Part shown: positions 1 through 42,755 of the stretch, one piece after another
Layout: every line of letters starts with the position of its first letter
How positions within the stretch are numbered: position 1 is the first letter of the stretch
The notes under the pieces: model-generated
Told to the model about the DNA's origin: nothing
What the model saw: only the letters and a program-made list of their open reading frames with translations
The model's database searches: none
Made by a program: the position numbers and the translations under genes
Source of the DNA: Methanocellales archaeon
GTDB lineage: Archaea > Halobacteriota > JAWCLZ01
Assembly (NCBI GenBank): GCA_038850285.1
Contig: JAWCMA010000002.1
Span: 67,783-110,537, forward strand
Direction: 5' to 3'
DNA length: 42,755 nt

Positions 1-1
1 A

Positions 2-472
2 ATCTTGGATTTACTGGTGCACGATTCCTCAAAAACTTTTAAGCAAATGGCGGAAGAACTAAGCATAGATCAGCGCACGGTTAGTTCTAGAGTGAAGAAG
101 CTGAAGAAATGCGGGATAATCGAGGAAATGGGTGCGCATATTAACTTTCAGAAGCTCTGGGGAGTATCAGTTGTAATTGGAATTAATTTAGATCTTCAAA
201 AATCAAGTACCGTTAATTTCTTCAGAGAGCTTATGTCGAAGGTGAAGAGCAATCGCATACGATCAGTCTACGAAGGCTTTGGGAGCCATGATTTGATTAT
301 TATAATGACTGCTATTGACAATCAAGAGCTCAATGATATGCTCATGGTTATTAAAAGCTTGAGTGGAATAAAAGACATTAAGGTAACTACCATAACCAAT
401 ACCCTAAGACATCTCCACGTAGTGCCAGATCCAGAGGACCTTAAAAAAGCTAGGATGAGGATTTTTGAGTGA
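2..472 (+). CDS. Lrp/AsnC-family transcriptional regulator (probably 5'-truncated by the window edge)
   Basis: HTH segment FKQMAEELSIDQRTVSSRVKKLKKCGII and RAM-domain motif VYEGFGSHDLII; frame is open to the window start. Confidence 0.85.
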   Translation: MLDLLVHDSSKTFKQMAEELSIDQRTVSSRVKKLKKCGIIEEMGAHINFQKLWGVSVVIGINLDLQKSSTVNFFRELMSKVKSNRIRSVYEGFGSHDLIIIMTAIDNQELNDMLMVIKSLSGIKDIKVTTITNTLRHLHVVPDPEDLKKARMRIFE

Positions 473-903
473 GGCAAAGAGTGAGGCAGATATTCATAGC
501 AGTTGGCGCGGTGATTAAAAACAGTGAAGGAAAGATCTTGCTTGTGCAGCATAAACCTGAGCGCTTTGGCTACTGGAGGGGGAAGTGGATTTGCCCGGGG
601 GGGAGGTTGAAACTAGGGGAATCCATTGAGGCTGGCATTAAGCGCGAGGTTAAAGAGGAAACTAATCTAGATATCGAACTTAAAGAGCCATTAGTTCCTT
701 TTGAGAGAATAGTTAAAAAAGGTAGGGAGATAGAGCTTCACGTTATCTATATAGATTATATTGCAAGGATAGCAGGGGGAGATTTGAAAGTGGGAAGTGA
801 TGTAGGCAAAGCTAAGTTTGCAAGTCGCAATGAAATTCTGGAAATGTGGAGCGAGCTACATGAAGATACCAAAAAACTATTGAAAATTGCAAGAATAATT
901 TAA
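469..903 (+). CDS. NUDIX hydrolase
   Basis: Nudix box GGRLKLGESIEAGIKREVKEETNL; GTGA overlap with the upstream gene. Confidence 0.92.
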   Translation: MRQRVRQIFIAVGAVIKNSEGKILLVQHKPERFGYWRGKWICPGGRLKLGESIEAGIKREVKEETNLDIELKEPLVPFERIVKKGREIELHVIYIDYIARIAGGDLKVGSDVGKAKFASRNEILEMWSELHEDTKKLLKIARII

Positions 904-1036
904 GCATTAAAGCTAAAAATTCTATTAATATTAGAAATATATACCAATATTTTTTATTTAATGTTAAAATTTTCAATAAAATTTATATATTGCTTCCATC
1001 ATAATAATGTACAGTAATTAAAAGGGGGAGTGCTGA

Positions 1037-2834
1037 ATACTCCTTGGATTTGCAAAGGAAAAGGAAAATGAGGAGCTTAAAAAATCTGCTGAACTATATA
1101 TAGATTTATTTGAAAATGCCTATGATGCAATATTCAACCTAGATTTAAATGGCAACTTCACAGCAGTTAATAAAAAGACTGAAGAAATAACTGGCTACAA
1201 GCGAGAAGAATTAATTGGCAAATCTGTATTGCTTATTCTCCCCAAACAATTTCACGAGCGAGCTATAGATAAAATCGCAGAAATAGAGAGCGGCAAAACA
1301 CTCGGGCCTTTTTTTATCGAGCTTAAATCAAAAAATGGCGTGAAAAAAGTTGAAATCACAGCTAGGCCGGTTAAAATTGAAGATAAAATAATTGCCATAC
1401 AGGTCATAGCTCGGGATGCAACAGCTAGAGACAAAATGGAGCGGGAACTTAAAGAAGCTAGAGATCTTCTGCAAATAATCTTAAGCACCATAGATGAATG
1501 CATCGTGGTAATAAATCGAGATTATAAGATTTCAAAAATCAAAACCAATAAAACTCTCGATAAGGAAATAATTGGTAAATCTTGCCACGAATATCTGCAT
1601 AATTTAGCTAATCGCTGCACGCAATACCTATGCCCTGTGGAAAAGGTATTTGAAACCGGCAAGCCTTTTAGCACCACTCACATTCACTTCGATAGCGAGA
1701 GCAAGCCGCATATTGTTGAAATTGAGGCATATCCCCTCTATGACTCAAGTGGAGTGGTGATGCAGGTAATTAAAGTCATAAGAGATGTTTCAATCAAAAG
1801 AGAACTGGAACAGAAGACCAGAGAGGCTATGGAATTTTTAGATCAAGTCATCGAAAATGCATATGACATCATAATTGTGCTAGACTGCGAGGGGAAATTT
1901 AAACTCATAAATCAAGCAGCCGAAAAAATAACTGGATATAAACGAGAAGAATGGATGGGAAAGCCCTTCGCAAAAATCATAGCACCTGAATATCTCGATA
2001 TAACCCTAGATAAATTCAAGAAGGCGTTGAATGGCAGAGAGATCAAGCCATTTGAAATTGAGATACTGAGCAAAGATAGCGGAAGAATAGCTCTAGAAGT
2101 AAATGCAAGAGGAATGCGCCAGGATGGAAAGATTTCAAGCGTGGTATGCATAGCTCGCAATATCGCTGAAAAGAAGAAAACTGAGCAAAAGCTCGAGGAA
2201 TATGCTTCTCAGCTGAAACAAGAGATCTCCTTCATCGAGCGCTTGCAAGCGATATCTGAAAAAATGTGCTCCCCCTTGGAAAGGATAGAGGTGCTGAAGA
2301 TAATCTGCCAGAGTGTAGTAGATACCCTAAGCTATAAAATGGCCTGGATTGGACTTGTGGATGAAGCAAATTCTGAAGTTATACCAGTTGCTCAAGTGGG
2401 CTTTGAAGCTAGCTATCTTGAGGATAAGGTCGATTCCCTTGGTCTTGAACCTATGAGCTTGGCTATAAAGACTGGAAAGGTGCAGCGCAATATCGCGCCG
2501 GAGGCTTTGAAGCTAGGCTATCGCTATTCAGCTGCAATTCCATTGATTGTTAAGGATAAAGTGATAGGAGCTTTAAATGCATATAGTGAAAATGAAGCCG
2601 CTTTTGATGAAAAAGAGATCTCCAGATTGCAGATCTTCTCAAGGCTTGCTACCATTGCAATTGAAAATTCGCGTTTATATATAGAACTCCAAGAACAGTC
2701 AAAGCACAAATGCGATTTTGTGAATATGGACCCTTGCAAAGAGCTATATAGAGCTCCATGGAGGAGAAATGTGGGTTGAAAGTGAAGTTGATAAAGGCTC
2801 CATCTTCTACTTCACAATACCTAAGGGAGGATGA
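1037..2834 (+). pseudogene. PAS-PAS-PAS-GAF sensor histidine kinase with internal deletion and frameshift of the HisKA/HATPase core
   Basis: Frame open from 1037 with PAS repeats (ENAYDAIF..., ENAYDIII...) and a GAF domain (AAIPLIVKDKVIGALNAY...AIAIENSRLY). After KCDFVNM the H-box is missing; another frame at 2733-2834 reads [33 protein letters not shown], an HATPase C-terminus. Confidence 0.85.
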
Positions 2835-3568
2835 TTATGAAGAAGGCCATTAAAAAAGTTATGATTGTTGACGATGAAAGAGACGTGGTGAATTTATTCG
2901 AAGAAATGCTCTCAGATAATTATCAAGTTATAAAGGCATATAGCGGTGAAGAATGCCTTGAAAAACTCAAGCTGGAGAAGCCAGATTTAATCTTGCTTGA
3001 TATATTAATGCCTGAGATGAATGGTTGGCAAGTGCTGGAGAAGATCAAGCAATACCCAGAGCTTAAGGATATACCAGTTATCATGCTAACCGCAGTTAAA
3101 CCAGATTTCAGCATACTTCAAAAAGGCATCGAAAACTACATAGTCAAACCAGTGGCGCGAGGCGAACTCATAAACACAGTGAACGAATTCTTCAAAGCTA
3201 GAGAAGCAATGGCGCAGTTTGAAGCCAGAGCTCTAGCCAGAGGCGTGGCAAAGGATTTGGTAGTGGAATACAAGGAAAAAGCTAGGCAGCTCGATGTCAG
3301 CGAGAAGCTATCAACGCTGCTCAAGCAAATCTTTACCCAGAAAGCTATGGGGCACGAGGAGAGTACTCAAAATTTAATGAAGAGCTTGGAGAGAGCGATT
3401 GAATTGCAAAGAGAAGAAGTACATCGCCTTCAAATTGAAATTGAAAAATACTTCCAAGATCCAAGGGAGCTAAGGGCATTCTTCGATATTGCAGAGTGGA
3501 GTGCAAGGAAAAAGAAATGCGAAGGAGCGGGTTTAAAGTATATGAAGCGGAGGCAGTGGTTCAGCTAG
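2831..3568 (+). CDS. Response regulator receiver protein with C-terminal helical (HalX-like) extension
   Basis: [30 protein letters not shown] and YIVKP receiver motifs; ATGA overlap with the original kinase stop. Confidence 0.9.
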
Positions 3569-3586
3569 AGGTCTCTTTCTTTTCTA

Positions 3587-3862
3587 TTAAGGTTTCTTCA
3601 AAGGGATTTCTATGAATGAAACCTTGACCTTCTCGCCCTTCTCACTTTGCACTTCTTCAGTACCAATTCTAATATCGCCCACTGTTAAATCCTGCATAAA
3701 TCTATTCTTAGCTACCTCTACCACGTCAACCGCTCTGGAGATTGCCCTTCCCCTTGCTTTAACAACAACTTCTTTTGCACCTTCATTGAACTGCGTTACA
3801 GTCGCAAGGACGTAGTTCATTATGGGTTTATCCCCAACCCGTATAACATTATCTTCTGGCAT
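3587..3862 (-). CDS. albA: Chromatin protein Alba
   Basis: [34 protein letters not shown]. Confidence 0.97.
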
Positions 3863-3939
3863 CCTCCGAACCTCTGTTGCACAATATCTTGTTTTTGGAT
3901 CAGATAAACCTTATCTCTTAAAGCAGCAATCAATCTGCT

Positions 3940-5031
3940 GTGGCAAGTTTAGAGGAGAAGATAAAAGCAATAGAGGAAGAGCTTAGATGCACGCCTTATA
4001 ATAAAGCCACTGAAGCCCATATAGGGCGCTTGAAAGCAAAATTAGCGAGGCTGCGCGAGGAACTCGAATCGCAAGCTGCTAAAAAAGCGAAACGAGAGGC
4101 AGAAATAAAGCGCTCTGGAGATGCAAGGGTAGTTATAGTTGGCTTTCCATCAGTTGGGAAATCAACCCTGCTGAATAAAATTACTAATGCAAAATCAGAA
4201 GTAGGCGAATATGATTTTACCACCCTTAAAATAATTCCCGGGATATTAATGCACAAAGGAGCAAGAATCCAAGTGCTGGATACACCGGGATTGATAGAGG
4301 GCGCAGCTTCAGGAAGAGGTAGAGGCAGAGAGGTGATCTCCATTATCAGAAACTCAGATCTAGTGCTTCTTTTAATCGATGTCTTCAACCCCCAGCAGCT
4401 GGAGATATTGAAAAAAGAGCTATATATTGGGGGGATAAGGATAAATGAGAAACCTCCCGAAGTTTTTATAAAGAAGAAAGCCTTGGATGGCATAAAAATA
4501 AACTTTTTAGTGGAACAAGAGCTAGATGAAAAAACCATAAAAAACGTGCTTAATGAATATAGAATACATAGCGCTGAAGTGCTCATACGCCAGAAAATCA
4601 CTATAGAGCAGCTTATAGATGCAATCCTAGGCAATCGAAAATATATTCCTGGGATTGTAGCGGTAAACAAAGTCGACCTCGCGAGCAAGGAATACCTGGA
4701 AGCCATAGAGCTGCCTAGGGATTCAATTTTGATCTCCGCCGAGAAAGGAATTGGCCTGGAAAAATTGAAGGAGGAGATCTATCTTGCCCTTAACTTCATA
4801 AGAGTCTATTTAAAGCCACCTAGAGAGCAAGCAGATATGCAAGAGCCTATGATTCTCAAAAAAGGCGCCACGGTAGCAGAGGTCTGTGACCGCTTGCATC
4901 GAGATTTCAAGCAAAATTTTAGATATGCCCAAGTCTGGGGCGAATCCGTTAAATATAAAGGACAAAGAGTTGGGCTAAACCACGAGTTAAAGAATGGAGA
5001 TGCACTTACAATTATCACCAAGCGGCGCTAG
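3940..5031 (+). CDS. DRG-family GTPase with TGS domain
   Basis: TPYNKATEAHIGRLKAKLA, GFPSVGKS, YDFTT, DTPG, NKVD, C-terminal TGS (WGESVKYKGQRVGLNHEL). Confidence 0.96.
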   Translation: MASLEEKIKAIEEELRCTPYNKATEAHIGRLKAKLARLREELESQAAKKAKREAEIKRSGDARVVIVGFPSVGKSTLLNKITNAKSEVGEYDFTTLKIIPGILMHKGARIQVLDTPGLIEGAASGRGRGREVISIIRNSDLVLLLIDVFNPQQLEILKKELYIGGIRINEKPPEVFIKKKALDGIKINFLVEQELDEKTIKNVLNEYRIHSAEVLIRQKITIEQLIDAILGNRKYIPGIVAVNKVDLASKEYLEAIELPRDSILISAEKGIGLEKLKEEIYLALNFIRVYLKPPREQADMQEPMILKKGATVAEVCDRLHRDFKQNFRYAQVWGESVKYKGQRVGLNHELKNGDALTIITKRR

Positions 5032-5087
5032 AATGAAAAAATCAAAAACCTTATGAGAATAGATAATAAATATAAAAACAGAATATT

Positions 5088-6053
5088 ATGCCTCTTCCAG
5101 ATATTCAAGCCACAAAGCCCGAGATATCCATCGATTTAACTAGAGTAGGTGTAACTGATGTTAAAAAAATCGTTGAAGTCGCAAGAGATAGCAAGCGGCC
5201 AATTGTATTGATGTCAACCTTTAGCATCTTCGTAGATCTCCCTTCAAATAGAAAGGGTGCAAATCTCTCTCGGAATTTTGAAGCAATAGATGAAGTTCTC
5301 GAGGAGGCACTTGCTTCACCGGTTTACGAGATTGAAGAGCTATGCAGCGAAGTCGCGAGGCGTCTTTTATTGCGACATGAATATGCATCTCGCTCCGAAG
5401 TGAGGATGAAGAGCGAGTTGATGATTAAAAAGAAAACCCCTAAGACTGCTTTAGCCTGTCAAGAAGTAGTGGATATATATGCACAGGCTGTGGCAACTAG
5501 GAGAAATGGCGAGACCAAGGTGAAAAAAACCATTGGTGTGGAGAAACTAGGGATAACCGCTTGTCCTTGTGCTCAAGAGATTTCGAGAAAAAGAGCTAGA
5601 GATAAACTTCGACAGCTTGGAATGGATGAGGAAAATGTGGAAATTTTCTTAAAAGAAATCCCAATGGCTACGCATAATCAGCGTGGTCGAGGTATAATCT
5701 TCATAGAAGTGGACGATGGCTACGAAGTTCCAATTGAAAAGTTAATAGCCATCATTGAGCAATCCATGAGTTCTCAAACTTTTGAGTTGCTTAAGCGGAA
5801 GGATGAAGCTGAGATCGTTGAAATAGCTCATAAAAATCCTAAGTTTGTGGAAGATTGCGTGCGCTTAATGGCTCAGAAAATCGTTAAAGCATTTCCAAAG
5901 CTCCCTGACGATGCAGTGGTAACAATAAGGCAGATCAATGAAGAGAGCATACATCGCCATAATGCATTTGCCGAGCGCGTTGCTACCATAGGAGATTTGA
6001 GAAAAGAGTTAATCGCAGAAGGCGAAGGGCTTGCTAGAGTAATCCAAGTTTAA
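5088..6053 (+). CDS. mptA: GTP cyclohydrolase IV (methanopterin pathway)
   Basis: [60 protein letters not shown]. Confidence 0.93.
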
Positions 6054-6100
6054 GTTCAAGTCAAATCCAAGTCCAGGTTTAAGTTTAAGTCCAAGTCTAA
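6045..6100 (+). repeat. Degenerate hexamer tandem repeat (YAAGTY-like, about 9 units) spanning and following the mptA stop
   Basis: caagtt taagtt caagt caaatc caagtc caggtt taagtt taagtc caagtc taa. Confidence 0.75.
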
Positions 6101-6103
6101 AGA

Positions 6104-6118
6104 CAAAAGTTTAAGATA
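6104..6118 (+). promoter_or_regulatory. Candidate BRE/TATA promoter for the riboswitch transcript
   Basis: caaaag-tttaagat lies about 25-30 nt upstream of the aptamer 5' end. Confidence 0.55.
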
Positions 6119-6139
6119 TCTCGCTGAATATATGTAAGC

Positions 6140-6188
6140 AAAGGCGATGAGGCCCGCCTTTAACTGCCATTAGGCTGATGGCTTCTAT
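6140..6188 (+). ncRNA. Fluoride riboswitch (crcB motif)
   Basis: AAAGGCGATGAGGCCCGCCTTTAACTGCCATTAGGCTGATGGCTTCTA: P1 aaaggcg/cgccttt, P2 gcc/ggc, pseudoknot gaggcc(6149-6154)/ggcttc(6180-6185), conserved GGCGAUG and CUGAUG...CUA elements. Confidence 0.93.
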
Positions 6189-6194
6189 TATACA

Positions 6195-7076
6195 ATGCGC
6201 GGTGGGTTCATCTTGCCGCCTTTGCTTAATTGGAGAAATGCGATTCGCGCAGATGACGTGGTTCGATATATCTATGAAAGGCAAAATATAGATGGAGGTT
6301 ATACTTTCGCTCGAGGTGCTATGTCTTCTGCTCAGGATACCTATTATGCGGTGGAAATACTCAAAATGCTAAATGCTCCACTTGAAAACGTAGATAAAAC
6401 CATTCTTTTTCTTCAATCTCTTCAGCATCAAGATGGAGGGTTTGATTCAATTAAAGTTGCTTATTACGCGATCGCAACTCTAAGCCGATTGGGAGCTAAA
6501 CCATTGAAGCCTCTTGATAGTTTCATATATAAGGTTGTTATCCAAAAGCCTGGTAATAAAGAGGTATACATCGAGGTGGTTTCTGAAATTGAAAATCTAT
6601 GCTTATCCATTGAGCTGCTTAATAAGCTTAATCTGCTCTCAACTTCAACTTGCACCGCTCAAGAGATTTTTAAACTGCAGAACAGCGACGGGAGCTTTGG
6701 AAGTAGGAAGTACTCTAGAATTGCTTCAACGTACTACGCACTTAGGATATTGAAGATTTTGAATTACGATGTAGCAACGCTGCATAAGTCTTTGAACTGG
6801 ATTAAACGCTGCGAAATACCGGATGGAGGATTTGCAGCAGCTCCAGAACTATCCTCGCCCTATAAAGTTTTAGAGGATATCTATTATGGGGTTAAATCGC
6901 TGGAGCTCCTCAATTCCAACTGCAGTTACCCTTTAAAAACCCTAGAGCTCATAAAGCAATTTCAAAATGGAAATGGAGGATTCAGGAGGTCTATCTTCCT
7001 TGGTATCTCAGACTTTGAATCAACCTATCAAGCACTTTCTTCGATTGAAGCGATTCAGAAAAGCTTGGGAAATTAA
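6195..7076 (+). CDS. Prenyltransferase/squalene-oxidase-repeat (alpha-alpha toroid) protein, COG1689-like; true start may be TTG at 6213
   Basis: Repeated QNIDGGY, QHQDGGF, QNSDGSF, EIPDGGF, QNGNGGF, each followed by a TYYA-type helix; GGTGG SD at 6201 precedes 6213. Confidence 0.82.
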   Translation: MRGGFILPPLLNWRNAIRADDVVRYIYERQNIDGGYTFARGAMSSAQDTYYAVEILKMLNAPLENVDKTILFLQSLQHQDGGFDSIKVAYYAIATLSRLGAKPLKPLDSFIYKVVIQKPGNKEVYIEVVSEIENLCLSIELLNKLNLLSTSTCTAQEIFKLQNSDGSFGSRKYSRIASTYYALRILKILNYDVATLHKSLNWIKRCEIPDGGFAAAPELSSPYKVLEDIYYGVKSLELLNSNCSYPLKTLELIKQFQNGNGGFRRSIFLGISDFESTYQALSSIEAIQKSLGN

Positions 7077-7124
7077 AAATTATAAAAATAATATAAAAAC
7101 AAAAAATACTAATAATAGATATAT

Positions 7125-7676
7125 CTATTTTTTAAGCGATTGCAGGGCTATTTGAACCATTTCCTTGTATTGCTCAGGCTCGCAGCTGTAATGCTGCTTT
7201 GCCTTCAAAGCTTCTTCGCTATTTGAATTAGCTATTCGCTCTACTGTTTGCTTAGCGGTATCGAAAACCCAGATATTCCGTGTATATTCTTCTACGGCTT
7301 GTATTACCTCTGGTCTTATGGATGTTATAATCTCGCCGCTCTCAGTTTTAAATAAAGCTGGCTTTCCCACAACTGCAACGAAGCAGGGTGGATTTAACCT
7401 CGCAAGGGATTGCATAGCCTCAGGCTGATACTGCCCAGCTTGAATTAAGAAGATACCAGTGGGGTCAGCGATTCTAGCGCGCCAGAACTCAGCGCCTTCA
7501 TTGCCTGTGTTTTCTTTTTCAAGCAATGTGCCAATTATAAATAAGCGATTGCACTTTGCACCAGTTGGAGTTAGCAGATATTGAGGTGAATATTGTTCCT
7601 CGTTTTCCTTGAAAATTAAATTTGAATCGCTAAACTCTTTCGCAAAAACACGCCTTGCAATTTCTCTCTTCTGCAT
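7125..7676 (-). CDS. RPA-associated OB-fold protein (RPA32-like, COG3390-like)
   Basis: REIARRVFAKEF, YLLTPTGAKCNRLFIIGTL, RARIADPTG, AGQYQPEA, IRPE. Confidence 0.88.
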   Translation of the reverse strand: MQKREIARRVFAKEFSDSNLIFKENEEQYSPQYLLTPTGAKCNRLFIIGTLLEKENTGNEGAEFWRARIADPTGIFLIQAGQYQPEAMQSLARLNPPCFVAVVGKPALFKTESGEIITSIRPEVIQAVEEYTRNIWVFDTAKQTVERIANSNSEEALKAKQHYSCEPEQYKEMVQIALQSLKK

Positions 7677-7679
7677 TTT

Positions 7680-8609
7680 CTATCCCTCCGCTGTAGCGAT
7701 TAATTCCTCCAAGCCGCCTTCATAGAAGTTTTCAAGGCGGTAGACTTCTTCGGCAAGCACATATCTTCCAACTCTAGGCCCTCTAACTCGGAAGTATCGC
7801 CCTAGGATTTCATCTTTAATCCTATCTAATACAGCATTCGCATCTAATGCAGCTAGAGCTATTTCCTTGGCACTCTGCAGTGTTAACTCGGTGATCTGCT
7901 CCACCATTGCTCTATTCAGAATTATATCCTGAGTTTCCCTGCCAGTGTCCATCACTGCTTTCAAACGCAGGTCATATTCCCCCTCGACCGATCCATGCTC
8001 AACACAAATACCTCTAGTTAGCACCCGCTTGCAGCTTGAGCACCGCTTGATCAATCCACTTCCAGTTTGAATATCGATGAGCGCTCCCTCGATCTCTACA
8101 ATTGGATTGCTCACTTCGATTTCTTCAGTGATCTCCTTAATTTTAGTGTTTTTATTGAATTTTACACTAAATTTCCCCTGCCATTCATCGCTCACAGCTC
8201 TTTTAATATGATAGCACTTTCCCTCTTCAAGAGGCGGTAGATTTGCTTTGATCCAACTTATGAATTTTATCACCCCTGTTTCATCGCCCAACAAGCCAAC
8301 TTGTTTAATCGCAGGATTCTCAGGCATCCAAAGTTCTACAACTCTAGCTTTCAAATCCACCCAGCTGCCTGTAGCTTGAATCTGTTCAATTTTCGTTATA
8401 CTTTCAATTTGCTTGTAAAATTGCTGCTTGGGTAGCTTAGCACTGCGAAGCATCTGAGTTATTATACTCTTCTTCGCTTCCTCAACTGGTACTTTAAATT
8501 CACAAATTAAAATTCTCAGCTTCTCCTCTATTTCACTGCCATTGCATTCAACTCCAAGTTCGATGAAGCGATTGCATAGCTCTTCAGCAATCTTTTTAAT
8601 CTCATTCAT
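7680..8609 (-). CDS. Replication protein A (OB folds plus Zn finger)
   Basis: QVGLLGDETGVIKF, GSGLIKRCSSCKRVL...CVEHG...YDLRLKAVMD. Confidence 0.9.
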   Translation of the reverse strand: MNEIKKIAEELCNRFIELGVECNGSEIEEKLRILICEFKVPVEEAKKSIITQMLRSAKLPKQQFYKQIESITKIEQIQATGSWVDLKARVVELWMPENPAIKQVGLLGDETGVIKFISWIKANLPPLEEGKCYHIKRAVSDEWQGKFSVKFNKNTKIKEITEEIEVSNPIVEIEGALIDIQTGSGLIKRCSSCKRVLTRGICVEHGSVEGEYDLRLKAVMDTGRETQDIILNRAMVEQITELTLQSAKEIALAALDANAVLDRIKDEILGRYFRVRGPRVGRYVLAEEVYRLENFYEGGLEELIATAEG

Positions 8610-8790
8610 CTCCTTTCACCTTTTTTGCATTTTTTTGAACCACAAAATCATGCTAGCTTGTAGGATAATAAAGCTAAGGATAGCATGGTGAAAATAATTT
8701 TTAATATAAGCTAAACTTTAAAATCACACCATTGATTCGAGAACTAGAGCTAGCGCGCAGCTTTGCAGTAACATGCTTCTTTTTCATAAA

Positions 8791-10197
8791 TCAGCTATCT
8801 TTCAGCTTTCCAGCGTATTTGGCCCATTTATATAAAGCTGCTACAGCAGAAACCGCTTTTTCCGGTGCATAGAGATAGCACGGTATTCCTCTTTCCTCGA
8901 GATATCTTGCAGCTTCTTCCACTTCTACATCGCCTGAAAGCGAAGCCACCACTGGCTTTATCATACCCTCTCCTCTACTTTCCTCCACTGCTTCAGCTAT
9001 AATTCTAGCGAACGCCTTGGGAGGAGTTATAACTGTATGCCAGTATCCAAATATTATAGCGTGCACTCTAGGATCTTTAATTGCAATCTTCGCAGTTTCC
9101 GCTTGCACCTCCGGCGTTGAAGAGCCTGTTACGTCTACTGGATTTTTAAAAGAGCCAAATGGAGGGATATATTTGCGGAGCGCTTGCTCCAAATCAGGGG
9201 GGATTTCCATTGCTTTTAATCCATGATCATGAAGCGCATCTGCAATTATGACCCCTAAACCACCTGCACTGGTATGGATAAAGATATTCTCGCCCTTTGG
9301 AGGTGGAAGCATATAAAGTGCTCTAGCCCAGTCGAGGAATTCATCGAGGGTTCGAGCTCTTATAACTCCACTCTGCTTGAATGCTGCATCGAATATCTCA
9401 TCTGAGCCAGCTAGGGCCGCAGTATGCGAGGCTGCTGCTTTCCTCCCCAAAGGCGTTCGAGCTGCTTTAAAAGCTAAAACTGGTTTGAGCTTTGAAGCCT
9501 TCTTCGCTGCTTCTACAAAAGCAAGTCCATCTTTGAGCCCTTCCATGTGAATGGCGATCACCTTTGTATTTGGATCATGAGCGAAGAATTCAAGCAGATC
9601 AGCTTCATCGATATCAACTTTATTTCCCAAGCCAACGATGGCTGAAACCCCTATTCCTTTTGATCTAGTAAAACCAATCGCAGCCATTCCAACTCCACCG
9701 CTCTGGCATATAAAAGCAATTCCACCTTTCTTAGTATAGGGTGTACAAAATGTGGCACATAGATCGTTATAAGTGTAATAATAGCCAAAGATATTTGGAC
9801 CGAGAATTCTCACCTTAGCATTTTTAGCTGTTTCAATTAACTGGCGCTGCAATTCAACATTGCCAATTTCAGAGTAGCCTGAGGTAATGATTACAGCAGT
9901 TGGCACCTCTTTTTTACCTAGTTCTAATATAACCTCATTAACCAAGCGTGCTGGAACGGCAATAATTGCAGTGTCAATGCTTTCAGGGATCTCTCCTACA
10001 TTTGCATAATATTTCCATCCAAAAAGCTCTTCACCAACTCGCGCTGGATTCAAAGGATATATTCTCCCCTTAAACCCTCCATCGATGATATTCTTCACAA
10101 TGGAATATCCAACTTTACCAGGCTCGCTGCTGGCGCCAATTACAGCAATAGATCTAGCGTTGAACATGCGATTTAAAATAATTACAGCGTCATTCAT
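8791..10197 (-). CDS. acdA: Acyl/acetate-CoA ligase (ADP-forming), alpha subunit
   Basis: CoA-binding SIAVIGASSEPGKVG, RILGPN, QSGG, LGNKVDID, phospho-His motif SHTAALAG, NPVDVTG. Confidence 0.88.
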   Translation of the reverse strand: MNDAVIILNRMFNARSIAVIGASSEPGKVGYSIVKNIIDGGFKGRIYPLNPARVGEELFGWKYYANVGEIPESIDTAIIAVPARLVNEVILELGKKEVPTAVIITSGYSEIGNVELQRQLIETAKNAKVRILGPNIFGYYYTYNDLCATFCTPYTKKGGIAFICQSGGVGMAAIGFTRSKGIGVSAIVGLGNKVDIDEADLLEFFAHDPNTKVIAIHMEGLKDGLAFVEAAKKASKLKPVLAFKAARTPLGRKAAASHTAALAGSDEIFDAAFKQSGVIRARTLDEFLDWARALYMLPPPKGENIFIHTSAGGLGVIIADALHDHGLKAMEIPPDLEQALRKYIPPFGSFKNPVDVTGSSTPEVQAETAKIAIKDPRVHAIIFGYWHTVITPPKAFARIIAEAVEESRGEGMIKPVVASLSGDVEVEEAARYLEERGIPCYLYAPEKAVSAVAALYKWAKYAGKLKDS

Positions 10198-10260
10198 TAA
10201 GTTAAATCCCCTCTATGGATTCCTATTTTACTTCCTCAATATGCATTTTTCGCTTTTAAC

Positions 10261-10676
10261 TTGCTTTATAAAAAGATTTCATCTCTCAACTTCAGCGTGC
10301 CAAGTATATGCTTAATTGCAGCGAAAAAGAAAAATGCTGAATTAATTAGTCTATATATCCATCCAATAACATCTTTAGATAAATCTGCTTTAGCTGAGTC
10401 TAGACTATCTCACAAAGAGTTTCGAAAGCTTTTAAGATATACGGAGACTTCGCACTATCTTCAAAAAACTCAAGGAATTGGCTAAAACTGTTAAATTTAG
10501 AGAAATAGTGCGAACATCCATCACCTGCTGATGGAATCGTAGGCGTGCAGTGAAAGAAGGGGCTGATTTGATAGTTATGGGAACAAAAGGAGCAGCGGGA
10601 CGAAAAACTCATTGGAAGCATTGCGGTAGCATAATAAACTAAAATTATCACCAGCGCATGGACAATTGTTCTATGA
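10261..10676 (+). pseudogene. Degraded universal stress protein
   Basis: Fragments in different frames: MLYKKI, AAKKKNAELISLYI, PADGIV, KEGADLIVMGTKG, LIGSIA, with intervening stops and frameshifts. Confidence 0.75.
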
Positions 10677-10745
10677 TTTTATAATTTATAATATAATTTA
10701 AAATTAAATTTTATTATATTTTTTCTTAATCTTTAATTTGAATTT

Positions 10746-11867
10746 CTAAATAATTAAGATCTTGCTTCTTTTCCCAACACTGAGTTCAATTTCCCCATTA
10801 ATCCCAATTTTAGCATAGCAATCTAGGATTTTAATCTTGCTTCCAACCCTAGGTTTGAGCTTCAGAAATTCATCTATTTGCTCCCCCCAGAGAGCAGCCC
10901 TAAGTGCTTCCCCACTTTCATCTTTAATTTTAATATTCCAAACTCTCCCCTTGCTTCCATCGCTCCTAGTAAATTCTCTAGGGAGTTCTATGTTAACGAT
11001 TTCCCCTTGAACATTAAAGCTCTTATTGGCCTCTATCTCGCTAAGCAGAGTTATATTCTCATTGTATTTAACATCAACAGAAACCTTCTGAACTTCACCT
11101 CCTCTTCCCAGATGCAGTTCAATTCTGCCATATTTCTCCTTGGAATAAGCATTCTTGATCTCAATAACATCTCCCACCTTTAAATTCGCTGCCTCAGCGG
11201 CTTGTTCATTCCAGAGAGTGAGATATGCTTTACCTGTTTCATCACCCAAGATTAAACCCGCTACTCTGCCCTCTTTTCCATCTCGCCTTTGAAATGTTTT
11301 TACTGGTGCAATTTCCAAGACCTTGGCAGTTAAATTAACTGCCGCCATTCCTGGTTTTATCTGAGCTATCTTCAGCTTTTCACCCTGCATTTGCTGATTC
11401 AGCTCGAGGACATCAAGCGAGCCATTTCGACCCACGCTCACCTCAATTCCTAGATTGCTTTTCTTAACATAGCCGCTCACTCTTATCCGGCTTCCTACTT
11501 TAAGCTCACCCGTTTTAACGCGATCTGCGTATTCATCCCAGAGGGCAACTTTTATGGAGCCGGTTTCATCCTGCATGATTATATTCACAACTCTGCCAAT
11601 GCTGCCATCCTCGCGATTAAATTCCCTGCCCTCGAAAATGTTCCTCACATACCCAGAGAAGCTAATCCTCCTTTTTTCACAGGTGATCTCAGCTATCTTC
11701 ACAGTATTATCATATCCTAAATCGTGAGCAACCAACAGCGCTGCGGTGATTTCATCGCACAGTCCACCCATTAATTCAATTTTCTCTGCAACGCGCTTGT
11801 TAAATTCCTCTAAAGAAATTCCCTCAAGTTTTTCATAAATCTCAAGCAAGTTCATAGGAAGCTTCAA
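10746..11867 (-). CDS. Replication protein A / ssDNA-binding protein with three OB folds
   Basis: N-terminal MGGLCDEITAALLVAHDLG; three repeats of FxRxDGxxGRV...DETG...LW. Confidence 0.9.
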   Translation of the reverse strand: MKLPMNLLEIYEKLEGISLEEFNKRVAEKIELMGGLCDEITAALLVAHDLGYDNTVKIAEITCEKRRISFSGYVRNIFEGREFNREDGSIGRVVNIIMQDETGSIKVALWDEYADRVKTGELKVGSRIRVSGYVKKSNLGIEVSVGRNGSLDVLELNQQMQGEKLKIAQIKPGMAAVNLTAKVLEIAPVKTFQRRDGKEGRVAGLILGDETGKAYLTLWNEQAAEAANLKVGDVIEIKNAYSKEKYGRIELHLGRGGEVQKVSVDVKYNENITLLSEIEANKSFNVQGEIVNIELPREFTRSDGSKGRVWNIKIKDESGEALRAALWGEQIDEFLKLKPRVGSKIKILDCYAKIGINGEIELSVGKRSKILII

Positions 11868-11944
11868 GGCTCTTTTGGATAATTAAGCTTACCCTCGAAA
11901 AATATTTATCCTTCTTTAATCTAAACCAGAAAAGGGGAAACTAT

Positions 11945-13210
11945 TTGTTTTCAGCTGAAAAATTAAGAGTTATATTCCCAGTTGGAGGGGAGGCAAAGCG
12001 ACTGCGTCCTCTTACTTCTGAGATTTCTAAGGCTTGCGTTCGACTTGTGAATAGACCTTTAATTGAGATCTCCATGGCGAGTTTAGCTAAACAAGGGGTT
12101 CGCAACTTCATCTTCGGTGTAAAGGGGTATGTGAACTATAAAAGCCTGCATGATTATTTTAAAGAAGGCATTGGCTTTTCAGCGCGACATAAAATTGAGC
12201 CAAGGGTGCACATTAAATATGCGCCCAATGAGGATGACGTAGGAAGTGCTGATTGCGTGCGCAGATGCATTGAATATTACAATGTTCAAGAGCCAGTATT
12301 TGGAGTTCAAGGTGATAATATATTTGATATAGACCTTCAGGATTTACTTAACTACCACTGCGAGAAACAAGCTCTCATGACAATTGGACTTACCAATGTA
12401 GAACAGGTTGAGGACTATGGGATAGCAGATGTGGATAAAAACCTGAGGATTAAAAGATTCGTGGAGAAGCCAAAAAAGGAAGAGGCTCCAAGCACTCTTG
12501 CCAATACAGGAATATACCTCTTCAGCCCTCAAATCAGAGAAGTCTTTAAGGAAAAACCTATTAAGGATATGATTCTCAAGAAAAAGCGCCTTGACTTTGG
12601 CATGGATTTCATCCCATATTTAATTGAAACGCAAAGAGAGGTATATGGCTATATCTTGAGGGGCACTTGGTATGATGTTGGCACGCCAAAGCGCTATCTC
12701 GATGCAATGGTTCAAATATTACACGGACACTTGAAGTGCTTGAGCGACTTTGGAGGTAGAATTTCTGAGAAAGAGGATATTTGGATTGAATGCTTGAGTT
12801 TAGAATCGGAGAAGAGGAGAGATGAAATAATTGAGAAGATCCATAAGGGAAAAATAGAAATCGAAGGTCCAGTTTTAATAGGGCGGCACTGTCAAATAGG
12901 CGATGGGGTTAAAATTAAGAGTTCTTGCATTGATAACTTCAGCATAATCGGAGATGGCTGCTATATAGAAAAAGCTGCTATTTTAGATCGAGCTAGAATT
13001 GGTGAATATGCTGAGCTTCAAGAGTGCATCATAGGAAGGCATTCCACATTAAAATCTTCGAAGGCAAAACCTACGAAGATCAAAGCAATAAGCGTACTTG
13101 GCGATGATGTAACGGTGGGAGAGGGCTGTGAAATTATTGCCTCTAAAGTATATCCACATTTAAGCGTTATGAATGGTAAAAAGCTACTCTATGAAGACGT
13201 GGTTTCCTAG
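11945..13210 (+). CDS. Sugar-phosphate nucleotidyltransferase (NDP-sugar synthase) with C-terminal beta-helix
   Basis: GGEAKRLRPLT, QGDN, FVEKP, NTGIY, WYDVGTP, hexapeptide repeats IGRHCQIGDGVKI. Confidence 0.9.
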   Translation: MFSAEKLRVIFPVGGEAKRLRPLTSEISKACVRLVNRPLIEISMASLAKQGVRNFIFGVKGYVNYKSLHDYFKEGIGFSARHKIEPRVHIKYAPNEDDVGSADCVRRCIEYYNVQEPVFGVQGDNIFDIDLQDLLNYHCEKQALMTIGLTNVEQVEDYGIADVDKNLRIKRFVEKPKKEEAPSTLANTGIYLFSPQIREVFKEKPIKDMILKKKRLDFGMDFIPYLIETQREVYGYILRGTWYDVGTPKRYLDAMVQILHGHLKCLSDFGGRISEKEDIWIECLSLESEKRRDEIIEKIHKGKIEIEGPVLIGRHCQIGDGVKIKSSCIDNFSIIGDGCYIEKAAILDRARIGEYAELQECIIGRHSTLKSSKAKPTKIKAISVLGDDVTVGEGCEIIASKVYPHLSVMNGKKLLYEDVVS

Positions 13211-13503
13211 CGTTTCCTTTTCTTCCCCCTTTCCTTTTCCTTTTTCTCCCTATCTAGAAATTTCAGGAATTCAGCTGTTGCATCGCAGCATTTCTGAATT
13301 TGTTCGATGGTGAAGCCCTCGTGTTTGCTGCAGAAAATAGGCGTATCCTCCTTTTCACCCTCAATAAGCCCCGCCCATATCTCTCTAGAGACATCTGAAT
13401 CGCATTCAGCGAGGCAGTCAAATCTCACATTTCCAACTCTTATAATCTTATATTTTCCTTTTTTAAGCTCCAACACCTCAACCTTCAGCTTACGGGAGGG
13501 CAA
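13207..13503 (-). CDS. Hypothetical protein (Cys-containing, basic tail)
   Basis: 98-aa ORF filling the gap between two genes; GAGGA upstream of the TTG start; no recognised motif. Confidence 0.55.
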   Translation of the reverse strand: MPSRKLKVEVLELKKGKYKIIRVGNVRFDCLAECDSDVSREIWAGLIEGEKEDTPIFCSKHEGFTIEQIQKCCDATAEFLKFLDREKKEKERGKKRKR

Positions 13504-13551
13504 TTTTATCCTCGCATGCTCTTTTATAACTATAACTATTTAAATTCATTC

Positions 13552-13592
13552 TTAGAATTAGAAATTAGAAATTAGAAATTAGAAATTAGAAT
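13552..13592 (-). repeat. Heptamer tandem repeat (TTTCTAA)n following the purF stop; U-rich terminator-like
   Basis: + strand ttagaa ttagaaa ttagaaa ttagaaa ttagaaa ttagaat. Confidence 0.85.
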
Positions 13593-15001
13593 TGAGTTAG
13601 CTTCAGCTGCATAGCTCTGCATTTCTCTCCAGGTATTTCAATGGGGTAAACACCAGTTATGCATCCAAGGCATAAATCGTCTGCTGGGATTCCTATGGAT
13701 TTAAGCAGTCCATCTACGCTGATGTAATGCAGAGAATCAGCGCCCATTAAATATTCCACTGCTTCAATTGTTTTATGTGCTGCGATTAATTCTTCCCTAG
13801 TTGCCATATCTATGCCCAAGTAGCAGGGGGAAATGATAGGGGGGCTTCCAACTCGATAGTGCACTTCTCTAGCGCCCCCTTCTTTAAGCATATTTATGAT
13901 CCTGCGTGAAGTGGTGCCTCTGACTATGCTATCATCCACTAAGATAAGTCTTTTATTCTCAATATTCCGGCGGATGGTATTCAGCTTCAATAAAACCGCG
14001 GTTTCACGCATATCTTGAACTGGCATGATGAAAGTCCGCCCAACGTATCGATTTTTCATGAGTGCTTCTACATAAGGTATCCCGGAGTAGCGCGAGTAGC
14101 CAATTGCAAAAGTAGTTCCCGAGTCTGGCACTGGTGCAACTGCATCCGCTTCAACGCTTGCTTCCTTAGCAAGGGTTTCACCTATTCTCAAGCGAACATC
14201 GTAAATCAAGCGACCGTCGATTATGGAATCAGCCCTTGCAAAATACACAAATTCAAAGAAACAGTGGGCTGAGTTTCGGGCTTTGAAAAGCTGGTGGAAC
14301 TCGGGAGGGCTTCCATCGTTTCTTAAAATCACAACCTCGCCTGGTTTTATATCTCTTATGAGTTTGCCCTTTAGCGTGTCTATGGCTACGCTTTCACTTG
14401 CAATAATATAGCCATCAGTGATCTCGCCTATGCAAAGCGGCTTAAAGCCGCAGGGATCCCTGATACCAATTACCATTCCATCTAGGAGTACTGTAATGGA
14501 ATAGGAACCATTTAAACGGCGCATTAAAAAGCGAATGGCCTCTAAGGGTTCACTTGTCTTTATAAGTTCCTTTACTAGGATATGAGCAATAACTTCGGTA
14601 TCTGAACTTGAGAGAAAACCCCTTCCCTCTGCTTCTAATTCTCTGCGGAGTTCCTTTGAGTTAACTAAATTGCCATTGTGAGCTATGGCTAGAGTGCCAT
14701 TTTTATAGTTAACTAACATCGGTTGGGAATTCTCAAATGTTGAAGCACCTGTTGTGGAATAGCGCACATGTCCTATTCCAATGTTGCCCTTCAATTGAGC
14801 TAGGCGAGCTTTATCAAAAACCTCAGGCACAAGCCCCATGCCTTTATGGAAATTCACAGCATTAGAAAAAGTAGCAATACCCGCGCTCTCCTGTCCTCTG
14901 TGCTGCACAGCGTAGAGAGCATAGTATATATTTAACGCAGCTAGGTAGTCGTCTTTGCCCTTGTTAAGGGCAACTCCAACTACTCCGCATTTATCATGCA
15001 A
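13586..15001 (-). CDS. purF: Amidophosphoribosyltransferase
   Basis: N-terminal KCGVVG, QHRGQESAGI, GHVRYST, AHNGNL, VDDSIVRGTT, CLGCITGVYP. Confidence 0.98.
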   Translation of the reverse strand: MHDKCGVVGVALNKGKDDYLAALNIYYALYAVQHRGQESAGIATFSNAVNFHKGMGLVPEVFDKARLAQLKGNIGIGHVRYSTTGASTFENSQPMLVNYKNGTLAIAHNGNLVNSKELRRELEAEGRGFLSSSDTEVIAHILVKELIKTSEPLEAIRFLMRRLNGSYSITVLLDGMVIGIRDPCGFKPLCIGEITDGYIIASESVAIDTLKGKLIRDIKPGEVVILRNDGSPPEFHQLFKARNSAHCFFEFVYFARADSIIDGRLIYDVRLRIGETLAKEASVEADAVAPVPDSGTTFAIGYSRYSGIPYVEALMKNRYVGRTFIMPVQDMRETAVLLKLNTIRRNIENKRLILVDDSIVRGTTSRRIINMLKEGGAREVHYRVGSPPIISPCYLGIDMATREELIAAHKTIEAVEYLMGADSLHYISVDGLLKSIGIPADDLCLGCITGVYPIEIPGEKCRAMQLKLTQF

Positions 15002-15066
15002 ACTTTCACCTTAATTTAAAAATAATTGGCATTGCTACAAATATATTTCTAAAGTGAAAAATAAAC

Positions 15067-15240
15067 CTAGTGAAGGCCTGCCTTATCCTGCCATTCATAG
15101 CTTCTCAAGCGCTTCGATCTCCCAAAACCGCAGGCAGCGCAATAGCGCTTGCTGATGTTATAGGAAAAACTTCCGCAGCGCCTGCATTTACCGTGCACCG
15201 GGGTGTGGCGCTTGCCCTTCGAAGGCGTTCCTTTGCTCAT
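15067..15240 (-). CDS. rpl37e: 50S ribosomal protein L37e (missing from the ORF track)
   Basis: Manual translation [57 protein letters not shown]; conserved position after Lsm. Confidence 0.96.
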
Positions 15241-15251
15241 CTCATTCCCTC

Positions 15252-15470
15252 CTAAGGTGAGACATAAACAATCGTATCGCCTCTAACCACGATGGTACCG
15301 AGTTTCTTGATCACTTGACCGTTGACTAATTCCTCAGCTTTATCCAACACTAGATTCATATGAGGATCATAGCCTTGAAGTTCGCCTCTAAACTCTCTTC
15401 CCCCTTTGAGTCTAACTATTACAGGCATATTCAATGCAGCATTTAGAATATCAAGAGGCCTCTGAGTCAT
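15252..15470 (-). CDS. Sm-like archaeal protein (Lsm/SmAP1)
   Basis: [25 protein letters not shown]. Confidence 0.96.
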
Positions 15471-15677
15471 TGCTTTCCTCCATACCTTGTATTTCTTCTA
15501 TATCTCTATATATATCTCTATTCCCATTGGCTTTTATTAAAGCCTTTAAGGGTTTAAATAAGCTTCGCTGAGTTTGGTAAAATAATAAACAATAACAAAC
15601 AATAACAATATCAAAAAAAATTTAAAATAATAGAATTCTAAATTTATATACCTTAAGAGAACTGGAGCGTTGTATGA

Positions 15678-16166
15678 GTGAGAATTAAATCCAGGCATTT
15701 CTTGAGGAATGATGCGGCGAAGAAAATCATAAACCAGTTGGCGAATATCTTCGGCCTAGAATTCGTGAAATTCTTTGAAGGCAAGCAGCTTGAGCTTGCT
15801 GAAACTGATGAGCAAAGTAAATTTATTTTGGTGAACAATGAACCGCTGATTTTCCTAGTAGAAGATCAGCCTTTCCTCACGCTCAAGGGCGCGCTGAAAT
15901 TGAGGCCCAAGAAGAGAAAAGTCGTGATCGACATGGGCGCGGTAAAATTCATCTCCAAGGGCGCAGATATAATGTGTCCAGGGATAGTGGATGCCGATCT
16001 TGATATTCAAAAGGGTGATTTAGTAATCGTTGTAGACGAAGTGCACGGCAAGCCGCTAGCAATTGGGAAGGCTTTAATTTCAGGTGATGAAATGATGAGT
16101 GATAGAGGCAAGGCCATTAAATCGATGCACTACGTGGGCGATAGGATCTGGAGAATGGAGATCTAG
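15678..16166 (+). CDS. PUA-domain RNA-binding protein (DUF1947 + PUA; Tma20/MCT-1-like)
   Basis: VVIDMGAVKFISKGADIMCPGIV, KPLAIG, HYVGD. Confidence 0.92.
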   Translation: MRIKSRHFLRNDAAKKIINQLANIFGLEFVKFFEGKQLELAETDEQSKFILVNNEPLIFLVEDQPFLTLKGALKLRPKKRKVVIDMGAVKFISKGADIMCPGIVDADLDIQKGDLVIVVDEVHGKPLAIGKALISGDEMMSDRGKAIKSMHYVGDRIWRMEI

Positions 16167-16247
16167 ATCAAAATCTGCTTTTTAAGCACAGGAAACTCTA
16201 TCAAGTCCGATTGATAAAAATATTGAACATCAGCGAGCTGCATTAAC

Positions 16248-16787
16248 ATGGCTTGGGCAATTTGGATAACGGGCTTGCCTGGCTGCGGAAAAACTACAAT
16301 TGCAACTAAAACTAGAGAGAGGCTTGAAGAGCAGAGCATAAAGGTTAAAATTCTGCAGCTTGATGAAATTCGAAGAATTTTAACCCCTCAGCCGAAGTAT
16401 ACTGAAGAGGAAAGAGACATAGTTTATGCCTCGCTTGCATATATGGCTAAGCTCTTGACAGAGGCAGGTGTGAATGTGATCATCGATGCAACTGCACATA
16501 GGCAGAGATATAGAGATCTAGCGAGGCAGCTAATTCCCAGCTTTTTAGAAGTTTATATCAGATGCCCGCTTGAGATCTGCATTGAGAGGGAGAAAATAAG
16601 AGTTGCTGAGCATTCACCACGCGATATATACAAAAAAGCACTAGCGCCATTGGCAACTGTACCTGGGGTAAACGTGGTTTACGAGGAGCCGAAGAATGCC
16701 GAGGTAACGATTGACTCCAGCAAGCTCAATGCAGAGGAGGCTGCGAGTAGAATTGTGGATGCAATTTTAGAGAGAAGGTGGATTTGA
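16248..16787 (+). CDS. Adenylyl-sulfate kinase-like P-loop kinase
   Basis: IWITGLPGCGKTT, EVYIRCPLEICIER, PGVNVVYEEP. Confidence 0.8.
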   Translation: MAWAIWITGLPGCGKTTIATKTRERLEEQSIKVKILQLDEIRRILTPQPKYTEEERDIVYASLAYMAKLLTEAGVNVIIDATAHRQRYRDLARQLIPSFLEVYIRCPLEICIEREKIRVAEHSPRDIYKKALAPLATVPGVNVVYEEPKNAEVTIDSSKLNAEEAASRIVDAILERRWI

Positions 16788-17608
16788 GGATGAAGGAAAT
16801 TGAGAAGATGATCGTAGAGATAGCTCAAGAAATTCGAAATCAAGTTAGAGATTATATAAAAGCGGATGAGAGTTTCGGGGAAGAAATTGCACGCCGAGGT
16901 GGTGATGTTACTAGAAAAATGGATTTATTTGCAGAGGAAGCTCTAGAGGAAGCTTTAAGTTCTCGCGGTATATGCGCTAGGATAATCTCCGAAGAACTCG
17001 GGGAGAGAATAGTGCCGGGGGATAAAAAGCCAGAGTGTACTTTAGTTTTTGACCCTGTGGATGGCTCAACTAATGCTTTGCTTGGCATTCCATATTACTG
17101 CGTCTCGCTGGCTTATTCTTCAAAGGTTAAAGATGTTTCATTTAAAGACATAGAGATAGGCGCAATCTGCGATGCAAGTGGCAAAACATATAGCGCAGTT
17201 AAAGGCAAAGGAGCAGCTTTAAATGGAAATAGATTGATCTCGAAAAAGATTCCAAAGCACAAATCAGTGATGGCTATCTATACTTATGGCGCTAGCAAAA
17301 TACCATTGGGGGTGATTGAGCTTGAGAAAAGTGTAATTGTGCGCATCTTCGGTGCAATTGCACTTGATCTCTGCTTGCTGGCAGAGGGCAAACTTGATGC
17401 TGTGATTGAATCTAGGAATTTAATCAGCGCTCACGATGTACTAGCTGCTTGGCTCATACTAAAAGAAGTAGGGGGAGAGATAACTGATTTAAATGGAAGA
17501 GAGCTTGATTTAGAGGTGACAGCGAGAGGTTTCTCTTTAATTGCAACCCTCGAGAAAGAAGTGCGCAGCGAGATATTTGAAAAACTCAAGCTTAAGGGAT
17601 TTGTTTAG
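16778..17608 (+). CDS. Inositol monophosphatase / FBPase family phosphatase
   Basis: DLFAE, ISEE, DPVDGSTN, RIFGAIALDLC, HDVLAA. Confidence 0.9.
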   Translation: MDLRMKEIEKMIVEIAQEIRNQVRDYIKADESFGEEIARRGGDVTRKMDLFAEEALEEALSSRGICARIISEELGERIVPGDKKPECTLVFDPVDGSTNALLGIPYYCVSLAYSSKVKDVSFKDIEIGAICDASGKTYSAVKGKGAALNGNRLISKKIPKHKSVMAIYTYGASKIPLGVIELEKSVIVRIFGAIALDLCLLAEGKLDAVIESRNLISAHDVLAAWLILKEVGGEITDLNGRELDLEVTARGFSLIATLEKEVRSEIFEKLKLKGFV

Positions 17609-18158
17609 CTGAAAAACTTAATAATAATTCTTCAAAGGAATCGAAAACATGTTTCCATTTCTCCTTAGATTCGGTTCTCATCAAAATGGTATTCAGTTCT
17701 GGAAAACTAGCTAGTAGAGCTTTTAAATCTCTGACTTCATTATCCACAAAAAAAGCTTTCCCCGGAGATATATTATAGCTTGTGAGATAATGCCGCACGC
17801 ATTCAGATTTGATATAGCAGCCATAGGAGTTATAAGGCATAATGTACATCCGCTCGCTTTCATATTCATTCTTAGCTTCATAGTGTCTCTTGAAAAATCT
17901 ATCAAGCGCGATCTTTGGATGCTCTAAAATATGGGTAACTATTTTCCAGTGGTTCTCGCAGATTAATACAATTCTCATATTGCTCAACGCTAGAAATTGA
18001 AGGAACTCTCCAGCTCCTAGTGTTGGTATTATAATTCCATTTTCAATACTCCTAGCTAACTGGGCTCTATTCATAGCTGAGGTCAAGCAGTACCTCCCAT
18101 CGCTTCTACGCCAGAGTGTGCCATCGCCATCGAGAAAAGCAACTTTATAATCAGTCAT
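17592..18158 (-). CDS. HAD-superfamily hydrolase
   Basis: Motif I FLDGDGTLW; motif IV-like FFVDNEVRDL. Confidence 0.75.
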   Translation of the reverse strand: MTDYKVAFLDGDGTLWRRSDGRYCLTSAMNRAQLARSIENGIIIPTLGAGEFLQFLALSNMRIVLICENHWKIVTHILEHPKIALDRFFKRHYEAKNEYESERMYIMPYNSYGCYIKSECVRHYLTSYNISPGKAFFVDNEVRDLKALLASFPELNTILMRTESKEKWKHVFDSFEELLLSFSAKQIP

Positions 18159-18182
18159 TTATCTCTAGTTATATCTGCATTA

Positions 18183-18755
18183 TTAAATAGCTTTTTTAGC
18201 TTTTTTAAATAAATAGGAATATCCCCATATAGCAATCAAGCCTAGGATTATTATGATCTTCCTAATTAAGGGTATGCCTGTGATTATATTCCAAACTGCT
18301 TCAACATCGGATTGAGTTTTAGAAATGCCTCCATAAGCAATGCCATCTCGCTGAACATAAACGTGGTCTCTCTGCACCACTAGCGTGGATTTGATCTGGA
18401 GGTATTCCTGAATAGATTTAATTAGAATTGCTCTATCCTCGCAATCCCCCATTCCATTCTTCAATGTCTCAGTGGGAGTGGCCCAATATTCTAAGTTATA
18501 ATAAACATCATAGTCACTTGCATAGGGTATCTTGCTCAGCACATATTCCTCTACTGTGCCATTGCTATTTGCCTTAGCTTCTTCAGCAAGGCTTATTACA
18601 GCTTCATCAAAGGGTGCAATGAGTGATTCTAAGCCATGCTGCGTTCTATTGATCTGCTCTATGGCTAGAGATATATTTGGAAAGAGCACTATTAGCACCA
18701 GTGAAATTGAAAGCACAGCTTTGACTATGATCTCTATGCATTTTATAAACGCCAC
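18183..18755 (-). CDS. Membrane-anchored transglutaminase-like cysteine peptidase
   Basis: N-terminal signal or TM segment, YWATPTETLKNGMGDCEDRAIL, DHVYV, C-terminal TM. Confidence 0.82.
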   Translation of the reverse strand: MAFIKCIEIIVKAVLSISLVLIVLFPNISLAIEQINRTQHGLESLIAPFDEAVISLAEEAKANSNGTVEEYVLSKIPYASDYDVYYNLEYWATPTETLKNGMGDCEDRAILIKSIQEYLQIKSTLVVQRDHVYVQRDGIAYGGISKTQSDVEAVWNIITGIPLIRKIIIILGLIAIWGYSYLFKKAKKAI

Positions 18756-18813
18756 GAGTTTAATTTAGATTGACTTTTAATAAAATTTTTACCTAAGAGC
18801 AATAGATTAATAG

Positions 18814-19317
18814 TTGATGCCTAAGAAATCTCAGGAATCGATGAAAAAAACTAAATCAGAGGAATCCAGGATGATGTCTGAGCACGAGCGATGGCAGTTG
18901 CTCTGCAAGCTTGAAAAAGAGTTAACATTCGCGGGGGTAAGCGTGCCTGAAACTATTGAGATAAAAAATGAGAAGTTTCCTCTTAAGAGCTATATCTTCG
19001 AGATGGTGAAGCGGAAGGGCACAATTTCCAAGGAGGAGCAGGAAGCCGCATATAGCTTGATCGCTGAGTTAAAGCGCAAGAAGAAAGCCTTAATTGAGGA
19101 AATAAAGAAGGCGCCTATAACTCGGGAGAGGGGAAATCAGCTTCTCCAGTTAATATTTGGAATCGATCGCGCCATAGAAATTCTATATCACTTGGATAAA
19201 CCCAAGCCATCGCTTGTGGAGGAGATGAGGAAAGCTAGAGTCGCTGATGAGCGAAGATGGCTAGATTTGATAAAGAAGATCTCCCAAAAAGATCTCTGGG
19301 ACGAGAAATTCCTTTAG
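18814..19317 (+). CDS. Conserved archaeal protein (DUF5788-like); start may lie a few codons downstream
   Basis: ERWQLL...GVSVPETIEI...PLKSYIFE...GIDRAI...RWLDLIK pattern. Confidence 0.65.
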   Translation: MMPKKSQESMKKTKSEESRMMSEHERWQLLCKLEKELTFAGVSVPETIEIKNEKFPLKSYIFEMVKRKGTISKEEQEAAYSLIAELKRKKKALIEEIKKAPITRERGNQLLQLIFGIDRAIEILYHLDKPKPSLVEEMRKARVADERRWLDLIKKISQKDLWDEKFL

Positions 19318-19329
19318 ATCTATTGTTCA

Positions 19330-20139
19330 TTATTGAGAGGTTTTTACCACCATTACTTGGCAAGGTGATTCTGCAACCACTTTATCTGCAACTGCATCCA
19401 GCAAAGCAACATAGTTTCTATCCCTCTCAGTTGACCCGAGCATGATCAAATTATATTTCCCCTCTCTAGCTTCCCTTAGGATCTCTTCACTTGGCGAGCC
19501 AAATAAAACCTTTGCTTGACTCGGCACATTCAATCTCTGAAAGTGAATCCTAGCTCTATTTATTACATTCTCTACACTCCCGCTGGTCTCATTCAAACTC
19601 GCTACATATAACACAGTTGCTCTGCCTCCATGTTTTTTGGCTAGATTGGCAGCTATTTCCGCTGCTTTCTCTGCGTGTTTATATCCGGATGTGGGCACTA
19701 GAATTTGATTGTAAGCCAAACTTACATATTTGCGATAGCTTACCACTGCGACATCGCAGTTGGCGTACCGCAGTACTTCATCCACGATGTTTCCAAACAG
19801 CATGCCCTCAGGTTCTAAACGCTGGCTAGAGCCCATGAGAATTAAATCGCAGCGGTCGATCTTTGCTTCTTTAACTACCACCTCTGGAATGGATCTCGCC
19901 ACTACGATTTTTGGTTTTACCGGGATGCCGTGCTCAATGGCAACTGCCGCTGCTTCCTTCACCAAGTTCCGCGCCCTTTCTAACTTCTCCTCAGCTATGG
20001 TTAGAGGATGAGGCTGAGGCACCTCGATTACGTGCAGCACTGTTAATCGAGCATTTGGGGTTAATAGATCTAATGCTAATTTCACCAGCTCTCTGGCTGT
20101 GAGAATATTGCTCACCGGTATGAGGATATTTTTATACAT
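19330..20139 (-). CDS. Tandem-domain universal stress protein
   Basis: YKNILIPVS, DLILMGS...LFGNIVDEV; second copy ILVPTSG, NLIMLGST...PCQVMVV. Confidence 0.92.
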   Translation of the reverse strand: MYKNILIPVSNILTARELVKLALDLLTPNARLTVLHVIEVPQPHPLTIAEEKLERARNLVKEAAAVAIEHGIPVKPKIVVARSIPEVVVKEAKIDRCDLILMGSSQRLEPEGMLFGNIVDEVLRYANCDVAVVSYRKYVSLAYNQILVPTSGYKHAEKAAEIAANLAKKHGGRATVLYVASLNETSGSVENVINRARIHFQRLNVPSQAKVLFGSPSEEILREAREGKYNLIMLGSTERDRNYVALLDAVADKVVAESPCQVMVVKTSQ

Positions 20140-20215
20140 CTTCAACAATTAATTACAATTACAGTACTTAAATGCTGCGAGCTGCTTAAATGGAGCTGAG
20201 AAAGCTTGGGGTAAA

Positions 20216-21135
20216 TCGAATAGAATTATAACAGTTTTATGCTTCGCTGCGCTTGTACTTCTATTGCTTGACTGCCTGCAGCAGCCTATTCCTACTCAAA
20301 AACAACTCTAGTACCTAGTACCAAAATAGAATATCCTGGTTCTTCGACCAAAGTTAGTTTACCTATTCTAAATCAATCGCTATTGCCTCTACCATATCAT
20401 CCCTATAACTTAAATCCAATACCTGGAGCAGAGAATGTTTCACTAGATGCTAGCATATCTTTAACTTTCTCTAGACCGCCACCTTTGTTGAAGTTAGAAA
20501 TAGAGCCTGAAGTGAATATAAGCTATGTTGAGCAAGAACTTATCTTTTATAGCGGTAAATACACATTTTATTTAGCTGAGCCATTACACCCTGGAACAAA
20601 ATATAGTGTAAAGGTAACCGCAGGCCAAGAAGAGCCACCTAACCCTAGTTTCTTCCCCCTTAACCCTAGTTTCTTCCCCCTTAACCCTAGTTTCTTCCCC
20701 CCACCTTAACCGTTTCTTGGAATTTTACTTCGATTAAAACTGAAATCGAGGTAACGCCTAAGCAAGGTGATTATTTTATTCTCCAAGGGAATATCACTAG
20801 AATTCTCTTAGTTGATTCTCATTTGAAATATAAGTTCTTAAGCTATAAAGAAATATGTCCGCCAAGCTATGGAATGGTGGGGAGCTAAAAATGGAGATCT
20901 AGGCATTGTAGTGAAGGGAATTATCAAAAATGAGTATGATGAAAATAAATGGCTATGCTTGCACGCGTCAGCTTATAATTCCGCGAATGAGCGAGTGGGA
21001 GGCATTCTAGACCAAGGTCATATCTGCGGTGCTATTCGAATTTATGTTAAAGCTGGACAAATAGAGCAATTCCAGATGCATTTAAAATTTAGAGAGGACA
21101 TTGAGCGCATTTATTCTTTGCGGATGCATCAGTGA
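20216..21135 (+). pseudogene. Fragmented exported/lipoprotein gene with Ig-like (Big_5-like) domain
   Basis: Signal-like RIITVLCFAALVLLLLDC, then PIPGAENVSLDASISLTFSRP...LHPGTKYSVKV; continuation TVSWNFT after a frameshift at 20697-20702; further fragment GIVVKGIIKNEYD in another frame. Confidence 0.68.
20641..20702 (+). repeat. 21-nt direct tandem repeat x3 (aaccctagtttcttccccctt)
   Basis: Copies at 20641, 20662 and 20683; the third ends in a C6 run; no spacers. Confidence 0.95.
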
Positions 21136-21159
21136 AATAATGCCACCGTAAAGGAAGTT

Positions 21160-21680
21160 TAGATGGGAAGAGGACTCAAAAGGAGAAAGCAGTTTCTTTT
21201 AAACTTTTAAAATGCTATAGATAGTTATAAGCAAGTTGTTATTGCTTGGAAGAATGGGTAGGACTCCTATTCACGATGTTAAGCAAGCTAGGCCATTGCT
21301 TAAGAAGTCTCATAGAGTTAAGAGGGCTTACTTCTATGTCTTGGATAGGGGCTATGATTCTGAGGCTGAGGCTGAGGCTATCCATCGCTTAATTAGAAAG
21401 GAGTTAAAGGCTATTTCTATAATTCCAATTAGAGCTAGAGATAGAAAACGGGTTCTTGGTAGATATCGCAAGCAAATGCAAATTTTAGATCAAAGATATC
21501 ATAAGAGGAGCATAGCTGAAACCATAGTCTCAGTGGTAAAGCGTAAATTTGCTGAAGAACTTAAAGCTAGAAATTATGGAAATCAAATAAAAGAAATCAA
21601 AATCAAACTCTTAATCTACAATCTACATAAGCATTTAAAAAATAAAATAATATTCCTATCGATAAGGATTTCTACAAAGC
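21160..21680 (+). mobile_element. 5'-truncated IS5/IS4-like DDE transposase remnant
   Basis: VLDRGYDSE, IIPIR, YHKRSIAETIVSVVKRKF, KEIKIKLLIYNL; right-end-like aggatttctacaaagc at 21665-21680; N-terminal part absent; left boundary approximate. Confidence 0.8.
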
Positions 21681-21695
21681 TAATTTTTTATATTT

Positions 21696-22373
21696 TTATT
21701 TTTTATTAAAATTTTCTTTAAGCCACAGCTTAGCTAGTTCCACTGCTTTCGCACTAACGGAGGTTAGTTTTATTCTCACGACTTCTCCCGCTGGATATGA
21801 GCCAATTTTAACCTCAGGAAATTGCTTCACAGCTTCATTTAACACTTCCACCAATTCGATTTCCCTCTTTGTAGTTTGAATCCATTCAACGAATATTTGG
21901 CAAGCTGTGAATTTAAAAGCAATTAAAGGAAACATTGCTTCCAATTCACGCGGTACTCCAGGCAGTGCAATGATATTTTCAATGATGAACCCAGGAGCCA
22001 TGCCTGCTGGATTCTCAATAGGAATTGCCCCCTCAGGTAAATCAGCCATTACAAGCTGCAGGGGATTGGCATCTTTTTGCTGTATCATTCTAGCTGCTTG
22101 CTCACTGCGCACGAGTTTTTTACCAAGTGCTCTTGCTATTCCCTCTCGCGTGACATCATCGTGAGTCGGCCCTAAACCTCCTGTGACTAAGACCCAGTCT
22201 GCTTCAGAGGATTTAATTGTCTTAGCTATTTTCTCTGCATCATCGCCTATGGCAGTAATTTTTTCCACCCTCACTCCCATTAAATTGAGCTTCTTAGCAA
22301 GCCAAGTGGCATTTGTATTTACAATATCGCCGGCTAGAATTTCATTCCCAATGGTAATTATCTCAGCATTCAT
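21696..22373 (-). CDS. Molybdopterin-binding-domain / CinA N-terminal-like protein
   Basis: AEIITIGNEILAGDIVNTN, TGGLGPTHDDVT, NPAGMAPG, LPGVPREL; start set at MNAEII (22373). Confidence 0.9.
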   Translation of the reverse strand: MNAEIITIGNEILAGDIVNTNATWLAKKLNLMGVRVEKITAIGDDAEKIAKTIKSSEADWVLVTGGLGPTHDDVTREGIARALGKKLVRSEQAARMIQQKDANPLQLVMADLPEGAIPIENPAGMAPGFIIENIIALPGVPRELEAMFPLIAFKFTACQIFVEWIQTTKREIELVEVLNEAVKQFPEVKIGSYPAGEVVRIKLTSVSAKAVELAKLWLKENFNKK

Positions 22374-22791
22374 AGACTTTCTTTTGATTTGAATCAAATA
22401 ATTCAGCAATAAATTTCCTAAGCATTTCCAAGCTAGGGGAGTAATGCAAATGAGCCTTGCACTTGCAGTCACTTGACCCGAAGCCTATGATCGCTTCAAA
22501 TTTTCTTCCAATTTCAGCTGCCATTTCGCACTCCTTTTTTCTCTCTCCACATTCTAATTTAAATACCTCTAAAACTTCTGAATGCTGCAGCAAATAGTCA
22601 ATGTGCCATCTCTTCTTTTTCTTTTTATCAATATTTAAGTGACGGTTAATTCGCTTGAAACCAGCTTTTCCAAAAGCGGAACCTGTATAGGCATAGTAGC
22701 CTTTTTTGAATTCCAGTATACCAAGTTTGCCTATTGCAATTTCAACTTGTTTTTCAAGTTTTATGATCAATGTATATATGCCACTCTTCAT
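22363..22791 (-). CDS. GIY-YIG (DUF123) nuclease family protein
   Basis: GIYTL, GYYAYTGSA, RINRH, WHIDYLL, GFGSSDCKCKAHL. Confidence 0.9.
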   Translation of the reverse strand: MKSGIYTLIIKLEKQVEIAIGKLGILEFKKGYYAYTGSAFGKAGFKRINRHLNIDKKKKKRWHIDYLLQHSEVLEVFKLECGERKKECEMAAEIGRKFEAIIGFGSSDCKCKAHLHYSPSLEMLRKFIAELFDSNQKKVYEC

Positions 22792-23366
22792 GTTACTCGA
22801 AAGGGCTTATCGTGCCCGGGTATTATTAAATCAGCTATTTTTTCTATTTTTTCAAAGCTATGCATCGCAAGCTCTTCATCGATGTTAATCCGCGGAGGAA
22901 TTCTTTTCAAATAATTATCATAAGTTGGAATTGCATCGCCAGCGATTACCACTACTTCGCTTGATTCGAAAATCACTGAAATATGTCCCTCAGTATGCCC
23001 CGGGGTTTCAATGAATTTTACGCGAGGTGAAATCGCGCTATTGAGGTCAAGTGGTTTAATTCCTTTGATTCCCTCTCGGGCAATTTCCTTCACGTGAGCG
23101 AATTTATCTGCCTTGAACAAGCTATTGCATCCAATGTGATCGCTATGTAGATGGGTATTAATTACCATTCTCACTTCATCTTTTCGAATACCAGCATCCA
23201 TGAGAGACCTTTGAATTACCTGCATATCCTCAGGCAATGCTGTATCCACGATTATTGGAAACTCATCTAGTATCAAAATTGAGGCTGAGGAAGCATAGAG
23301 AATTGCATCATTGCTGCGTATAACTTTACCCTCCTTCAATAAATAGAGGTCATCCACAAGCTTCAT
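22788..23366 (-). CDS. MBL-fold metallo-hydrolase
   Basis: THLHSDHIG, TPGHT, AGDA, IPGHD. Confidence 0.92.
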   Translation of the reverse strand: MKLVDDLYLLKEGKVIRSNDAILYASSASILILDEFPIIVDTALPEDMQVIQRSLMDAGIRKDEVRMVINTHLHSDHIGCNSLFKADKFAHVKEIAREGIKGIKPLDLNSAISPRVKFIETPGHTEGHISVIFESSEVVVIAGDAIPTYDNYLKRIPPRINIDEELAMHSFEKIEKIADLIIPGHDKPFRVT

Positions 23367-23372
23367 TGCAAT

Positions 23373-24008
23373 CTACCTCGAGAACATCAACTTAGCTATT
23401 CTCAGCGAAGTCTTAATTTGCTGCTCCACTGCTTTATTTACAATTTCACCGTGACCCGGGTATAATACTTCTACTTTTAACTTAGAAAGTTTCTCGATGG
23501 AGTGCACTAGAGCTTGAGGTTCAGCACCCATCATTGTTACACTTCCAAAGCTTCCCTGAGGGAGCACTGTGTCGCCTGAGAAAAGCCGCAGTGAGTCATA
23601 AAGGCAAATACTCCCAGGGCTGTGGCCTGGGGTGTGAATGACCTGGATTGAATAATCGCCTAAATCAAGGGTTTCCCCTCCCTTAAGTAGGGAGGAAGGT
23701 TTTATTTCTCTAGCCTGGAATAAAGGAGTCATTGTCAATACTACATCTTGCAAAAGTTCTAAATCTTCCTCGTGAATTAGAATCTCAGCACTGGTTGCAG
23801 CTGCTACTTCGCCAACTGCAAGGGAGTGGTCGTAGTGATAATGGGTGAGCAATATATATTTTAAATTGCTCGTAATTCTCTTAACTTGATTTATCACAGC
23901 AAGTGCATTTGTACCTGCATCGACCAACATTGCTTCTTTTGCCTTAATCAAGTACACATTGCCATCGTAAAATGAGCCCTTAAGTTTGAAGATCTCAACC
24001 ATGCCCAT
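23373..24008 (-). CDS. MBL-fold metallo-hydrolase (glyoxalase II-like)
   Basis: THYHYDH, HTPGHSPGS, FSGDT, YPGHG. Confidence 0.92.
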   Translation of the reverse strand: MGMVEIFKLKGSFYDGNVYLIKAKEAMLVDAGTNALAVINQVKRITSNLKYILLTHYHYDHSLAVGEVAAATSAEILIHEEDLELLQDVVLTMTPLFQAREIKPSSLLKGGETLDLGDYSIQVIHTPGHSPGSICLYDSLRLFSGDTVLPQGSFGSVTMMGAEPQALVHSIEKLSKLKVEVLYPGHGEIVNKAVEQQIKTSLRIAKLMFSR

Positions 24009-24050
24009 GCCATTTCCATTGATAGGCGAGATAGGTAAATATAATTAAGC

Positions 24051-24305
24051 TTAAAATGCAATGCCCATTAGATGCAGCATTATCACTAGAACTGCTCCTA
24101 GCAATCCCCCTATAGCGCATATTGCGATGACCAACCATGAGTAGGCTATCGGAACCATTTGGAAATAGGGGAAAATAAAATTCGCGATGAAAAGCGCTAG
24201 AATACCAAGAACCGAATTTACTATCAAATGCTTCACAATTTTAAAGAGCAGATAAATAGCAGCAATGACTAGCAATACAATAATTAAGATGCTAATTTCA
24301 ATCAT
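24051..24305 (-). CDS. Small membrane protein, BofA-like family
   Basis: Hydrophobic protein with LIVNSVLGILAL and ICAIGGLLGAVLV pattern. Confidence 0.7.
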   Translation of the reverse strand: MIEISILIIVLLVIAAIYLLFKIVKHLIVNSVLGILALFIANFIFPYFQMVPIAYSWLVIAICAIGGLLGAVLVIMLHLMGIAF

Positions 24306-24369
24306 AATATGGAATTTGTAAGGCAATATACATAAACTTTTTAGGCATTCAAAGGGATATTTTATTGCG

Positions 24370-24900
24370 ATGTTTGAGAAATCCCAAGTGAAATCATATG
24401 AAGAGATTATGCAGGAAATAATGCAGGAATATGATTCAGACCCAAGGCACTGGAGCGTGTCGATAGGTCGCAGCCGCGATGAAAGATATTATGATATACT
24501 CATTGCAAGGGGAAATGAACTCTGGCAGATCAAGGTTGATACTCTATTCAAACCCTCGCCAATTGGAATTGGAGCGAAAATTGAGATAGGGCAAAAAAAG
24601 ATCGAAACATCATCGCTCCCTTCCTATGGATTCAGGTCTATTCCACGTGAATTTAAAGAGTTGGCAAGCAGCGAGGATCTAGCTAGCATTATAGAGAAAA
24701 TATTGAAGTCAGAGCCTGTGCCCACATCTAAAATTGGCAAATATGGATTTGTTCAAGGCCCAGTGGCAATTAAAGGCAGCTTGCTCTCTCCACAGCCTCT
24801 GAGCTATATCTCTGAGCAGCAAAAAACACTGGATAGAAAACTCGCTCAAGAATTAAGTTCTCTACTATTCAAACGCTATTCTGGCTTGGGCTATCTGTAG
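24370..24900 (+). CDS. Hypothetical protein
   Basis: 176-aa ORF with ATG start and ordinary composition; no recognised motif. Confidence 0.7.
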   Translation: MFEKSQVKSYEEIMQEIMQEYDSDPRHWSVSIGRSRDERYYDILIARGNELWQIKVDTLFKPSPIGIGAKIEIGQKKIETSSLPSYGFRSIPREFKELASSEDLASIIEKILKSEPVPTSKIGKYGFVQGPVAIKGSLLSPQPLSYISEQQKTLDRKLAQELSSLLFKRYSGLGYL

Positions 24901-25873
24901 CTGTGATTTCATCGAATATATAATCTTCCCATTTTCGCTCCCCAATGGCTATTTCAAATTCAACTGTTGTAAGCACTGGTACTTTGAATTTAGCTGCATC
25001 ATCGATGGCTACTCTTGGGCAGGCGGTATTCACAAAAGCATCGGCTTTGAAGGGAAGCAGGGCTTCAGGGGTTATATCGTCGAGTGTGATTAAAAATGCA
25101 TGCTTTCCCCTTTCAAATGCCTTTTGTTTAAGTTGCTCCGCGAGCTTGGTTCTTCGCTGCCCGGCTTTCATACCAATTATTATGCCAAAGGTCTTTGCAT
25201 CCAGTGCTCTTGCGATAGCTAGATATCTCTGCTTAACTATTTTCTCAGTATTAACTTCTTCAACAGTCATGGAAAAAGGATCGCCTGCTATAATTCTTTT
25301 ACCACTCGCGAGAGCCGCGCCAAGGGCGTGAAAGATTCCACTTCCAATGTACAAATATTCCTCGACCTCTATCTTAGCGGAGCTAAAATTGCAGCCAAGC
25401 ACTTGCCCCGGGTATTTAATTCTGCTATCACCTATGCCTATCACCACTTCTTTACCCCTTTTCTCGAGGAACTCTTTTGCCTCTTTCAATTTATGTACAT
25501 GCTGCACTGTAGTAATGAGTCCTATTTTTCTGCCCCTCAAGCTCTCAATGGCTTTTTCAACCACTGGAGTTATGTCAATTCTAGCTCTTGCTTCAACGAA
25601 GATCACTTTGGGGTCTTTTGCTATGCCAAGCTCAGCGTGTCCAAAGTGAATCAATATATCCGCGAAGTTCTTCAATTCTTCATCAATATCACAGGCGCCG
25701 TAGCAGGGATTGCCTGAGAGAAAAACCGTTGCATTGGTTTTCTCTTCGATCTCCTTCGCCAGTTCTATGCCAACTCTCTTCAAACCATCTGGAAATTGCA
25801 GGCCAACTGCTTTTGCTTTTCGCTTTTTAATCTCGCTTAAAATGAATTCAACATCGTAGTCAAATAGATCCAT
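24869..25873 (-). CDS. dph2: Diphthamide biosynthesis enzyme Dph2
   Basis: LQFPDGLK, PCYGACD, HFGH, GQVLGCN, NTACPR. Confidence 0.96.
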   Translation of the reverse strand: MDLFDYDVEFILSEIKKRKAKAVGLQFPDGLKRVGIELAKEIEEKTNATVFLSGNPCYGACDIDEELKNFADILIHFGHAELGIAKDPKVIFVEARARIDITPVVEKAIESLRGRKIGLITTVQHVHKLKEAKEFLEKRGKEVVIGIGDSRIKYPGQVLGCNFSSAKIEVEEYLYIGSGIFHALGAALASGKRIIAGDPFSMTVEEVNTEKIVKQRYLAIARALDAKTFGIIIGMKAGQRRTKLAEQLKQKAFERGKHAFLITLDDITPEALLPFKADAFVNTACPRVAIDDAAKFKVPVLTTVEFEIAIGERKWEDYIFDEITATDSPSQNSV

Positions 25874-25885
25874 TTCTTCCCCTCT

Positions 25886-27058
25886 TCACTTCCATCGCTT
25901 GCGCTCTTGGCATACATCTTCGAGTACTTTTTTAAGATCTCGAGTGAACCCTTGAAGTATTTCATCAGTAACATGAGGCATTATTACCAAGCGCATTCCA
26001 ACTGGGTCTCTAGTGACTGAAACATACCAGTTCATGCTATAAAGCCCCTGCACAACTCCACCTATGTTTGGCACTTTTAGTACTACTAAGTTCATCACTG
26101 GTTCTATTATTGGCTTAGCTGGGTAGCGCTTGCCTATTTTGAAATTGGAAATCTCAGCAGTGAATCTGCGAGTCGAAGAAATGCACCTGCGAACGATTTT
26201 ACCCAGTCCGCTTTTGCCCAAGTGTTTAAGCACAGCATATGCGCTTGCAACAGTTGCACCTGTTCTAGTGCCTGTAAGTGAATGCTGCTTCTTCGCTAGT
26301 AGATATGGGGTTGCAATTTCAAGAGCGCGGAGGCTTTCTTGATCTCGAAACAGCAAGCATCCACTGGGTATTGTGCTCATGCCCATTTTATGGGGATCAA
26401 CAGTGATGGAGCTAACTCCTTCAATGGAGAAGTCAAAGTCATAGCGCTCCTCTAAAAATGGTATCACAAGACCGCCAAAAGCAGCATCCACGTGAAGAAA
26501 TAGATTTTTTTCAACTGCAAGTTCAGCCAATTCTTTAATGGAATCTATTTGCCCAAATTCAGTTGTACCTGCTACTCCCACGAGTGCTATAGTATTTTTA
26601 TCTATGAGTTTCCTCACAGCCTCTATATCAACGCGCAGTTTGCTGTCAAGCGCTGCTTTTCTAATCTCAATGTTTAAAAGATTTGCTGCTTTATCAAAGG
26701 AGAAGTGAGCTGAGCTTGGGACTACTACATTTGGATTTTTTTGCTTGGAGAGATTTCTAAAAGCTCTCAATGCTTGAATATTGGACTCAGTGCCACCTGT
26801 GGTGATATAGCCACAGGCATCGCTTTTTCCAAGCAAAGAGCCCAGCATTTCCACCAACTTTCTCTCCAGCATGGCAGTGCCCTGAAATAACCCTGGGTCG
26901 CCGAGATTGGTTTCGATGAATAGCTGGTGAGCTTTAATAGCAATTGGATGCGGAGGGGTGCACATCGAGCAAAGTGCTCTAGAATATGGTTTATCTCCCT
27001 TTCGAATGTATTGGAAATATTCAAATATTTCCTGCTCACTCACTCCATCTTCGTCCAA
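25886..27058 (-). CDS. mfnA: L-tyrosine/L-aspartate decarboxylase (PLP-dependent)
   Basis: SMCTPPH, TNLGDPGLF, GGTESN, HVDAAFGG, SITVDPHKMG. Confidence 0.93.
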   Translation of the reverse strand: MDEDGVSEQEIFEYFQYIRKGDKPYSRALCSMCTPPHPIAIKAHQLFIETNLGDPGLFQGTAMLERKLVEMLGSLLGKSDACGYITTGGTESNIQALRAFRNLSKQKNPNVVVPSSAHFSFDKAANLLNIEIRKAALDSKLRVDIEAVRKLIDKNTIALVGVAGTTEFGQIDSIKELAELAVEKNLFLHVDAAFGGLVIPFLEERYDFDFSIEGVSSITVDPHKMGMSTIPSGCLLFRDQESLRALEIATPYLLAKKQHSLTGTRTGATVASAYAVLKHLGKSGLGKIVRRCISSTRRFTAEISNFKIGKRYPAKPIIEPVMNLVVLKVPNIGGVVQGLYSMNWYVSVTRDPVGMRLVIMPHVTDEILQGFTRDLKKVLEDVCQERKRWK

Positions 27059-27133
27059 TTGAGATCAAACACCTGCTCTTGCTAGCAATATAGGAATTGG
27101 TGCTCTCACTTAAATCATTTGCCGCCTGCTTAA

Positions 27134-29596
27134 TCACCATCTTGAGTTGAACTCTTCCTCTGAAATGCGCCTCTCAACTTTGCGCCCCTTCATATTCTCT
27201 CGAACCTCTGCGAGTCGCTCTAATATTATTTTCTGCTCTATACTTGCAACTAGTTTTCTAGTTTTGACTACAACATCTGGATTAACGCTTACGCTATCTA
27301 TGCCACATCGAACGAGGAACTCGGTGAATTCAGGATAAACTGAGGGTGCCTGTCCGCAGATGCTAACGGTTACGTTATTCTCGTGAGCTACCTTTATTAA
27401 ATGAGCAATGGATCTTTTCACCGCGGGATCTCTCTCATCAAAGTAGCGGCTGTCGATGGCTGGGAGTATCTGGCTATCTCGATCTGTTCCTAGGGTAAGC
27501 TGCGTTAGATCATTGCTGCCTATGCTGAAGCCATCGCAGAGCTTGGAAAATTCATCTGCCATGAATATAATACTCGGAACCTCTGCCATAAGCCATATCT
27601 GGAAGTCTCTCCCTCGCTGAAGTCCTTCTTCCTTCAAAATACGCAGGCAGTCTTCCACTTCCCAGGTGCATCTTACGAAAGGCAGCATAACCCATACATT
27701 GGAAAGTCTCCATTCATCTCGCACTTTCTTCATAGCTTTGCATTCAAGTCTAAATGCTTCTTGATATTGCTTGCTTACATATCTGCTCACACCTCTCCAA
27801 CCAAGCATTGGATTGCCTTCGACAGGCTCATACTTCTCGCCCCCTTTCAGTTCTCGATACTCGCTGGTTTTGAAGTCACTCAGCCTCACCACCACTGGAC
27901 GTGGGAAGATTGCTCTTGCGACTTGCGCTATTCCCTCAGCCATTTTATCTATGAACTTCTGCTCCTGGCCGATTTCTATTAGGTAGTTAGGATGCTCGCC
28001 TATATAGCTAGCCATTATGAATTCCACGCGCATGAGTCCTATTCCATCGAAGGGAAGGTCTTTATAGTCCTCGATTTTATCTGGGACTCCTAGGTTCATG
28101 AGGATCTTTGTAGCTGTTACAGGCACAGGTTCATGGAAGCTGACTCCGGACACGCTAACTGCTGGAGATGGTGCAGCTTCAGGTACTGGTGCAGCCACTT
28201 TTTCGATTATGCCTCTATAAACCACACCTGTTTTTGCATCCACGGTGTAATCTTCATTCATCTTCATCACTTGAGTTGCATTACCGGTTCCAACGATGCA
28301 GGGGATTCCAAGTTCTCTTGAAACTATGGCTGCGTGGCAAGTCATGCCTCCATCGTTGGTCACTATCGCCCCAGCGACTCGCATGTAAGGAACCCAGTCT
28401 GGATTAGTCATTTTAGTTACAAGAACATCTCCTTTTGTTATAAATCGATTGGCTTCCTCTGTTGTTAAAACAACCTTGGCTTTTCCAGCGTAAATACCTG
28501 GACTGGCAGCTAGACCTCTTACTACCACTACCTGCTCAGCTGTTTTAACAGCCTCGGCCTCCTTTGGCTTTTCTGGAATAGCTTTAGCGCTCCAGACTGT
28601 TTCAGGTCTAGATTGAACTATAAAGATGTTCTCAGGGAATGGAAGATCTCGATCGATAGCCCATTCGATATCTTGAGCTTTCCCATAATGCTCTTCGATT
28701 TTCTTCGCCAGTTCAGCAATTTTCAAGACCTCTCGATCCGTTAAGCAAGGCTGCTCTTGGCGCTCTAGAGGTACTTCAGCGTGAATAGTTCGTCCTGAAT
28801 TTGGATCGCGTATATATTCAAGGGTCTTTTTAACAATTTTTTTGGAGATTATTTTAAGCGTGTTTTTATCCACTATAAAATCATCTGGAGTAACTGCTCC
28901 TGAAACAACAGATTCACCCAAACCCCAGTTTCCCTCTATTAAGACCTGATTCTGTTCTCCGGTAACTGGATTTATGGTAAAGGCAACGCCTGCAGCCTTT
29001 GCATTTACCATTTTCTGAATTCCAACGCTTATATAAACATCTTCGTGCTTGAAGCCCTTTTGAGTGCGGTAGTAAATTGCTCTAGGTGTAAATAAGCTTG
29101 ACCAGCATTTAATTGTTTTTTCAATTAGTTCTTTCTCCCCCTTTACATTCAGATATGTTTCTTGCTGGCCTGCAAATGAAGCATCCGCTAGATCCTCGGC
29201 TGTTGCACTTGAGCGAACTGCAACTGAAACATCAGCTTGCTTCATTTTATCTTCAAGTTTTACATATGCTGCTTTGATTGCCCTTTCTATATCCTCAGGC
29301 ATGGATGTGGATTCAATTATTCTTCTGACTTTCTTGGAAGCCTCTTCATATAACTTTGGGTCGTTTTTATCGGTAATTGTTTCCTCAATTATGCTATAGA
29401 TCTTCTTAGCAATGCCGGTTTCCTCGATGAATTTTTGATATGTATATGCAGTTATAGCAAATCCAGGTGGTACAGGTATTCCTGCTTTAATTAACTCGCC
29501 TAGATTTGCATTCTTCCCCCCCACCAATGGAATGTCTTCCTTCGTTAATTCATCGAACCAGAGGACAATTTTTTTATTTTGCAATTTGCTTGCCAA
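27134..29596 (-). CDS. ppsA: Phosphoenolpyruvate synthase
   Basis: VGGKNANLGE, RSSATAED...SFAGQQET, GGMTCHAAIVSRELG, NPMLGWRG, SIGSNDLTQ, ICGQAPS. Confidence 0.97.
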   Translation of the reverse strand: MASKLQNKKIVLWFDELTKEDIPLVGGKNANLGELIKAGIPVPPGFAITAYTYQKFIEETGIAKKIYSIIEETITDKNDPKLYEEASKKVRRIIESTSMPEDIERAIKAAYVKLEDKMKQADVSVAVRSSATAEDLADASFAGQQETYLNVKGEKELIEKTIKCWSSLFTPRAIYYRTQKGFKHEDVYISVGIQKMVNAKAAGVAFTINPVTGEQNQVLIEGNWGLGESVVSGAVTPDDFIVDKNTLKIISKKIVKKTLEYIRDPNSGRTIHAEVPLERQEQPCLTDREVLKIAELAKKIEEHYGKAQDIEWAIDRDLPFPENIFIVQSRPETVWSAKAIPEKPKEAEAVKTAEQVVVVRGLAASPGIYAGKAKVVLTTEEANRFITKGDVLVTKMTNPDWVPYMRVAGAIVTNDGGMTCHAAIVSRELGIPCIVGTGNATQVMKMNEDYTVDAKTGVVYRGIIEKVAAPVPEAAPSPAVSVSGVSFHEPVPVTATKILMNLGVPDKIEDYKDLPFDGIGLMRVEFIMASYIGEHPNYLIEIGQEQKFIDKMAEGIAQVARAIFPRPVVVRLSDFKTSEYRELKGGEKYEPVEGNPMLGWRGVSRYVSKQYQEAFRLECKAMKKVRDEWRLSNVWVMLPFVRCTWEVEDCLRILKEEGLQRGRDFQIWLMAEVPSIIFMADEFSKLCDGFSIGSNDLTQLTLGTDRDSQILPAIDSRYFDERDPAVKRSIAHLIKVAHENNVTVSICGQAPSVYPEFTEFLVRCGIDSVSVNPDVVVKTRKLVASIEQKIILERLAEVRENMKGRKVERRISEEEFNSRW

Positions 29597-29669
29597 GTTT
29601 CCACCTCAATTACTTATTTATTTTCCCTTTAGATGAGATATAATCCCTTTAAAGAGAATATAACGTCAT

Positions 29670-30037
29670 ATTAAAACATTAAATTTTTGGCTTGAGTTGA
29701 AACTGTCCCCGTAAAATGAATCAAGTCCCGCCCCTCGCGGGAAATTCCTACCTCTTTTAACATCATTTCTAAAGATGAATCTACTTCCAGTTGCTGAGTG
29801 CAAGTAACCCTTATTGTTCTACAGCTGCCATTAGCTTTGTGAATTTCTGCAGAAATGCAAAGTTAATGTGGATTTTACATTTTCTATTCTCGAATAGTTT
29901 CCCTCCTCACCCCAAAGATCTTGCTCGTTTCCTGCTGCTATGCCATATCGCTTTCGATAGCTCTGGAGAAGTGATCCAGGTTTTGGAGAGAAAACTATTT
30001 TTCCAGCTAAGTTTTGAGCATAGTTATTTAATGTCAT
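29670..30037 (-). pseudogene. Frameshifted XRE-family HTH regulator (COG1709-like N-terminus)
   Basis: LAGKIVFSPKPGSLLQSYRKRYGI, then across frame changes QETSKIFGVRRETI / RIEN / KIHINFAFLQKF; 3' end approximate. Confidence 0.65.
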
Positions 30038-30176
30038 GGGAGTGCAAGTAAACTTGAATTTATATCCCTAGCGTGAAATTATAATTTTTTGTCTTCAAGT
30101 TTCAGGGTAAATTAGAAATAGATATAAGATGAAACCACGACATATACATATACATTGATGCACGAGAGGGATCACT

Positions 30177-31751
30177 GTGAAAGTGCTGGTTAGCGATCCA
30201 ATTGCTGAAGAGGGAATAAGGATATTGAAGAGAGAAGCAGAGGTGGATGTATTAACCAAGCTATCGAAAGAAGAGCTCATTAAAATTATAAAGAATTACG
30301 ATGCCCTTGTAGTGAGAAGCGCTACCCAGGTAACTCGAGAGGTAATCGAAGCTGGAGAGCGCTTGAAAGTCATTGGACGCGCGGGGGTGGGCGTGGATAA
30401 CATCGAGGTTGATGCTGCTACCGAGAGAGGTATAATCGTGCTAAATGCACCTGAGGGCAATACAATTGCAGCAGCGGAGCATACAATTGGAATGATACTC
30501 GCTCTTGCGAGAAATATACCCCAGGCAAATGCATCTTTAAAGGGAAAAAGGTGGGAGAAAAGCAAATTCATGGGCGTTGAAATATACGATAAAGTACTCG
30601 GGATCATAGGGCTTGGGAGAATCGGAAGCGAAGTAGCCAAGCGCTGTCAAGTATTTGGAATGCGAATTTTAGCTTATGATCCTTATATCTCTGAGGAGAA
30701 GGCGAAGGCTCTCGGAGTGAAACTAACCACTTTAGATGACCTATTGAAAAATGCAGATTTCATAACCATACACACTCCTCTTACTAAGGAAACTCAGAAC
30801 CTCATAGGTGTGGAAGAATTTGAGAAGATGAAGAAGGGGGTTAGGATAATCAACTGCGCCAGAGGTGGAATAATCGATGAAGAAGCATTGTACAATGCTC
30901 TGAAGAGTGGAAAAGTAGCAGGCGCTGCTCTAGATGTATTCGCGAAGGAACCACCTCTGGATTCACCGCTCCTCACGCTTGACAATGTTACAGTTACCCC
31001 TCATCTTGGAGCGTCAACTGCTGAGGCGCAGATAAATGTAGCAGTTTCAGTGGCTGAGCAGGTCTTGAACGCGCTCAAGGGCGAGGTGGTGAAGAATGCA
31101 GTAAATGCTCCAGCTATCGGGCCTGAGGTTATGGAAGCAATTAGGCCATATTTACCGCTTGCGGAGAAAATCGGCAAATTCCTAGCTCAGGTTGTAAAGG
31201 GATATATCAATCAAGTTGAAATTTCTTACAGCGGGGAAATTGCAGAGAAGGATACGAAGTTCTTAACCATAGCAGTTTTAAAGGGCTTGCTCGAGCCCGT
31301 GCTCTGCGCACCAGTTACTTATGTAAATGCAATGATGATCGCTAAGAATAGAGGAATAAAGGTATTCGAAAGTAAGAGCCCTAAGACCGAGGATTTTGCA
31401 AATTTGATCTCTGTGACAGCGAAGTCAGATATAGATCAGAGGCGTGCAGCAGGTACGATCTTCGGCAAGCGAGATGCAAGAATAGTGCTCATAGATAAAT
31501 ACCGAGTGGATGCAATACCCTCTGGCTATATGGTGATCTCCAATCACATCGATAAACCAGGGGTGATCGGCAAGATCGGCACCCTGTTAGGCAGGAATAA
31601 CATTAACATTGCTGGGATGATAGTGGGAAGAGAATATCCAGGCGGCCCTGCAGTAATGGTGCTCGCAGTGGATAGTTTCATTCCAGATGAAATTTTAAAG
31701 CAATTCCTAGATGTGGATGGAGTGAAAGACGCTGAGCTGGTGAAGCTTTAG
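30177..31751 (+). CDS. serA: D-3-phosphoglycerate dehydrogenase (with ASB and ACT domains)
   Basis: GRAGVGVDNI, GLGRIG, NCARGG, TPHLGAST, DKPGVIG...NINIAGM. Confidence 0.97.
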   Translation: MKVLVSDPIAEEGIRILKREAEVDVLTKLSKEELIKIIKNYDALVVRSATQVTREVIEAGERLKVIGRAGVGVDNIEVDAATERGIIVLNAPEGNTIAAAEHTIGMILALARNIPQANASLKGKRWEKSKFMGVEIYDKVLGIIGLGRIGSEVAKRCQVFGMRILAYDPYISEEKAKALGVKLTTLDDLLKNADFITIHTPLTKETQNLIGVEEFEKMKKGVRIINCARGGIIDEEALYNALKSGKVAGAALDVFAKEPPLDSPLLTLDNVTVTPHLGASTAEAQINVAVSVAEQVLNALKGEVVKNAVNAPAIGPEVMEAIRPYLPLAEKIGKFLAQVVKGYINQVEISYSGEIAEKDTKFLTIAVLKGLLEPVLCAPVTYVNAMMIAKNRGIKVFESKSPKTEDFANLISVTAKSDIDQRRAAGTIFGKRDARIVLIDKYRVDAIPSGYMVISNHIDKPGVIGKIGTLLGRNNINIAGMIVGREYPGGPAVMVLAVDSFIPDEILKQFLDVDGVKDAELVKL

Positions 31752-31767
31752 GATGATAGGAAGTGGA

Positions 31768-31792
31768 AAAGGAGAAACTTGGTTTCTCCTTT
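31768..31792. terminator. Perfect 11-bp hairpin between convergent serA and kaiC-like genes; candidate bidirectional terminator
   Basis: aaaggagaaac-ttg-gtttctccttt. Confidence 0.6.
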
Positions 31793-32517
31793 CAATGGAC
31801 GCGCTCGGTGTTGTATACTTCAAAGCCTCGCGATGTAATTTCATATGGCCGGAGGTAGCGGTCAAAGTCATGCGATGCCATCTTTAAAATATCAAGCGCG
31901 CGCAAGCGGTGGAAGTCTTTGCTTAAATACCGCAGGTTAATAACTCCATCGGAGATATATTGCTCAGGTGTATAATAATCGCTTCCTTCGCTTTCAATTT
32001 CAGCGGTGAATATTGTTGTGAGTTTAGCTTCATGAAGGAGCTTTGTAAGGCTCAAAACTTGTTCTCTCCGCTTTAGAGGGTCTTGAAATTGAGAGGTGAA
32101 CATTGTAATTGGATCGAATACTGCTCTTTTTATATTTCTATGGCAAAATCTCCTCAAAATTTCAAATAGGGTATCAGCATTAAACGCGTGGGGATCGTCT
32201 TTGCCGATTAAAAAAGTTCCCTCGCCGAACTGTCCTTCAAAGGGAGAGGCATCAACGAAGGTTAATAATCCTTGGTCGGCATATTTTTTAATATCCCAAT
32301 TGAAACTGCTGCAGGTTTTTATTATTCGCATTGGAGAGTCTTCTAGAGATATATATATACCTGCTTCACCGCGCGTTGCCCCGTGGTACAGGAACTGCGC
32401 ACTGAGCACTGTTTTACCGCTACCGGGGCCTCCGCTTATTAATATAACGCTAGCCTCTGGAAATCCGCCTTTGAGCATACTATCTAATCCGCGAATTCCA
32501 GTTGTAACTTTATTCAT
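31792..32517 (-). CDS. Single-domain KaiC-like RecA-superfamily ATPase
   Basis: TGIRGLDSMLKGGFP, Walker A GGPGSGKT, YISLE, VFDPIT, DGVINL, RALDILKM; start MNKV with GGTGGGG SD. Confidence 0.9.
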   Translation of the reverse strand: MNKVTTGIRGLDSMLKGGFPEASVILISGGPGSGKTVLSAQFLYHGATRGEAGIYISLEDSPMRIIKTCSSFNWDIKKYADQGLLTFVDASPFEGQFGEGTFLIGKDDPHAFNADTLFEILRRFCHRNIKRAVFDPITMFTSQFQDPLKRREQVLSLTKLLHEAKLTTIFTAEIESEGSDYYTPEQYISDGVINLRYLSKDFHRLRALDILKMASHDFDRYLRPYEITSRGFEVYNTERVH

Positions 32518-32583
32518 CCATACCCCCACCGAGCGCATCATATTATAAATCAAAATTCTATTATTTAAATCTTTTTGTTAATT

Positions 32584-32600
32584 TTGGTAATATCTACCAA
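32584..32600. promoter_or_regulatory. Palindromic operator TTGGTA-N5-TACCAA (copy 1)
   Basis: ttggta atatc taccaa, about 14 nt upstream of the kaiC-side TATA (32562-32569). Confidence 0.65.
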
Positions 32601-32686
32601 TTTTTTTAAAAATCGGATTTTTAAAAGCGATCGGTAGTTAATTTTTGATTGTAAAATTTTGAAGTTAACTGAGAGGAAATAAATTT

Positions 32687-32703
32687 TTGGTAGGATTTAC
32701 CAA
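32687..32703. promoter_or_regulatory. Palindromic operator TTGGTA-N5-TACCAA (copy 2)
   Basis: ttggta ggatt taccaa, about 14 nt upstream of TATA ttttatat (32718-32725). Confidence 0.65.
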
Positions 32704-32781
32704 TTCAATATCGATAGTTTTATATCTTTTTAAAGCTAATTTGCTGCCGAAATTTTCGTTAACAATTAAAAGCTGAGATCT

Positions 32782-33615
32782 ATGGAGAGAATTGAAAATA
32801 TAGCAGTAATAGGCCTAGGGACGATGGGACTCGGGATTGGATGTGTGGCTGCTCAGGGGGATTACAAGGTTTTGCTTATAGCGCGAACTCAAAGAGGTAT
32901 TGAAATTGCAAGTGCCAAATTAAGTAAAATGATGGAGGGGGGAATCCAGTATACACAAAATTTGAAATTCAGCCTTGATTTAAATTCTATTCAACCCTGC
33001 CAGTTAATCATCGAAGCTATACCTGAGCAAGCTGAGATGAAAAAACAGCTTTTGAATAAGGTTAGCTTAATTTCTCCTCGCGCGATAATAGCTTCAACTA
33101 CTTCCTCCATTCCCATAACTGAGCTTTCAATTGCTGTTGAATTCCCTGAGAGATTCATAGGCCTGCATTTTTTCAATCCAGTTCAAAAAAGCAAGATTGT
33201 GGAAGTGATAAAAGGCAATAGAACTTCTGCTGAGACCTTTGAAATTGCAATTAACTTTGTTAAAAGCTTGAACAAATTTCCAGTTGCTGTTAAAGATGCA
33301 CCTGGATTTGCAAGCAGTAGAATGATTGTGGTTTATATCAATGAAGCCATAAAAGTACTGGAAGAAGGCATAGCCTCGAAGGAAGACATAGATAGAATAG
33401 CAAAGCTGGCTTTTGGCCATCCCGTGGGCCCGCTGAAGCTGGCGGATTTTATTGGTTTAGATGTGGTGCTTGATACATTGAATTCAATTTATGCTCGCAC
33501 CCAGCAGGAGAGATATAGGCCGAGCAAACTGCTGGAAAAAATGGTCAGGGATGGAAAACTTGGGATGAAAAGGGAGATGGGTTTTTATGAATATGGAAAG
33601 CGTGAGGGTATATGA
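32782..33615 (+). CDS. 3-hydroxyacyl-CoA (3-hydroxybutyryl-CoA) dehydrogenase
   Basis: Rossmann VIGLGTMG, IEAIPE, STTSSI, IGLHFFNPV, GHPVGPLKLADFIGLD. Confidence 0.93.
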   Translation: MERIENIAVIGLGTMGLGIGCVAAQGDYKVLLIARTQRGIEIASAKLSKMMEGGIQYTQNLKFSLDLNSIQPCQLIIEAIPEQAEMKKQLLNKVSLISPRAIIASTTSSIPITELSIAVEFPERFIGLHFFNPVQKSKIVEVIKGNRTSAETFEIAINFVKSLNKFPVAVKDAPGFASSRMIVVYINEAIKVLEEGIASKEDIDRIAKLAFGHPVGPLKLADFIGLDVVLDTLNSIYARTQQERYRPSKLLEKMVRDGKLGMKREMGFYEYGKREGI

Positions 33616-34697
33616 AGATCGCAAGCATGGAAATTGCGGTTCCCCCCTATGAGTATACCACTGAGGAAATGCTGGAGATTTTCCCAGGTAAAATGAGTGA
33701 AGAGGCAAGGCGAACTATTTTGAATCTAGGGGTGGAAAAAAGGCATCTCTGCTTTGATTTGAGATCTATCCCTTATGATAAAACATTGATTAAACCGCAT
33801 ATAAGCACATCTAAAATATGCGTGGAAGCAGGGAAAAGCTGTCTAGAAAAGGCAGAGGTCAAGCCTGAGAGGATTTCTCGCTTTATTGCAATTTACGATT
33901 ATCATGAGCGGCTTTGCCCTGGTCCAAGTGCTGAGATTCTGAGGAAAATAGGGCTCTCACCTTATACAAAAGATTTCAATATTCAGGGAATGGCCTGCTC
34001 AGCATTTCCTAGGGCAATTGAACTCGTCGAAAGTACCCTTAAGCCCGGGGAATATCTGCTGCTTTTAATTTCAGGCTGTATCTCGCCTTGGTTTATCAAT
34101 CAAGCCAAGCACCTCAATAACATCTTGGGGCCTGAGGAGATTAAAAGTGCCTTTAGCGAGGAGAGGAGAAAGATTGAATTCAATAAATGGCGGCACTTAA
34201 CCGAGTTCTTTCTATTTGGAGATGGAGCAATTGCAATTCTCGCTGGAGGAGAGGAATGTGAGGAAATGAAGATCTTAAAATCCACGAGTCTCATTAACTT
34301 AGCGGTTAACGACTTTGAGATCGCTTATTTAGAGCTAAATGGAGGTGGAAACTTTTATTCTTACATCGATAGGAGGCTAAGAGCTTTAATAATTGAATAT
34401 ATGGAGAGAATTGCGAAGCAGCTTGCAATTGATTTCAATAAGATTAAAAAATGGGCTATACATACTGGGAGTAAAAGAATCGTGGATGAGGTCTCAAGGC
34501 ATTTCAATATAGATTTTGAAAAAGCAAGAGAGAGCTATGAAGTTCTATCTCAATATGGCAATATAAGTGGAGCCAGTGTGCCATTTATTTTATATAAAAT
34601 TTTTAATAACAATTCTCTTCGAAAGGGGGATATAGCGGGCATATTAGACTTTGGATGGGGATTCAGAGCTGATGGCGTTATATATCAATATTTATAA
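33612..34697 (+). CDS. Type III polyketide synthase-like (chalcone synthase superfamily) condensing enzyme
   Basis: Cys129 (GMACS), His284 (WAIHTGS) and Asn317 (VLSQYGNISGASVPFIL) triad; LFGDGA; FGWGF; N-terminal AVPPY...LGVEKRH. Confidence 0.8.
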   Translation: MKIASMEIAVPPYEYTTEEMLEIFPGKMSEEARRTILNLGVEKRHLCFDLRSIPYDKTLIKPHISTSKICVEAGKSCLEKAEVKPERISRFIAIYDYHERLCPGPSAEILRKIGLSPYTKDFNIQGMACSAFPRAIELVESTLKPGEYLLLLISGCISPWFINQAKHLNNILGPEEIKSAFSEERRKIEFNKWRHLTEFFLFGDGAIAILAGGEECEEMKILKSTSLINLAVNDFEIAYLELNGGGNFYSYIDRRLRALIIEYMERIAKQLAIDFNKIKKWAIHTGSKRIVDEVSRHFNIDFEKARESYEVLSQYGNISGASVPFILYKIFNNNSLRKGDIAGILDFGWGFRADGVIYQYL

Positions 34698-34708
34698 TTA
34701 TAATTATA

Positions 34709-35179
34709 CTAGATCAACTTTTCATACATTTGAACCAGCATTCCCTTCGCCTGCTCGTAGGGCTCTCCTTTCCTGTGAAAACCAAATTTTTCCACGCATT
34801 TTTTACTTGCAAGTTGATCCACTAGGATATTAACTAAAATCCTCTTGCATCCTTGCTCTTGAGCATAGTTTATTATATGCTCATACATTGCAGTAGCCAG
34901 TCCCTTGCCTCGGTGAATAGCAGGAATGGATTGATGCTCTCCAAATACCGCGTCTCCTTGAATGCTTGCTTTATAAATCCCGGCAATTTTTCCAGCAATT
35001 TTAATTCCAAAGTAAAAATAGCCACTCTCCATCTCCTTGATTATTTGCCCCTCTGTGAGTGCTCTTTTTTTCCTCCATTCCTCAGGATACTCCATTGCAC
35101 TTGGCCAGACTTCTTTTAATAGCGCTTCAATTTCCCCGGCATCTTCCTTAGATAAGAGCTCTACTTTATATGCGCCCAT
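34709..35179 (-). CDS. GNAT-family N-acetyltransferase
   Basis: AcCoA motif HRGKGLA; C-terminal EKFGF. Confidence 0.85.
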   Translation of the reverse strand: MGAYKVELLSKEDAGEIEALLKEVWPSAMEYPEEWRKKRALTEGQIIKEMESGYFYFGIKIAGKIAGIYKASIQGDAVFGEHQSIPAIHRGKGLATAMYEHIINYAQEQGCKRILVNILVDQLASKKCVEKFGFHRKGEPYEQAKGMLVQMYEKLI

Positions 35180-35248
35180 ATCAAAGGAAAAGAGAAGCGA
35201 AAAAGTTCATATAGTTTATCTTCTTTTTAATCTTCTAGGTTAAGAGCA

Positions 35249-36289
35249 ATGGCAAAGATAAAAGTAGCAGTTTTAGGAGCCACTGGAAACGTAGGCCAGC
35301 GCATAATTCAACTCTTAACAGATCATCCTTGGTTTGAGCTTGTTTCAATAACAGCTTCGGATCGAAGCGTGGGCAAGAAATATAAAGAAGCAGCGAACTG
35401 GAGGCTTAATGCAGAAATTCCTGAGAATGCAAGAGATCTAGTGGTAGCTCCAACAGATCCCAAGGGCGTGGATGAAAGCGCTAAATTGATATTCTCAGCG
35501 CTGCCTGCGGATATTGCGAGAGCTGTTGAGCCTGAGTTTGCCAAAGCTGGCTTCTTAGTTTCAAGCAATGCAAGTGCATTTAGAATGGAGAAAGATGTGC
35601 CACTTATTATTCCCGAGGTAAATCCAGATCACCTTGGTTTGCTGGGAGTGCAAAGGGAGAATCGAAAATGGAGCGGAGCGCTTTTAACAGATCCAAATTG
35701 CACTGTCATTCAGCTGGCGATCTCTCTCAAGCCCCTCATGAATTTTGGAATTAAGCGGGTGCACGCTGCATCTATGCAGGCGGTAAGTGGAGCTGGCTAT
35801 GATGGCGTGGCTTCAATGGCGATTTTGGATAATTTAATTCCCTATATTGCAAAGGAAGAGGAAAAAGTAGAGACCGAGCCGCTTAAAATACTTGGTACTT
35901 TCAATGGAAGAGAAGTGGAATTCGCGCAGTTTAGTATTACAGCCAGTTGCCATCGCGTGCCAGTTTTAGATGGTCATACTATAGCTGTTTGGGTGGAGCT
36001 GGAGGAAGAACCGGAGGTAGAGGAGGTAATTAAAGCTTTTCGAAGTTTTAAGTCAGATTTAAATCTCCCTAGCTCTCCTCCGGAATTGATTCAGGTTAGA
36101 ATGGAGCCAGATCGCCCTCAGCCGCGGCTAGATAGAGATGCTGGAAGGGGAATGACAGTTACAGTTGGCAGAGTTCGAAAGAGCGATAGAGGTATTAAGT
36201 ATATTTGCCTGGGACATAATACTATTAGAGGAGCTGCTGGCGCTGCATTGCTCAATGGTGAATTGCTGGTTAAGGAAAAAAAGCTTTAA
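35249..36289 (+). CDS. asd: Aspartate-semialdehyde dehydrogenase
   Basis: [52 protein letters not shown]. Confidence 0.97.
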
Positions 36290-36372
36290 AAAGACCTTCG
36301 CGCTCGCCCTACAAAATGAAGGGGGAATTAAGGGGGATGAATGGGGAGTGCAAGGCGAGTCTCGCGGTCTCC
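36288..36372 (-). ncRNA. Putative small RNA with bulge-helix-bulge motif and C-rich loop (candidate circular RNA precursor)
   Basis: Minus strand GGAGAC-CGCG-AGA-CUCGCCUUGCA-[35-nt loop]-UGUAGGGCGAG-CGCG-AAG-GUCUUUUU; G-U wobbles pair only on this strand; BRE/TATA upstream; U5 end. Confidence 0.68.
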
Positions 36373-36394
36373 AAATTAAATATACCTTTGAGAC

Positions 36395-36409
36395 CTCTTA
36401 ATTTTTTCG
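36395..36409 (-). promoter_or_regulatory. Candidate BRE/TATA promoter for the BHB small RNA
   Basis: Minus strand CGAAAAAATTAAGAG; TATA-like element about 25-30 nt upstream of G36372. Confidence 0.55.
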
Positions 36410-36443
36410 ATAATTGTCGAATTTTAAATCTATATAGTCGATA

Positions 36444-37190
36444 TCATATCAATGGTCTCAGCTCGCTGACTTCAATTAAATGCGAAATTGCCTTACTCTG
36501 GATCTCAATATCGCTCTCGATGCTCGCTGCAACCAAATTATGACCACCGATTAAGGCAATTCCCACGCGATCTCTTCCAACTGGAACATCGAGTAAAGGT
36601 GTATTAGGGTCGCCAACAGCCAGAACCCCTTTGAAGTCCGCAGCCACGAGATCTTCAAGTATACCCTCAACATCTTCCCGCGCAGACATAGGCACTTCTC
36701 TTAAATTCGCAAGAATCTTACCGGAACCAGTGGTGATCACTTGAAGCACCGAGGTAGAGTTTTTAGAGGTAAATACCTCAAGGGGGTCGAGCGTGGTACT
36801 TACATACATAAGCAAATCTGTGAATCTAACTGGCTCTCTATCCCGCACCTGCACAATGCCGCCGCATTTTAACTTCGAAGGAATACCAGCCTTCAGCAGC
36901 ACTCCGTCTATAGTTATACTGCAGATGGTGAGAATACCAACCTTGCCTTTTTCAATTACCAGGTCACCTGAGGTTTCCCCTTCATCAACTATTTTAATCA
37001 GCGGACTCACAGCTATACCGCTATATATAACTTGAGAAAAAATCTCAAGCACTCTATCTAGATCTTCCTTTTTCACCAGCGAGAGATTCACAATGACCTT
37101 TCCCCTCTTAATTACTGGATCAAAGGTAACGCCATAGATTAGCTCTTCAATTCTAGAGATCGTAAATGTTATATTGGTGGAGATGCCCAT
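36444..37190 (-). CDS. NrpR regulatory domain (DUF128) protein lacking the wHTH; NrpRII-like
   Basis: SRIEELIYGVTFDP...GKVIVNLS, TICSITIDGVLLKAGIP, RFTDLLMYVSTTLDPLEVF, GKILANLREVP; start set at MGISTN. Confidence 0.85.
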   Translation of the reverse strand: MGISTNITFTISRIEELIYGVTFDPVIKRGKVIVNLSLVKKEDLDRVLEIFSQVIYSGIAVSPLIKIVDEGETSGDLVIEKGKVGILTICSITIDGVLLKAGIPSKLKCGGIVQVRDREPVRFTDLLMYVSTTLDPLEVFTSKNSTSVLQVITTGSGKILANLREVPMSAREDVEGILEDLVAADFKGVLAVGDPNTPLLDVPVGRDRVGIALIGGHNLVAASIESDIEIQSKAISHLIEVSELRPLI

Positions 37191-37254
37191 TTCTTTATCG
37201 AAAAACCATATTACTGGTCTGAGTATATATAAATTGGAGGTAGGGTGATGGATC

Positions 37255-38160
37255 ATGAATAAAATGGTGAATATTATAAAGGAAATTTTCACAACAGGGG
37301 GTTATAATGTTAGAGAAGCAATGGAGGACTTTGATTTAGTAGCTGAGAAGGGAAAGAACACTGTTTTGATCAAATACCTCGAGAAACTAGATAAACAATC
37401 AATAAAAGAATTCGCTCAAGTCACGAGGAGAAGAGGCTTGCCTCTCTTAATTTCAACCGCAAGTGCTGATGCTGAAATCAAAGATTTTGCCCTCACACTT
37501 GAAATTTCCCTATGGGATCGCTCTGAATTTGAACTGCAGATTGGAAGAGCTATACTCGCAGATATAGAGGGAGAAACACCTGAAATTGCCATCGCGCCAA
37601 CTCAAGCTGCAACTCTACATATAATTACCCAGCCAGTTAAAATCACAAAGCGAGAAGCAATGGCCGCGGGGAAAAAAGATATGGGAATGGCAGATGAAGC
37701 TGTGCTTAGATTCGTGCCATTCTATAAATTTGATTATTCATTTGATATTTCCAAGCGCTATAATCAGGAATTCAAAGGCAAAGGCTCAGGCAGCTTCAAT
37801 GCATTGAATGGAAGAATTGAGTTCACACCGCTAACTGAACTTGAAGAGACTATCAATTTACCGCAAAATGAATATCTAATCAATGAACCAGCGATTTCAA
37901 AAGAAGAAGCAGCAGGGAAGATTCGAGAAGAAATATGCAAGCATCATGCTCAAGATATAAAAAGCAAAGTAGCTCAAGGCGAGTCAGTGATAATTGAACA
38001 TAGAGTTATAAAACCCCAGCCCAGAGATATAGAACTCAGCATGAGCATGGTTTACATACCATTCTGGGAGGTTAAAAGCAAGAGAGGTAGCTTCGAGATG
38101 AATGCATTCAATGGCAAAGTAAGCGAGGTGCCAATCGACAACGATGCTGAATTCGTTTAA
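37255..38160 (+). CDS. Hypothetical protein with N-terminal restriction-endonuclease-like fold
   Basis: GYNVRE...DFDLVAEKG...VLIKY...IKEF...LLIST...ISLWDRSE resembles Mrr-like domains; duplicated VPFY/IPFW subdomains. Confidence 0.6.
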   Translation: MNKMVNIIKEIFTTGGYNVREAMEDFDLVAEKGKNTVLIKYLEKLDKQSIKEFAQVTRRRGLPLLISTASADAEIKDFALTLEISLWDRSEFELQIGRAILADIEGETPEIAIAPTQAATLHIITQPVKITKREAMAAGKKDMGMADEAVLRFVPFYKFDYSFDISKRYNQEFKGKGSGSFNALNGRIEFTPLTELEETINLPQNEYLINEPAISKEEAAGKIREEICKHHAQDIKSKVAQGESVIIEHRVIKPQPRDIELSMSMVYIPFWEVKSKRGSFEMNAFNGKVSEVPIDNDAEFV

Positions 38161-38248
38161 ACATATCTAGCCTCAAAATTCAGATTCCAATTCCTTTTTT
38201 AAGCAAAGTAATAAAGATTATTATAGCTCAGTTGATACACTTGAAGAG

Positions 38249-39730
38249 ATGAATAAGATAAGAGTTCTGCTCTTAGGCTCGCCAGAGGTACAGCGGGACT
38301 TCGATTTCAGCTCAAAAATCCCTAATCTCGGCATTGCTTCCATCGCTGGAAATATAAATGATATCTGTGAAGTTAAAATCGCAGATTTAGTGGTTCTAAA
38401 GCCAAAGGAAGTTGAGCCATTTTTAATAAAAACTTTGAAGAGTTTTCAGCCAGATGTAGTTGGCTTCTCCTGCATGAGCTTTCAATATCCACGTGCAATT
38501 AACCTAGCTAGAATTGTGAAGGAGCAAAATCAAGCTAAAACAGTTTTCGGGGGATACCACGCTACGCTAATGCATGAGGAAATCACAAAAAGCCGCGATA
38601 GCGATGCAATTGACTTCATAGTTCGGGGAGAAGGGGAGAAGACATTTAGGGAATTAATTCAAGCAATGAGAAAAAACTCTGGATATAAAGACATAAAAGG
38701 TCTATCCTATAAGGAAAATGGGGAGTTCAAGCATAACGCGAATAGAGAGCTTCTAGATCTAAATGAAATCAAACTCCCGGATCGCAGCTGTAGATTGCTT
38801 ACTAAGGGATTCCACGCTTTTGGAGCAAGCATAGATGCAGTGGAAACAAGCCGCGGGTGCGTGCAGGGATGTAAATTTTGCAGTATAGATAGAATGTATG
38901 GCAAGAGCTTTAGAAAGTACACTCTGGAGAGAGTAATAGAGGACATAAGACAAGTAAAGAAACACGGCTTTAAATCAGCTGTTTTCTCAGATGACAATAT
39001 AACTCTTGATATAAATAGATTTAAAAAACTCTGCGAGTTAATAATTGAAGCCGGCCTTGATGATCTCCATTACAATACTCAAGCAAGTGCAAGGGGAATA
39101 GCACTGGATGAAAAACTAGCTGAGAAAATGGCAGAAGCTGGCTTCAAATTTGTCTTCCTAGGAATTGAAAATGTTTTAAAGCGCAATCTAGAGTTCTTCA
39201 ATAAAGGCAATCTCTCAGATGAAGCTTCAAAGGCAGTTAAACTCCTTCGCGATAGAGGAATAATCGTCGCAGGGGGCTTTATTATAGGCAATCCAGAGGA
39301 TGATGAGCAAGACCTCTGGATCAACTTCGAAATGGCTAGGCAGATGAAGATCGACTTTCCAATTTTCTTCATAGCTACCCCTTATCCAAAGACCAAGCTC
39401 CGGGAAGAACTCTTAGAACTTGGACTGGTGGTTAATCTTGATGATTTTTCTACCTATGATGGCATATATGCAAATGTTCGAACCAAATATCTCACTCGCG
39501 AGGAAATACAGTATAATATGTGGAAAATGGCAGCTTCCTATTATGACTATGAATGGATGCGCTGGAATTTAATGCGCAGGCACTATCCCGTTTATTTCTA
39601 TAAGGAGCTGCTTAAACTCACGCCCAAATATCTCTATAGAAAGCTCCTTCGAAAACTAGGCTTGAAAACCGAAATGCAATTTTTTGAAGAAGATGCTAAA
39701 CGCAGGGAATTCTATAAAGGAGTGCATTAA
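38249..39730 (+). CDS. Cobalamin-binding radical SAM protein
   Basis: PNLGIASIAG, PDVVGFS, VFGGYHAT, VRGEGE, CxxxCxxC in TSRGCVQGCKFC, DDN, TPYPKT. Confidence 0.92.
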   Translation: MNKIRVLLLGSPEVQRDFDFSSKIPNLGIASIAGNINDICEVKIADLVVLKPKEVEPFLIKTLKSFQPDVVGFSCMSFQYPRAINLARIVKEQNQAKTVFGGYHATLMHEEITKSRDSDAIDFIVRGEGEKTFRELIQAMRKNSGYKDIKGLSYKENGEFKHNANRELLDLNEIKLPDRSCRLLTKGFHAFGASIDAVETSRGCVQGCKFCSIDRMYGKSFRKYTLERVIEDIRQVKKHGFKSAVFSDDNITLDINRFKKLCELIIEAGLDDLHYNTQASARGIALDEKLAEKMAEAGFKFVFLGIENVLKRNLEFFNKGNLSDEASKAVKLLRDRGIIVAGGFIIGNPEDDEQDLWINFEMARQMKIDFPIFFIATPYPKTKLREELLELGLVVNLDDFSTYDGIYANVRTKYLTREEIQYNMWKMAASYYDYEWMRWNLMRRHYPVYFYKELLKLTPKYLYRKLLRKLGLKTEMQFFEEDAKRREFYKGVH

Positions 39731-39732
39731 AT

Positions 39733-40554
39733 ATGAATATGCAATTCAAAAAACTGGATATGTCTAAATATAAACCATTTAGAGAAATGGGTAAAACCTG
39801 CAGCTCCCGCGAGATCAAGGATAAAAAAGTTATCTGGCCGAGGCTCGATGTACCCTCGCTGATGAAGGGGAGATTTAGAGTACGAACAATTGGGAGATCA
39901 GATTTAGAGAAAACTGCGGAATTCTGGAGATCAAGCTATCCCGAGGTTTATGGGTCAGACTATGGCTTTTTACTTTATCCCGAGGAAATCGAAAAACGAG
40001 CTGCATTAGTTGATAACTGGGAGGAAGATCGCATTAAGAAGCCGCATCTGGTAATTGTTCTAGAGGAAATTTCAAGTGAAAGCTTTGTTACTTCAGCGAT
40101 GCTCACCAAATTCGACCTTAACTTGGAAATAGAATTCTCCATGCTAGCCACCCATCCTGAGTGGAGGGGTAAGGGCGTGAGCAGGTTAATTGGCATAGGA
40201 ATCTATGATAAAATAGGTGAATCCGGGGCGGAGTATTTCACCACTTTCCTGGAAACTTGGCACGATATTACCCAGAAGATGCTCATAACTCGAGGTGGAC
40301 AGTGGAAGATAGCAGGAATCTTCCCTGGGAGATTTACCCGCTGGAAGGGGGGCGATCAAGAATATCGAGGCTGCGTGGTCTACATGTATAGCTTCACGGG
40401 CAAAGGTGAAGAATATGCTACTAAGCCTGATGAATGGATTTTAGCCCCTGAGTTCAAAGAGCTCTGGAATGGTATTGAGCGCTTGAATCAGAAAATAGCT
40501 GAAAAAGCAGAGAAAGTTGACGTGGAGCAGATCAAAAAACTGCTCATCCCATAA
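39733..40554 (+). CDS. GNAT-fold protein
   Basis: AcCoA motif ATHPEWRGKGVS; 2-nt gap after the radical SAM gene. Confidence 0.7.
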   Translation: MNMQFKKLDMSKYKPFREMGKTCSSREIKDKKVIWPRLDVPSLMKGRFRVRTIGRSDLEKTAEFWRSSYPEVYGSDYGFLLYPEEIEKRAALVDNWEEDRIKKPHLVIVLEEISSESFVTSAMLTKFDLNLEIEFSMLATHPEWRGKGVSRLIGIGIYDKIGESGAEYFTTFLETWHDITQKMLITRGGQWKIAGIFPGRFTRWKGGDQEYRGCVVYMYSFTGKGEEYATKPDEWILAPEFKELWNGIERLNQKIAEKAEKVDVEQIKKLLIP

Positions 40555-40632
40555 ATTTGAGGCTGAGGTTACCTTTGCGTCGCTTCCCATGATAGACTTT
40601 ATAGGGCAAATTGCAGCATTAAAAAAATTTTA

Positions 40633-40685
40633 GAAAACCTTATATAATAGAATATACTAACATTTGGTTACTAACTCAAAGTTAA
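40633..40685 (+). promoter_or_regulatory. hsp20 promoter with two HSR1-like CTAAC-N5-GTTA(C/A) operators
   Basis: BRE/TATA gaaaac-cttatata (40633-40646); CTAAC-ATTTG-GTTAC (40657-40671) and CTAAC-TCAAA-GTTAA (40671-40685). Confidence 0.7.
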
Positions 40686-40699
40686 GGAGGTGGTTTTTG

Positions 40700-41176
40700 A
40701 TGTTCAGGAGATGGTGGTGGGACCAATTTGAAGAATTGAGGAGAATGCAAGAGAGAATGTCAAGGATCTTCAACGAACTTGAGCCGCTGTTCGGCGAGCG
40801 ACTGGCGCTGCCTAGGGAAAGAAGTTGGATAAGGCCATATGAAGAACCATATACCCTAGAGCCATTTGCAGATGTACGGGAGACCGAAAAGGAAATCATT
40901 ATAACTGTTGATCTACCTGGAGTCGACAAAAAAGACATAAACATCGAAGTTCAGGGAGATTTATTAGAGATTAGCGCTGAGAAGAAATACGAAGCTGAGG
41001 AAGAACGCAAGGGATACATCAGGAGAGAGCGAGCATACAACAAATTCTATAAATCAATGAAGCTGCCCGCCGAAGTAGATGAAAGCAGAGCCGAAGCATC
41101 GCTCAATAATGGCGTACTAGAGATCACACTGCCAAAGGTCAAAGCAGCAAAAGCACGCACCATACCCGTGAAGTAA
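40700..41176 (+). CDS. Small heat shock protein (Hsp20/alpha-crystallin)
   Basis: PFADVRET, VDLPGVDKKDI, RRERAY, LPAEVD, ASLNNGVLEITLPK; SD AGGAGGTGG upstream. Confidence 0.96.
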   Translation: MFRRWWWDQFEELRRMQERMSRIFNELEPLFGERLALPRERSWIRPYEEPYTLEPFADVRETEKEIIITVDLPGVDKKDINIEVQGDLLEISAEKKYEAEEERKGYIRRERAYNKFYKSMKLPAEVDESRAEASLNNGVLEITLPKVKAAKARTIPVK

Positions 41177-41201
41177 AAAATAAAAAATAAAAAATATTAT
41201 T

Positions 41202-41621
41202 TTATTTTTTATTAAGGAGTTTTAAAATCCTCAAAGCGAGATATGCAGCATTCTCAGCACTATCTATACCAACACAAGCTACAGGTACACCTCTTGGCAT
41301 TTGAGCTATGGAAAGCAAAGCATCCAGACCCATGAGCTTGCCGCTCACAGGCACACCGATAACCGGCTTATTGGTCTTCGCAGCTATAACCCCAGGGAGC
41401 GCTGCCGATAAACCTGCTATTGCAATGAAGATCTTCGCTTCACAAGCACTTATATATTCATCAAGCTTCTCAGGCTCGCGATGCGCAGAAATAACTTGCA
41501 GGTCATATCTTACCTTTGCCTCACTCAAAATCTTAGCTGCCTTCTCAGCAACATTCATATCAGATTCTGATCCCATTATTATAGCCACATCTAGTCCCTG
41601 TTTTCGTTTTACCATTGCCAT
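41202..41621 (-). CDS. purE: N5-CAIR mutase / AIR carboxylase
   Basis: [38 protein letters not shown]; start is 41621 or 41615. Confidence 0.95.
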
Positions 41622-41723
41622 TTTACCAATATAAAACAAGCAAGCTATTTAAATTCGCCGCCTAAAATAAAAGCCAATCTAAAAACTCTTATATAACTAC
41701 ATCTTAGCATAAGAACGATAAAT

Positions 41724-42755
41724 ATGGACCTTGAAACAAGGCTTTCACTGATCAAGGGAGTTGGCGAGGAAATCGTTACCGAAGAAGAATTGAGAACCTT
41801 GCTTGAAACTAAGGAAAGACCAATTGCTTACGATGGCTTTGAGCCAAGTGGAATTGCCCATCTACCCATCGGAGTCTTCCGCCCGCTTTTAATAAAGGAT
41901 TTGATTAAGGCAAAAGTTCACTTCAAACTGCTAATAGCAGATTCCTTCGCTTGGATCAACAATAAACTTGGAGGCGATTTAGAGAAAATTCGCGACTGCG
42001 GGCGCTACTTCATTGAAGTCTGGAGAGCCGCAGGCGTGGATATGGATAAAGTAGAAGTGGTCTGGCACAAGGAGCACTTCGACAACCCAGAATACTGGAA
42101 AAAAGTGATCCTCATCGCAAAAGAACATACTCTAGCACGTACACTGCGTGCTCTCACAATTGCAGGTAGAATAGGCAGCGAGAGCAATCCAGCTGCCTTC
42201 ACCTTCTATCCCTCAATGCAGTGTGCGGATATCTTCCAGCTTCAATGCGACATCTGCCAGCTAGGCTTAGACCAACGTAAGGTAAACATGCTAGCGCGTG
42301 AAATAGGGCCAAAAATTGGCTTCTGGAAGCCAGTAGTTGTAGGCCACCGCATGCTTCTAGGTTTACAGGGACCGAGGCAAGCAGAAGGCTATGATGAATT
42401 TGCAGTTTACGATAGAGCCATAAGCTCTAAAATGAGCAAGAGCAAGCCAGAAACATCGATATTTGTGCATGACTCAAGAGAGCAGATATTTCGCAAGATA
42501 CACGCTGCTTACTGCCCTGAAAAAGTGGTGGAAGACAACCCAGTCTTGGATTACTCAAGGCATATAATCCTTCGAGCTTTTAAATCCATGCTCATAGAGC
42601 GCCCTGCAAGGTATGGGGGCAATTTAGAAATATATAGCTATGGCGAGCTCGAAGAGGTCTATCGCAGCGGTAAACTCCATCCTCTGGATTTAAAGCTTGC
42701 GGTGGCAAATTATCTTGACAAATTAATAGCACCCATTAGAGAACATTTTGAGAAG
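41724..42755 (+). CDS. tyrS: Tyrosine--tRNA ligase (3'-truncated by the window edge; missing from the ORF track)
   Basis: Manual translation MDLETRL...AYDGFEPSGIAHLPIG...YPSMQCADIF...LGLDQRKVNMLARE...KMSKSKP. Confidence 0.95.
   Translation, partial: MDLETRLSLIKGVGEEIVTEEELRTLLETKERPIAYDGFEPSGIAHLPIGVFRPLLIKDLIKAKVHFKLLIADSFAWINNKLGGDLEKIRDCGRYFIEVWRAAGVDMDKVEVVWHKEHFDNPEYWKKVILIAKEHTLARTLRALTIAGRIGSESNPAAFTFYPSMQCADIFQLQCDICQLGLDQRKVNMLAREIGPKIGFWKPVVVGHRMLLGLQGPRQAEGYDEFAVYDRAISSKMSKSKPETSIFVHDSREQIFRKIHAAYCPEKVVEDNPVLDYSRHIILRAFKSMLIERPARYGGNLEIYSYGELEEVYRSGKLHPLDLKLAVANYLDKLIAPIREHFEK

Follow-up and report, generated by a model that had tools for sequence, protein, structure and literature searches.

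A putative unannotated hairpin RNA gene with a C-rich loop and a genus-level bulge-helix-bulge motif, conserved in a class-level archaeal lineage

A 42,755-nt stretch of DNA (the window), from an archaeal genome assembly whose records are titled 'Methanocellales archaeon', very probably carries a real, unannotated, single-copy and lineage-restricted small RNA gene encoding a hairpin RNA of ~85 nt. A preliminary description of the window had proposed that the minus strand carries a stand-alone small RNA gene, a proposal supported by conservation, a strand-specific fold and a conserved promoter block. We lean towards reading it as an independently transcribed small RNA whose working part is a C-rich loop carried on a stem, with a bulge-helix-bulge (BHB) as a lineage-specific addition. 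The gene was found in all four genomes of its own GTDB class and, in one metagenome scan, on a single contig (L041). The resulting five homologues comprise the window's own genome (G000; 1.28 Mb, assembly 93% complete), which served as the reference for identity figures against the other four, two further genomes of the same genus (G001 and G002), one genome of the sister genus (G003) and L041. The organisms carrying the gene belong to a deep lineage of uncultured hot-spring archaea.

The hairpin had been placed between asd and an nrpR-like gene, and both flanks were confirmed, with asd on the plus strand and an ORF with an NrpR regulatory domain on the minus strand (Table 1); the flanks are the same in all homologues. 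The U5 tract of the small RNA abuts the asd stop codon on the opposite strand, nothing on the minus strand past the hairpin is able to serve as an exon, and the GC content of positions 36288–36372 is 0.553 vs 0.412 for the whole window.

Table 1 Features of the small RNA locus, in window coordinates
Feature	Position	Strand	Remarks
asd	35249–36289	+	Flank of hairpin; stop codon 36287–36289
Small RNA, predicted primary transcript, ~85 nt	36288–36372	-	From sequence, fold and conservation; first G of outer helix to U5 tract
Outer helix H1, 3' strand, GUCUUU	36290–36295	-	Overlaps U5 tract 36288–36292
3' bulge, AAG	36296–36298	-	Predicted cut between 36297 and 36296; AGG in G001, AAA in G002
Central helix, 3' strand, CGCG	36299–36302	-	Pairs with 36363–36366
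Inner helix H3, 3' strand	36303–36313	-	Pairs with 36349–36359
Apical loop, 35 nt	36314–36348	-	From sequence; no G, 49% C, three C-run units of ~11 nt
Inner helix H3, 5' strand, 11 bp	36349–36359	-	Pairs with 36303–36313
5' bulge, AGA	36360–36362	-	From geometry; EndA predicted to cut between 36361 and 36360
Central helix, 5' strand, CGCG, 4 bp	36363–36366	-	Pairs with 36299–36302 in G000, G001 and G002
Outer helix H1, 5' strand, GGAGAC	36367–36372	-	Pairs with 36290–36295
BRE/TATA-like element	36395–36409	-	Centred ~26 nt upstream of 36372; in conserved block
Near-perfect 16-bp palindrome, TTCGA-N6-TCGAA	36406–36421	.	Abuts BRE; further ATCGAC at 36437–36442
ORF with NrpR regulatory domain (nrpR-like)	36444–37292	-	Other flank of hairpin

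The minus-strand hairpin, with its exact 3-4-3 BHB and terminal U5 tract, reads from the sequence exactly as first described, and the four G-U pairs that had been taken to fix its orientation are present. The minus-strand fold was better than those of shuffled sequences (z −3.13, 0/200 as good) and the plus-strand fold was not (z −1.40, 16/200 as good); across the five homologues, z-scores ranged from −3.1 to −3.7. Over the five sequences, 96.4% of cells were paired in the inner helix (H3), four pairs of which show single-sided variation (U-A/U-G, G-U/A-U) that fits the minus strand alone, 83% in the outer helix (H1), where changes were likewise one-sided, and 75% in the central helix (5/20 cells unpaired), which showed no covariation. 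The hairpin strand is therefore minus, given the G-U pairs, the wobble-type one-sided changes and the fold z-scores. Support for the hairpin structure itself comes from fold energy and wobble-type changes, because none of the 21 pairs had changed on both sides among the five sequences. Within the apical loop, Tandem Repeats Finder returned a period of 10–11 with 3.1 copies.

Searches for relatives and for known RNA classes confined the gene to its lineage. A covariance model gave one match per genome in the class and three further matches among 151 genomes of the phylum (E 0.0035–0.076), the best of which (in G060) is a plain short hairpin after an ORF; blastn in 40 relatives returned no match beyond the small RNA family. 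Within its own genome, blast yielded one full match and seven others of 14–24 nt with E values of at least 0.29, and this single full copy speaks against a MITE or dispersed repeat. As the preliminary description had held, there is no tRNA (ARAGORN) and no rRNA match at the hairpin, and the Rfam search that it had called for returned no family at the gathering score in the window; the two local Rfam matches near the hairpin were at chance level (E 2.9 and 8.8) and both on the plus strand. C/D box small RNAs have the consensus RUGAUGA (C box) and CUGA (D box), and such an identity was rejected, TGATGA and CTGA both being absent from the 85 nt. It is very improbable that the locus lacks a function of its own and is a hairpin formed by chance, a piece of a mobile element or a short protein-coding region: the missing covariation would suit this explanation, as would two plus-strand ORFs that overlap the hairpin (36165–36401 and 36316–36543; 78 and 75 aa), but the element is present in 5/5 homologues at an identity above that of the surrounding spacers, is single-copy with syntenic flanks and folds better than shuffles in every homologue, and between close relatives the spacer and loop contain gaps that shift any reading frame.

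Conservation is unevenly distributed along the locus. Identity of the reference to the other four homologues was 0.38–0.65 in the 24-nt spacer, 0.67–0.95 in the 5' stem with the 5' half of the loop, 0.33–0.67 in the 3' half of the loop and 0.24–0.91 in the trailer. The promoter, the inner stem and the 5' loop half with its two C-runs are kept in 5/5 homologues, and the 3' loop half is variable; of the three C-rich motifs originally noted in the loop, the first two are thus kept throughout, but the third is not conserved. The BRE/TATA proposed at 36409–36395 is borne out by its position within a block that is 0.79–0.87 identical across relatives and is followed by the variable spacer, beyond which conservation returns at 36372, where the hairpin begins; we infer that this element acts as the promoter. 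A search of sequencing runs returned no RNA data set containing the locus, and in the one metatranscriptome belonging to the same study no contig matched positions 36100–36600, a result that is neutral as to transcription. The adjoining TTCGA-N6-TCGAA palindrome is almost invariant in 5/5 homologues and is one of three such sites in the genome, making it a candidate operator for a dimeric regulator.

These boundaries also bear on the improbable alternative that the hairpin is a 3'-end element terminating or stabilising the nrpR-like mRNA, or a cis antisense of the asd 3' UTR, with an incidental BHB shape. Its location between convergent genes, with U5 abutting the asd stop codon in 5/5 homologues, is in line with that alternative, no T5 run separates the nrpR-like stop codon (36444) from the hairpin, the first T-run that asd meets is the T6 at 36404–36409, and the conserved A6/T6 of the 'BRE', read on the plus strand, might just as well terminate asd. 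However, archaeal termination requires an oligo-T tract and is not known to need a hairpin, a terminator would have no need of a loop and a 16-bp palindrome that are conserved in G003 above the neighbouring coding ends (promoter 0.85 vs 0.69 for the nrpR-like coding end), and a variable spacer between a conserved block and the start of the RNA is the pattern of a promoter.

The hBHBh' substrate is defined, in the part of the source consulted (PMC4090602), as two 3-nt bulges on opposite strands exactly 4 bp apart with helices on either side, and this arrangement is found in G000 (6 bp / 4 bp / 11 bp, bulges AGA and AAG) and also in G001 and G002. Its handedness is correct, each bulge lying 3' of its own central-helix strand, the arrangement of a pre-tRNA with an intron at 37/38, which this genome's tRNA-Gly(CCC) also shows (TTCC CAG ... 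GGAA ACA); according to the same portion of that source, the first two anticodon nucleotides pair with the intron (PMC4090602). Cutting after the second nucleotide of each bulge does give the 64 nt originally calculated. The canonical 3-4-3 form is confined to three of the five homologues, G000, G001 and G002, which belong to one genus and have near-identical sequences; within that genus both CGCG strands are invariant and variation falls in the 3' bulge (AAG/AGG/AAA). L041 carries a C.U mismatch at one central-helix pair and fits only a 3-3-3 register, and in G003 the central helix is absent, with a symmetric internal loop where the BHB would be. The expectation that relatives would conserve the 3-4-3 geometry with compensatory changes thus failed, the geometry being kept only in the window's genus and compensatory pairs numbering 0/21.

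In G000 the G of the 3' bulge can alternatively pair with the central helix's first C, and this produces the 3-3-3 register there as well. Predicted energies were −24.1 kcal/mol for the canonical form, −25.0 kcal/mol for the 3-3-3 register and −26.1 kcal/mol for the minimum free energy (MFE) structure, placing the canonical form 2.0 kcal/mol above the MFE, and the pair defining the 3-3-3 register had a probability of 0.965 vs 0.034 for the canonical closing pair. The 3-3-3 register is accordingly predicted to dominate in the G000 RNA; in G002, the predicted MFE structure is the canonical BHB. With regard to enzymes, RtcB is present in G000 and ARAGORN places introns in 12 of its 28 tRNAs. A PF01974 search found EndA in 3/3 relatives, with two domains per ORF (357–409 aa), and did not find it in the 93%-complete G000 assembly.

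The earlier proposal of a 64-nt circle made by EndA therefore stands in part: geometry, handedness, RtcB in G000 and EndA in relatives speak for it, but the central helix shows no covariation, prediction favours the 3-3-3 register in G000, and EndA was not found in that assembly. That EndA cuts the BHB and RtcB closes the 64-nt piece (36360–36297) into a circle in the window's genus is, in our estimation, near an even call that tilts slightly towards no. A stronger version, which we regard as doubtful, would make this a dedicated circular-RNA gene, transcribed only for EndA to cut at both bulges and RtcB to close, with the 64-nt circle and the C-rich motifs it displays as the one working product and 'exons' of 12 nt and 9 nt as waste. 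It draws on the exact hBHBh', handed like a true tRNA intron from this genome, the top canonical match genome-wide without a downstream exon candidate on the minus strand, the genus-level variation in the 3' bulge beside invariant CGCG strands, the canonical MFE in G002, the presence of RtcB together with EndA in relatives, and a second, covarying BHB in the lineage whose excised part has a related C-rich motif. Against it, G003 has no BHB although promoter, stem and C-rich loop are all retained there, an absence that counts against the circle because an essential circle should keep its BHB wherever the gene is kept; the C.U of the L041 central helix, the two catalytic-type domains in one ORF of the relatives' EndA, the competing register in G000 and the missing covariation point the same way.

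A scan of the 1.28-Mb genome ranked the candidate hairpin as the top canonical 3-4-3 motif (score 50), followed by a second locus on another contig (score 48). Non-canonical two-bulge geometries also scored high in G000 (top 49 and 48), so strong scores for any one geometry are not exceptionally rare. With loose thresholds, canonical BHBs were about as frequent as other geometries (3092 vs 3023–3215; 76 vs 58–78), and weak BHBs with two C-runs inside were not enriched (22 canonical vs 23–35 for the six further geometries whose central helix has 4 bp; weak 3-5-3 geometries with two C-runs inside numbered 2). The second-locus BHB belongs to the 5' leader of a zinc-finger ORF (51 aa), where it sits 13 nt upstream of the Shine–Dalgarno (SD) sequence. 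It is kept in 4/4 genomes with two compensatory pairs, which makes it a new and well-supported example of a 5'-leader BHB. The excised parts of the two loci share a C-rich motif over 21 of 23 nt, with an alignment score of 25 vs 16.1 ± 2.3 for C-run-preserving shuffles (0/1000 reached 25), a sense-strand resemblance that is significant only for this a priori pair of loci; in genome-wide blastn-short the ungapped core of the motif (14 nt, E 43) did no better than many chance matches, and antisense homology between the two loci was not significant (64/500 shuffles as good).

When the loop was compared with the whole genome using RNAduplex, the best non-coding match was the G-rich leader of the second locus. 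Cognate loop-leader pairs in three species reached −38.6 to −44.8 vs about −21 for mononucleotide shuffles (0/300 as good); G003 gave no signal (58/300 as good). Against G-run-preserving shuffles, the 35-nt loop gave −34.5 vs −33.6 ± 4.1 (206/500 as good), and the cofold gain of loop with leader was −15.0 vs −13.9 ± 4.1 (35/100 as good). Specific pairing of the loop with this leader was rejected as no better than run-preserving shuffles, and what remains of it is C-runs meeting G-runs. Pairing of the second-locus leader in cis with its own intron was likewise no better than shuffles. Upstream stretches of 849 long ORFs contained GAGGT in 62 cases and GGGGG in 17, the usual SD words of G000 being GAGGT/AGGTG rather than G5; the 16S 3' end was not found in the assembly. 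A broader scenario, which we offer as speculative, is that the lineage co-opted the tRNA-splicing machinery for a family of circular C-rich regulatory RNAs with a UUCAnCCCCCUUAA-type motif, one from the leader of the zinc-finger ORF and one from an intron-only gene with a regulated promoter, both acting on a common G-run-rich RNA (for example the second-locus leader) or a common protein.

Under the favoured reading of a small RNA with a C-rich working loop, a palindromic operator would precede the BRE/TATA, transcription would start ~26 nt downstream of this conserved element, at or near G36372, and would stop in the U5 tract at 36292–36288. The ~85-nt RNA would fold into a GC-rich hairpin presenting the G-free, C-rich loop of 35 nt, and the loop on its stem is taken as the working part because family-wide conservation covers the promoter together with the 11-bp stem and the loop's first two C-runs. 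Most likely, the loop would bind a G-run-rich RNA or a protein. Circularisation, if real, would be a lineage-specific step of maturation or stabilisation, without which the small RNA of the sister genus would work.

If a free-standing BHB-hairpin gene is confirmed, archaea would be seen to be able to encode circular small RNAs directly, and this would be the first archaeal stand-alone circular-RNA gene with the BHB-excised piece as its only product; candidate and BHB-less sister-genus version would then form a natural pair for what circularisation adds. Even without cleavage, the locus would represent a new small RNA, both conserved and regulated, in a lineage of class rank for which metagenomes are the only source. 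Among known systems, bacterial small RNAs of the RsaE/RoxS type pair their C-rich loops with G-rich ribosome-binding sites; the candidate resembles them as a hairpin RNA with several unpaired C-runs, but belongs to another domain of life and has no homology to them.

EndA substrates named in the portions of the literature consulted are tRNA introns, rRNA processing stems, the cbf5 mRNA intron, the HVO_1309 5' UTR and permuted SRP RNA; no stand-alone BHB small RNA gene was found in those portions, and supplementary tables may list more BHB circles. One of the closest likenesses, as far as the available text goes, is Haloferax volcanii HVO_1309, where a BHB intron in the 5' UTR is excised by EndA and recovered as a 46-nt circle (Schwarz et al. 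2020, PMC7714728). Both are BHBs outside tRNA and rRNA in a euryarchaeon, and our second locus has the same layout, but the candidate lies outside any UTR with nothing after it on its strand, so that no product other than the excised part would result, and cleavage and circle were demonstrated there whereas for the candidate they are predicted. The tRNA-Trp intron is described, in the accessible parts of two reports, as a C/D box small RNA found as a circle after BHB excision (PMC12558985, PMC4090602); its host is a tRNA gene and its product a C/D box guide, whereas the candidate has neither tRNA nor boxes. In the permuted SRP RNA of Thermoproteus, again from the available text, the flanks form a BHB and the enclosed RNA is circularised after EndA cleavage (PMC4731332), and circular pre-16S/23S rRNA intermediates similarly arise, in the accounts seen, where the flanks of a non-tRNA transcript pair into a BHB. 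Judged on those accounts, such circles are universal RNAs of known function, whereas the candidate is lineage-specific and encloses only 64 nt.

The hairpin of ~85 nt predicted on the minus strand between asd and an NrpR-regulatory-domain ORF very probably represents a new, conserved and regulated small RNA (sRNA) gene. Re-reading reproduced the minus-strand sequence of the preliminary description, together with the four G-U pairs that fix its orientation. The candidate RNA has a GC content of 55% vs 41% for the window, and it folds better than shuffled sequences on the minus strand (z −3.13, 0/200 shuffles equal) and no better than them on the plus strand (z −1.40, 16/200). ARAGORN found no tRNA in the whole window, as had been stated for this site, and an Rfam search returned two chance-level matches only at the candidate region. 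The sole Rfam family found over the window is a fluoride riboswitch (RF01734) away from the candidate, at 6134–6194 on the plus strand (52 bits vs a gathering score of 34).

Features of the candidate hairpin, its flanks, the second bulge-helix-bulge locus and the shared palindrome (window positions unless a contig or stretch is named)
Feature	Position	Strand	Description
sRNA candidate	36372–36288	−	hairpin based on bulge-helix-bulge
Outer helix		−	GGAGAC with GUCUUU, 6 bp
Central helix		−	CGCG with CGCG, 4 bp
Bulges		−	AGA, AAG; each on the 3' side of its own central-helix strand
Inner helix		−	11 bp
Apical loop		−	35 nt, G absent, 49% C
3' end		−	U5 tract adjoining asd stop codon
asd	35249–36289	+	flanking gene
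NrpR-regulatory-domain ORF	36444–37292	−	flank; NrpR regulatory domains only
TTCGA-N6-TCGAA	36406–36421		just upstream of TATA-like box, sRNA promoter
TTCGA-N6-TCGAA	L065:1297–1312 (G000 C2:139296–139311)		just upstream of TATA box, HTH(ArsR)-MEDS-V4R regulator gene
Second bulge-helix-bulge	G000:C19:9492–9594 (L049 693–795)	−	runner-up of canonical scan; outside window

A check for a mobile repeat (MITE), an alternative raised in the preliminary description, found the candidate as a single copy in its own 1.28-Mb assembly (G000). Homologues were detected only in three further species from the GTDB class of G000 (two in the window's genus and one, G003, in a second genus) and in one metagenome contig (L041). 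Public records of the family are MAGs titled 'Methanocellales archaeon', with a linked sequencing run that carries the label 'hot springs metagenome'. A covariance model gave one match per genome in all four class genomes and only three further matches (E 0.0035–0.076) across 151 genomes of the phylum, the best of which is a short, simple hairpin that follows an ORF.

Across an alignment of the five homologues, identity to G000 is 0.79–0.87 in the promoter block (a 16-bp palindrome, TTCGA-N6-TCGAA, plus CGAAAAAATTAA), 0.38–0.65 in a 24-nt spacer, 0.93–0.95 in the 5' stem and 5' loop half (0.67 in the other genus), 0.33–0.67 in the 3' loop half, 0.62–0.95 in the 3' stem and 0.24–0.91 in the trailer. 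The BRE/TATA-like element described earlier indeed lies inside the conserved block and is followed by the variable spacer and then by the conserved RNA segment, which begins ~26 nt past the TATA centre, an order suggestive of an archaeal promoter and transcript start. Every inner-helix substitution is of the U-A/U-G or G-U/A-U type, so that pairing is retained on the minus strand only, and fold z-scores range from −3.1 to −3.7 in all five homologues. Overlapping plus-strand ORFs were ruled out as a coding region, because the spacer and loop carry gaps between close relatives that shift any reading frame. Conservation across the family covers the promoter, the stem and two C-runs (the first and second) but leaves out the bulge-helix-bulge (BHB), and on this ground we regard the stem-borne C-rich loop as the working part of the sRNA; within the loop, conservation holds for those two C-runs, but not for the variable 3' half.

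The geometry and handedness of the BHB are correct, with the same arrangement present in an intron-bearing tRNA-Gly(CCC) of G000, and agree with the motif as described in PMC4090602. Two-bulge hairpins were scanned on both strands of G000 with a simple pair-weighted score. At loose thresholds, the canonical 3-4-3 geometry (3-nt bulge, 4-bp central helix, 3-nt bulge) was no commoner than control geometries (3092 vs 3023–3215; 76 vs 58–78). The candidate ranks top among canonical hairpins (50), followed by a locus on contig C19 (48) and the next at 41; control geometries scored 49, 48, 46 and below, so one strong match per geometry per genome is not extraordinary. A score-50 match of 3-3-3 geometry is the candidate itself in an alternative register, in which G, the third 3'-bulge nucleotide, is able to form a pair with the C that opens the central helix. 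Predicted energies in G000 are −24.1 (canonical), −25.0 (3-3-3) and −26.1 kcal/mol (MFE), with a pair probability of 0.034 for the canonical closing pair vs 0.965 for the rival pair. The MFE structure of the congeneric G002 (bulge AAA) is the canonical BHB, L041 (CGCU AGG) is compatible with the 3-3-3 register only, and G003 lacks a BHB, having a symmetric internal loop in its place. The expectation that relatives would conserve the 3-4-3 geometry with compensatory changes thus failed in L041 and G003, with 0/21 pairs compensatory and unpaired cells (5/20) the only departures in the central helix.

The C19 runner-up sits in a conserved ~250-nt leader, with a TTTATATA promoter upstream and, downstream, a 51-aa C2H2-like ORF whose SD lies 13 nt past the motif. 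RNAalifold, unprompted, recovered a canonical BHB here (11 bp/4 bp/8 bp) with central helix ATAC-GTAT and bulges AGA and AGA. It is kept in all four genomes with varying bulge letters, two outer-helix pairs are altered on both sides, and Rfam gave no match at the locus, which we regard as a well-supported predicted non-tRNA BHB. Its excised part (74 nt, C-rich) and the candidate's loop have a C-rich motif in common (21/23 nt), with an alignment score of 25 vs 14.0 ± 1.9 for plain shuffles (0/500 reach 25) and 16.1 ± 2.3 for C-run-preserving shuffles (0/1000), a test that is fair only since the BHB scan picked the pair beforehand. Genome-wide, the ungapped core of this motif is unremarkable.

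The preliminary description proposed that EndA cuts both bulges and RtcB closes the 64-nt piece (36360–36297) into a circle. RtcB is present in G000, and ARAGORN calls intron-bearing tRNAs there; the assembly, 93% complete, yielded neither EndA (PF01974) nor the 16S 3' end, probably because of an assembly gap. All three relatives encode EndA as a single ORF with two catalytic-type domains, a form not among the types that cut relaxed motifs according to the abstract of PMC5829648. Cleavage is favoured by how exact the motif is and how high it ranks in the genome, by the second BHB in the same lineage and by the C-rich motif common to both excised parts, but the geometry is lost in two out of three lineages outside the genus, covariation is absent and the 3-3-3 register competes. 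We consider it plausible, with slightly less than an even chance, that EndA excision to a 64-nt circle serves as a maturation step in the window's genus alone.

The candidate's loop shows apparent full-length pairing with the second locus's G-rich leader, where a strongly conserved G-run-rich stretch (C19:9614–9663, minus strand) lies upstream of the BHB. No other non-coding partner of the loop is as rich in G as this stretch; specific pairing with it was rejected, being no better than with shuffles preserving G-runs, and the effect is absent in G003. The usual SD words in G000 are GAGGT/AGGTG, not G5. Elsewhere in the window, a perfect 21-nt tandem repeat (20640–20701, plus strand; 3.0 copies, 100% identity) appears from the sequence to lie within an open frame and to encode a repeated heptapeptide; every unit has CCCCCTTAA, a word also in the sRNA loop. 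The TTCGA-N6-TCGAA palindrome has three sites in the whole G000 genome, and it may be a common operator of the sRNA and HTH-MEDS-V4R promoters, the latter with a perfect palindrome, TTCGTAAATTTACGAA, close by. Because its own promoter bears the palindrome found at the sRNA promoter, the HTH-MEDS-V4R regulator is a candidate controller of the sRNA, as a weak lead.

No stand-alone BHB small RNA gene was found in the article portions covered by our literature searches. BHB processing is reported in these sources for tRNA, rRNA, cbf5 mRNA, the HVO_1309 5' UTR (PMC7714728) and permuted SRP RNA (PMC4731332), and the second locus is a predicted BHB of the HVO_1309 5'-UTR kind.
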